A stretch of 64,000 nucleotides of DNA from Laetmonice hystrix. Lineage: Eukaryota. Made by a program: the position numbers and the translations under genes. The number at the start of each line of letters is the position of its first letter. Positions within the stretch are counted from its first letter, which is position 1. Shown piece after piece: positions 1 through 64,000 of the stretch. The notes under the pieces are model-generated. The model worked only from the letters and a program-made list of their open reading frames with translations. It did no database searches and had not been told where the DNA came from. The stretch spans positions 5,704,001 to 5,768,000 of the forward strand of contig OZ249451.1 of NCBI GenBank assembly GCA_965235115.1, given 5' to 3'.

Positions 1-869
1 GGGAGATACGAATGCTGTTCCGCTCGGGCCGCTAAAGGTTTATTAAGAGCAATGTCCGTATGACATTCATCCTGATATTCCTAGGGTGTGAAGCTTGCCA
101 TGTTGTTCTAATTTTCTTATTTATAGGCACGATGCAGCCGCAGGCTCGATGAGTTGTATGCAGGAGAACTCGCTAATTCTATTTTAAGCCGTAAGGGGCG
201 CTACATCTCTCGATAACTTAATTTCCTCCGCCTCCGCCGGGGGAACATGTGACAGCATGTACAGTCGGGTCACCTGCCCAGATGCTCTAATCGTTCTCAT
301 TTTACGCTTTGAGTCGGACTTGCACTTTTTTTTTTACTAATTCAACAACAATCGTGATGTAACCGAGTAGACTACCGAGGAATGATGAATATTAAAAGTG
401 GAAAAATGGCAATGGCAGACCAGGGTCCGGTTTTAGTTGTTTACTTTTCCACCGTGAGCAAGAGTGAGTTGAGCTGGGCAACGTTTTTGTGGGGTTTTTC
501 TGTTTGTTTGTTTGTTTGTTTTGATGGAGGGGGGGGGGCGAAAACGGTGAGCAAAACGGTGAGCATGAGCTCGTTGCTCAGGGTGGAAAAGTAAACAAAG
601 AAACTGGGCCCAGGGCTCAGACCAATAAATAGGGGCTCCTACTGCGAGGGCCGTTGTATAGTAGGCCTACCAAGTGCTTTAGGCCTACTCGCCGACTATC
701 GTGTATGCTGACCGGTTACTGTTGTGAACGCCGTCTTGAAGAAACCCACCCACCGGGACAGCATATGACTGGGAACTGTTTACATATAGGCCTAGTCACT
801 ACATAGACGTAGTGTTAAACGCCTGGCCTTTGATAATAACCCGTCGGGAGAACTGGTTGAGGAGGTGGC

Positions 870-948
870 ACCAGCAGCAGGGGTGAACCCACAAGGAACT
901 ATAGCCTAACCTAACCAGCGCCTAAAACCACTGCGCTATCAACCTCCC
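870..948 (-). mobile_element. Degenerate tRNA-derived SINE head
   Basis: Minus strand reads GGGAGGTTGATAGCGCAGTGGTTTTAGGCGC...GTGGGTTCACCCC, an A-box-like TAGCGCAGTGG plus a degenerate B-box. It does not fold into a complete tRNA. Confidence 0.35.
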
Positions 949-1282
949 TTAATCCTACCGGATGCCGACACGGCGCAAAACCACCACTACTCACTCACTC
1001 ACTCCCTTAATCCTAACGTGACCGGCCCCTTCTGCCTGGAGAGTGTATGACCTCCCCTCTGGGAAAATGGGAAATACTATCTGCCCCTGTCAAATCTGCC
1101 CCTGTCAAATCGCCTCGATAATATAACCACGGGCTGTGAGGCCCAATCTGATCATTTGCTATCAGTCCCTGCCGGGTACGAATATAATTCCTATTCGTGA
1201 CTTTGCCCGGTCAGGAGTAACTAGACCTGCTTCCCCGGGGTCTGGCGACTGACCAGTTCGATTCGGGGCAGTTATAGGAGAA

Positions 1283-1611
1283 GTAACACTGATAGTGAAG
1301 CATGGAGAGGCCTTAGCGCATGTCTGAGTACAGTAACACTGAGATGGAAGCCTTGAGAGACCTTAGCGCATGTCTGAGTACAGTAACACTGAGAGGGAAG
1401 CCTTGAGAGACCTTAGCGCATGTCTGAGTACAGTAACACTGAGAGGGAAGCCTTGAGAGACCTTAGCGCATGTCTGAGTACAGTAACACTGAGAAGGAAG
1501 CCTTGAGAGACCTTAGCGCATGTCTGAGTACAGTAACACTGAGAGGGAAGCCTTGAGAGACCTTAGCGCATGTCTGAGTACAGTAACACTGAGAGGGAAG
1601 CCTTGAGAGAC
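1283..1611. repeat. 50-bp tandem array, about 6.5 copies
   Basis: Unit CAGTAACACTGAGAGGGAAGCCTTGAGAGACCTTAGCGCATGTCTGAGTA recurs at 1381, 1431 and onward. The first copy is degenerate. Confidence 0.95.
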
Positions 1612-2454
1612 TGTCTTACCGCATGTACCATGGAAGTAGGAAAAGAACTGTAAAGGAAGAAAATCAGTATTGCAAATGCTTTTTGGGGGCGGGAGAGAAG
1701 GGTCCTTTAAGTTGGTGCGTTTCTTTTTTTCTGAATACACCACTTACCTTATTCGATCCTGTGTACAGAAATTAAGCAACGGTCTCCTTTCCTAAATAAA
1801 AAAGGTGTTTGATAGCTAGAACTTTCATCTGACTTAAAAAGTATTAGTTCGGGGTAAGTTACAGCTAACATAACGTCGTCATGCAGTCATTTGTAACGGT
1901 TCGCGACGGCAGACAGGCGGAGACTGTCCGTTTACATTGATATATAGCGGCGCACACACTGAAAGATTCCCGATTCCATTACTGCTAATGTCACATTGAG
2001 TAATAGACGGCTCCCCCATCATTGTCACCTGCGTAGGAATGTGCTGATCAACTGGCTGCCAGTAGAACACTTTTTTATTTTATCATGTCACAATTTGGCA
2101 GTCTGAGTAAAATACATCGGGTAAGTTAAATGAGGTCCACCAAGGCGGGGGCTATGCCAAGATTTACAAGTCAGAAAGTGGCTGATGTATAGACATATAA
2201 ATGTCTATAACAGATATTTTGTTTTTAGATGTAACACATTAGTTCCAGGAAAGTGAGGGGGTAGATTGATTAGTATGGGAACAGTGCCAGCCCCACCCCC
2301 GCACTCCCCATTCTCCTGTCTGAAGTTAGGCGTCATAAAAGCAAGGAACAGACAAAGGCAAGAGGATAGAGCAAATTGCAATGAAATCCCCAATTTCATA
2401 TTGATTAATACAACAAATATATAATATGTAGTTGCGACGAAAAATTGAGGGTTA

Positions 2455-2856
2455 AGCCCTGAACCCACTATGCGATTTCTGCTTGCGACACCAGTTGCAA
2501 GCATGGCGACGCAGCTCGTCGCAAGGCTTGCGACGAGCCTGTCGCAAGCCTTGAGACCCGAACACACTTTGCGACCAATTCTTGCTATCAGCGTCCCAGG
2601 CTTTGCAACTGAAAGCCTACGTACGGGCGTATTTTGATCACATGACATCATTGCTCGCCATCTGATTGGTCATTGCCTAGCGACGAGTCTGGCGTTGGTC
2701 GCAAGCCTTGCAACAAGAGGGGGAAATATCAAACATTAGGAACTGGGAACCCACTTTGCGACTGATGCTTGCGATACCAATTGCAAGCCTTGCGATTGGT
2801 GTTGCAAGGCTTGCGACTGGTGTTGCAACCAGAAATCGCATAGTGGGTTCAGGGCT
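2455..2856. mobile_element. MITE, PIF/Harbinger-like
   Basis: About 27-bp TIRs AGCCCTGAACCCACTATGCGATTTCTG / CAGAAATCGCATAGTGGGTTCAGGGCT, a TTA TSD on both sides, and internal GCAAGCCTTGCGA repeats. Confidence 0.8.
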
Positions 2857-2873
2857 TTATTCACTGTTCGAAG

Positions 2874-3260
2874 ATCTGGCGTCTGGAGAACACACGATGC
2901 CCCATTGAGAGTCAACTGGTTTGGAACCTTGCCGCAGATTGAGCCCACTGACGGGGTACGGGTTCTATTGCCAGATCCCTTTAGAAGAGTTGTGTCACAC
3001 TTATCATCGAGTTACACCCTCATCTCTCCAAATGGACACACCAACCGAGCCGAACTCTTCGTACTGTCAGGTTTTCAACAGCGTCTGTTTCCAGACTACG
3101 ATCGAACGTGGAGACCGGCGCCTCACAGTTCCCTACATTACTTTATATATCTCCCGCCCGGTCGGGGACCACAGAAAGGGTGTGTATCTCCCTCCCGGCC
3201 AGGGACCACAGAAAGGGTGTGTATCTCCCGCCCGGTCGGGGACCACAGAAAGGGTGTGTA
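2874..3260 (+). mobile_element. Dispersed repeat of coding origin (copy 1), ending in three 37-bp repeats
   Basis: Homologous to the reverse complement of 26395-26716. Several differences are synonymous in the frame DPFRRV..HLSSSYTL. Family not identified. Confidence 0.6.
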
Positions 3261-3638
3261 AGACACAGCCTCAACGTTCTGCTCAGATATAAACAGATAT
3301 AAAGTTCCGGCGATGTTAAAAGTTTTGAAGAACTAGCCGTCTTTCGTCAACAATAAAACTATTGTATATGGGTCAAATTTGTTTTAGGGAAACAAACGGA
3401 AATTACGAAAACCATACACCAAAATTATGAAGTCAGCGCCATCTGGACGTAGTTTATACCTGCATGAGCCACTTTGAGAGGGAGTTTCTTTATGCAAATT
3501 AGGGTGTCAGCGCCAGAGCGAGGCTATTGTTCTCATGCCTATTGTAGGCTACCCACTGCACCTGTATCGGACAAAGCACCCAGACATTCCCCGAAACAGA
3601 GTTCTGTTTGAATGTCAACGCATATATTGCTGCCTTAA

Positions 3639-3830
3639 AGTGCAACTGACATCACATAGGTAACTTTACTGATCTAGATAGATCACTTTGAGTTGTAGCC
3701 GTATCCCTGATAGGTTTTCTGAGAAGGCCTCTCAATTTAGAAAAATATTGAAAATTCGAATCTCGCGCCTCATCACAGTCTCACTCCTGCGTATTCTTTA
3801 CCATTGCCCCTAATGACGTCACTAGGGGAA
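3639..3830 (+). mobile_element. Kolobok-like non-autonomous element end (copy 1)
   Basis: Begins TTAA|AGTGCAACTG. About 190 bp is nearly identical to the reverse complement of 56716-56909. Confidence 0.6.
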
Positions 3831-4921
3831 TGTAAATGTTGATGTCTGTTGGACTTTAAGTTGTCCTAAACGACCTTGTGTGAGACCTACGGATATTGGT
3901 AGTCACCATATAAATAAAAAAAGATCTATGGTCCCTCTCAGGGGATGTATTTGATATGTCGTCATTCCGTTTTTACAAACCACTCAATTTCTTCTTCCTA
4001 GAGAAAAATTTACCGTTTGTATGTCACGTGTCAAATTGCTGAAATACTTACATATTGGAAACTTTACTATTAGAGTTGGCATCACAGGGTCTAATTGCAT
4101 TTCCAATTGCAATATAGTATTATAAGGTTTACCTGTAATCAGGGGCTCCATAATTATGAATGTCCTAGAAGCCTGATAGACTAAGAGCATCATTAGTGGT
4201 GTTCCCAAGTCGTCGATAGGGCTGTGCCCAGAGGTGCTCATGAGACAGTGTAGCCGATTAGTGGTGGAGAGGGTTTCCGTAAAGCCTTGAGAGCCGGATA
4301 TCTCCTTGGAGTTCCATGGAGTTAACGCACTGTTTCTCTAAGTATGCTGCCGGACTACGGCAGTAATTATCGTCTCATCTCACGAAATTTGTACCCTTGA
4401 AAGCGACAGCAACTGTAGTAACAGGTGCTAATATCGAAACACTCCAGGGTGATCGTGTTTCACCAATTTCTGTCGGAAAAAGCAGACAGTGCAATAACAC
4501 AACCGTCCATCAACTCACAAACGCAGAGAGACAGACAAGTGGGACATATTAAAAGTCTTAAAAACGTTCATTTTAAATACTAAATGTATGAAGGACATTA
4601 ATGACTATTCCTAGCTAGTATAATCAATAAGCCAAGTGCATAGGATAACGACAGATTAAATTTCCTGGGAGTGCACCGACGTCAATCCCTACGTGAGCAG
4701 CAAATTTTTGTATAAAAGACTGCTATTCGTCAGAAGGAAGATTTGTTTATCATCCTGCAAGGCGAAAGAGACATGTACGCCGTGCCTCCAAATTGGTAAA
4801 GTTCATTAAAGTTTGAGAGTGGTTGTAACAGCTTGGTAGATTTATTCCGTCGTTTGACAGCAGACAATAATACATTGTATGGTGATGTTCTTGTCGTGTC
4901 GGTGTACTACACGGGCCCAGA

Positions 4922-5502
4922 GACTCCCTCGGGCATATGACGTCACTTCCTGCTATTTGAATATGCCCTCGGGTGGATTAGTGGCCATGTTTGGCAACCG
5001 GATACATGGCCAAATGGAGGTGTGTAGCGAGGACTGAGTAAACCGTCATATCCCATCGAGCCAGGAAGTAGTGCATTATTGACACCTGCTCCTTCGGCGT
5101 TGTATGTGCAAATATAAATTTCTGGTATAAAGGGGAACGTTTGAAGAAGAAAAATGAATCACCTAATTTACCTAAATTGACGTGATACGGTAATTTATCA
5201 AATTATGGGAAGCAATATGGCCGCGCCCATGAACGACAACACTACGACACATGGTAAAACTACTTGTATCATGACATGATACTATCGTAATATTGCCCAC
5301 TGATTTTTGGGAAAGCACTGGAGGCCTATTTTATTTGCTTCCATGCCTGATGCAGGCAAAATACTGCAAGCATTGCCATGTTGGCGAGAGTCCTGGCTAA
5401 ATGTACCCGCGATGCAATGCTCAAAATGGCGCCTATTTCACCCGAGGCTACTTTGGAAGATATGGCCGAGGATTCCCGAATGGAGAAGGTGGTGTATGGA
5501 GG
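4922..5502. mobile_element. Dispersed MITE-like repeat (copy 1)
   Basis: Blocks CCCTCGGGCATATGACGTCA, TCCCATCGAGCCAGGAAGTAGTGCATTATTGA and CAAAATGGCGCCTATTTCACCCGAGGCTAC are found inverted at 25670-26270. Further fragments lie at 5880-6100. Confidence 0.6.
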
Positions 5503-5770
5503 CGGATCATTATTGGCTATAAATATGTATTGTCAAATCTCTGATCAATATGTATAAGTCCATAGACGAGTAAAGTTGAGTAATTACTATGAATATGAAT
5601 GAGATAACTTGAGTGGATCGTAAACTGATACAGTAACACGTGGACTTTACAGTGCATATTTCAAGCGTGATATCCCCAGAAGAAAATGTCACAATGTAGT
5701 AAGCCACAGTGTAAAAATGTTGTGGTGTCAGTGTCATTAATTAATGAAGCAGTTATTTTTGTTATATGAG

Positions 5771-5771
5771 T

Positions 5772-5805
<34 letters not shown>

Positions 5806-5865
5806 CAGACAGACAGACAGAGACACAGAGACAGACAGACAGAGATATAGAGACAGACAAAGAGA
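5771..5865. repeat. (GA)n/(GACA)n microsatellite
   Basis: Directly visible. Confidence 0.95.
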
Positions 5866-7447
5866 GAAGACACCGACTCTATCCGCTAGAATATTTCAAT
5901 CATAGGCCGGATCAGAGACCACACCACACTTCCGGCGGATTCCCGTTAAATGTCCGTCGAATTTCTACACTTTTACTATCCGACTCTATTTCCCGGAAGC
6001 AAAATAGACCGGAAATGGCTCGGTCGTTCCGATTGCACAGTCACGACTTGGGACGGATATCCAGGGGGAGCCACTCTCTTCGGTTTCCGGTTTCCGGTAT
6101 GAAGAACATTTCAAAAGGATCACCAAAACTTTGGGGATTTTATCCGGAAATTTTGGATTGTCTGAATTGGATCGACGTCAATGAAAGAAAATCAATACTT
6201 GAGAAGGCGAATATTATTGTGTTGTCGTGGGTATTTATCATAGCTCGGCAGCATTAAGTATTAGCCCATGTGAAATCGGTTACCATGAACCAAAATGTCC
6301 GGTGTATCGATTGTTTAAGCCGATTTAATCCAAATACAGAAAATGCAAAAAGAGAATCCTCCGCACTGTAAATGCTAAATGTGGAACTTCTTTTAATTCA
6401 GTGCTCCTCTTGCATGACTAAATAAACTTAAATCGTTGGTTGATGATTTTTAATTATTTGCTGCATCAAGAAAAATATAGTGTTTCATTTACTAACACCG
6501 GTAATATTAGAGAATTAAAGGATACATACAAATTTAAGTTGGAAATTAGGACATATTAAACAGCATGTTTCTATCTGGCAATAAGAGATCATTAAAATTG
6601 TGCCCAAGCAGCACTTTATTTTATATATCTGCATATGGGGCTACTCTAAATGTAGTGGGGATTGCACATTGATATGAGAAAATAATCTGTTGCTAATGTA
6701 GGAAATTGTATGATCTCCACGGATGTCTGTTCTGACAGCCCCAGGATCCTGCAGTTGTGATGGCATTATTGTCGAGCAGGCTTCTGGTGACGGAAATTAA
6801 TATATATCATTAATTTCTGTCAAAGCTTAGTGGATATTTAATACATCCGAACGTGGTGAAGTGTGCGAACATGTCCATTGGTTTTTGTTTTACTATAATC
6901 GCACGTTTTATTATTTCCAATCTGCGGAAGTCGTATTAAAATTAATTTGAGAAGCACATAACACAAATGAACGGAGTATCCATGACTGCAATATATTATG
7001 TATACAAAACAGTGATCGCCACGTGTGAGGGGATCAGGGGTAAGAATTATCCTCATCTTAACCCCTGGCTGTGTAAAAGGCGACAAATGGGGCGAGGGCT
7101 GGAGTGGGGAAGTGGAGTGTAGGAGTGCAGAATCGTCTGCCTGGCACAGATGAATTTGAATTCTTCCATTACCATATGAAAGCATATAAAAGAAACCTTG
7201 CCATTTTTGGAAAGGAATAGGGGGTTGCCTCCCGGTGACAGGTTTCGTTCTCACTTCATCCTCCATATCGGGGGGGGGGGGGTCAATAGGGCCCTTGACT
7301 GAATTAAATCTAAATGGTTGCTCTGGCCCTGTGTATGGTTAAAAGACTGCCGACAGGGGGTAAATGCCCCAATTCATTCATTCACTCACTCACCATGTTA
7401 TATATATCCATATATATATATAATATATATATATTTCAGATGTCTTC

Positions 7448-8584
7448 ATGAATGGCACCACGTTGCTAGAAGGTGACAACGCGACTGTTCACCGAGGTGG
7501 CAGCAACATGGCGGACGAAACGGACATTGACGAAAAGTACGAGGACTTTTACCGAACGGCCCAGCTGGTGACAGGCTTGATATGTTACCCGATTCTCTGC
7601 ATACTGGGCTTAACCGGAAATGTTCTCACTTTGATTGTTTTAAACCACAGAAAAATGCAGACGTCTACAAATGTATTCCTACGCGCCCTGGCTGTGGCCG
7701 ATACAATTAAACTCCTCAATGACGCGCTGTACTTTGCAAACTTAGTCTTACTGCGCACGCGTCCCATTGACGCGAATAGAATGATGGGACATATGTATCC
7801 CGTAAGTCATTACATCTTTAACGAGGCGGTTTGCGTAACGGCCTGGCTAACCGTTTCGGTTGCCGTGGAACGGTATATATGTGTATGTCACCCAACCAGG
7901 GCTAAGGAAGTGTGTACTATCAACCATGCTAAGGTGGCGAGTACTATAGTGTTTATTAGTATGAGCCTGCTAGCTGTGCCCTCAGCACTGCGATACAAAA
8001 AGGTAATAATCTTTGACAACCTTACTAACATTAGCATGTACGATATTACTTTGTCAGAGCTTGGAAGGAATGAGCAGTTTATGAATATATACTCGTGGGT
8101 ACAAAACCTCCTCCGATCTGTCTGCCCTCTGTTTGTGCTCATTATTCTCAACATGCGTATTATTCACGAGTTACGTAAACAAAGAGTGAAGGGAAAGAAG
8201 ATGACGTCACGGAATCGAATCACAATGATGCTCCTGAGCGTGATTTTCGTATTCCTAATGTGCATCACTCCAGACGCTATCATGTCCACCTTCTTCGGGT
8301 ACGGATATGTGGATGAGAATAATCTGGTGAAGGGAATCCGCGAGATCTCGGATACGTTGCTCGCGTTTAATTCTGCTGTCAACTTTATCATCTACTGTGC
8401 TTTCAGCAAGATCTTTAGAGACGCATTTATGGATATATTCTGTGAGCGCCTGAAGAAGCAACAACATGTGGATGAGAATCAAACTCGGCTGTTATCAGAA
8501 AAACGGGACGTTACCTGTGCTCATAAAAATCGCTTAAACGGAGATCGAGTATCAGTGGAGGAAGGCGCACAGACGTACGTATAG
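7448..8584 (+). CDS. Class A (rhodopsin-like) peptide GPCR, FMRFamide-receptor-like, 378 aa, single coding exon
   Basis: Seven hydrophobic segments; TM1 GLTGNVLTL, TM2 LAVADT, TM3 ERY(ICVCHP), TM6 FLMCITP, TM7 NFIIY. Splice acceptor TTTCAG ends at 7439, just upstream of the ATG. Confidence 0.93.
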   Translation: MNGTTLLEGDNATVHRGGSNMADETDIDEKYEDFYRTAQLVTGLICYPILCILGLTGNVLTLIVLNHRKMQTSTNVFLRALAVADTIKLLNDALYFANLVLLRTRPIDANRMMGHMYPVSHYIFNEAVCVTAWLTVSVAVERYICVCHPTRAKEVCTINHAKVASTIVFISMSLLAVPSALRYKKVIIFDNLTNISMYDITLSELGRNEQFMNIYSWVQNLLRSVCPLFVLIILNMRIIHELRKQRVKGKKMTSRNRITMMLLSVIFVFLMCITPDAIMSTFFGYGYVDENNLVKGIREISDTLLAFNSAVNFIIYCAFSKIFRDAFMDIFCERLKKQQHVDENQTRLLSEKRDVTCAHKNRLNGDRVSVEEGAQTYV

Positions 8585-9459
8585 GTTGGAATCTGTGAGG
8601 CCATCACAGACGTACGTATAGGTTGGAATCTGTGAGGCCATCACAGACGTACGTATAGGTTGGAATCTGTGAGGCCATCACAGACGTACGTATAGGTTGG
8701 AATCTGTGAGGTCATCACAGACGTACGTATAGGTTGGAATCTGTGAGGTCATCACAGACGTACGTATAGGTTGGAATCTGTGAGGCCATCACAGACGTAC
8801 GTATAGGTTGGAATCTGTGAGGCCATCACAGACGTACGTATAGGTTGGAATCTGTGAGGCCATCACAGACGTACGTATAGGTTGGAATCTGTGAGGCCAT
8901 CACAGACGTACGTATAGGTTGGAATCTGTGAGGTCATCACAGACGTACGTATAGGTTGGAATCTGTGAGGTCATCACAGACGTACGTATAGGTTGGAATC
9001 TGTGAGGTCATCACAGACGTACGTATAGGTTGGAATCTGTGAGGCCATCACAGACGTACGTATAGGTTGGAATCTGTGAGGCCATCACAGACGTACGTAT
9101 AGGTTGGAATCTGTGAGGCCATCACAGACGTACGTATAGGTTGGAATCTGTGAGGCCATCACAGACGTACGTATAGGTTGGAATCTGTGAGGCCATCACA
9201 GACGTACGTATAGGTTGGAATCTGTGAGGTCATTACAGACGTACGTATAGGTTGGAATATGTGAGGTCATCACAGACGTACGTATAGGTTGGAATCTGTG
9301 AGGTCATCACAGACGTACGTATAGGTTGGAATCTGTGAGGTCATCACAGACGTACGTATAGGTTGGAATCTGTGAGGTCATCACAGACGTACGTATAGGT
9401 TGGAATCTGTGAGGCCATCACAGACGTACGTATAGGTTGGAATCTGTGAGACCATCACA
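8568..9459. repeat. 37-bp tandem array, about 24 copies, starting inside the GPCR stop region
   Basis: Unit CACAGACGTACGTATAGGTTGGAATCTGTGAGGCCAT (C/T variant). The first copy supplies the last codons and the TAG. Confidence 0.97.
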
Positions 9460-10454
9460 TCCCCTTCAAATCCGTGTTCATGACGATGATATCGATGTAA
9501 GAAATAGCTAAGTATTATCCTCCAGTTGTTGAGGGACCTTCCTGCTGTTTTATCCAGGATACTAGAACTTACTGATTTATTTACTTACTTGATTTTATTA
9601 TCTTTGTTTAGAAACGTTTCCAGAGTATTACGTGGTAAAATAAAACTTTCTTGTGACCTTTTTGTAAGCTGGTTTACACGATAACCGTATAAAAACGATT
9701 ACGTTATTGTTTTGTCATCATAATGCTGTGGTATTGTTGACACTGAACGTGTCCGTATGGGTCGAACATACTTGTCTCCACAGTCCTATAGAATATCAGA
9801 TAAATGTATGATTACGAAATATGTATATAATATATATAAGTGTATTATTCGGCCAAGATTTGTGCAGCGATATATCATACAAGTCAGTGCAATCCACGAC
9901 CTTGTCATGTAGATGGCGTGATGCAGGTGTTGGCAATACGTGAGGGCTTCATTGGAATATTAGTCACGACAGGGTTGAAAGGAAAGGTTAATTGGTCTGT
10001 GTTGACATGCCCCACCCCCCGGATCGGCTGCTGAGAGACATTTATCATAAATTTTTCCTTTTACCCCTAGACGGCTTTGCCAAACACATTTATTTGTCGA
10101 TATTTTATTATAAAGTACATGCTCTACGGCTGTGCCCAATGAAAGTAGACGCACGTTTATGACGTCACGGAATGGCTGGTTGGAAATAAATCGACAGGCA
10201 AAACTCATGTCCTACGAGTGTTACTTGAAGTATAATTATTATGTTTTTCAGGTCGCAACTGGAAATGCCTTTTGCAAATTCATACCATAGAAAATATCTG
10301 AACGTGGTATACCATTCAATAATGACCTTAAGCTGCTGGTACAAAACGGCCTTAAATAAAACAATTTTAAAACTGTCGAAGTTCATTCCGGGCCCGGATT
10401 TTCAAAACTTGACGTACTTGCTCAAGCGATAAATGCCTCATGTTGGCGGGTCTG

Positions 10455-11075
10455 GGCCGGAAATACTTGCTCAAGCTAGAAACCCTTCTGATTGGTTGAT
10501 TCACGGTAACTGGGCCGGAAATACTTGCTCAAGCTATAAACCCTTCTGATTGGCTGATTCACGGTTACTGGGCCGGAAATACTTGCTCAAGCTATAAACC
10601 CTTCTGATTGGCTGATTCCCGGTAACTGGGCTGGAAATACTTGCTCAAGCTATAAACCCTTCTGATTGGTTGATTCACGGTAACTGGGTAGGAAATACTT
10701 GCTCAAGCTATAAACCCTTCTGATTGGCTGATTCCCGGTAACTGGGCTGGAAATACTTGCTCAAGCTATAAACCCTTCTGATTGGTTGATTCACGGTAAC
10801 TGGGTAGGAAATATTTGCTCAAGCTATAAACCCTTCTGATTGGTTGATTCACGGTAACTGGGTAGGAAATACTTGCTCAAGCTATAAACCCTTCTGATTG
10901 GTTGATTCACGGTAACTGGGTAGGAAATACTTGCTCAAGCTATAAACCCTTCTGATTGGTTGATTCACGGTAACTGGGTAGGAAATACTTGCTCAAGCTA
11001 TAAACCCTTCTGATTGGTTGATTCACGGTAACTGGGTAGGAAATACTTGCTCAAGCTATAAACCCTTCTGATTGG
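10455..11075. repeat. 59-bp tandem array, about 10 copies
   Basis: Unit GGAAATACTTGCTCAAGCTATAAACCCTTCTGATTGGTTGATTCACGGTAACTGGGTA, with variants. Confidence 0.95.
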
Positions 11076-14008
11076 CGGAATCCCCTCTTTTACAGTCAGC
11101 CACATACAGAGGTCATGGCGGAATAGATCGTTAAGTTCCGATCATAGCCATCCATAATACAAGATATAGTCAGTTCTAAACGATGACAGCAGACCCAGCG
11201 TCACTGGGGAGTAGGCTTAGCTCGATTCTCAACCTGGCCTTGCTCAATGGATAACGAGACTCGATCGATCTTCCTATATGGCAAGGAGACTATCATGAAG
11301 GAAAGATTTCATCTCAAGGTCATGATGAAGGTCAGGGGATGCTCCATGATCCAAGCACACAAATATTATTTCACACTTTTGTTTTTGTGAGGGAAACGAA
11401 CAGGGAGAAAATGAAAAAAGACTATGGGAGTTAGGCAAGACCCACGTTTTCTGTTTTTTATTTTGTATATATAGTTGACAGTAAACATTGCACGGATTAT
11501 GTATGATGGGTTGAATAAAATAAGGACAAATGAAAAGATTTCGATTGCGCTCCAAGGATCTATGGTCCGGGCATAGAGGATCAGTTCACGTCAGAAGAGT
11601 CTGAATATGCAGAACTTTTCTTCAATAATTTTAAGTGACCGAACTTCCGCCAGATTAACAGCGACTTCTCCATATTAACGTGTACATGTACATGGGGTAT
11701 GGTTCTTACATTAAAACTTCCACCACAAATCATTAGTTCCCTAAAATCACCCTCATGAAAGACTTTCACCACAAATCATTATTTCACTAAAATCATGAAA
11801 CACTTTGTTATATCGCCAACCACCTGTCATAGAACGCCAAAATGTGATTTATGCTATTCTTGTCGAATCATTTCTTGGCTATAGCCCCGCCAGTCCCCTG
11901 GTTTCAGTTGCCTTGTATTATGGTTATTCGGGCAAAACGGATCATTTAGGTATATCTAGGCCCTATGACATTACTCTCCTGTATAAATTTTGTCGACCCG
12001 TTTTGTCCAATCCGTTATGCCCTTGAGTGCTACTGCTTGCATACAAAAATAGCGTACCCCTCAAACAATTCCAACGTATTGCCGAAACTTCCAATGCAAT
12101 CTTATGTTACATAATTTTTTCACCGTTATCCAAATATGCTGTGAAATACGCTAAGCCCCCAGTTTTACCTAAATCGCAGATTAAAACTTATTGTTGCTTG
12201 TGGTTTTTACCAGTTCTTATTGGTTCGTCCAACGACCTTACTAATTAACTGCTCCACAACTGCATATTAACGTCAAACATTTTCAATATTTTTCCCCATT
12301 AATGTTAGCAAAAACGCGTGACCAATTTTGCTGGGCCATTCGTATTTGTACAGAAAAATATGTTTCCACTTTTGTAACCGAATACAGAATGTACTTGCAT
12401 GTTCTTTCCGGAAAGAATAAATTACCAATTCAGTAGAATTCCTGGATTTTATATTTGATATCGACAGGATAAACTGATGCCGACATGATAAACCGTTTAC
12501 CATTAAGGAGATTACTACATATTTTCATCTACTCTGAATTTGTCCGCGTTCCCATGAAAGATTATTAAAAGGGGGCTCATTTGGTGGCGAGGAGCGTCTA
12601 TTAGCTAAAAGCCCCATTACTCTTGGGTCAGATTCCAGGAGATAAGCAACATATGTTCCATTAAGATACGTTAACGAGGCCATAACTTTAAAAAAAATTA
12701 TAACAATTTCGAACATCCCCAGTGTTCCCTCTAATAAAATCAACGTCCTCGTATAGCGAAATTATATCGACGACTGGTAGATTGTGAGTGAATGTATAAT
12801 GTGGAGACTTTAGAGCTTCAGACCAGCTTCATGGCGAAAACAATGTTAAGAATGAAGAGGTCCGTTCTAGCTCATGTCTCCGCATTAATAATAATTATTG
12901 TCAACCCGTTACAGGAGAAAATCTGACTATCAAATGGACTTGCGGAGATTAAGGAATTATAGACGGAGTCGGGTGAGGTTTTCGCTTCGCGTTCGCCACC
13001 CAACACAAGTCCTTACCGCCTACCTACGTCAGTTCAGGCATCATATTACACTTATTGTCAGGACGAGCTTATTGTTTAAGTGTTATCAATTTTTATTAGT
13101 ACTCTTCATGGTATTAAAACAAGAGTTCCCTGTCGTGTCATACGCTTGGCCATTATCTGGGCTATTCGATTAGGATTGTTCGGACTTCGTAAGCCGCGAA
13201 GAAGAAGTTTCGTAACATCTTGTACTATACTCCGATGAATTGTTTTTGAGAGCCCCCCGCCCCGAAAAGCCAGCGGTTGTATCTAGGGGGTCCCCACCCC
13301 TCCAAAACACCACTGGCGGTATACTAGACCTTCTATTGTTTTGATTCGGAAGTTAATTGTCCTGCATGAGATCACTCATGAACCACCTAAATAGGTTTTC
13401 ACAGTGTACCAGTTTTGCCATTTCCCAACTATAATTAGTTAAAGCTTTCCAGTAGGAAATGATGAAGTAGTGTCCAGCACGCTACATTTGATACGACGGA
13501 GAACAGACAATGGCCTAATGCAGAGCAATTTCCTCACAGTCGAGCGACCTTGACGTAATCATATGAAAACGACGTCAGCCATGTGCCTGGTAGGCCCGCC
13601 GTTCCTGGAAAACAATATCCAGGGTTGGTAAACATTGAAAACAGTTGGGATGTAACCTCATGGCTCCTTGTCTCGCCACCTTTTGTTTTTCCCATTCCTA
13701 GATGTATTCTGGAGTATCTTTGGGGATCCAGTAACAGTATTTTTAAAAAGTTAAATTCTGCGTTGCCGTCAGTGTCGTTGGGAGACTTGCCTTCCCATTG
13801 TACTGGGTACATTCTGTCCGTGTTGGCCAGGCAACACGATGTCTTTAGTATCCTTGGTGGTGGGAACCAGACAGGTGCCAAGGCGAGGGAATGTGACGTT
13901 ACGAGGTGTTAATTGTGTGGAGACACTGTGGTGGCACATAGAATTCTCTGGAAGGATGCCACATCCCGCATTCATCTCACAGTCTGGTCGTTCTCCATTC
14001 ACAGGCAA

Positions 14009-14082
14009 AAACTTCATCAAAACTTCATCAAAACTTCATCAAAACTTCATCAAAACTTCATCAAAACTTCATCAAAACTTCA
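14009..14082. repeat. 11-bp tandem repeat (AAAACTTCATC)n
   Basis: About 6.5 copies, directly visible. Confidence 0.95.
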
Positions 14083-15858
14083 TGTCTGAGCCCTCACAAA
14101 AATGTACAGCGTTCTGGAGACACCACGCAAAAACCGCGATATGGCAGGCTGGAGCGGATGAACGGTAAGTATAGTTCTAAATGTACTGTCGGACAAGTCT
14201 GTGAAGGTAATATCTCAGCTCATGATTAACCAATGGTCACAAAGTAGTTCGTAGGATTTGCTGTTGTCCTCTATGCTCCCCTCGGAGATCAGGGGCTAGA
14301 ATGGTCGTCAGTACAACTCCTGGCTTCTCGTAAAATGTGACAGATTTGGCTGGTGTGGGGAAGAGGTCGACTGTCGGATTGTAGTGTGCGTGACACAATT
14401 GGATTTCTATTCTCCGAGTGTTGGTTTTTCTCATTGGCCCTCCCCAGTACTCCTCCATGGTTATCAAAGGCTTTAGAATGCCCAGCCGTGTCTGTGGACT
14501 GGGATTATAAAAAAAATCGAAAAGAGTAGAGGAATGCCTCCCGGTGGCAGGTTTCGTTCTGACTTCAAGGTCTTTGAATGATTACATCGCCCTGAATATG
14601 GCTGACATGATATAGAACATCCAACTCAACCACTCACACGTAGAAGGTGCAATACCGCCTGATCTCTGCCGGATCTTTGCCAAGGGGGGGGGGGGGGGAT
14701 GCGCCGAGTAATGGGGGGGGCGAGTGATCACCGCTTCCAGAAAACAAAAATTTGACAAAGAGTCACGGATTCCAAAAAAAGAGTTCCGCGACCTTGGCAA
14801 TGACTTACGCACGTGATTATGGTAAATCGTGTTTGCGTCTTGGCGGTATCCGCCTATAACTGTCGACTTTGATAAAATGAAGGACCTGTGACGGCAAAGT
14901 GCACGACATTTGGCCTGGATTGGTCGTCAGCAGAGTGCTTGGATATTGCAGAACCCTCTTACAAGTAGTCCACTTAACGAAATGTTTGCATCGTATACAT
15001 ACAGGCTCATAACACTTGAGGGAAGATTGCAGGTAGTGAGTCTATAGAGCGAACTTGTGATAACCACAACAAATTCATGCTGATAAATATTGCGTAATTC
15101 ATATCAAAGAAATATAGTGATGGGGGAATATCATCATTTAGATTTCGATTAGGAAAATATCGCATGCATTAGTTCTCCGCTGGTATACGATTAATAATAC
15201 ATCATAAAATATCACCTGGCGGCGAATGGTCTTATTATTGGACTCTGTAGTCACTCTGTAGGTACGTTAGGCACAATAGATAGTTATACGTATTGTCAGT
15301 TGGCACAGTCATACGAACTGTCCACAACACCTGCTTTTGAGTTAGACAGAGTGGATGAACGAATTGATGTCTTAATGTGAAATATACTTCTGCTCATAAA
15401 ACAGAAATCTTATGTTTTAGTCCGTCCTGACAATGATTTCTCTGTGAGAAACTACATAGACTCGATAATACAGCCATGCAAGCAGTAAACGCAATTGTGA
15501 CTTATTATGTGAATTATGGTTTACTTAGGAAATGTGCATTAATCTGTGCTTGTTTCTTTGCCAAAGCTTTGTTTATGTCGTAGTGATTCCCCATATAATT
15601 GTCTCGTGGCACGCTGTCTGATGTATGGGCGGAGTTTAGAAGCACGGATGTTGCATGAGAAAACACTACTAACATATTCACAACCAATACTAGAGTATAG
15701 AAACCAAAGGATCCGATCTCGAGAGGGGTTAAGAGGGGTGAGCATCTAATGGGACATCGTATAAAGAGATGTTGAGATACGTCCCATGCCACGACAAATG
15801 TATTCTTTGATCTTTAGGTTTATTATCACAACTGAGAAACTAAGGCACATCTACTTAA

Positions 15859-16398
15859 AGGGGCATATTATGAGGAAACGTAAAAAATCGGTATTTCAAG
15901 GAACTTTTGCTGTTTTCATCAAGAGATCCTTTATTCATATTGCTTGTTAAACAAAGACAGACTTATCAGTTTCATTTTGTGTGAGAAATCGAAGTTTATG
16001 AAGCTCCCTTGCCCGCTTTTCTGCCGATTTCGTAAAATATTTTTTGGGTGGCATTCTGATGCCGGGCGATCGAGTGCAACTGCTGAATTGTTTACAACTA
16101 AGCGAAGCACGTGACTAATCACATGCAGAGAGTGCACACGCAGGAAGTGACACAGTATGCAATTACACGGGTTGATGCATGGGAGGTTGTCTATAGCAAA
16201 TTATGGCGGGAGATGTGCTATCGGGAGAAATCTATAGGTTTGGTCGTATAGAATCTACTTGTGCTGCATACGCAGCGAAAACACGTCGGAGGACAAAATG
16301 CTGTGGTAGGATTATTTACTTGGATCCCTAGTACACGATCATGTTGGATAAAAATTATTGCCGGAAGTCTAAAAAAACGTGTTTCATAGCATGCCCCT
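15859..16398. mobile_element. Kolobok-like MITE
   Basis: TTAA|AGGGGCAT...ATGCCCCT|TTAA, i.e. TTAA TSD with RR...YY termini. Homologous to 26965-27978. Confidence 0.75.
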
Positions 16399-18788
16399 TT
16401 AAAGGAACTATGTCACGGGGGATATCGACCACTGACGTACTTTATGGCACTGATTGTTTTTCATATTGATTCTGTTAACACATACCCCGAGTAGACAGCT
16501 GTGAAATCCTCCCTAATGTAGACAAATGAATAAAACTAGCTGAAGTGTCCGCAAAGTGCGATGAATCCACCATTTTGGTCCCCTTTGGCTGCCGCGAATC
16601 GTTTGAACGGGTCCCATGATCAATGTTTCACAGGTAAAAATGAAATTGCGAGGAAGCCCGATAATGATTATCTGCCAAACTATTCACTAGTATTTTTCGG
16701 GCCAAACTAAATAAATCCAATTGGCAATCATCGTTACTGCGATATGGTATTCCCTTACGTAATGCAGTTGTCCAGTTGGCAATGTTCAGATATATTTCAA
16801 ATCTTATTTCAGGCAGAGAGTTTGCTGGGAGATCTGACACCTGTCACCTGATCCACAATTACTCTGGGAATTATGCATTCATCCAGCTTGAAGCAGTTAT
16901 TGCATTACCACATGCAGTTATTGCATTACCACATGGGTCTGAGGAGGCCTCTGGTACTTCAGATTTTATCTGCAATTAATCACAGCCTCATATAATTTCA
17001 AATCAAAAGAGTAAAACAACTAAATCTGCAAAATCTAAAGACTAAGTTCAGTTAAACCCATCCTGTACTAACAGAAGAAACGTTAACCAAAAATAGACTG
17101 CTCAGATTCAGTTAATTAGTTAGCACTCTGACAAAGAAAGGTCCAGAAAGTACATGAAGAGAAGTAAGAGGAAGACATGCAATACGGCCAATTTTACAGG
17201 TACTATCTGGGGGTCATATCACTGAGGCATGGACTGTATCTACAGAAGATTATATGCACATCCATTATCTAGGAGAATCTGGGGACTTGAAAAAAGTGAT
17301 GACGGCGGTAGAGTTGTGTTAGCGTAAGCCATCCCAGCCAGCTCGAGTTGGTCACCTACATGATGTATGATTCATTCATCACGCTGTGGTCAACATTACA
17401 GCTCTGGTGTGATGAGCAATTGACTGCAAGGATACTTGCCCAGGATAGCTTCTCTCCAACACGACCCGCATCTCTCATTGGATATACAGGGTGTTACAGA
17501 AAAATAGGGAAAACATATTTGTGTCACTGTATACTGAACCAAGTGGGACGGTTTTTGGTATCATGTGTCATCAAAAAGAGGGGCCCTTCCTACCATATGA
17601 ACCGTTTGGGTGTCGGAAATCCTGGTTTTCTTCTTTCCTTCCTACCTGCCTGCCGGATTGCCTGTCTGATCGCCCGCCCATTTTGATTTAATCTCAACTT
17701 TAACTTTTGAAATGCGTGTAAACTAGACAAGTATGGCTTGTCATTAAGTGTTGATTGTTGTGTTTATGGTACATTTATGTTGAAACATAATATTGCTGCA
17801 CTATAATGAAGATGAAAATGGAGTCTTATTCCTGCAAGATTTCGTTTACACGATAGGGCCTGCTATTGATTGGCAATGGCTTTCATAATGCATGATCTCG
17901 GTTGTGGTAATATCTACTTTGTGTTGTAAATTAACCTCTAGAAATCGAAATGCTAAACGAAAGCATTTGCATATAGATTTCCCTTAAAAGTCATCTGCAG
18001 AAAAAATGAAAGGGACTGGCTTATCCTATAGCGGTATATAGATAGTCCCCTTCCTTGTGCGGCCACAATAAGTATCACACCTTTACCCGCCGTAACGTGC
18101 CCCTATACAGGCAGGGAATCCAAGGGTGAGGGTAAAAAGATCTGAGGGTGTGGGAGCTCCACGTCCCACCCTTTCCAACCTGGACTCGGTTCGTATAGAG
18201 CACCCAGGCCCTTTCCGTCATGTGAGCTGGGCATTGACTGTGAAACTAAACAGATGATCCGGTGATCCCGATCATCTTACACAATTAATGGTGAATCCGC
18301 GGCTGTAAAGTGTTATCAAACATTTGGTTTAATTATAGGCACATCTGCCTAACTTTTGATACGTTCACTTTCGACTCAGATGTCAGGAGCTGTTATTGCG
18401 AAATTCTATCAAAACAAGCCGTATGAGAATAACTTACTTGCTGTGACATTTTGCTGATGAAAGCCGAAACAGCAACATTTTTACCGGTAATCTTTGTCAT
18501 GAGAAAATGAGCTGTTGACATGAACCGTGGACGATATGTTTTGGGGGAACTTCAAGCCGTCTGATCAAGTGTTGCTTTAACTTAATTTTGAATGCGAATA
18601 TAAACGATCACATTACATTATCTACTGCTCGACCAGTATTCCTTCAGCCAGGTACGAAAGTCGCAATCAGGGAGCTTATCATTTATCGCTGGGAGTAGGT
18701 TCGTACACTAATATATATGTTTGAGGGGCACTAGCCTGGACCCCCTGGACCCCCCCCCCCCCGGACACTGTAGTGTTTGCTAGAGTAT

Positions 18789-18977
18789 CAGGGGCGGATC
18801 TAGGGTCTATATTCAGGGGGGGGGGTCCGAGGGGGGTCCAGCATAAAAAGGGCAAATCGAGGGGGGGGGGTCCGTTGTAAAACCAAAAGGCATTTTGGTT
18901 ATAAAAAGTTAAATTTGGCAAATTTGAGGGGGGGGGGGGGTCCGGACGTCGCCGACACCCCCCTGGATCCGCCACTG
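18789..18977. mobile_element. GC-rich MITE inserted in the satellite
   Basis: TIRs CAGGGGCGGATC / GATCCGCCACTG. AGTAT is duplicated on both sides (18784-18788 and 18978-18982). Confidence 0.75.
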
Positions 18978-19264
18978 AGTATAAGGCCAGTCAGTCCAAG
19001 TGGTGAGCCCTCACTGTAGAGTTTGCTCGAGTATCAGGCCAGACAGAACATGTTGGCAGCCCTCACTGTAGTGTTTGCTCGAGACTAAGGCCAGTCAATA
19101 CATGTAGGGAGCCCTCTCTGTAGTGTTTGCTTCAGTCTAAGCTAAGTCAATACATGTCGAGAACCCTCACTGTAGTGTTTGCTCGAGAATGACGCCACTT
19201 AATACATGTATAGGGAACCCTCACAATACTGTTTGCTCCAGCCCAACGCCAGTTACACATGTTA

Positions 19265-19350
19265 CTCTTGCGCTTCTTGTCGCCCGTGCGGACGGCGTTG
19301 GCCTTGCTAGCGGCCTTCTTAGCTCCCTTCGACGTTGGTTTTGGCGACAT
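19265..19350 (-). pseudogene. H2B: Truncated histone H2B 5' fragment (first ~28 codons)
   Basis: MSPKPTSKGAKKAASKANAVRTGDKKRK matches invertebrate H2B N-terminal tails. It runs into satellite sequence before the KESY motif and histone fold. Confidence 0.85.
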
Positions 19351-19610
19351 GATGTCCGTGTTTCGACTAAGGTGCCAGTCGGCGCGTTTTGTTTATATAT
19401 GGCGTTGTATGCAAATTAGGAGCGAGTTCATCCCGAAATGAGCGATGCATGGTTCATTCGCGTTCCGTTGGTGGCGCCACCGCCCGGTGCTGCGGTTCGA
19501 CCCATGTTTGAACTCGCTCATTCACTATCATATATAAACGCGGAGAGCACCGGCCTCGCCATTGTGCTAGACAGACATTTTGCTAACACACCCATCCAAA
19601 CAATCATCAA
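19351..19610. promoter_or_regulatory. H2A/H2B-type divergent histone promoter
   Basis: Octamer ATGCAAAT at 19409-19416 (ATTTGCAT on the H2B strand) next to a TATA at 19392-19400. A second, opposite-facing TATATAAA at 19531-19538 is followed by a histone-like leader ending CAAACAATCATC, but no H2A CDS follows. Confidence 0.7.
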
Positions 19611-20094
19611 GTTGTCCGATGGAGGATTACAAGTGGCGTCCATTAGAGAAAGACTTAAAACCAAGAGAATTAAAAGCTCTCCCGGTAGTGTGTGCTCGAG
19701 GATAAGGCCGGACAGTACATGTTAGGAGCCCTCACTGTAGTGTTTGCTCTAGGGCAATGCCAGTCAATACATGTGGAGAGCCCTCACTGTAGTGTTTGCT
19801 CGATTATAAGGCCAGTCAGTCCATTTGGGCAGCCCTCACTGTAGTGTTTGCTTCAGTGTAAGCTCAGTCAATACATGTAGGTTCCCTCACTGCAGTGTTT
19901 GCTCCAGTCTAAGGCCAGCCAATACATGTACAGAGCCCTCACTGTAGTGTTGGCTTCAGTGTAAGCTCAGTCAATACATGTAGGTTCCCTCATTGTAGTG
20001 TTTGCTCCAGTCTAAGGCCAGTCAATACACGTAGAGAGCCCTCACTGTAGTGTTTGCTCGAGTATTGCAGAAGGATGTTCGCTTTGGTGTCACC

Positions 20095-20290
20095 ATGTAC
20101 GAAAGTACGAGACCTGACAAATGCAGAGCGGGGAGAAATCGTACGTCTGCCTCAGAGAGGAAGGAGTTTCGGTCAGTTTACCGGGTCTGGGTGAGGTACC
20201 AAAAATCTACAGACAAGAGAACGTTTTACAAAAGTGGTAGGCCGAGAAAACCCACACCGAGAGAAGATCGGCGTATTCTCAGGAGAATAC
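20095..20290 (+). mobile_element. Tc1-like transposase N-terminal DNA-binding fragment, frameshifted
   Basis: RDLTNAERGEIVRL..GRSF in one frame and KSGRPRKPTPREDRRILR in another, typical of Tc1 HTH regions. Confidence 0.75.
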
Positions 20291-20479
20291 ACAGAAGGAT
20301 GGCCGCCATAGTTAGGTTAGGTGGCTACCCTACAACATACTAAATGACTGGAGTCTCTTCATGAAAAATAATAACTATGTACTGGTTAACATTGAATATA
20401 AGTACTGAATAACAGTTAAAACTGAGAAAGCGATTGTTAAGATGGTATTTCAAACTGAACGTTGATGTCTCTCCAGTCT

Positions 20480-20935
20480 GCCCATGTCACAAGACTTTTG
20501 TCAGATGTGTGTAGTGTTGCGCAGTGGTGCTGATTGATGCGGCAAGAGATGTGGGAGGTCTTCAAGGAGTTTTTAAACCTCTTCCTTGGGTCCCACGATG
20601 ACGGTAGCCAATGGCCAGTTCTATGTACACTACAGTCTTCGGTAGGCGAAAGCCTGTCCATCTTGAAGACATGCCCCACCTAGCGCAGCTGTATCTGAAG
20701 GAGCCTGGCTTCAATGCTGGTGTATTTTGCCACTTCCAGGACTTCGATTTTGGTGATAAATTCCTTCCAGCGCATGCTGAGTAGGCCTATGCTTCGGAGG
20801 CAATGCTGGTGGAAACGTTCGAGCAGTCGTAGACTCGAGCACCAGTCCTATCCTATCAGTGGTCGAGACTAGCAGTCGCAGATATCGACGGTAGATGACC
20901 AGGACTCAGCACCAAACAAGAATGTTGTAAACAAA
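20480..20935 (-). mobile_element. RTE-clade LINE ORF C-terminal relic
   Basis: Minus strand reads TTFLFGAESW, FHQHCLRSI, RWKEFITKIEVLE, SIEARLLQIQLR*VGHVFKM and KRFKNSLK, with stops and frameshifts. Confidence 0.8.
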
Positions 20936-22175
20936 GTAATCCCGCAATAGTTTCAGCAGTCAGATTTTTCGCCTAAAAAAAAAGTTGTTCTTATACAGGG
21001 TATAGATCTTATCCATAGAGTTACACTTATAGGAGGTATTCATTTTACAAGTCTAGTGGCAGAATTCTACGAAGGTTTTTTTGTGGACAATTTATTTAGT
21101 TTCTTACGTGTATTTCGTTTGCCATATTAACATTTCTTTGCTGTACAAGATACTCGACTCTGGCCTTGATTGATGAAATATTTCGACTCTGGCCTTGATT
21201 GATAAAATATATCTCTGCAGTTCCTGAGGCAGGTTGCGGTAGGGCACCTGCAAATAGATATTTTATAAGGCATGTACCCACCAGCTGTGCCTTCTCTTCG
21301 GTGTCTTTCTGTCTCATATTGTAGCTCCAAGCAACTGTCTCACGACCGAAACTGTCATGACTAGACCTACACGTAGCATCCCATATTATAAGAGAGATTT
21401 ACTGATACTGAGCGGATGCCTCGAGAGACACAGAAAAGGTTTGACGAAATATTTTTAACCCCCAGGCGTTCCCCTATTATCGCCTTCCTGAATAGAGCAA
21501 TGTACGGACAGCGACGTGATATTGGCAAGAGCCCATGAACTATTGAAAGGTATTATCAGTAGAATCATGGTATTAATGTAACATTACATTTCTGTGACAG
21601 CGTGGTGATGAAACATTAATGACACCTCGAAGGGTATTCTCCCTTCGCCGACTGACGATAATCATCATGAAGCTCATGTGTCTGTTTCTATTGGAGACAG
21701 ATTATAATTTAGGGCTCTGTCCGACCCTTGGTCAGACAAACTGCCAGGGCATAGAGATATGCGTATTCAACCATTAGTCTATCTATGGGAAAAGGACAAT
21801 GGGTATTGTTTTCTAATAACACCTGAAATATCTAGGTATCATTGTGCGAAAACAAGTAAGAGAGTAAAACAGTAAAGACAAATAGAAGAGTAAAACAAGT
21901 TAAAAGAGAGAACACTGTGCACATAATTGATTCTAGTTCTATATTAAATTAGACCTCGATCGTTTTCTAATTGTGATACTAATTTGGCGAGATAATCGTA
22001 AGGGTTGTATGACCGGGCCTTTACAGCTTGTGTCAAACAGACATAGCCACCTAACCCACATTTCGACTAGTTCCGCTTACCGAGCTGGTTCCCACTCCGC
22101 CATGTTGTGTGTTGTGCTCCTGCTCGCAGAGTATCTCGGAAGTTTTGATGAAGAGCGCTATGATTGGCTAGTGAG

Positions 22176-22603
22176 TAGCCTGGTCCCCAGCTCTATATTG
22201 ACTACGTATATTGAGCCTAGTGAAGGCTAAACGAAGCGAGCATTGTGATTGGCCCATCGAAAACATGGACACAAACGAGGTAGTTCAGTACCCTCCGTAT
22301 TTCTCCAACAAGATACAGATATTTTCGTCACTCCTTTTAAAATACAACTGTTAAATGTCCTCGCTTTTCTGGATGTAAACATAGCGTCATCGGTCCCCAC
22401 ACCTGCTACGGTCTGCATACGCAGGGGCATGTTGGCCACTCCCGGCCACGCTCCAAGCAGAAGTCGGTCACTCTGTTAACGCTGACCAACGGAACGGAAG
22501 CGGAAGTGCTTGGAGTTTAATCACTTCCGTTTCGCAGCTTTCTGTTAGCCAGCACCTGGCCTAACATAGCGGATGCGTATGGTAGGCACAGGGGACCAGG
22601 CTA
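22176..22603. mobile_element. MITE with 9-bp TSD
   Basis: TIRs TAGCCTGGTCCCC / GGGGACCAGGCTA. Perfect GCTAGTGAG direct repeat at 22167-22175 and 22604-22612. Confidence 0.85.
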
Positions 22604-23810
22604 GCTAGTGAGCTGCCCGACTGACGGTCCGGTCGGCGGGTATGCCACACAGGCCATTCCATGCATGGTAAATAGGCCTTATCATACTTACCACACTGGG
22701 CTAGGACTACTGCTGGCACGAATATGTCCGGACTCCTGCTGTAAAACTTACTAATCTATAAAACTTTCACTATATTGCTGCAAATGACACTATTATAGGC
22801 CTACCCCTATCTCATCCTTTATATTTCATGTTCTCCCCCCACGGTCTCCTCTTCTCATACTGTTGAATGCTTGTACAAGTTGATCTAACAGGAGGTTTGA
22901 TTGGAGGTCGCTAACACAACCGTTAACGTCAAGCTTTCTATGACGTGCGGCGTGCTCGAAGCTGTGGATGGTGTGACGCAATCACCATTGCCTGGAAATT
23001 GTTGCAGGCCGTTCATATGGAGCTATTGTTACTGGTAGATTAGCTTCCATCCTGATGTACTGTTATGTGAAAATGTCGTGTAGAAAGGCAGAATGGTCTC
23101 CGTGTCAGCATGCACGTACCTTTTACCTGACCTTGTCATCCAGCGTCATGGCGAACCAGTTTCGGCATCATACGGGCTTTATCACTGAGCTTCAATCGTC
23201 CCTATGCTTATTTCAAAGAACATGTGGTATAGAAGCGAGTACTAAACGCTAATGAAGAATGTAGGTAATAGGATATGGTAACAGGTGTATCTCAGGTTGT
23301 TATTGCTAATTATTGCAGACAGTTCACTGTGTTTGTGTATCACAGAAGGACACTGCTATACGGCGAAATGTTCATCGCATTGACTACAAAGATTCAGGAC
23401 ATAAATAGGGAAACATCCACATCAAGCAATTGACAAGCACGGAGACTTTAACAGTACCTAAGCTGACATAAAGCTGTTGCAAAGTTAGCTTTGCGCGTTC
23501 AGCCTTTAGCCAATAACAGAAGTTTTACCGCTTCTCGTATGCGCACAACATTTTACTGCTGCTAATAATGCAAATAAGCTCGTTTTATATTGCCACACAG
23601 GCCCGTGCCGTGCATTTGTCAAGCGTGAACGACTTCTGTAATTGCAAAACATAACAATGACCTTTCAGATTTGCCGCTCCCCACATGTGTTTGTTTTTTC
23701 TGTGCAGACTGAAAGGTGTACATACGTTTGACTTCAATTGAGACGTGTCCTGCATTTTTGTTGCTGGTCAGAATCACATGAACGGGAGGATGTTGACGGT
23801 TTACGTCAAC

Positions 23811-24398
23811 CAGACTGGATTCTACTACCTGACTGGATTCTACTACCTGACTGGATTCGACTACCTGACTGGATTCTACTACCTGACTGGATTCTACTAC
23901 CTGACTGGATTCTGCTACCTGACTGGATTCTACCACCTGACTGAATTCTACTACCTGACTGGATTCTACTACCTGACTGGATTCTACTACCTGACTGGAT
24001 TCTACTACCTGACTGGATTCTACTACCTGACTGGATTTTGCTACCAGACTGGATTCTACTACCTGACTGGATTCTACTACCTGACTGGATTCTACTACCT
24101 GACTGGATTCTACTACCTGACTGGATTCTACTACCTGACTAGATTCTACTACCTGACTGGGTTCTACTACCTGACTGGATTCTACTACCAGACTGGATTC
24201 TACTACCTGACTGGATTCTACTACCTGACTGGATTCTACTACCTGACTGGATTCTACTACCAGACTGGATTCTACTACCTGACTGGATTCTACTACCTGA
24301 CTGGATTCTACTACCAGACTGGATTCTACTACCTGACTGGATTCTACTACCTGACTGGATTCTACTACCTGACTGGATTCTACTACCTGACTGGATTC
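23811..24398. repeat. 18-bp tandem array (CTGACTGGATTCTACTAC)n, about 32 copies
   Basis: Directly visible. It explains the LTGFYY, VVESSQ and DWILLP ORFs. Confidence 0.97.
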
Positions 24399-24559
24399 CC
24401 CATATCCAAGAGGCATCCTCTCACACATCTCAGATTGCACTACGACTACCCCCCCCCCTCCCGAGCTAACGCAATGGTTAAGGTTTGATTGCTCACCACA
24501 GTATCACTACGCCTGAGTTGTGCGGCTTATGCCGACACACAGCCAAACAAAGTGCCATA

Positions 24560-25060
24560 AAATAAGGCCTCTGTCTTCCAAGAGAGCTGCCGAAGTTGCC
24601 TTTCAACTGTTAGACATCTTCCTTCTCTTCGGTGCACCAGCCATTTTACAAAGTGACAAGGGATCAGAATTTACCGCTCACGTCATCAGAGAGCTCAAAG
24701 AGCTGTGGCCTCAGCTCGGAATGGTTCATGGCAAGCCCAGACATCCAAACCAGGGTTCTGTTGAAAGAGCAAACGGTGACATCAAAACATTCTGGTGGCT
24801 TGGATGAGTGACAACAACATCCAGGACTGGACAGTGGGACGGATATTTGTTCAGCAATAGAAGAACTGTTCTCATCATGCTGGTATCTTACCCCCCCCCC
24901 CCCTACAAAGTCATGTTTGGAGAGGACCCTAAAGTTGGCTTGACATCGTCCAGTCTCCAACCTGAAATTCTTGAAAGGCTTCAATCTGAAGATGATCGTC
25001 TGGCACTTCCTCAGCCACCACCCTCTGCAATCACTGAGTCAGGATCTGACGACATCAGTC
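24560..25060 (+). mobile_element. Integrase-core (rve) relic, KRBA2/SCAND3-like (Ginger2-type), frameshifted
   Basis: RPLSSKRAAEVAFQLLDIFLLFGAPAILQSDKGSEF...HGKPRHPNQGSVERANGDIK, then PYKVMFGEDPKVGL in another frame. Confidence 0.85.
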
Positions 25061-25061
25061 A

Positions 25062-25393
25062 GCCACCTTCTACCACCCACGGGCCACCACCATCGCTTCC
25101 TACCAACCACGAGCCACCACCATCGCTTCCTACCACCCACGAGCCACCACCATCGCTTCCTACCACCCATGAGCCACCACCATCGCTTCCTACCAACCAC
25201 GAGCCACCACCATCGCTTCCTACCACCCATGAGCCACCACCATCGCTTCCTACCAACCACGAGCCACCACCATCGCTTCCTACCAACCACGAGCCACCAC
25301 CATCGCTTCCTACCACCCATGAGCCACCACCATCGCGTCCTACCACCCATGAGCCACCACCACCGCTTCCTACCAACCACGAGCCACCACCAT
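25062..25393. repeat. 30-bp tandem array (PPPSLPT[N/T]HE) in the integrase relic's C-terminal frame
   Basis: Unit GAGCCACCACCATCGCTTCCTACCA[A/C]CCA[C/T], about 11 copies. Confidence 0.95.
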
Positions 25394-25669
25394 AGTGCAC
25401 ACGTGTGCGATAGATTAAGAATTTAATGGAGACTCCCCTGGAAGAATTTCTTTAATGGAGACTCCCCTGGAAAAATTTCTAAGTGTGGTACAATATGCGA
25501 GCGACAGCCTTCGTTTGTCCTTCAGCCTTCGACACAAAGACAGCATGTTGTAACACTGGCAGGTGAGGTGTCGCTTCTCCCCGAACACATGTGTACATCA
25601 TCGGCCATTTTGAAAATAGTTTTGTGACGTCAGCCAAGCAAGATGGCGTTCTTACTATCCGAGTCTATT

Positions 25670-26270
25670 TCCCGAAATGGACTCGGTCGTTCCGATTCAT
25701 TCGGGAATCCTCGGCCATATCTTCGAAAGTAGCCTCGGGTGAAATAGGCGCCATTTTGAGCATTGCATCTCGGGTACATTTAGTTGGGACTCTCGCCAGC
25801 ATTGCAGTGTTTGCAGTATTTTGCCTGCATCAGGCATAGAAGCAACTAAAATAGGCATCCAGTGTTTTCCCCATAGTCAGTGGGCAATATTACGAGAGTA
25901 TCATGTTCATGATACAAGTAGTCGTACCATCTGTCGTGGTGCTGTCGTTCATGGGCGCGGCCATATTGTTTCCCATAATTTGATAAATTACCGTATCACG
26001 CCCATTTAGGTAAATTAGGTGATTGATTTTTTTCAGTTCAAACGTTCCCCTTCATACCACAAAATATATATTTGCACATACGATGCCAAGAAGCAGGTTT
26101 CAATAATGCACTACTTTCTGGCTCGATGGGATATGACGGTTCACTCAGTGCCTCGCTACACAGGTCGATTTCGCCATGTATCTGGTTGCCAATGGCGCCC
26201 ATTTCACCCGAAGGTATATGCAGATATGACGTCATATGCCCGAGGGAATCCCGAATGGTTCCGATTGTGC
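25670..26270. mobile_element. Dispersed MITE-like repeat (copy 2)
   Basis: Inverted homolog of 4922-5502. It has its own subterminal inverted repeat CATTCGGGAATCCTCGG / CCGAGGGAATCCCGAATG. Confidence 0.6.
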
Positions 26271-26394
26271 CAAGGTGGACACTTTCCTCGAGAGGACGCT
26301 GACATCGCTTAGACCATTTATTTCCCCTAAGGATTTTGATTTCGCAGGAGCATTAATTATAAATCTAAGTAAATTCCGAAAGTGTAGAGACGCG

Positions 26395-26716
26395 ACTTTC
26401 TGAGGCCCCCGACCTTGGGGGGGGGATAAAGCAATAAGCACCGCTGCAATAACGTAGGGAACTGCGAGGCACCAGTCTCCTCGTTCGGTCGTAGTCTGGA
26501 AACAGACGCTGTTGAAAGCCTAACAGTACGAAGAGTCGATGGTTTTGGATGGTGTGTCCACTTGGAGATGTGAGGGTGTAACTCGACGATAAATGTGGCT
26601 CGACTCTTCTAAAGGGATCTAGCAACACAACCCTACCTGTCAGTGGGCTCAATCTGCGGCAAGGTTCCAAATTAGTTGTCTCTCAATGGGATATCGTGTG
26701 TCTCCAGACGCCAGAT
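26395..26716 (-). mobile_element. Dispersed repeat of coding origin (copy 2)
   Basis: Inverted homolog of 2874-3260. Both copies begin at A|TCTGGCGTCTGGAGA. Confidence 0.6.
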
Positions 26717-26964
26717 ATTAACCGGTAGGTCCGCCACAAAGATCAGTTTCATATTTCTTGTTAATGTCAATTTTTAGATTCCTCAACTCTGCCATTTATC
26801 CCGAACCAACCCAACCCGATCTGACCTCTCCATCGTCGCGATCAGAGCTGATTACTGGTCGCTGCGCTGTCACCACGGCGACGGCACGCGGACTGTGGGT
26901 TGAGGGCCTTGAAAATCTTTCAAATAACCGTTGTTTGTGACCATCCCTGATCTGATCATGTTAA

Positions 26965-27978
26965 AGGTGCTTATTATGGGGAAACATGAAAAATCGTTAT
27001 TTCAAAGAACTTTTGCTGTTTTCATGAAGAGAACCTTCATAAAAATTGCTTGGTAAACACAGACAGACCTATCAGTTCCAAAATCGAAGTTTTTGGAGCT
27101 CCCTTGCTGGCCATCTGGAAAAAACGGCTCCACCCACCGTTTGCACGTGGATTTTATTGACACACGTGACACGCAGAACCCTCGCGCATGCTCAGACGGT
27201 TTGTTTTGAAGCATGGCTGACGAAGTTACGAACGGGACATTGTGATAGCGAGCATAAACGCCGAATATTTTGCGTGTAGGCCTACGTTTAGTTTTATCAG
27301 TCAGGAAATTGTCTGACACTCGATCGTGGTGGAAGGAGTCGGGAAACAATGGCGGCTCTGGAACGAATCGAGCGTGTTCCGCGTGTCGCTCCCCCCTCCC
27401 CCCTCCCCCCTCCGCATCTACACTACAGGCAGCCTAGGCCAGACGCTGGCCAGCCCGCTAATCCCCGCGCTCGACACTCGAGGTCCACCTCGCCAACGAC
27501 CCATTTGCCTTGGTTTCCGAGATTGACTTGCTATCTTTTTCAACTTCTGTATCTTTCTTTCCTTGCCCGGTTCCCTGCCGATTCCGTAAAATATTTTTTG
27601 GGTGGCATTCTGATGCCGAACGATGCCGAGTACAGCTGCTGAATTGTTTACAACTAAGCGAAGCACGTGACCCAGCACCCACTCTCCAACGGCAGAGGTT
27701 ACAGGTCGTGCATGCGCGGTAGGAACAAGTTTGCAGAGAGTGCACACACAGGATGTGACGCAGTACGCAATTATACGGGTTAATGGGAGGTTGTCTCCCA
27801 AGTTATAACGGGAGATGTGCTTTCGGGAGAAATCTATCAGTTTGGTAGTATAGAACCTACTTGTGCTGCATACGCAGCGAAAACACGTCGCAGGACAAAA
27901 TGCTGTGGTAGGATTATTTACTTAGTCCCCTAGTACACGGTCATGTTGGATAATCGCCGGAAATCCCCAAAAACGTGC
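26965..27978. mobile_element. Longer Kolobok-like element, right end replaced by satellite
   Basis: Starts TTAA|AGGTGCTTATTATGGGGAAAC and shares long blocks with 15859-16398. It lacks the terminal ATGCCCCT|TTAA because the 52-bp array begins there. Confidence 0.7.
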
Positions 27979-27982
27979 GAAA

Positions 27983-29340
27983 ATGTAGGGAGCCCTCACT
28001 GTAGTGTTTGCTCGACAGTCGACAATAAGGCCAGTCAATACATGTAGGCAGCCCTCACTGTAGTGTTTGCTCGACAATAAGGCCAGTCAATACATGGAGG
28101 GAGCCCTCACTGTAGTGTTTGCTCGACAATAAGGCCAGTCAATACATGTAGGCAGCCCTCACTGTAGTGTTTGCTCGACAATAAGGCCAGTCAATACATG
28201 TAGGCAGCCCTCACTGTAGTGTTTGCTCGTCAATAAGGCCAGTCAATACATGTAGAGAGCCCTCAGTGTAGTGTTTGCTCGACAATAAGGCCAGTCAATA
28301 CATGTAGGGAGCCCTCACTGTAGTGTTTGCTCGTCAATAAGGCCAGTCAATACATGTAGAGAGCCCTCACTGTAGTGTTTGCCCGACAATAAGGCCAGTC
28401 AATATATGTAGGGAGCCCTCATTGTAGTGTTTGCTCGACAATAAGGCCAGTCAATACATGTAGGCAGCCCTCACTGTAGTGTTTGCTCGTCAATAAGGCC
28501 AGTCAATACATGTAGAGAGCCCTCAGTGTAGTGTTTGCTCGACAATAAGGCCAGTCAATACATGTAGGGAGCCCTCAGTGTAGTGTTTGCTCGACAATAA
28601 GGCCAGTCAATACATGTAGGGAGCCCGCACTGTAGTGTTTGCTCGACAATAAGGCCAGTCAATACATGTAGGAAGCCCTCACTGTAGTGTTTGCTCGACA
28701 ATAAGGCCAGTCAATATATGTAGGGAGCCCTCACTGTAGTGTTTGCTCGACAATAAGGCCAGTCAATACATGTAGGCAGCCCTCACTGTAGTGTTTGCTC
28801 GTCAATAAGGCCAGTCAATACATGTAGAGAGCCCTCAGTGTAGTGTTTGCTCGACAATAAGGCCAGTCAATACATGTAGGGAGCCCTCAGTGTAGTGTTT
28901 GCTCGACAATAAGGCCAGTCAATACATAGGGAGCCTCACTTATAGTGTTTGCTCGACAATAAGGCCAGTCAATACATGTAGCGAGCCTCACTGTAGTGTT
29001 TGCTCGACAATAAGGCCAGTTAGTCCATTTGGGCAGCCCTCACTGTAGTGTTGGCTCCAGGCTGAGGCCAGTCAATACATGTAGAGAACCCTCACTGTAG
29101 TGCTTGCTCGAGTATGACGCCACTCAATACATGTAGGGAGCCCTCACTCTACTGTTTGCTGCAGCTCAAGGCCAGTCAATACATGTAGAGAGCCCTCACT
29201 GTAGTGTTTGTTCGAGTATAAGGCCAGTCAGTACATGCGGGGAGCCCTCACCGGGGTGTTTGCTCGAGTATAAGGCCAGCCAATACATGTAGAGAGCCCT
29301 CACTATACTGTTTGCTCCAGCCCAAGGCCAGTCATTACAT
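27983..29340. repeat. 52-bp satellite array (locus 2), about 26 monomers
   Basis: Unit GGGAGCCCTCACTGTAGTGTTTGCTCGACAATAAGGCCAGTCAATACATGTA. The 5' part is homogeneous and the 3' part diverged. Confidence 0.97.
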
Positions 29341-29599
29341 AATGGGTAAGGCCAGGTTTCAGATTAAAGCTTCGTGTATTAGTATCCCTGGACAGGCTCG
29401 TCGGTTTAACACCGTGTTACCAAAACCTAACCCCCTGGTGCTTCTTGACTTGTATTTGTTAGTAGGCTTGGTTATTTCGGTATTTTCTTCCAATTAAAAG
29501 TATGAGGATAACCCTATGTTTCACTAAACAGATCTGTTAACAGATCTGTTACATGGACAGCTAGATATGCTCACAGATTTGTTTGATGTCTGGTGTTAA

Positions 29600-29824
29600 A
29601 GGTGCTATTCGTTGAAAAAAAAGTTCAATTTTTTTATTTTTTATTTTGTTGACGTTTATGTGATCATGGAAATAGATTCACAACCAAGGAAATCAAAATT
29701 TTTCATGGATTACGGCACAAATGGGGCTCTCTCAGAAGGCCTGTGGAGACACTGACACGCCCTACCCTAGGAAATGGCTCTATGATAGGAGAAATGCCAT
29801 TCTGAGCGAGACGGAATAGCACCT
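29600..29824. mobile_element. Kolobok-like MITE
   Basis: TTAA|AGGTGCTATTC...GAATAGCACCT|TTAA. Confidence 0.8.
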
Positions 29825-29972
29825 TTAACATCTTTAACGCGAACACACACGGGAATGTGACCTCAGCCATTGTATTCTATGTGCCGCTCATGTAGTGCCA
29901 CCTGGTGTGTTATATCACCATTCACCAGCGCCGTGTAGCGGTTCAAGCTGTGGATACCTGGCGATCTTGGAA

Positions 29973-30268
29973 GCTAGGAGCTAGGGGAGTAGCCCTACTT
30001 ACTAACTTTGCTAGGAGCTAGGGGAGTAGCCCTACTTACTAACTTTGCTAGGAGCTAGGGGAGTAGCCCTACTTACTAACTTTGCTAGGAGCTAGGGGAG
30101 TAGCCCTACTTACTAACTTTGCTAGGAGCTAGGGGAGTAGCCCTACTTACTAACTTTGCTAGGAGCTAGGGGAGTAGCCCTACTTACTAACTTTGCTAGG
30201 AGCTAGGGGAGTAGCCCTACTTACTAACTTTGCTAGGAGCTAGGGGAGTAGCCATACTTACTAACTTT
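29973..30268. repeat. 37-bp tandem array, about 8 copies
   Basis: Unit CTAGGAGCTAGGGGAGTAGCCCTACTTACTAACTTTG. Confidence 0.95.
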
Positions 30269-31659
30269 TTCTCTTTCTTCTTGTACCGGAAAACGTTTGA
30301 TTCTCGAAACGATTATACTAAACCACAAGTCCTCCTATCCGCCAGTTCGAGCGACGAGCGGCCGCTAGCGAGGAAAAGGGTCTAGCTGGTGATTTTGAGA
30401 CTACGAAACTATTACCAAAATAAAGGGCTTCCTTTAACGTGCGAAATCCTATGGTGCGCTAAAGGGATCACTTTTGCTTTAAACTTTTGTTATTTTTTTT
30501 AAAACTTTATCGTGGATTCAACACGATACATTGAACCGTGCAGCTTTTTTTCCAAGTTCTGATCTGCAAAACCAAAAATGACGAATAAAGTCTGCGTAAA
30601 TTGTTGACCTGAAAATAGTCTAAGAGTCGCCAAGCCGGTGTGCCTTACACGCAAATGCCAATCATATCTCACCGAGGTACATTTCCCTCATCCCCGGCTT
30701 TCCTATCTCGTGATAAATTCATAAATCGCATCTCCTTCGTGATATGCATGCAGCATGATGTGTAGCCTAATTTACGGCTTGACATTTTGTGCAATAGAGA
30801 GAATCCATAACTGGGATATCAGCACGTTATGCCAATATGCACTTGAGATTCTATATAGGGCATGAATGTTAAATATGTTGAAGTGGACTTCGAATCTCCT
30901 TGCTTTAAAACATTTTTGATTTGTCGCCTCGTTGACCAGCAGATCTCCCAAGGTAGGCCTAATGTTCCACGAAATTAGGTCGCGGGAACGAATAGCCTAA
31001 TCTACTCATCATTGATAGACCCAAATCTAAGTCTAAACCCTATAGCTCCGTCCTCCCGATTCCCCAGTAAGCCCTTCCCCCTACTCCCAATTTTATGGAA
31101 GAATAACGAATTGACCTCTCACATTTAGCCCATCAAGAGCATTATTGGAAATGACATTACACTAGCATGCACAGATAACCTTACAAGTACATGTTGTAGT
31201 ACGATATGAATGTATGCGCGTGTCAAACGAAGTGTCGCTTCGATAACCGGGGAAGCCGGGTAAATAACCAGGCAACCCTTACATGTACCACTATAGGATA
31301 AACGACGAGCCTTAGAATCCACGCTGATGGCTGATTTGGGCCAAGGCCGCCAGGCGCAGCCGAGAAAAGTCCTATAGGCCTAGGCCTACTTATACCTATC
31401 GCATGGAGAATGGGGTCAGATGAAAATCTTGTTTATATGATGGGGACGAATAATATTCCACATATTTAGCGTTTGACTGCATTAATATTGAAGCTGATTT
31501 TTAACACGGATTTTATTACCAAAAATCGCGCTGTTTTCTTGACCTGTGCAAGAGTATGCAACAATGCCACCTTCCGCAATACGTGTAGGCCTACATGTAC
31601 GGGGTGTTAACTCTTTGACTTTTGTTAAACCCCTCCCCAGTCGTATCCTGTAGGGTTTA

Positions 31660-32040
31660 CCCCCGTCATTCAGGCTACGTCCTATGACATACGGCATGGG
31701 GGGTTCTCTTGTGATACTATCTACTTGGAAACCTACGGATGTTCCTGGAACTAACATTATGCTGTTTCCAAAGTCTAGCATGTTACCAATCATATTCAAT
31801 CTAGTTCAATAAATCTCTGGAAGATATTTTTCTAAAACTTGGATTGATTTTTGGGTATCTAAAAATGCTCCAGCCCCTTGGCAGATCGGGGCGAGAGAAG
31901 TTAAATCTACTTCGATCACAGTGGTTATACGGGGACGAAAGGAACACAATCTCCCGTCCCAGCCACAATTAACATTCACATTAGACCTAATCAACACAGT
32001 CCTATGCTTTGATCCTGATATGTAAAGACAATACATGGGG
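31660..32040 (-). mobile_element. Degraded apurinic-type endonuclease domain of an L1/Tx1-like LINE
   Basis: GSKHRTVLIRSNVNV...DGRLCSF...SLAP...AFLDT...LEKYLPEIY*TRLNMIGNMLD resembles the GVAIL/DGR/IYAP/GGDFN stretch of Tx1 endonucleases. Heavily decayed. Confidence 0.45.
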
Positions 32041-32837
32041 CTTACTTTTATCAGTGGTCTATCTCATTGGGTGGGGGATGGGACAATACAGGCCATTTTC
32101 TTTTAAAAGGTTGACTAAGGTTACTGTACATGCATGGTCTTAGTCCACTGCCCACGCTCACAGCTCCCGACTGAGTCTCCCTGGGAAATGTCGACTCTCT
32201 CTGGGACTTTCACTCATCCAGTTCTATGGCCCCAAAGCGAACCCAATGGTAGCCGTACCTACACATGGTAATTATTTAGACGTAGGTGCGGAAACTGAAC
32301 CTCCCAAACACCCAACAAAAACACCTAGTTACGTCACTGACGTTGGTATAAACGTCAGTGACGTCACTGACGTCGGTATAAACGTCACTGACGTCGGTAT
32401 CAAACGTATGAAATGGTCGTGCATGCGGCAATAATGTGAACTCAATGTGTGGATCCAATCCACGCCCGCTATCAAAAGGCCGCCAGTGGTCGGATGACAC
32501 ACTGACCCATTAAACTTCTGTCTCGAGTTCGAATAGCCTAAAGTCCTAGCCAAATCCTCCTGGCTGAGAATTGCTCACGTCGGATCTGAAAACGTACGGA
32601 GAGTTATTATGTTATGCATGGAGGTGACAATCCCCTAGGTCTGTGGCCTTCTCAGCATGACAATCGTATTATATGCTTTAACGTGTCCAGATTGGCCCCT
32701 GTCCAGTTGTTGGTCGAGCGGTGTCCATGTTAACACGTACTATGTTGGGTCACTGCCGTAACATGTCCAGATTGGTCCCTGTCCAGTTGTTGGTCCATGT
32801 TAACACGTACTGTGTTGGGTCACTGCCATGTATGAGA

Positions 32838-34106
32838 CTAGCTTAGGCGGATCTGATAGTCGCCATTCTGAGTTATGTAACGTACCCAAGGCAAGGCCTG
32901 GTATCCTCTCTTCTCTATAATCTTCAAGTACCTCACTTGTAGACCAGAAACTGTGTAATATGGGATCTCAAAACGGACATATATCGGGGCTCTCCCCTCT
33001 GGCTCCTCTGTGAGAACGCTAGGCAGTTTAAAATGGGCCCTCAACAAATGCTCCTTGCAGCCCGAAAAGGACTTTATGCTCCACACCATCGAACTCTTTT
33101 CTGGGAGCCACTTAGTTGATCCGACCGTCGACTTGAACTTTGGCGAGTCGGCGTCTACGGGCACGGCTACTTCAATCTCCACATTGTTTGCCGTTGATCT
33201 CTTCTTAAACTGGCTCTTGGCTTTGACCATGTATTCAACCCTGCTGTGTTCATGTTTTTCTATGACTGACTCAACCCAGATAAGCGGTTTTGAATGTGAC
33301 TGAAGCCGGTAGGACATGAGCTCAAACTCGCCATCAGGCGGGATAAAAGAAATAGTGCGGTCATTCTCGAAGCGGGATAATCTTACGCACTGGTGAAACT
33401 TCACATCTTCCATGTCGACCGATTTATTCCGCCCTCTGCCTGTGTTCTCAAACAGAACTTTGTCATTGAGACCAAGGCGGAGTTCAGGCATTCCAGTCAG
33501 CAACACGCGCATCTGTACGTTTCCGTTGATCTCATTGCGCAGTGTGTTGCCATTGGAGCTCACGAGAAGGTTAACCGATTCGATGACGTCAAGGAACACT
33601 TCGTTTTTCTTGTATTCAATGCCCTCTGGTCTCCAGGACACAGCAGTAGTGAGGGTGGAGGGGGGTTTGGGGGCCACCTCCATTTTATGACCCTGTTGTG
33701 TAATGTACTCCCGTAGCACGCTTGTATCTGTTGTTTGGGGATAACCAAAATCCATCAACTCGTCAAGAAGTTCGTAGATGATGATAAAGTTATCACGGAT
33801 GCTTTCCTCTTCGATCTCCTTGAAATATTCCCGGAATATTTCTACAATTTTGTGTAGGAATTCCAAAACCATAGTTGCATTTGCGTTCTTTTTGGTTGTG
33901 GCTACGATGTATAGATCTCCGTGTTTGATGGAAGTAAAAGCTATGTTGTCATGACTGATGATCGGAGACGCCGTACTTTCCTCCTCCTGTGACGTCACCA
34001 ATGGTAGGAATTTGTCAATCACGTTCATGTCCACGTCTCCGCGGTAGTTTCGACATATCAGAACCTTCCCCTTCGAATCCAGAATATACACAGCTGACGC
34101 CGACAT
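32838..34106 (-). CDS. AP1M1: AP-1 complex mu subunit (mu1 adaptin), 422 aa, intronless
   Basis: Full-length ORF from MSASAVYILDSKGKVLICRNYRGD through KFHQCVRLSRFENDRTISFIPPDGEFELMSY to SGLQVRYLKIIEKRGYQALPWVRYITQNGDYQIR. The sequence is typical of mu1. Confidence 0.93.
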   Translation of the reverse strand: MSASAVYILDSKGKVLICRNYRGDVDMNVIDKFLPLVTSQEEESTASPIISHDNIAFTSIKHGDLYIVATTKKNANATMVLEFLHKIVEIFREYFKEIEEESIRDNFIIIYELLDELMDFGYPQTTDTSVLREYITQQGHKMEVAPKPPSTLTTAVSWRPEGIEYKKNEVFLDVIESVNLLVSSNGNTLRNEINGNVQMRVLLTGMPELRLGLNDKVLFENTGRGRNKSVDMEDVKFHQCVRLSRFENDRTISFIPPDGEFELMSYRLQSHSKPLIWVESVIEKHEHSRVEYMVKAKSQFKKRSTANNVEIEVAVPVDADSPKFKSTVGSTKWLPEKSSMVWSIKSFSGCKEHLLRAHFKLPSVLTEEPEGRAPIYVRFEIPYYTVSGLQVRYLKIIEKRGYQALPWVRYITQNGDYQIRLS

Positions 34107-36372
34107 GATTATGGTTGAGACAACACAGTTTGGTTAACAATCACACCAACTGTAGACTACTCCTTGACGGTTTATACACAGGCCGAGAATAAGTTCTGAC
34201 ACAGTCTCCGACTTATTCTTGTGATCTATGGAAGTTGTCTGGCGACGTTTTCATGAATGCCGATTGTCCTCCACTGTAGTTAGGTCCAATGTGCATGGCG
34301 TTGACATTGATCCTATGATAAGGACAGCTGGTCACGCGAAATCTAGATCATACATTGTCCCGATTTCAACTCCTCCCCCTGCTCGGCTCACACGACTCGC
34401 TATCATATATCACAATACTTTCCACATATCATCACAGAACGCTAACTCAGTGTATGATAATGTAGGTTACACGAACTCAGAGTGGGCCTCGAACTTCAGT
34501 CCACATATTGAAGTGGCAACCATATGAAAACTTCGGCACGGCAGGTAAACAACCATCCACGATCATGGGGTTTCATGTCTCTGGATGCAATAACATGTTG
34601 TGACAAAACAGGTTGAACCCCGACGACGTGAGAGTTCTGGGTCCACTGTCGGGTTGAGAAGCTGTGAGCTGTCCCTGTGTAGGCCTACCTTAACCTGTGT
34701 TATTATTCGGCCTGTGGGGTCTGACTGGACGTGCCAGGCGTCAGGTGCGACTCAAGTATTCACGACATTCCGTGTATAATACGGTCACAATATAAACCTG
34801 ACCCACATATTGGAGGGACGGGCGGCCATGGGGCGGGACCATGTACGGCCCACCGCATGACCTCCGGCCGGCGGAGGCGGTGCCTCCCGCAGGCCGTCAG
34901 CCCCTATAGGGTATTTAGACTTGTATACCCTCATATTAGGTCTATAGGTTTTAATTGGTCACATTTGAACATGTCTTTTCGTGAATATAAACCTTTGCAG
35001 GAAGGGAGGGAGAGGGGCCCCTGTGGGTTTTATATCTAGGCCATATATTCAAGGTATATGCCACAGTCGATCTGCTTATTCTCCACCCTCTTATGTGGCG
35101 GCCGGCAGTTGATTATATGCTGGCTGCCAGATACAATATTCTGACTCCAAACTCTACGCTTTGCACTAATGGGCTTCCGTAGCAGACAACCACGAACATT
35201 TGAACGCTTTTGATCATAGGCCTAGCTAATTAATCCACTTCTCCCAGACGGGGGGGGGCGGTCAGGAGCAAATCGAGCTTCAGCATAGATTTCAAAATTT
35301 AAGAAAAATATTTGGTTATTGTTTTGCATTGAGAATTGTATAAGCAACAGCTACAAAATTTGATGTGCATGGATACCACTTTATTTATTATACATACGTA
35401 ATAACTCCAGATACCAGATGCGTAAATCATCCTGAATAAACATCTTAGCTTGCACAAACTTTAGCTGCTTGACTTCGACATCAATCGTCTATGACACCGT
35501 AAACATTGGAATTGTTGTAAGTTATCCGCTGGTGTCATGCACAATACTGTCTAATAAAGTAGGCATGCATTATTGTAACATAAGAATGACTCCTCAATAC
35601 GTCCCATTCCTGCATCCAGTAAATCATCCTTCGATATAGCAGCGACGTCTCTGTTTATACAAAAATACTCACAGAGAATGATATACTAGGACATACCTTA
35701 TTGCCACTTTTAGGCACGTCCTGGCCTTTAAATACGCAAATACGCAGTTGAGTCAACATCATTGGTCAAACTAAAAAAAATAGTGATGACACTTCTCGAG
35801 TCGACCGCAAAATTGGCTGGGTACGCAACGGTTTGTCAGTAAAATATACCTACGTACCCAGTTCTAGAATATATACCAGGTCTGTACAAGTCGTCAACCA
35901 TACAGTCACTTTTGTTCACGCACATCTTAAATATGCAGATTTCAAGAAAAACAATGAACTTTAAAACCGTTTTTGTCTGAACCAACAAACATGTTTCTAG
36001 TTCAGAAGACATATTAAAGACTTTTGGTACTACTCGATGTAGTCATAGGAGGTGGTACCAGATGCCATCACTCAAGGGAAGATGAGTGCCATGTATCTGT
36101 CTTTATGTGCGTTTTCTTATGAAAGACATCCGCAGAGGTCGCACGTTTCCCACAGGCCACTTAAGGTGTAGACCAGCTACTTTGTAGGGTACTTCTTTAT
36201 TATAAAAATGTGGGATTTGAACTAACTCTAAACAGCTTCAAGACATGTGAGGACTTTTTTTCTTTCAATGCATTTGTACTTTAAATATCTTTAAGGTCTT
36301 GACTCTATTAAAAATGGTAAGTGTGATTTGTTTTTTCCCTTAACAATATAAAACACAAATGTACATGTACCT

Positions 36373-38905
36373 CTATTTTTTTGAAGAGCTACATTTTGAT
36401 GTCTTGTCTTTGGAATTTTTGGTTAAGCCTGTGAAGAAAGTGGTTAGTTTCGCCATTCTCTCTTTAGAAGACTTAGACTCACTACCGCCTGGCTTTACAG
36501 ACTTTTGACAAGAAATGAACGTTTTTGGGGAAGCTTGCCGAGATCCATTTCGCCTTCCCACTTCTTGTTCATTTGACGCCTTTGAAACCCCAGTTCTCGT
36601 GGAGGAAGATGTAGCACTGCCTGTTGTACAACCTTGGTTTCCTATGTGACCACTGGATGATGGCAGGTCACATAAGTGACCACTTGTAGTTTCTGGATGA
36701 AGCAGACGAGGTTTCGACAGTTCATCCCTGCTGACAGTTTCCGAGGGAGGAAGTTTCAATGACAGACTTTTGAACGCTTCGTAATCGTCGTAGTTGACAG
36801 CCTCCATCTTGGCACGGAGTGCGACTGCCACTCTGTCCCAGAACCAATCCTTCATTGTGGTACGGTAATAATGTAATGGTGTGACGTGTTTTAGGATGGG
36901 CAATGGCTTGCAGGGATCGAGAAAGATGGGCAGAATTACCATCTGTCGAGACCCTGAATCAGATGGAGAATATACATTCAGCACACAATTTCTAAACATA
37001 CGAATGAATCTTCTCGGTCCCGTTTCATGGTGGAGCTCGAGTCAAAATTTATTTCTCAAGTTCACAATCTGTAAGCATCTCCAGCTGATGCTTTGTCAGC
37101 TGGAGCAGTATATTTTGACTTGAGCTTCACCCAGACACCAGGCTAAGATTGGGTAAAGTTTACTGTCTGAGAAAGGTTAAATTACCAAACAATTTGTTTA
37201 CTCATCTTGATGGTACAACACGGCAGCAGGTAACATAGAAGTCATCATGCCTAGACTCTAAAACAAATCTTAGCACAAGCTGTTGATTTTTGTACGGTAT
37301 GTGAATGAATGGGGGAACAATTTCATTGGCAAACCTGGACTGAGGCTTTGAGCAAAGCGGATCTGGAAGTCGCACTCGGGTCTATCTGTACTGCCATCCT
37401 TCATGAAGTTACTGGATTGTATTACGAGCATCCTTTTACACCTGTAAGATTGGAGAGTTACCAACACTGTCTAAACAGCTGAATACTGCTTCCCAGTTCT
37501 TTATTTATGGCCCCAAACCACACACAAAAGTTTAATATATTACAAACTTAAATAAACTTATTTTGGAGTGTTTTATTTGACGATTCTCACCTTTTCTCAA
37601 TCAACTCTGCTGTGACAACATATTTCGCAACTCCTCCCAGTAAATCACGAGCATTTATACAGAGCCTTAGGCCACGACGATCTTCAAGCTCCCTCACAAG
37701 TTCAAACACAAATGCTTTGTCTTCAGATGTATAGCACACAAAGGCATCAAAGTACTGCTTCTGTTTCACTGCAAAATGTAAAAGATCTGACAATGGAAAC
37801 CACCCGAGTTCCTTTAGAACTAAACTTAATAAAGTGTGGGCTCTCTGACCATGCATTAAAGTTACCTGCCTGCATCTTTGTACAGGCCAGTTTTTCCACA
37901 CCAAAGTCTAGTTTCAACGTTACAATCATCCATCATTCTTTCATAAACTATGACTGGATATTATGGACAGAACTGGAGTCATCCGATCGATATAATGACG
38001 ATCACTTACTATCACCAACGACAATTGTATCCAGCTCATCTGTTCTCGGCCTTAAGGGGGCTGGAAAATAAACAATTCAGCCATAAATTATCATAATAAA
38101 TGAAACTATTCATAGGCATTGATTTCAAAGAAAACTATGACCAACTACATATTAGAAATTAAAACCATCAAGAATATAACGTGATCTACCTTTGCGTTCC
38201 GGTAGACTTGAGGGAACAATATTGTCTTGCTTGCCCTTTGGCTTGGCCAACCTTGCAAGCTTTCTTTTTTCATAATTTCCTACACCTTTCTCTGGCAAAA
38301 CAACGTAACAGGTAAACAGTGAACACACATAAATAACAAAAATGTGGACCTACAAATAGAGGACTTTCCATAATAATGGACCTTCCAACTGAGGAAGCAG
38401 GGGATCATCTACCAATGAGGATAGTACTTGAGTGAAATGTTCTAAACTCAGGGTTTGAAAACTTTCTGCCACTAGTCCAAAAAGAGTGCCACACAATCAA
38501 GATTTTTCAATGCATTTATCAACATCTTTCTCTACTTGAAAATTGAAATGGATGAAACTGACCTAGGGTGTGCCTGAACACCTCACTCTCTAACAGATCA
38601 AAGCGACCAATGTCATGAATATGCTGCAAGAGTCTCTCCACTGTGCTGCTACCCTGTGACCATGCCTCAAGGACTGCACCTGTTGGGTTCGGTCGTGATG
38701 CAAACTGTCTGATGTCACTGGCATCATATCCAATGCTTTCAGCTAACCCAGTCCAATCTTTCACAAAGTAACACTCAGACAGTCCTGGTACCTCCTCATT
38801 GAGGTACTTGGAAATGCACTTCAAGCACGCAGGGGTCAGTATATCTATATTGTATTTGTAAAACTCTTCAAAATAAGGTGGAATATTCCGCTGGGTCGTT
38901 CCCAT
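36373..38905 (-). CDS. MYD88: MyD88-like adaptor (death domain + TIR + long Ser-rich C-terminal tail), about 436 aa, 5 coding exons
   Basis: Exons 38905-38563, 38291-38190, 37768-37591, 37441-37335 and 36953-36373 join in frame with GT-AG ends. Death domain DWTGLAESIGY..LEAW..TVERLLQHIHDIGRFDLL; TIR YFDAFVCY, CKRMLVI, ECDFQIRFAQSLSPG, WFWDRVAVAL. Confidence 0.9.
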
Positions 38906-40546
38906 AGCATGCTTCTTCCATCAGTTGAATCTATATCAGGTCCTTCCGTTGGCAGTTCACTTTGTAGCCCTGGCTGTAGTCTGGTTGAGATGTCATTGGC
39001 CTGGCTCTCTGAATTCTGCCATTCTGCCATAGGCCTACCTTCCAGTATGAGGGCTGGGTCCACGAGTACTGTGTCAAGGCCTTGAGTGAAGACCTCTTCA
39101 CCCTGAAACAGCAGGCAACAAGGTCATAAATTACATAATCTTTCATTTTAATACCGAACTTCTGAGAGTTTCTGTAGTTTTTGGCAGGTTGGAAATAAAA
39201 CATGAAAATGCCCCACCTACCTAAAGGTTAAACCCCTCACAATAGTAATCAAAGAAAGAAATCATTGATTTTGGCCTTCCTCCCCAGGGCCACCCCCTTG
39301 GTGTGAGGCATCACTATAATCACAGTGTCACAGTGTCGACCTTGCTTTCCTGGTGGGGGGGGGGAGGGGGGCCGGGGGGGCTGATCTGCCTGAACCGGGA
39401 CAGGATGAAGTTGGTGGCCGTGGAGACAATGATTGACAGTGGCAGTCGGCGCACGCCGCGCCACCTCGTGGCAAAAAGTGCCCTTTTTTATGACCAGGTG
39501 CCCTTCAGTTCAGGTGTGAATTCATCCTTGCGATCAGGGTCCCTTCCGAACAGATAAGCCTATTAGTATACTAGGACTTCTGCCGCCCCCCCCCCCCAAT
39601 GGCTAATCGGAATGAGGCATTGAGCGTTAGTGTTAGTTTAAAGTCTCAAATTGTTTGTTAATTGATCGTAAAAGAGCGTCAATGAGATCCGCAATTAGAT
39701 AATCCGGGCTAAATAAGACTAAGTATACCCGTTACAACGGAACTTTCGCGTCCCCAGAACAGTGCTAACCCACTGGGTCAAACCCCATATCATGCCCATG
39801 CCATGGCCATGCCGTGGCATGCCATGGCCATGCCGTGGCATGCCATTTGCCTACTAAGGCGAGTTGCCTTCTTTGCCCACGGTTTGTTTTGGTTTGGCCT
39901 ATCGGATCCCACCCACCATTCACGTTTACCGCCACACGACACGTGCTGGGGTACTCACCATATCCAACGTTCCAACTCTTTCTTCACAAAATGACTCGCA
40001 TGTCCATCGACCCGCGCGACTTCACCTGAAAAAACGACAACCCTCATTCGACATGTTGGAGATGGGGGCGATGATCTCATACCGAAACTCCCACCACCCT
40101 CAGGTGGCAAAAATACCGAAACACACTCACCAAGTACATCACAGTTCCGCTTTTCGCCGTGAGGGGGCAGGTTCGCATAAGGTAACATGGTTCGGCTTTT
40201 CGCCGTGAGGGGGCAGGCTCGCGTAAGGTAACATGGTTCGGCTTTTCGCCGCGAGGGGGCCTAGTTTGCCACCACGACGGGACGCGCGCCTTGGCGTCTG
40301 ATTTGAGTCAAACGGTCTCACCGTAAGCCTAGTGATCATGATATCTAGGCCTATTATTACATATATTAATCAGCCAATACGGAAAACTGTGGCTGTGAGA
40401 AAGTCCCTACCTCCATTTTGATGGCAGTTGTTTCGCAAAAAAGTAGGCCCCCTACCTGGTGGTGGTGGAAGAGGGGGCAAGACCTCTTGGGTCTATAATA
40501 AAATAAAAACATCAGCCACCATGCCGTATTAGAGACTCACGGCCTC

Positions 40547-40629
40547 TGCCGTGACCAGGATTCGAACCTGGGTTGTCTCGGCCACAACGAGAAGTACCTA
40601 CTAACCACTACAATGTATACGATCACGGC
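40547..40629 (-). pseudogene. tRNA-His(GTG) pseudogene with two small insertions
   Basis: GCCGTGATCGTATA[CATTGTA]GTGGTTAGTA[GGTA]CTTCTCGTTGTGGCCGAGACAACCCAGGTTCGAATCCTGGTCACGGCA. Acceptor stem, GTG anticodon and T-loop are intact; the D-arm is disrupted. Confidence 0.85.
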
Positions 40630-41001
40630 CAAAGCGGCAGCTGTTTGTGAAATGCCCACGAACTCCGTCCTACCACTGAACTCGTGACGTAAGCTAGTGT
40701 AAAGCAAAACAATACAGGCTCGTTTTCCTTTTGTTTGCAAGGCGGGGGGGGGGGGGCAGGGTGAAATACAGATCAGGGCCGGTGGGTAGGATACGGGGTG
40801 TCTGTAACCCCCCCCCCCCCCCTCCAAAATCAAGTAGACCTAACCTATATGCCTTGACTTGCAGCATGCCCCCCCCCCTCCCCTTGCATGGTTTCCGCGC
40901 AAATATCCCCCCCCCCCAACATCCTGCGTACGGCCCTGCTACTGCTCACACGGTCTACTACCGTCTACGTGAGATAGTGTTGGGACACTGTGGACACATG
41001 A

Positions 41002-41385
41002 CCTCTGCAGGGCAGGGCTAGAGGTAGGGCTTATGTCAGGGACAGGGGACCGTCGCTAGGAGTTACTGACCCCTACAGGGCAGGGTTAGACTTAGAGGTA
41101 GGGCTTATGTCAGGGACAGGGGACCGTCGCTAGGAGTTACTGCCCCCTACAGGGCAGGGTTAGAGGTAGGGCTTATGTCAGGGACAGGGGACCGTCGCTA
41201 GGAGTTACTGACCCCTACAGGGTAGGGTTAGAGGTAGGGCTTATGTCAGGGACAGGGGACCGTCGCTAAGAGTTACTGACCCCTACAGGGTAGGGTTAGA
41301 GGTAGGGCTTATGTCAGGGACAGGGGACCGTCGCTAAGAGTTACTGACCCCTACAGGGCAGGGTTAGAGGTAGGGCTTACGGCAG
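41002..41385. repeat. 68-bp G-rich tandem array, about 5.5 copies
   Basis: Unit TAGAGGTAGGGCTTATGTCAGGGACAGGGGACCGTCGCTAGGAGTTACTGACCCCTACAGGG[C/T]AGGGT. Confidence 0.95.
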
Positions 41386-42775
41386 GGACTCATACGCGCC
41401 GGCTGCGCCTTACCCAGGTTCCCGTGCGATACGTTCATTTAAAGGAGAAGTCCAGTCAAAAATCACATAAAATTTAGCCAGCTGCAAGGCCTCTATATAT
41501 ACTCACCTTTCAGAGTAGTGGTTGGAAATAAATATCCCCCCATTCCAAGAAGTCATATGTTGAACATGACAACCGTGTCAAAATCACTGGCTTCAGCAAC
41601 GCAGCCATTTGCCTGAAGTAAGTGACGTCCTTGTTCCCATCTATTGCATGCCGGGGCTAGGCTAGACTAGACTAAAGTAAAGGCAGCCGAGGCGGGTCGG
41701 CAAAATCAACGGTCGGAGTCAGAGTGGGGCCCGGCCCCGGGCTCAGTGGCTCTGGGCTCTGTCAACATCACACCTCCGAGCGGGACGAATAGAATGCAGG
41801 CGGCCAAACCCCACGGCTGCCCAGATCCGTGTCCACCCTGATATATCCCCTGACATCGGTAGGCTTAATTCCTAGCCATTCCTCATCACTATGATCGATG
41901 GTTTTCGTCTATGTTCTAACAAATTTTGCTTATAAGCTGTCAACGTTTGCTACCTTTCGAATCGCTCAACGCAACAGGTGCGTCAGTTTTTCATTCCTCC
42001 CAAACTGGAGAGCAGTGGTCGAGCATGCGCAGTTTGAGATTAGCCCAAGGAGCAGACAGCTATGGCGGCCAACACCAGCGGAGCAGGCTCTAAGCAGGCT
42101 CCAGCACTAAAGTGCTTATATCTTAACTATTTGAGCACCAATTGTGTTCAATTTTCTTTTTAAATTGCTTAGAATATCATGGCCTGCATGCCTGGCCTGT
42201 ACACACTGGCGGTGGACGTTTCTTTTAAAAGGATTTTAAATCTCATTCCAGTCTTAACTGTTAAGCAATGATTAAATAAGACACTGAACACATACACATA
42301 TATTTTTCTTTCCCATAATTTTATTACTAACCCAGCCACGTTGGTCCTTACTGGCATCTTTTCTTCTGTGTTGAGTAATATTTGTCTAACATTACAAGCA
42401 TAAATTTCCCCGACCAATCTCCACTTCAATGTGTATGCCCATCCAATACATTCCCACAGGCATGTATGCATCATAGTCCATAACGAGAAACCAATACTAG
42501 TAACGTGATATTCAAGTCCATAAAATATTTCCTTTCAACATATAACTTGGACTAAGATAATGACTCCAGAAGAATCTAGCCCACATAGAGAAACTCAATG
42601 AAAATGGTTCCAGGCACTTTCATGGATAACATTCGTTATATTTTGATACAATTGTTTCGTATTGTGGTTGGACATCGCATTAAGAAATATTTATCTGTTT
42701 AAAACTACAAAATCTTTCATTCCTATTACCCCTCACCTATCTTTTCTTACGGTCATATCTCATTCCTCAACAACT

Positions 42776-45700
42776 TTAACGACGATCTGCTTTTCCTGTA
42801 CCCCTCTTCCCTGCGAGTAAATGTTTCGGCTTGAGGTCTGGTATTTTCCTGTCTGCTTCTCCCCGCTTTGCCAGTCTGTTCATCTTCTTCTGTGAGTCCT
42901 TTGAAATCTTGCGTGCCTTCTTTGCCATCTGGTTGGAAGAGGAAGAAACACTTCATAAACTGTTCTTGTTAAATTCATACTGCTCCCGCAAAATGTTACA
43001 TCTAATGTACCAATGACTTTGTACATCCAATAAAATGCTTCAGCTTCAAAAAGCTACTGATCATATTAAAATAGGTTGTACACTGAAATCTTCATCTCTA
43101 CAAACTGCTCCTTGGACTTACCGATTCGTCACGAACACCCGACTTGTCTCGTGGTGGGCGAGAGTTGCTGCGGGTTACACTGGGGTCTCGCTTGTTGACT
43201 TCACGGGACTCTTCTCTCTTCCTCTTCAATGCCTGCCTCTGGATGCTCTTAGACCTGGCCCTACCCAAGTGTTCCTGGACAAACAACACTTGGCATCAAC
43301 AGGGCATGATACTGACACACAAACTGTACTCGTTGGTGTTTTTGTTAAAGTTACGGCTCATGAAACATTCAACTTACCATCTCTATAAACCTTTTCCTTA
43401 TCTATATCGTGAAAACTTGAGACTGTTCTTCATGACCACATTTTCTGGTACTGCTGAGACAACCCAGTGAGAACCCCCCCCCCTCCCCCCAATATGACAA
43501 GAAAGTCAGTAACTATAAGCTGTTTAAAACTCACCCCTCCCTCTATGTCAACACCCAGTTCTGCCATCTCCTTCTTCATACGCGATGTCTCAAACTTCTT
43601 GGCCGTTCGTGGCAGTCTTGGCTTTTCAATCTTCCTCTTCTCACGAGAGTCCATCACTATCAACTGTCGTTTCTCTCGGATTCTGAAGTTCATAAGTCAC
43701 ATCATGAAATCTATTACAATATTTACAATGTAAAACACTGGCAACCCTGTTATCCCACAGAATGCACAATAAATACTTATATTTCCATACGTCTGTATAA
43801 TTTTAAGATGATAAACTTCAATCGTTACATTTTTGCTATGATGACCTAAGTGCACCTTGTAGCTCCATACCTGAACAGCCCCAGAGATAACGAAGGAAGG
43901 AAATGGTAAAAAAATCTTACGTAGATAGCATAGAAATACAAGGAACTTGTTATAACAGCTTTCATCCAGTACGGAGACAACTTCCCACTTGTTCTGATCA
44001 TAGACAATCTACCATACGGCACACCCCAAAGTAACTTACTTCCTAGCTGTCTTGCGTATATCTTTCATTGTTTCATCCTCCTCGCTGGAGTCCGAGTCGT
44101 ATGCTCCGGCAGCCATCCTCAACCCCTCCTCTTCCTCCAGTGCTTCCAGTTTCTGATGGATATAAATACATGGAAGATACATGGCCGATAAAATTTACTA
44201 ACACTGGTATGTCAGCACTTCAGAAATATCTTCAAAGAAAGTTTGAAGATTTTGTCAATATACAAAAGATTACTTAACATGTAAAGGTTTTTGTGAAAGA
44301 AATATTGCATCTATAGTAAAGTACTTGTCAGTATTTTCCATTCTAAAAGGATTCAGATACCTCGACCTACCTGCAGGATATCGGGATCAATGAAGTCCGC
44401 GACGTTCCTGCCTTCCCAGATCTCCGGGATAATGTCATATTTCTCGTCAGGGTTGTGCAGGTCATAGTGTTCTGTAACAGTCATGTTAATTTCTCATGTA
44501 TTATGCAATCATATTTCTACAGAGTCACATAACAATTTAACTCACAGCTACAACTGGGGAATTTACTGAACAGATTTCACACGAATATCTAGATAAGCTC
44601 CACTTACTCTTAAGATCCAGAATGTAGTCATCCTCCAACTCCCTCTCCAGATCCCGTTCCAGTTTTCTCTTGGGTTTGTCTTCATCCACCTCCATTTCCT
44701 GCCTCTTCCTCCGCACGCCCTCAGGGATACAGGGCGGTCTGACCTGGAACATGATCTCACGACACTACATTCACCCATTCACAGTCAACGAGGGCATAGC
44801 AAACATACACAACTCTCAACTCTCACAGAATACGTTACAGAAAAAAACATGACTCCTTTTGACTGAAATCTCATCAGAACAACCACATACACTCATGGTT
44901 TGCTTCACAAGCAAAGTCAAGTTGATTTTATTAAATATGAAATCCATTTTAACCAATCAAAAGTTAAATTGACTTCACGCTAATTAAAGTTGACTTGACT
45001 TGACGGGGCCTAGGATCGACAACTGAAGAATCTCCTACCTTTGTATCTCGTTTGTTGGGCATGGCCAGGTGAAGGCGGTTGAGAACATCATTCACTTTCT
45101 TTCCTTTCATTTTCTGTTCAACTCGTTGTGCCAGCAGCCGGTCACAGGCCTACAGACATGAATTATTGCTTCATAACTTGTAGATAAAGTAACTGTTGAA
45201 ACTATCCAACAGTTTTATGTGCACCTCAACAAAGTTGAGCATTACAAAGTTACCTTTTTACCCGTTTCTTAACAATAAGGAAGAAATCTTGATCCTAGAC
45301 AATAAATTAATATCTAATGTCTTTTTGCTAAAAGCCCTGACTGTCTGAGGTAACGCTCACCTGAGTCTTCACATTCATTACCCCTTCATCTGTAACCGTG
45401 CTCATCTCTAAAACAGGGATTCCTTCCGCCTCAAACTCATCAAACAAACTGACCCTCTCGGGGTCAAGGTCAGCCTTGCGTTTAATGTCAATCTTGTTTG
45501 CAACAACCAGGAGTGGTTTGTTGGTAAACAAAGGTTTGATGTTCTTGAAAAGTGCCAGCTGGAGAAAAGATCAGACACATGATACACACTTTCTGTAAAA
45601 TAATACTGACTGTCAAAGGAATACGCTCAGTCTAAGACAAATCATTATTCATGGGAAAATCAGACGTTTACCGTAGGTAAGCCGTTACATGATTCCATTT

Positions 45701-48700
45701 TTCTTGAACTGACCTGTTGTTCTATGGTATAACCACACTGTTCCGACAGATCCATGATGAAGAGTACAGCAGCCCGCAGGTGGGCTAGAGCAGTGATGGC
45801 CTGCATCTCAATGGTATTACGCTCTTCAAGGGGGTGATCCAAAATCCCAGGGGTATCGATCACCTGTGAAAAAATACACCGAGAAAATCGGTCAATAACT
45901 TACAACAGAGAACCTGATGCCTCCTCTCCGACCACAAAAAGGTATGAGACTAAACAACCGTGGCACTGAGTAGAATTTTTTAAACTGTTGAACAGAAGGA
46001 ATCAGGGGATTGTACCGACCTGCCAGCGGAGATATCTGTAGTCCATGTGGCCAACAAACAGCGATCTGGTGGTGAATGCATACGGCTGGACTTCGACATC
46101 AGCCCTCGTGACCTGTCAAAATATAAAACAAAAATTCAAGTTAAATGCATCCTTGTGGTGTGTCCCCAATTATTATCCTTACCAAATATCAAGTTTAAAC
46201 TTAGAAACTAGCAAGAGGAATGAGTTCCAGGATTGACAGGCTGTTTGTCCTAATTAGATTGTGCCTAAAATCATGATACTGTCAAGGCTATAAAACCTGT
46301 TTCTCACCTTGTTCATGAAGCTTGACTTGCCAACGTTAGGGAAACCCGTCAGAAGGAGTGTACGTGTATTCGGATCGATGGAGGGTAGACGTGACAGATG
46401 TTGTCTCACCTGTTCCAGGTACGACAAACTCTGAACCTGTCTTTTCATTATTGTACACATTCTGGAAGAGTCAAAATATAATGTTTCACCTACCAGCTAG
46501 TCATGATGGGGGAAAGAGTCAGAGCTACTGTGTCAAGGTTTGGGAATATTTGCTCTACGCTCAAACTCTTCTTCTAGGACCACTTAAGAAAATTGTCCCC
46601 ACCACATTCTGGAGACCTACACAAACTTTTTGTATGGTTTTGAAAAGTTTAAAAAGATAATCTAACAGTATATGATAACTGGTATTTGCATGTATATCTG
46701 GATGTTTTCCTTATAACTTACCTGCCAAGCGCAGCACGCTTTAACTGCTTGCAACGGTACAAGGAGTCGGCATACTTCATTAACCTGACATAATCCTTAG
46801 CAACACTGCAATAAAAAAGGACAAGAAAACATAAATATTCTCCACATTTACATAGCGTTCAAAACTCTGGAAGCGTGAAAAGTATACCTTTCATGGATAA
46901 TATTATGGCATACCCCTTTTTTAGGGAGTCTATACATTGTACTCGTGTCAGTAATGGAGTAGTATACCGCTTTTGATTCAGAAAAATTTGTCCAACAGAA
47001 TAAAAATGAAAACCCACTTGTCAATAAGATGAGAGGCTGTGCTAATCTGACCCAAAGCCAACTTGTAATGGTCCTTGTCATATAGAACATTCATCAAGTC
47101 GGCATAAAAGGGATGGATGTCCTGCAAGAGAATGTCACAACATTCAAAATAAACCAGTCAAAATCAAATTACGATACAGCATAGATCAGTTTGAACACAC
47201 TGTAATATGCTGTCTCATACAGCAGGGTGCATATGTCGAATTGTGGTTTACCATCAGACGTATAAAGTTTATTAGAATGGCACATAATCAGAAAATGTGG
47301 GGACGTATGGCAGTTATCCCATTACTGTTGAAAAACAGACATTTACATGATAAATTTGGTATGGACATAAAAGATTTATGATGCCCAGATGAGAAAGTGT
47401 AAGGCTGAATGCAATATAGCACTAACTTTCTCTAAAACTAGGAAACAGAGAGACAAAAGTATGATAAACAACTTCTTCTCTCAAAAAAAATGTACCGTAA
47501 TACTATTTTAGAACATTTGTGTACATTTTAACTAGATGTCTTTATAAATAATTATGAATTACCATATCCTACAACAGGCTTAGCATCCTAAAAAATACTC
47601 ACGCCAAGCATTGGAAAGTCAGTGAGGATCTGGGAGAACTTATCATGGAAGGTTTGCTGTGCAAATTTGATCTTCCGTGTGTAGAACTGACGTATTCTTC
47701 CAATGGCATAGTGCTTGTGGATGACAGTAGGAGTTTTACGCTGGGTTTTAGACAACACGATGTCAATGAAATCCTGAAAAATACGCAGTATAGATATTGT
47801 TAGACATGAAATCAAGTATCATTACTCTATGTTAGTAGTGCATTGAAACCAGCCAAGCAATCAAAATGTTTCACAGAACGTTTTGTAAAGGCCAGTTCAT
47901 TGTTATTTGGTGGACTCCAGTCATTAGCGCAACGCGTTATCAAAGCCACGGCTTTTTTTCGAAGGTAGCGCCACAGCAATTCTCCCTGGGATTGCACACT
48001 GCCATTGCAGATTCCCCTGGGACAGGGATTGGTGGTACAGCCTGAGCTAGACACAACCAGGACAGGCCAGGATGTTCCGGCAGTTAGGAAGGGGCAGAGG
48101 AGTTAAGAAAAATGGGTTTGTACATCCCTTCTAAGGACACATGGGGTGTTTCCGGACCCCAAGTACACATTTGTTCCGATTATTTCGCATTCTATTTCTA
48201 GTTTTGCACCAGTAGGATGTCAAATACAAGTTATCTACAAAGGCAAAATTGGGCCTCATACAAAAAGATTGCGTCCCCAAAACATTTCTTTCAGACCTGC
48301 CAGAACCAATACTGAAGGAGGGAGGGTAGAATGCAAGAAAAACATAAAGGCTTGGTTACCAAACATCACAAATTTATTCATCAATTAACCTATATACAAC
48401 AATGATATATATACAGTCTATGCACAATGTATCCATCCATTAACCTATATACAGCAATGTACAGTTTATATACAACAAGTGTCACACAGTCAAAATCCCT
48501 TTCTTTCTGCCTCAGTCTGCACTGACAAACTGAAGGAGCTGGAATGCTGTCATGTTGCCCTCATCGTATTTCTTCCATAGGTCGATCACACTTTGTTCTC
48601 GGTCACAGTCAAAGTGACTTTGGCGGTGATGCAGCTTCCCTTGTTTGACAAGTTTCAGTTGTCGAGGCACCGAGGAAGCCTCTTGGGACAGCAGGTTGAT

Positions 48701-51700
48701 CACCCTGTAAAGGTGCTGGTTGGTGTGCATGGCTTGTGTGTTGAAGCGCACGTGCCATCCCTCAACGTCATAGCTTGTGCGTACAAGATAGCCATAGACT
48801 GACCAGTCAGTCGTTGCCCACCGCCGGCCCATCCATTGCCGTTTGATGTAGCGCAGGAGCGGCTGCAGGCAGTGTTTTGTTTCCTTGGGCACCCGGATCT
48901 TGAGGGTTTTAAAGGCATGGGGGATGTGCTCGCCAGGGAGGAATGGGAGGGAGAGCAGGAGTTTTATCTGCTTGTGCACGACCCCTTCACTGTAGTACAG
49001 TGGCTGAAACAAAACAAAAAATACACTCTCAATATACAAACCAATAATATTCCTTGATAAAAGTCAGGTAGTTCAATTCCAGGTTTCAAAATAATCAACC
49101 ACTGCAGCAACAAATAGAGGCTAGGTGTCAGGCCATGCAGCTGGCCATAGAGAATCTTTGTGTTAAATATGGGTACATCACCATTAAAACTGCGAGAGGA
49201 GGTTTTTGTACATGTACACACCTCAAGACCTAGCTCGCCAACCTGCTTCATGACTGCCTGTGTCCAGTGAAAGTAACAGCCGGTTAACTTCACCCGTGGG
49301 AAAACCTCTCTTAAACTTCTCCAGATGGCTCGCTCAAAATCAGTCACTGCTCTCTTCAGCAACATTGTCGGGAGGAGGGCCTTGATGGCTTTCATCACCT
49401 AGAAACACATCGATTATTTTGACTGATAAGGCTACATGACAATAATGCCATTTTTGCCACTTTGACTAAAGTTTGAAAAGCTCTTATATCACAGACTAAA
49501 ATCATGTCTCAACTTTTGTATCACATACCCTAACATAATCCTTCTTTGTCTTCCTCGACATGATGGCAAAGGCAAGGGGTATCTGTTTAATTTCCCCAGC
49601 CGGCGTCTTGCCAAACGAATGAACCGATAACAGTTGGCAGAAAGGCTTCTTCACAATCATAAATGTGGTGTCGATGTACCACGTCTGTGCCTTCCTGAGC
49701 AGCTTTAGCTGGGCATCTGTTGCTAGAATGATATGCCGGGAACATGCCTTCTTGATGTCTTTACGTACGAATCCTGGCACAATGTCAGTCCTCAGCTAAA
49801 TGAAAAAATTAACAACATTTGAAATAACCAGTCCCATTATATTGATATCAAATACTCTAGTAAGTGCTAGTACATCAATTAATGTAACACCTTATTCATC
49901 AAGTTCATAAATTCATAGGTCTAACACTCACCGGAAATTGAAGCGTCCTCGGGTCCTCATGAATAACGTGTTGCCTCATTCTGTCTGTTGCCCTGATGAT
50001 ATTTGCCAGTTTGAGTCGGCTGTGGTGTGGGACGGAGGGGTCCTGGCCTGCCATGACATCACGCACAATTCCTGGCGCAGGTTTCAGTATGTCTGCCATG
50101 GCCTTTTCTTTGACTGATGCTACCACCTTCACCTTCGTACCGATGCCAGGAGCAGGAGGATGAGTGTGGGCAGACACTCCAAGACAAAAGTTGTCGCCCT
50201 TCTGGATGACGGACGCAGTACAGCGGTCGTTTCGTTGACGTGTGCATCTCCAGTACGTCGTCGTAGCAGAGATTCTCTGTGAGGAGAGAAAGCAAACGTT
50301 TAATACAAAATTGTATTACTACTATTGTAAGAAAGCAAGGCGTTTATTGCTAGCTGACGTGCATGATGATGCCATTTAATTACCTTCACACAGAAGGTGA
50401 ATCCAAGGTTGTCAAGCAAAATGTTTTTGCGCTTCGTCGATCCTCGTTCGACTACTTCAAACAGAGGCTGGGTAGGCTCTGAAGACGGCTCGACGGGCTC
50501 TGTGTTACTTTGTGGAGAACACTCCTTCTCAACGTCTTTGCATATGAATTCCGGTGGGACGACATCAGTCCTCAGCTAAATGTAAAAAAAACCCACAATA
50601 TTTGAAATAACTATTGCCATTTGATATCGATTGCTCTAGTAAGTACAAGTAAATCAGTGAATCAACACCTTTATCCAGTTTCAGGGGTAAAAACGGAGAA
50701 TAGGGTAGTACTAGCATTGACGGACCAGTGCACCTCGGGAGGTACTTCCTCCACTCCCCTCTTGTCATTTAGATTAGATACCTTGCAGATTTCAGTCAGG
50801 CCAGGCGTTTTTAGGGTACCTAACGTTTTTTGCCCATTTTTTGGCACTTGATAGTACGGACCAGTGCACTGACTTGGGTACTCGCCCGGTGCCCTCGCTA
50901 CTCACATTTTGCGAGAAGCAAGACTAGTGCCTGTTTTGCACACTGCAGTTTATAGGCCTAAAACTCACCTCAAAATCAAGCGCCCTCCTTTCATTTTGCC
51001 TCCTGAGTTGCCTCATTCTGTCTGTTGCCCTGATGATATTTGCCAGTTTGAGTCGGCTGTGGTGTGGGAGGGAGGGGTCCTGGTCTGCCATGACATCACG
51101 CACAATTCTTGGTGCAGATTTCAGTACGTCTGCCATGGCCTTTTCTTTGACTGATGCTACCACCTTCACTGTCTTACCGATGCCAGGAGCAGGAGGATGA
51201 TTGTGGTCAAACACTCCAAGACAAAAGTTGTCACCCTTCTGGATGACGGATGCTGCACAGCGCTGTTGTCGTTGGCGCGTGCATCTCCAATATGTCGTTG
51301 TAGTAGAGGTTCTCTGTAAGGGGAAAAGGCAAACGTTTGAAAAATGACCTGAAAATTAGGCTACGACTTTAAGACTTAAGGGTTCCTTGCCAGATGACAT
51401 GTATGCAGGGTTTCCGCCAGGAAATAATTTATGCGGGGATAATCCATGCGAGAGAAGTGGTCTCTGTGCATCTCAGAGCAAAAATCTTTCCCAAATCTAT
51501 CAACAAAATTCCACTGTGTAATATATAGAAATATGGCATGAGTTTCAGACAGCACATTACCCTACTTCTGACTCAACATACTGTTGAAAATATTGAACAT
51601 AAATAGCTGCTGAAATATCCCCTGTTGTGCAAGTTATGCATAGGAGTTACCCCCCCCCCCCCCCACCGTCCTCCCCATTTTATTACCTTAACACAAAAGG

Positions 51701-53726
51701 TGAATCCAACGTTGTCAATTAAGAGGTTCTTGCGCCTTATTGATCCCCGTTCGACTATTTCAAACATAGGCTGGGTAGGCTGTGAAGACGGCTCTATGGG
51801 CTCAGTTTTGATTTGGTGGACCTCAGTGCCTATGTCGAGGAGCTCGACATCAGTGATGCCTTCATAGGGGATGGTTACTTGGCAGTCAGTTAAGCCCATC
51901 TCCTCATGTGATATGTCGTTTGAGGTTAAAAGATGAACGTCCTTGAAGCTGCTGTCTGGTTGAGTTGTTGTTAGAGGGAGCTGCAGTGGTTCGTCTACAG
52001 ACATGGGAATCTCATCAGGTGGTTCGCCGTGGGTTGTGGACACTCTGGAGCAGTCCTGACACTTCCAAACCAGATGCTCTCCTTGAATAGCCCCTTCAGT
52101 TCGATATTGTTCTGTGGTAACTCCACTCTCACACAACACGTGTTGCCATCGCTCACAAAATGTGCAAAAAAGCTCGTCTTTGTTGTTTTGCACAGGAAGC
52201 AAACATTTGGTGCAGTTGTCAGACATCATAACGATGGGGTCTTGAAGATGCAGTGACGGGGAGGCAGTGCTGCCACTCTGGGTTTGACCAAAAAAAAGTA
52301 TAAAGTGGCAGCACTGCATGGGGGTTCAGTAGGGCCTTCAGGGCCTGGGTGCATATACTGGTATACTCCACAAACTTTGACTAGTACCTCAGCACCATGA
52401 TTCTCTAAACTTACACATGGGTGGGCTGTATTTATAAACCTTTACAATAAGATTTCCAAAAATAAATGAATGAAAAGACCAGTAAGAAAGTTGCATTATG
52501 TGAGACATAGTGAGAGAACCTATGAGTGGAAATAACACTTCGAGCTGTTGTTCTAGAAGTATTACAATGTTGTACTGTTTTTTACAAGGATAGTCAGGCC
52601 TGTATGTGGTATACTATAACAACTGTTAGAAATAGGTATGTTTCACAGCTGAAATACTGCTGACTGGTTGTTAAACATTAATTACTAACTCACTCACTCA
52701 TCTGCTCATCACAATGAAGTCACTATAGATCTAGAAGTTATAAGATTATTGGCTTAGGTCCAGCATAATACCAAAATCTCCCTTGTCACACCTGTCCTTG
52801 CTTTAGCGTGGACTTAGCAGAAACAACTCTGAGTTGACAGGGCTGCAAGAACCCAAGATTAATATGCAGTGGTTATTTTGCCAGCAGGCATTCTGGCAAA
52901 AAAAGGAAATAAGTTTGAATAATTACCAACACAAAACAATAATCAAGCCTTCAAGTGGGTGGAGAAAAATATTTTAATAAGGTTTTTAAAGGTTTTCCTT
53001 TCCAAAATATAGGGCCCTTCCCATCAAAATATAGAGTGAATTTCTGACATCGTGTTGTTGAAATTGTAATGATGCTGGGGCAAAGCCAAGTGCCATAGCC
53101 TGCATAGCCATAGGCACAAAGCGATTCCAGGGGCCGGTGGTTATGCTCCCACGGAAAATGTCCTTTGCCTTGGCCAAATCTGAAGTAAATCTGTTTAATA
53201 TATTTGTTGCGGCTGGGTTTACCCGTGTTTTTATTAACCCAAGTCATGGCATATTGAGAAGCGTGGTACATTTTCAAAATCAGAGGCTGCAACTGTCTCT
53301 GAGTCTGAGTTATGCTTGACTGAGTTGAGGCAAGTTTCAATATTGTATACTGTATGCCAGCAAAACAACCACTGCACGAGGGGGGGGGCTTAGACCAGAG
53401 CAGAGGTTTGCGAGAGTAGCATGACGCTACCATCTCAAAAAGGTGTGAAGTTGACGACGCGTGGCGCTAGCGTAATGACTGGAGTCCGACTGGGAATGGG
53501 ACGGCGAGGAGTCGACACCGACCCGGGGACCCCGTCGTGGCGTGGGAGGCGGTATCGACGTGGTGATCTCTCACTAGTCTCAGAGATTCTCAGAGATCAC
53601 CACATAATACAAGTCTATAATCTGAGTATATCTAAAAAAATACTTTGAATTGAGTCAATAGAAACGGGGATTACGTACCTTCGCCGGCGGGACGACGGTG
53701 ATTTTCTTGAAGTTATAATGCGTCAT
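42776..53726 (-). CDS. GTPBP4: Nucleolar GTP-binding protein 1 (NOG1/GTPBP4), about 638 aa, 15 coding exons
   Basis: Exons 53726-53679 ([16 protein letters not shown]), 47773-47603, 47121-47018, 46805-46722, 46461-46308 (GFPNVGKSS), 46112-46020, 45863-45714 (IDTPG), 45558-45361 (NKID), 45149-45039, 44743-44608, 44471-44371, 44152-44040, 43682-43535, 43274-43122 and 42928-42776 ([18 protein letters not shown]). All are GT-AG with consistent phases. Confidence 0.95.
48373..48378 (-). terminator. Candidate polyadenylation signal of the nested MULE gene
   Basis: AATAAA on the minus strand about 135 nt after the stop at 48512, inside NOG1 intron 1. Confidence 0.55.
48512..52229 (-). CDS. PHD-FLYWCH-FLYWCH-MULE (Mutator-family) transposase-derived gene, about 786 aa, 7 exons, nested in NOG1 intron 1
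   Basis: Exons 52229-51687, 51313-50969, 50575-50384, 50276-49932, 49795-49529, 49398-49222 and 49003-48512 are all GT-AG, all phase 0, with no internal stop. C4HC3 PHD finger; two YWRC..C..HxH FLYWCH domains; MULE motifs [21 protein letters not shown] and [10 protein letters not shown]. Confidence 0.88.
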
Positions 53727-54533
53727 TTTAACAAGGTTACCATTCCCTCGTGCTTACTGCACCGGAAGAGGAACTGTCATTTTGGTGCGGACCACAGCTG
53801 GACCGCACAAAATAGAATTATTTTAAATCTACGGCTAGAAAATCATGTGAAAATATAAATAAAGACTTTTATATCAAATATAACATTTTTTTCCTCGGGA
53901 AAAGATTTAGAAGTGCTGCAAGACACGTCAAAAAACGTACACGTATACGAGATTACAGGTTTCGTCACTAGATGGCAGCACAGTGGCACAGTTTGGCCTC
54001 CAAGCGGCGATACAAAGAATCAATGGGCAACCTTTGCCGATAGGTGGTGCCACAAATCAAATTGCACAAATCTAAATGCGGTATCAAACGCCCTGCTTTA
54101 GCAAGTTAGTATAGAACGTTGAACAAGTTAGTATAGAACGTTGAACATTATTTTCGCGGGTTTTCGCTCAAATGCGACATTATTAAACCAGTGATTAAAC
54201 ATCTTGTAGGCCTAGTGACGAGTGACGGCGCCATAACTGAACAGGGGCCGGGGCGCATGCAAAGATCTATAGGCCTACCAAAGAACGGCAGAGAGGCCTC
54301 ATGTGAGCACCATCAACTAGATGGCGCTGCCGAGCCTGCCGTGGTGGCGCCGCTGACATCTAAAAAGGAAGCGCTCTGTTAACCCGCATCTTTTTCTGCA
54401 AATGAATGGTCAGGCGGGAGATTTCACAGTCGGGAGATCGGGAGAAAAGGGCAAAAACCTCCCAAATTCGGGAGTTCTCCCGCCTAAGCGGGAGTTTTGG
54501 CAGGTCTGCGCTAACCTCTGACCGCACTCGCGC

Positions 54534-54605
54534 TAGCCTGATCCCCTGCCTATCAGACGCATCCGCTACGGTATGTTAGTCAATATACAACTGGGGACCA
54601 GGCTA
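54534..54605. mobile_element. 72-bp internally deleted derivative of the 22176-22603 MITE
   Basis: TIRs TAGCCTGATCCCC / GGGGACCAGGCTA. The interior is the two subterminal ends of the 22176 element in reverse orientation. CACTCGCGC is repeated on both flanks. Confidence 0.75.
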
Positions 54606-55039
54606 ACACTCGCGCTACCTCGGATTTCCATAAATAACTGGCGCTACCTGGTGAGTATGACCTATGACCTTCCACAAGCCGGAAGGTGGCAGTGCAGGCG
54701 GAGGCGCCGTTTCAGTACAGCACGGTGGCGTTTGCCTGCAACATCTCTACAGGTAGAGGTCTAATCTGTTTTTATTTGGGGATGGGATATCTGATGTAGA
54801 AAAGGCACACAACCATTTCATTTGCCATTGCTAATTAAACCTTTACGGCAAATTGCCATTGGGACTACCTGAAGTTGACGGAGGCTTACAGACGGTCTGT
54901 AGGCCGAGGGCGGGACACAGATTAGATGGGAGTAATGATAGACGAAACGTATGGCCTGCCTCCTGGACAATAAAGGCATGGAAACATGAAACATGAGGCG
55001 TCCCCACACTATTGGCTACCGTTGTATAAAGGCAAAAAG

Positions 55040-55280
55040 TACAGTGTGGCCAAACAGGGAGGCTAAATAGTACAGTGAGGAGCCCCTACGAGGTACTGGC
55101 TGCCCTATTCCCAAGCAAACAGTAGCCTACAGTGAGGTCAAACAGTATAGATCTACAGTGAGGCCAAACAGTAGGCTACTGTGAGGTCAAGCAGTGTGGG
55201 AGGCCAAACAGTAGGCCTACCGTGAGGAGTCCCTACATCTTACCAGCTGGCCGAGTACCTAAGCAAACAGTGAGGTAGTG
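55040..55280. repeat. Degenerate short-period repeat related to the reverse complement of the 52-bp satellite
   Basis: Recurring ACAGTGAGG and CAAGCAAACAG motifs, which resemble the reverse complement of CCTCACTGT and GTGTTTGCTCG. Confidence 0.45.
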
Positions 55281-56715
55281 AAAATGAAAGGTACAGGCAA
55301 GGAGCATCTAATGTTAAAATTTGGAGAAGATACTCAAATGGGAAGTATACATTTCACAACCATTTATCTGTAGCGAACGTACGTGACGGAAATGCTTTTG
55401 AAGTTATACATTCTGGCCAAACGTTTCGCACCTGGACGTGCAGTGACGTCATTTGGAGGGAAACAGCATGGTAATGTTTATGTTTACGTCCATGGGCATT
55501 GGCGCAGACTGGTCACGGTTTATTGGATTCCTGGATTCTATTGTCCACTGCCTATTTAATTGTTGTCCCTCCAACTGACGTAACCTGCATAATCTTTATA
55601 GCCTAGATCTACCCTCACACCGCCAACCGGCATGGAGGGCAGGCGGTCCATCTCCAAATCTTAAACCAATTTAAAACAACTTTTTATTTAAAAGGGAATC
55701 CCACGCATCCTTGTGAGCGGCATTTGAAACATTTCAGGACTACGGTCACAGTTCTCAATTTGTTTTAATGCGTATGTATTTTATTGAACGCCACGTGACC
55801 CGGTCCTAGAAAACAAAGGGAAATTAACATTCTTTCTTTGAAGTTTTAATTAAGAATGCGCGACAAAACAATTTATTTGGTATTATTACATCAAATTGGG
55901 TACGAATCGCTGATTACAAGGTTTCAAAGTGACATGAAAGGGAGATCATTGAAGGCAAGTTGATACTAGACGGAATGATAAATAAACTTGAGGCCACTTT
56001 TAAAAAAAGATTATGTCTACCTTTTGTTTGAGCGGACTTCTGCTGCGGTTTTTTTAACCACAGTGAATGCCTTCCAGATCCAGGTAGTAGGCCTACATAC
56101 AGAGAGTAAAGCGTGGTGGTTGCGAACTGTAGGCTAGTGCTCTTCTTTAAAGAAATACGGTCGACATCCTATTACACACACATTAAGAAACAACTATATT
56201 GGGCCTATGTACTACTGTAAACAAAATATAACACTGTTAACACAGTCAAACAATGGAATACCAGACCTTATCTCGATCCATGACAATAGGTGTAGGCCTA
56301 TTTGTGCTGCGTGCAGGGTTCCCAGCACTTAGCCTATCGATGTAGATCTAGTCGAAATTTACTGCGTCATAGAGTCTATGAGCCTGAGAAGTAAATTTCC
56401 ACCAAATGCATGACGGCCCTGAAATCGCCCACTTATATCCGAGACTATTAATATTATAATGAAACATCATAATGAGCAAATTTTCTAAAATTCGCCTTCC
56501 ACGAGTTTTTTTTATTTTCATTGAAATCCAATAGAGGTCTATATTTCAGTTTCTTCGACACAATGTTTACTTTAAGAATTAAAGTCCAACTGACATCAAA
56601 ATTTACATAAAATTTAGTGCCAGATCCTGATAATACATGTAATTTGTTGTTGTTTAACTTAAAGGAGCGGTTATTGTACAAGAATATGAACTGTATGTAA
56701 GCCGTTTTAAAGACC

Positions 56716-56909
56716 AATTCCCCTGCTGACGTCATCAGGGGCAATGGTAAAGAATAGGCAGGAGTGAGACTGTGATGTGGCGCGAGATTCGAATTTTCAA
56801 TATTTTTCTAAATTGAGAGGACTTCTCAGAAAACCTATCAGGTATACGGGTACAACTCAAAGTGATCTATCTAGATCAGTAAAGTTACCTATGTGATGTC
56901 AGTTGCACT
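56716..56909 (-). mobile_element. Kolobok-like non-autonomous element end (copy 2)
   Basis: Ends CAGTTGCACT|TTAA. Inverted copy of 3639-3830. Confidence 0.6.
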
Positions 56910-59083
56910 TTAAAGTAGACCCCATAATTAGGGGCCTACGCATTCATGATATTTATTACATGATAATTAAAGAAGGATATTATTAGAACTGTATAGCCTA
57001 CCGTCATTGCAGACGGTAGGGGGGGGGGGGCTACTGCGGGTAGATCTAAACCTATTTTCACCTGCCAAGATTTAGGCCCCCACCGATGAAACATAATCTA
57101 TCTTTTCAATACAATTTAACTTGCTATAGGACGTCAAATAGGCCCTGAAGGTCCCCTACGTTCCCCTGCTATAGGCCTCTAGGTCTATACGTTTAGGCCT
57201 ACCAATAAAAAGTAGGCCTACTATATCTCAATACCTGGGGCCTACAGGTTGTAGAGATGCCGTTCTAGGCCTACATGCTAGGACACGGTGCCTGTATAGA
57301 CCTCTATAGCATTGCAGAGGTGTAGGCCTACAGACGGTGAGCTTTTATGACAGAAACAAACGTGTCGTAGGTCTGACAGCCATCAATCGGTTGATTGAAG
57401 GCTAATGTGGCAGAGTAGTGACTCCACTCCCGCTCAAGAGGTCACTGTTTGGCCGGGGGCTGCCGACCTCCGCCGACAAGCGACGAGCCCGCGAGCCGAA
57501 GGTTGCCGACGAGGGCCGACAGCGAGCCTCGGTTTGGCACTGCACCCCTCACGCCTGCGCGCCGACCTGCAGTTTGGCCGGGCTGACAGCGGTAAATGTC
57601 TGACGTGGTCATTTCAGAAAGCAGTCGGTCAGGGGCCAACTGTCTGGCCTGCTACGACCTTTCACCACTGACTCTGAAACATTACGGTTCGAATAGAAAA
57701 GATCATTAATTAGGCCCCCTATATTTGTAATTTCCTAGAGGAGCAGGGCTTAGATCTAGAGTCTTTAAGCTTTTGAAGGCCATCTCTGAAGTCGGCCTAC
57801 CTAAACTTCTAAAGGACCCCCCCCCCCCGGCCTAACCAATTTCTGGATAGGGCCTACGCCCAGGGCATAGAGACAACCTGTATTCACAATGATCGTAAAA
57901 AAGGATACCTCCCAGAGGAGGCCAAGTTGTTCAAAGGATGATGGTCTCACAACCTGGTAGCAGGGTAATATCATAGGTGATATGGGTGAGGCCAAAATGA
58001 TCAGTCGGCCTACAACACTTTTGCTCTAGGCCTACAGGGCCGTAGGCTACCTAGCAGCTCCCCCCCCCTTCCCCAGTAATCAGTGAAAAGTATCCTTTTC
58101 ATTTGGTAGAAATGTGACATTTAAGAAAATAGTGCGGCTTGTTTGGCCTTGTAAAATATCGATTCTACATGTAGTGCCTACGTTATACCATGAACGGTTG
58201 ACAGGCGCCTGGGCCTTCTACTTGGTGCTATTGATAGCTTGTGTGTGCACTCGGGCAGAACGGTGGCCTTTGACAACAATCAGAGAAAACTTTTGTGGTG
58301 ACGTCAAGTTGTCTGCACCGCCTCCACCGTCTACCTCACTGTTCCCAATTAGTGTACACTCGCTGGTCCACTCACGCTGAGCCACGCTTGTAAACCCTAA
58401 CCCTACACACACGCCCCTTCGGTACGTCCGTGTCGGATCCAAAATATCACATTAAGATTGCATTTTATATTTTTTGGACATGATAACCCTAACCTTAGAC
58501 ATAACAGTAACCCTTAATTAAACCGAAAACAAACAAAATTATGATAGGGCCTACGTAAGACTTAGCCACCTGATTTTAGTGACTACTTGACGGGGGGGAC
58601 CGGATGGTCCCTCCCTCCTGGCTATTACCGGGCTGTTACCTACCGATCTGATAGACTATAGGCCGTATCGTGCCACAGCCATTATTTAGCCTGTAAAAAT
58701 GTATGTCTTATTAATTATGGCTTAAGGCCAATGGATAATTTAAACGCTCGTATTTCTTCTAATATTTGTGCGTACGAGGCCATTTGATTAAAAAAAAAGT
58801 TCCCATGACGCTATAGTGTAGGAAGTCATGTGACTCTGCTGGCGCGAAATCAACTCTTTCTTTCTCGAAGGTCGTTCGACTCTCAGCCATACCAGCTCTG
58901 CTATTCGTCGCGTCAACCTGGTTTGTCATGATTCAAACATGTTTTGTTTCAGTGGCGCTTTCAGAGGTCGTCCAGTTTGAAGTGTTGCAGGTTCCTGTTC
59001 ACAGACGGACTGAGCTGAAGGGTAGGAACCAGCCCAGATCGGCTGTTACCAACACTGACTCACAATTAACGCTCACTGAAAAC

Positions 59084-59153
59084 ATGGCCGCCGTTGGGCA
59101 GTCGGAGAATGGCCTAGATCGGAAGTTTCACTCGGCAGCACGGTTATATGCAG
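59084..59153 (+). CDS. Putative first coding exon of an unidentified gene (MAAVGQSENGLDRKFHSAARLYA)
   Basis: AAACATGG Kozak-like start and a CAG|GTAAAG donor. Promoter-like motifs lie 200-260 bp upstream (GTCATGTGAC, TGGCGCGAAA). No downstream exon identified. Confidence 0.4.
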
Positions 59154-59179
59154 GTAAAGGTTTTCTTTTTTAACGGGCG

Positions 59180-61345
59180 TGTTTGCAGCCACCTCGAGGT
59201 TCCAACTGCTGCTCGGTCAGGTACTGTAGAGATCTTGTTATTGCCATTATGTTTTTGTCGAATCTTTGATCTGATCTTTTGCTTCAGAAGTTCCTAGAAG
59301 CCGTGGATGCAGGGTGAGCAGAAGTGTTTGCAGCCACCTCGAGGTTCCGACTGCTGTATAATCAGGTACTGTAGAGATCTTTTGCTTCAGATGTTCCCAT
59401 GGATGCAGGGTGACCAGAAGTGTGTTTGCAGCCACCGTGGGCTTCCGACTACTGTTCAGTCAGGTACTTTAAAAGAGATCTTCTTATTGCCATTATGTTT
59501 TTGTCGATACTTTGATCTGATCTTTTGCTTCAGAAGTTCCTAGAAGTCGTGGATGCAGGGTGAGCAGAAGTGTTTGCAGCCACCTCGAGGTTCCGACTGC
59601 TGTTCAGTCAGGTACTGTGCATATCTTCTTATATTGCCATTATGTCTTTGTCGAACCTTTGGTCTGATCTTTTGCTTCAGAAGTTCCAAGATCTTATGGA
59701 TGCAGGGTGACCAGAAGTGTGTTTGCAGCCACCTTGAGGTTCCAACTGCTGTTCAGTCAGGTACTGTAGAGATCTTGTTATTGCCATGAGGTCTTTGTCG
59801 CACCTTTGATCTGATCTTTAGCTTCAGAAGATCTCTAGGATGCAGGGTGAGCAGAAGTGTGTTTGCAGCCACCTTGGCGTTCCAACTACTGTTCAGTCAG
59901 GTACTGTAGAGATCTTGTCATAGCCATTATGTTTTTGTCCATAGTTTGATCTGATCTTTTGCTTTAGATGTTCCAAGATCTCATGGATGCAGGGTGACCC
60001 GAAGTGTGTTTGCAGCCACCCTGAGGTTCCAACTGCTGTTCAGTCAGGTACTGTAGAGATCTTATTATTGCCATTATGTTTTTGTCAAACCTTTGATTTG
60101 ATCTTTTGCTTCAGAAGTTCCTAGATGACATAGATGCAGTGTGACCCAAAGTGTGTTTGCAGCCACCTTGACGTTCCAACTGCTGTTCAGTCAGGTACTG
60201 TAGAGATCTTGTTATTGCCATTAAGTTTTTGTGCATACACGTATTTTGATCTGATGTTTTGCTTCAGAAGTTCCAAGATCTCATGGATGCAGGGTGAGGA
60301 GAAGTGTTTGCAGCCACCTCGAGGTTCCGACTGCTGTTCCGTCAGGTACTGTGGATATCCTCTTATTGCCATTATGTCTTTGTCAAACCTTTGATCTGAT
60401 CTTTAGCTTCAGATGTTCCAAGATCTCATGGATGCAGGGTGACCAGAACTGTGTTTGCAGCCACCTCGAGGTTCCGACTGCTGTTCAGTAAAGTACTTTA
60501 GAGGTCTTCTTATTGTCATTACGTTTTAGTCGTTACTTTGATCTGAGCTTTTGCTTCAGAAGTTCCTAGAAGTCATGGATGCAGGGTGACCCGAAGTTTT
60601 TGCAGCCACCTTGAGGTTCCGACTGCTGTATAATCGGGTACTGTGGAGATCTTGTTATTGTCATTATCTTTTTGTCCATAGTTTGATCTGATCTTTTGCT
60701 TCAGAAGTTCCTATGGATGCAGGGTGACCAGAAGTGCGTTTGCAGCCACCGTGGGCTTCCGACTACTGTTCAGTCATGTACTTTAGAGATCTTCTTATTG
60801 CCATTATGTTTTTTGTCGATACTTTGATCTGATCTTTTGCTTCAGAAGTTCCTAGAAGTCGTGGATGCAGGGTGAGCAGAAGTGTTTGCAGCCACCTCGA
60901 GGTTCCAACTGCTGTTCAATCAGGTACTGTAGAGATCTTGTTATTGCCATTATGTTTTTGTCAAACCTTTGATCTGATCTTTTGCTTCAGAAGTTCCAAG
61001 ATCTTATGGATGCAGGGTGACTCGAAGTGTGTTTGCAGCCACCTTGACGTTCCAACTACTGTTCAGTCAGGTACTGTAGAGATCTTGTTATTGCCATTAA
61101 TTTTTTGTGCATATTTTGATCTGATCTTTTGCTTCAGATGTTCCCATGGATGCAGGGTGACCAGAACTGTGTTTGCAGCCACCTTGAGGTTCCGACTGCT
61201 GTTCAGTCAGGTACTGTAGAAATCTTGTTATTGCCATTATGTTTTTGTCAAACCTTTGATCTGATCTTTTGCTTCAGAAGTTCCTAGATGACATAGATGC
61301 AGTGTGACCAGAAGAGTTTGCAGTCACCGCTGCAAGTCAGGTACT
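59180..61345. repeat. About 147-bp satellite array, roughly 15 monomers
   Basis: The GGATGCAGGGTGA anchor recurs at 59698, 59838, 59985, ~60132, 60285, 60430, 60577, 60715, 60863, 61008 and 61148 (spacing 138-153 bp). Confidence 0.95.
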
Positions 61346-62109
61346 GTAGAGAAATTCTTGTTGCAATCATGTTTGTGGTAGCCTTGAGGTTGGCACCTGA
61401 GTTCAAGTATTATTATTTAATGTTCCAAGTTTGACATATAAAAATGTGAATCAGGGAAATTATGTTTTCTTAAGAAAAAGTACATTTCTAATGTTGGCTC
61501 TAAGTAATATTAACCCAATAGTAATAAGGATTTGATTTAACCCAAATCACATGGTGGTCTCGTGAAGACATGCTAGGACGTCATCTAGATCGACCGTTGC
61601 CAATATTTTGATATTATGATCTTTTTTGTAGCAGACTGTAGTTGATGGATTTAGCTTGAGCCGATATATCCTAACGTAGCCAGATACAGAGAAACTTTAC
61701 CGGATGTAGAGAAACTATACCGGATGTGGAGAAACTATACCGGATACGGAGAAACTTTGCCGGACATATGGATTCATTTTTTATTATAAGACAGTGATTA
61801 TTCGATTTCGATATAACGCCGTTCCCAAATTGTATGGGTCAATATCTGGGATTATGTTGTATCGGTTTATTGATGCTTATCAAATACATTACATTTTCCA
61901 TAGGTATCGTTTGGAATAAAAGAAAGTTCCAGAACACTAACATTATACATGGACAGGACAACCGATTTCTTCTGTGCTTATCTTAACCCCTGCAACTGTG
62001 AGACATCAGTAGGTGTCCAATAAAATCTATTTTCATCTGACGTATTTAGTGGTAATGACATTTTATGAAATCCATTTTTTTCCAATACATTGTGTACCAA
62101 GCATTCCTA

Positions 62110-62190
62110 CGTCTGCCGGTCCGGGACGCCAGACGTCGTCTGCCGGCCCGGGACGCCAGACGTCGTCTGCCGGCCCGGGACGCCAGACGT
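62110..62190. repeat. 27-bp tandem repeat, 3 copies
   Basis: GTCTGCCGG[T/C]CCGGGACGCCAGACGTC. Confidence 0.9.
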
Positions 62191-62846
62191 ACCTTACGTA
62201 ACAGCTACCTGTGCCGTAGCCTATATATATATCGGTATTGCACCTGACTCTTTGATGTTCCCGTATACCCTCCTTCCGCTGTATACCCTACATCAGCATA
62301 TAGTCCGCCCCATGACTCTAGGTGGCCGAGTAATGACCCCGACACTCGGACACACCCATTAATTGCACTTCTAACGACAACTGTTTTTTATTATCCGGGC
62401 GTTTACCTGCGTCCAAACGACGACCGCCTCCACTCCAGGGGCGGCCATTACGCTTTCATTACACACGTAGATTGAAAACGAATTCCAGACCCACATTTCA
62501 ATTACAAGGCCGTATGTTCTCCAATTAATATTCATTACTGACGTGTAGATGGTGTACCACTAGAGGTCACCTTCTCGCGTGACCTTCTCCACGGTCGTTT
62601 GAAGACGGTGGATCTAAGACCTGTCGGGATATTAACACCATTGTGACCCGCAGTTGAATATAATCGATTCAATCTGATTAAAAATAGTCTTATCATGTTT
62701 GAATATTGTGGGATCATCTAAGGGAATTACTGATTCGAATTAAATGTTGAATTTTCCAATATTCCAATTGCATTCACAATCACAAAGGGGGCTATATGAT
62801 GGCAAATGTTTAGCCATAATGCGGATTTTGTATCTGGGATGGGTAA

Positions 62847-63057
62847 AGTGCTGAACCCACCAAGGCGATTCCCCTTGCGACGGCCATGCGGTTTTTGATT
62901 TAATGGTGGAATTTCACTCTGAAATTTTTCCTGGCTGGCCTTCTCCGTTTCAGGAAATGGGTTCCATCCTATAATCTCAAAATTACAGTAAAATAAAAGG
63001 GTGATGTCAAAATCGCATGGGCGTCGCAAGGGGAATCGCCTTGGTGGGTTCAGCACT
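62847..63057. mobile_element. MITE, PIF/Harbinger-like
   Basis: About 40-bp TIRs AGTGCTGAACCCACCAAGGCGATTCCCCTTGCGACG with a TAA TSD. The TIR start resembles the 2455 element. Confidence 0.8.
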
Positions 63058-64000
63058 TAAGTTTCATACCGATAGCTACAGGATTCCTCATTTGCTGCCT
63101 GCGTTGAAAGCTTATGCTCTAGTTTTTCCAACGTTTACATGGTTTCGTTAATGAGCTAGGTTAAATGTTACCATTTCGTGTGGCTTCAGCCAGACCTTTG
63201 GCCTTGCCGCTGCTCCAAGCATTGGTTGTGTGTATATCGTATAACTCATTTACCCGTTTAGTCACCTCAGTCAGTGACCACCCTCATCAGCTCCTGGTAT
63301 CTGATTGTGATCTCTCAACACTAGGCCTGGTCGTCTCCGGCCAGAGAGAACGGAGAGAGAGATAGTTGAGAGAAGGGGTGACGGGGTGGGTGAGAGGATG
63401 GTGGTGACTTGTGCTTGGTTTGCCGGTCCTGACGATGCGGTCTCCCGGCCTGCGGTGGCGGGCCACTCCCCCCCCCCCCACCCCCGCCCACACCCTGAGG
63501 GCCCACACCGAGTAAAAGGTCGGCCTCTGGCGTCCACCTTGCCCTCTCATTAACCCACTCCTCCCATTCTTCCTCGCCCGAACCCACTTTACCCACCTGC
63601 CTGTGTAATACAAGCAGCCTGATCCCTCTAATGAAAGCCCAACAATCCGCCCTCTCCTATTGAAACATCTTACAGCTTCTCATGAATGGCCAGCCATCCA
63701 TTGTGAGCACCGACTTCACAGTGACCTCTGGTGGTCGTTTGAAGACACCAGGGGTGAGGACATTGTCATACAGTGACCCCTCACTCAATGTATTGATGTC
63801 ATATCGTGTCAGGCTAGGCGGTGAGTGGACACCACGGGGGTAAGAGTTGTATCTACGAGTGATGGTCTAACCTGGGAATTACCTGTGTCTTATTATCATA
63901 CATTCACTCATTGATACATGATATCGTATCATACTCATTGATACATGAAATCGTCCAGGATAATGAGTGGTATCTACCCCAAAGTGTAGATCATACTACA

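What the first reader, a model, noticed from the sequence alone, without database searches (positions are those of the whole stretch)
47774..53726. Intact 7-exon PHD-FLYWCH-MULE transposase gene in NOG1 intron 1, splice-compatible with NOG1 exon 1
Seen: NOG1 intron 1 is 5.9 kb while its other introns are under ~0.6 kb. It holds a same-strand, stop-free ~786-aa spliced ORF with its own AATAAA (48373-48378). NOG1 exon 1 (16 codons) ends in phase 0, and a candidate acceptor (TTTTTTTTGGTCAAACCCAG|AGT, exon start 52277) opens in phase 0, 16 codons before the PHD Met. Splicing 53679 to 52277 would give [22 protein letters not shown]...-PHD-FLYWCH-FLYWCH-MULE (~818 aa). I found no TIRs or TSD by eye. 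Known: primate CSB-PGBD3 is a host-exon/transposase fusion made by alternative splicing and intronic polyadenylation, and FHY3/FAR1 and MUSTANG are domesticated MULEs. Inference: one ribosome-biogenesis promoter may yield either NOG1 or a chromatin-reading transposase-derived protein through a mutually exclusive splice and poly(A) choice. I do not know of such an arrangement described for NOG1.
Basis: partly seen in the sequence, partly recalled or inferred. Interest (0 to 1): 0.85.

Follow-up and report, generated by a model that had tools for sequence, protein, structure and literature searches.

The report
Old MULE transposon inside NOG1 intron
The oversized first intron of the ribosome-assembly gene NOG1 holds one old, single-copy Mutator-type transposon with its own end repeats and an intact, expressed, correctly spliced transposase gene; this is an ordinary kind of insertion, and the proposed NOG1-transposase fusion protein is still unproven.

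Summary
A stop-free, seven-exon, 786-aa PHD–FLYWCH–FLYWCH–MULE gene lies on the NOG1 strand inside NOG1 intron 1. All its introns are phase 0, and it has an AATAAA and an in-frame AG at 52277. Transcriptome-like contigs from the same sample confirm three of the six introns exactly.

Arms at 53487-53422 and 47912-47973 bound a 5,576-nt element, leaving a 329-nt intron, which is normal for this gene. This copy is single in the genome, with decayed TIRs, no target-site duplication and nested repeats.

A sister family is about 25% diverged and has the same intron positions. It is a true transposon, with three ~97%-identical copies, 34-nt perfect TIRs, an 8-bp duplication and 238 TIR matches.

The DDE/CxxH residues are intact. 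The haplotype differences (five synonymous, two non-synonymous) suggest the ORF is under selection.

The candidate acceptor sits inside a ~52-nt repeat insertion that the sister family lacks. No RNA contig covers that stretch or NOG1 exon 1, so the fusion is untested.

Verdict: a MULE insertion carrying a maintained gene, a new member of a known kind. Domestication is plausible; the fusion is speculative.

The parts
53679..53726 (-). NOG1 coding exon 1 ([16 protein letters not shown]), ends in phase 0, donor gtacgt
47774..53678 (-). NOG1 intron 1 (5,905 nt). Without the transposon, 329 nt remain.
47603..47773 (-). NOG1 exon 2 ([13 protein letters not shown]...), NOG1_N domain
47912..53487 (-). 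Whole MULE element (5,576 nt), bounded by the inverted repeats and single-copy in the genome
53422..53487 (-). 5' terminal inverted repeat arm (outer end GGACTCCAGTCATTA), CpG-rich
47912..47973 (-). 3' terminal inverted repeat arm (reverse complement of the 5' arm; 49 of 67 aligned columns match)
52352..52389 (-). Upstream block conserved with the sister element (89% over 38 nt); a candidate promoter element
52264..52317 (-). Hairpin-forming repeat insertion of ~52-54 nt with 14-nt perfect arms, absent from the sister element. Its core recurs at least 18 times in the genome. It holds the candidate acceptor (exon would start at 52277) and an in-frame upstream ATG at 52319-52317.
51687..52229 (-). 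Transposase exon 1: Met, PHD finger, acidic linker, first half of FLYWCH 1
   Evidence: RNA contig 51955-52105
50969..51313 (-). Exon 2: second half of FLYWCH 1 plus linker
   Evidence: RNA contig 51159-51308
50681..50945 (-). High-copy interspersed repeat nested in intron 2 (84-94% identical to dozens of genomic copies)
50384..50575 (-). Exon 3: chimeric exon made by an internal tandem duplication (head resembles the head of exon 5, tail resembles the tail of exon 1)
   Evidence: RNA joint 50276|50384
49932..50276 (-). Exon 4: second half of FLYWCH 2 plus linker (87% nt identity to exon 2)
   Evidence: RNA joints 50276|50384 and 49795|49932
49529..49795 (-). Exon 5: start of the MULE core, first catalytic Asp (D517, WYIDTTF)
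   Evidence: RNA joint 49795|49932
49222..49398 (-). Exon 6: MULE domain, second Asp (D584, TDFE), and CxxH (C605, H608)
   Evidence: RNA joint 49003|49222
48512..49003 (-). Exon 7: C-terminal core with the catalytic Glu (E704, DVEGWH), and the stop codon
   Evidence: RNA contig reaching 48440
48373..48378 (-). AATAAA polyadenylation signal, 134 nt after the stop codon
52647..53294 (-). 5' non-coding part of the element, holding fragments of three other interspersed repeat families (53176-53294, 52859-52941, 52647-52703)

Best explanation
The excess length of NOG1 intron 1 is a single-copy, 5.6-kb Mutator-like (MULE) DNA transposon of the FLYWCH-bearing, Phantom-like kind, with an N-terminal PHD finger. 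It is inserted in the same orientation as NOG1 and bounded by decayed terminal inverted repeats.

It carries an intron-containing transposase gene that is intact, transcribed, spliced as predicted and catalytically complete on paper.

Inferred, not shown:
- It is transcribed from its own proximal promoter, just upstream of the ATG.
- It ends at its own poly(A) signal, so it behaves as a nested gene independent of NOG1.

The insertion looks old, yet the reading frame has been kept open by selection. So it is either a lone element that can still move or an early-stage co-opted gene. It also gained a second FLYWCH DNA-binding module through an in-frame internal duplication.
For: TIRs and boundaries:
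- The TIR alignment has a 15/15 perfect core and 49 of 67 columns matching. It scores 44 against 22.6 +/- 2.2 for shuffles (0 of 300 reached it); the direct-orientation control scores 24.
- Removing 47912-53487 leaves a 329-nt intron, like NOG1's other introns.

Sister family:
- It has three ~97%-identical ~5.3-kb copies with 34-nt perfect TIRs and an 8-bp TSD (GGCTCAAG).
- One copy has an intact 588-aa ORF with the same intron positions and phases as the window's gene.
- Its TIR matches 238 places in the genome against 0 for the control, many as pairs 400-600 nt apart.

Wider relatives:
- The same PHD-FLYWCH-MULE architecture occurs in intron-less proteins of 626-731 aa on ~3.2-3.6 kb contigs.
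- 1,578 library relatives score E<=0.001.

Expression:
- Transcriptome-like contigs give exact joints at 49003|49222, 49795|49932 and 50276|50384. They lie only on exons.

Intact protein and selection:
- D517, D584, E704, C605 and H608 are kept, and all but two of the highly conserved core columns are kept.
- dN/dS against the sister family is 0.26 overall and 0.19 for the core.
- Haplotype differences are 5 synonymous and 2 non-synonymous (binomial P=0.013). Density is 7 per 2,361 nt of coding sequence against 26 per 3,215 nt of non-coding element sequence (Fisher P=0.013).
- An ORF of this size survives 5% neutral substitution in only 0.9% of simulations.

Signs of age:
- The TIR arms are 73% alike, there is no TSD, and repeats are nested inside the element.

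Own promoter:
- About 160 nt upstream of the ATG are conserved with the sister element, which has TATAAAAG about 65 nt before its ATG.
Against: - No TSD was found, and this copy has no second copy or MITE derivative. Its own mobility is therefore not shown.
- The 5' end of the transcript is not mapped. This copy lacks the sister's TATA box, and the repeat insertion splits its proximal region, so its own promoter may be weak or dead.
- The selection signal rests on 7 exonic differences within one individual.
- The duplicated FLYWCH modules diverge at dN/dS 0.92, so at least part of the protein is weakly constrained.
- MULE TIRs can be imperfect from the start, so the TIR-based age is soft.
- Placement in the Phantom clade was not tested by phylogeny.
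Confidence: 0.8

Rival explanations
1. Nascent host-transposase fusion. Transcripts from the NOG1 promoter sometimes splice exon 1 (donor at 53679) to the acceptor at 52277 and end at the element's AATAAA. The product would be a ~818-aa NOG1(1-16)-PHD-FLYWCH-FLYWCH-MULE protein, made at the expense of NOG1 mRNA.
For: - The element is in the same orientation as NOG1, and exon 1 ends in phase 0.
- The AG at 52279-52278 follows a T8 pyrimidine run and opens 16 in-frame codons before the Met.
- By a crude pyrimidine count this acceptor is as good as NOG1's real exon 2 acceptor (13 of 18 each, read).
- This copy has lost the sister family's TATA box, and a repeat insertion delivered the acceptor right in front of the ORF. 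The gene could therefore depend on read-through from NOG1.
- All element introns are phase 0, so exon 1 would also be in frame with any internal element exon.
- The mechanism is well documented elsewhere: CSB-PGBD3 (PMC2268245) and transposase capture (bioRxiv 10.1101/2020.05.07.082677).
Against: - No junction evidence exists. The RNA-like run has no contig between 52105 and 52350, nor on NOG1 exon 1.
- Frame compatibility has about a 1-in-3 chance.
- The phase-0 structure is ancestral to a mobile family located elsewhere.
- The frame upstream of the Met is open anyway, back to an ATG at 52319 that the same insertion created.
- NOG1 is an essential ribosome-biogenesis GTPase (general knowledge), so an efficient trap in intron 1 should be selected against.
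- A 16-residue host part would add no domain.
Confidence: 0.12
2. Fully domesticated gene. The element can no longer move, and its PHD-2xFLYWCH-MULE protein now serves the host, for example as a DNA- or chromatin-binding factor. It would be a nested gene fixed in the NOG1 intron.
For: - The copy is single, with no MITE derivatives, decayed TIRs, no TSD and nested repeats.
- The ORF is nevertheless intact, expressed and spliced.
- Exonic haplotype differences are mostly synonymous and rarer than non-coding ones.
- No empty-site joint appears in the three DNA runs.
- It has a lineage-specific second FLYWCH module.
Against: - Orthology and synteny in other species could not be tested. No protein more than 42% identical over exon 7 exists in the 1.84-billion representative library.
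- The full catalytic set is retained, as expected for a working transposase.
- A cut-and-paste element can stay single-copy while still moving.
- The polymorphism sample is tiny and comes from one individual.
Confidence: 0.35
3. A recently inserted copy of a currently active intron-containing MULE.
For: - It has TIRs and an intact transposase with the DDE residues.
- A clearly active sister family is in the same genome.
Against: - This copy is about 25% diverged from that family (dS 0.79) and has no near-identical copy anywhere.
- Its TIR arms are only 73% alike and it has no TSD.
- It carries nested repeats that are 74-94% identical to their own families.
Confidence: 0.08
4. A dead transposon relic whose long ORF survives by chance.
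For: Single copy, decayed ends.
Against: - 2,358 coding nt have no stop, and all six splice sites are intact.
- The transcript is spliced.
- The conserved catalytic columns are kept.
- A stop-free frame survives in 0.9% of simulations at 5% neutral divergence and 0.03% at 7.5%.
Confidence: 0.02

Closest known systems
Animal MULE/Mutator transposons of the Phantom group (FLYWCH-bearing; includes Muta1 of Aedes aegypti), and PHD-bearing Rehavkus elements (Dupeyron et al. 2019, PMC6446971)
   Same: MULE DDE transposase core with CxxH, a FLYWCH zinc finger upstream of the core, TIRs, and an 8-10-bp TSD in the sister family. An N-terminal PHD also occurs in many database relatives.
   Different: - This copy is single, with decayed TIRs and no TSD.
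- It has six introns and two FLYWCH modules.
- Clade membership was not tested by phylogeny.
- In that paper's table, PHD is listed for Rehavkus, not for Phantom.
CSB-PGBD3 (primate ERCC6 intron 5 piggyBac fusion; PMC2268245, PMC3459987) and vertebrate host-transposase fusion genes (Cosby et al., bioRxiv 10.1101/2020.05.07.082677)
   Same: A transposon in a host intron, in sense orientation, with an acceptor-like site in frame ahead of the transposase ORF and its own poly(A) signal.
   Different: - No chimeric transcript is shown here.
- The host part would be only 16 residues with no domain.
- The superfamily is MULE, not piggyBac.
- The catalytic residues are intact.
- Conservation across species is unknown.
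Domesticated MULE genes FHY3/FAR1 and MUSTANG (plants), and intron-containing domesticated transposases such as PGBD5 (PMC3902484)
   Same: A transposase-derived, intron-containing, expressed single-copy gene with signs of purifying selection.
   Different: - Those genes are conserved at orthologous loci over long times and lack TIRs.
- TIR remnants are still visible here, orthology is untested, and a mobile sister family with the same introns shows the introns predate any domestication.
Maize MuDR mudrA (own knowledge: an intron-containing MULE transposase gene; promoters within the TIRs per PMC3310237 abstract)
   Same: An autonomous MULE whose transposase gene has introns, so spliced mRNA is normal for the superfamily.
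   Different: The DNA-binding domains differ (PHD and FLYWCH here). The promoter appears to be proximal to the ATG rather than in the TIR; this is an inference.

Membership tests
MULE / Mutator superfamily DNA transposon | MULE DDE transposase core with conserved D, D, E and the CxxH motif | tested here: met
   - Pfam MULE on exon 6.
- D517, D584, E704, C605 and H608, and 44 of 46 highly conserved core columns covered by this protein, are kept against 19 full-length relatives.
- 1,578 relatives at E<=0.001, with full-length ones carrying PF10551 above threshold.
MULE / Mutator superfamily DNA transposon | Terminal inverted repeats bounding the element | tested here: met
   Arms at 53487-53422 and 47912-47973: a 15/15 perfect core and 49 of 67 columns overall. 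Score 44 against shuffles of 22.6 +/- 2.2, with 0 of 300 reaching it. The repeats are imperfect.
MULE / Mutator superfamily DNA transposon | Target-site duplication of about 8-11 bp | tested here: not met
   No 8-11-bp direct repeat with at most 1 mismatch lies next to the TIR ends. The sister copy B has an 8-bp TSD, GGCTCAAG.
MULE / Mutator superfamily DNA transposon | Evidence of mobility: several copies or non-autonomous derivatives sharing the ends | tested here: not met
   - This copy and its termini are unique in the 627-Mb genome.
- The sister family meets it, with three ~97% copies and 238 TIR matches against 0 for the control.
Phantom clade of animal MULEs | FLYWCH zinc finger N-terminal to the transposase core | tested here: met
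   FLYWCH (PF04500) scores above the curated cut-off on exons 2 and 4. Both modules keep the W-x-C...C...H-x-H residues (read).
Phantom clade of animal MULEs | Phylogenetic placement with canonical Phantom/Muta elements | not tested
The label is a resemblance only.
Host-transposase fusion gene (CSB-PGBD3 type) | Transposon in a host intron, sense orientation, with an in-frame acceptor before the transposase ORF and its own poly(A) signal | tested here: met
   The acceptor is only a sequence candidate, and it lies in a secondary repeat insertion.
Host-transposase fusion gene (CSB-PGBD3 type) | Chimeric mRNA joining a host exon to the transposase exon | tested here: inconclusive
   The only RNA-like run (X4, contigs) has nothing between 52105 and 52350 or on NOG1 exon 1. 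No run on record as RNA was found.
Domesticated transposase gene | Purifying selection on the ORF at this locus | tested here: inconclusive
   - 5 synonymous against 2 non-synonymous haplotype differences (P=0.013).
- Lower density of differences in exons (P=0.013).
- An intact ORF despite signs of age.
- The signal is suggestive, but it comes from one individual and 7 sites.
Domesticated transposase gene | Orthologous, syntenic conservation across species and loss of mobility | not testable with these tools
   - No close relative's genome could be reached.
- The best library hit to exon 7 is 42% identical.
- The contig holding it gave no DNA.

The most novel reading that the evidence does not exclude
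A transposase capture caught in the making in an invertebrate. A lone MULE in intron 1 of the essential gene NOG1 lost its TATA promoter. A secondary ~52-nt hairpin repeat insertion then placed a pyrimidine tract and an AG in frame just ahead of its ORF. The PHD-2xFLYWCH-MULE protein would now be produced, at least in part, as a NOG1-exon-1 fusion from the ribosome-biogenesis promoter, and is kept by host selection.
Probability: 0.1. Interest if true: 0.6.

Novelty: new member of a known kind. Interest (0 to 1): 0.3.

Why it matters
As it stands, this explains an odd intron: a transposon sits in it. It also adds one well-delimited, intron-containing PHD-FLYWCH-MULE element, plus an active sister family with MITE derivatives, to the thin record of animal MULEs.

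The more interesting part is that this copy is single and has worn ends, yet its reading frame is intact, expressed and apparently constrained. That is the expected picture for a transposase on its way to becoming a host gene. It sits where read-through from an essential, highly expressed gene could feed it.

If long-read RNA showed the NOG1-exon-1 junction, it would be a rare invertebrate MULE example of the transposase-capture route described for vertebrates. If not, it is an ordinary nested transposon gene.

Tried and rejected
- **RNA runs.** Two searches, one with the whole intron and one with exon 7 plus the 3' UTR, listed no run on record as RNA. One small run of unknown kind (X4) behaved like a transcriptome and was used. 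Its contigs cannot give transcript ends, and they leave 52105-52350 and NOG1 exon 1 uncovered. My laid stretch held only 62 nt of NOG1 exon 1 plus 5' UTR and 24 nt of exon 2, so NOG1's own splicing was not seen either. Both read tools are now exhausted.
- **TSD.** A scan around both TIR ends found none.
- **Gene conversion as the source of the SNP cluster at 50262-50628.** The sites fall outside the alignable paralogous segment, or do not match it. Rejected.
- **Orthologue or synteny through the protein library.** The best hit to exon 7 is 42% identical. Its contig shows further same-strand exon-like ORFs but returned no DNA and had no NOG1 domains on record.
- **Rfam and tRNA scans of the NOG1/element region.** Nothing found, so no intronic snoRNA and no tRNA-derived SINE call.
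- **Earlier scan notes.** None for this place or these words.
- **Degenerate W-type TIR pattern in the genome.** Only its own two arms, plus hits at the level of the control.
- **Full-length protein searches and structure prediction of the spliced product.** Not run, because the spliced protein has no single reference and long sequences must not be typed. I used exon-wise references and scripts instead.

Full report
**What is there**

On the minus strand, NOG1 coding exon 1 (53726-53679, 16 codons, phase 0) is followed by a 5,905-nt intron. Exon 2 starts at 47773. The host gene is NOG1/GTPBP4: downstream exons hit NOG1_N, NOG1 and NOGCT, and the exon-like ORFs down to about 42776 are separated by short gaps only.

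It has seven exons: 52229-51687, 51313-50969, 50575-50384, 50276-49932, 49795-49529, 49398-49222 and 49003-48512. There are six GT..AG introns, all phase 0, and the protein is 786 aa without a stop. Exon-wise Pfam scans give PHD, FLYWCH twice, and MULE. AATAAA lies at 48378-48373. The AG at 52279-52278 opens 16 in-frame codons before the Met.

**The element has ends**

The arms are 53487-53422 and 47912-47973. The core is 15/15 perfect (GGACTCCAGTCATTA), and 49 of 67 aligned columns match. The local alignment score is 44. For 300 shuffles the mean is 22.6 +/- 2.2 and the maximum 31; the same-orientation control scores 24.

The arms mark out a 5,576-nt unit. Removing it leaves 329 nt of intron, which fits this gene's other introns. 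I found no target-site duplication.

**It belongs to a transposon lineage that is mobile in this genome**

A DNA search of the whole 627-Mb assembly found this copy only once. It also found three related loci at 69-74% DNA identity. Those three share a ~5.3-kb unit at about 97% identity. That unit has 34-nt perfect TIRs (CCAGAGGAGTCTGCTACGCGAGGAGTGTGCTACG), and in copy B an 8-bp direct repeat, GGCTCAAG, on both flanks.

Copy B encodes an intact 588-aa PHD-FLYWCH-MULE protein in five exons. Its intron positions and phases are those of the window's gene. Copy A has a 2-nt deletion near the C-terminus and a 6-kb insertion, and copy C is rearranged.

The sister TIR matches 238 places in the genome (119 on each strand) against 0 for the reversed control. 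Many matches are inverted pairs 400-600 nt apart, which are MITE-like derivatives. By contrast, the window element's termini and TIR motif occur nowhere else.

The genome holds at least 50 further loci with a related C-terminal domain. The public library holds 1,578 relatives at E<=0.001, the best at only 42% identity. Full-length relatives show the same PHD-FLYWCH-MULE order as single ORFs of 626-731 aa on 3.2-3.6-kb contigs. Variants carry OTU or BTB domains. This matches published descriptions of FLYWCH-bearing Phantom MULEs and PHD-bearing Rehavkus elements (PMC6446971). I did not test clade membership by a tree.

**It is expressed and spliced**

No run is on record as RNA. One 58-Mb run from the same sample (X4) held 81% of the words of exon 7 plus the 3' UTR, but only 20% of the whole intron. 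When laid on the region, its contigs sit only on exons (and on high-copy repeats). They carry exact joints at 49003|49222, 49795|49932 and 50276|50384. These joints are absent from the three DNA runs.

I therefore read X4 as cDNA. Three of the six predicted introns are confirmed, both FLYWCH modules are in the mRNA, and the transcript extends at least 72 nt past the stop. Coverage falls towards the 5' end, from depth 25 to depth 5. It is absent from 52105 upward, so the transcript start is unknown.

**Age and selection**

Several features point to an old insertion:
- The TIR arms are 73% alike.
- There is no TSD.
- A high-copy repeat sits in intron 2, 84-94% identical to its relatives.
- Fragments of three other repeat families lie in the 5' non-coding part.

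Yet the ORF is whole. In simulation, a stop-free frame of this length survives 5% neutral substitution 0.9% of the time, and 7.5% substitution 0.03% of the time.

The catalytic D517, D584 and E704, the CxxH motif (C605, H608) and nearly all strongly conserved core columns are retained. Against sister copy B, dN/dS is 0.26 overall and 0.19 for the core, with dS 0.79.

Within the sequenced individual, 33 haplotype differences fall inside the element. Seven are exonic: five synonymous and two non-synonymous (binomial P=0.013 against a 3:1 neutral expectation). Density is 7 per 2,361 nt in coding sequence against 26 per 3,215 nt in non-coding element sequence (Fisher P=0.013). The DNA runs show contigs running through the 5' boundary, and no joint that skips the element. 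This is a small sample from one animal, but it points to constraint acting on this locus.

The protein also carries a lineage-specific in-frame tandem duplication:
- Exon 4 copies exon 2 (87% nt identity, dN/dS 0.92).
- Exon 3 is a chimera of the head of exon 5 and the tail of exon 1.
- The result is two FLYWCH modules where the sister family and distant relatives have one.

**The fusion idea**

The homology between this element and the sister family continues for about 160 nt upstream of the ATG (52389-52230) and then stops. In the sister element this stretch holds TATAAAAG about 65 nt before the ATG. That suggests a proximal promoter and a short 5' UTR, which is an inference.

In the window's copy the TATA box is not conserved. 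The stretch is interrupted by a ~52-nt insertion with 14-nt perfect inverted arms (52264-52277 and 52304-52317). The core of this insertion recurs at least 18 times elsewhere in the genome, and the DNA runs show repeat-type loose ends at its borders.

The acceptor is therefore a late, copy-specific acquisition. The all-phase-0 exon structure, however, is inherited from a mobile family that has nothing to do with NOG1.

This cuts both ways. It removes the appearance of design. It also describes how a promoter-damaged element could come to depend on read-through from the host gene. No RNA evidence bears on it.

My odds for the fusion are about 0.1. I put about 0.35 on full domestication as a nested gene, although I could not test whether this copy still moves.

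**Comparison and verdict**

This is a MULE insertion in a host intron, carrying a live transposase gene. It works like other autonomous MULEs with spliced transposase mRNAs. It resembles the starting material of CSB-PGBD3-type captures (PMC2268245; bioRxiv 10.1101/2020.05.07.082677). The defining chimeric transcript and cross-species conservation are not shown.

It is a new member of a known kind and of modest interest. It would become interesting if the NOG1 junction or orthologous conservation were demonstrated.

Noticed in passing
G000:C2:38500120-38505425 (loci L003, L012, L015); also C21:22.48 Mb (L002, L011, L014) and C2:39.08 Mb (L004, L013, L016): A recently active intron-containing MULE family. 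Three ~97%-identical ~5.3-kb copies have 34-nt perfect TIRs; copy B has an 8-bp TSD and an intact 588-aa PHD-FLYWCH-MULE ORF in five exons. The TIR matches 238 places in the genome, many as inverted pairs 400-600 nt apart (MITE-like derivatives).
   Followed up: partly
window 50681-50945 (intron 2 of the transposase gene): A ~265-nt high-copy interspersed repeat, 84-94% identical to dozens of copies on many chromosomes. DNA k-mer depth there is 50-80 times that of the flanks, and it is also present in the RNA-like run. No tRNA or Rfam match.
   Followed up: partly
window 52264-52317, and loci near C8:29.00, 29.26 and 30.07 Mb, C12:28.495 Mb, C3:16.717 Mb: The ~40-nt core of the hairpin insertion recurs at least 18 times. 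At five or more loci it lies 1-2 kb from a copy of the intron-2 repeat, on the opposite strand. The two may be parts of one larger repeat family.
   Followed up: no
window 50262-50628: A local cluster of 15 haplotype differences in about 370 nt (about 4%), against about 0.2% across 48209-49598. All four exonic differences in the cluster are synonymous. Gene conversion from the duplicated module does not explain it.
   Followed up: partly
locus L011+L014, reverse-complemented coordinates 11166-17243 (G000:C21, about 22.478-22.484 Mb): Copy A of the sister MULE carries a ~6-kb insertion in its 3' part, relative to copy B. I did not examine its content.
   Followed up: no
G000:C1:33431165-33431629 and C4:8273923-8274387: Two loci with intron-less open frames of 677 aa that carry a related MULE C-terminal domain (36% identity). 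These are other, possibly intact, MULE lineages in the same genome.
   Followed up: no
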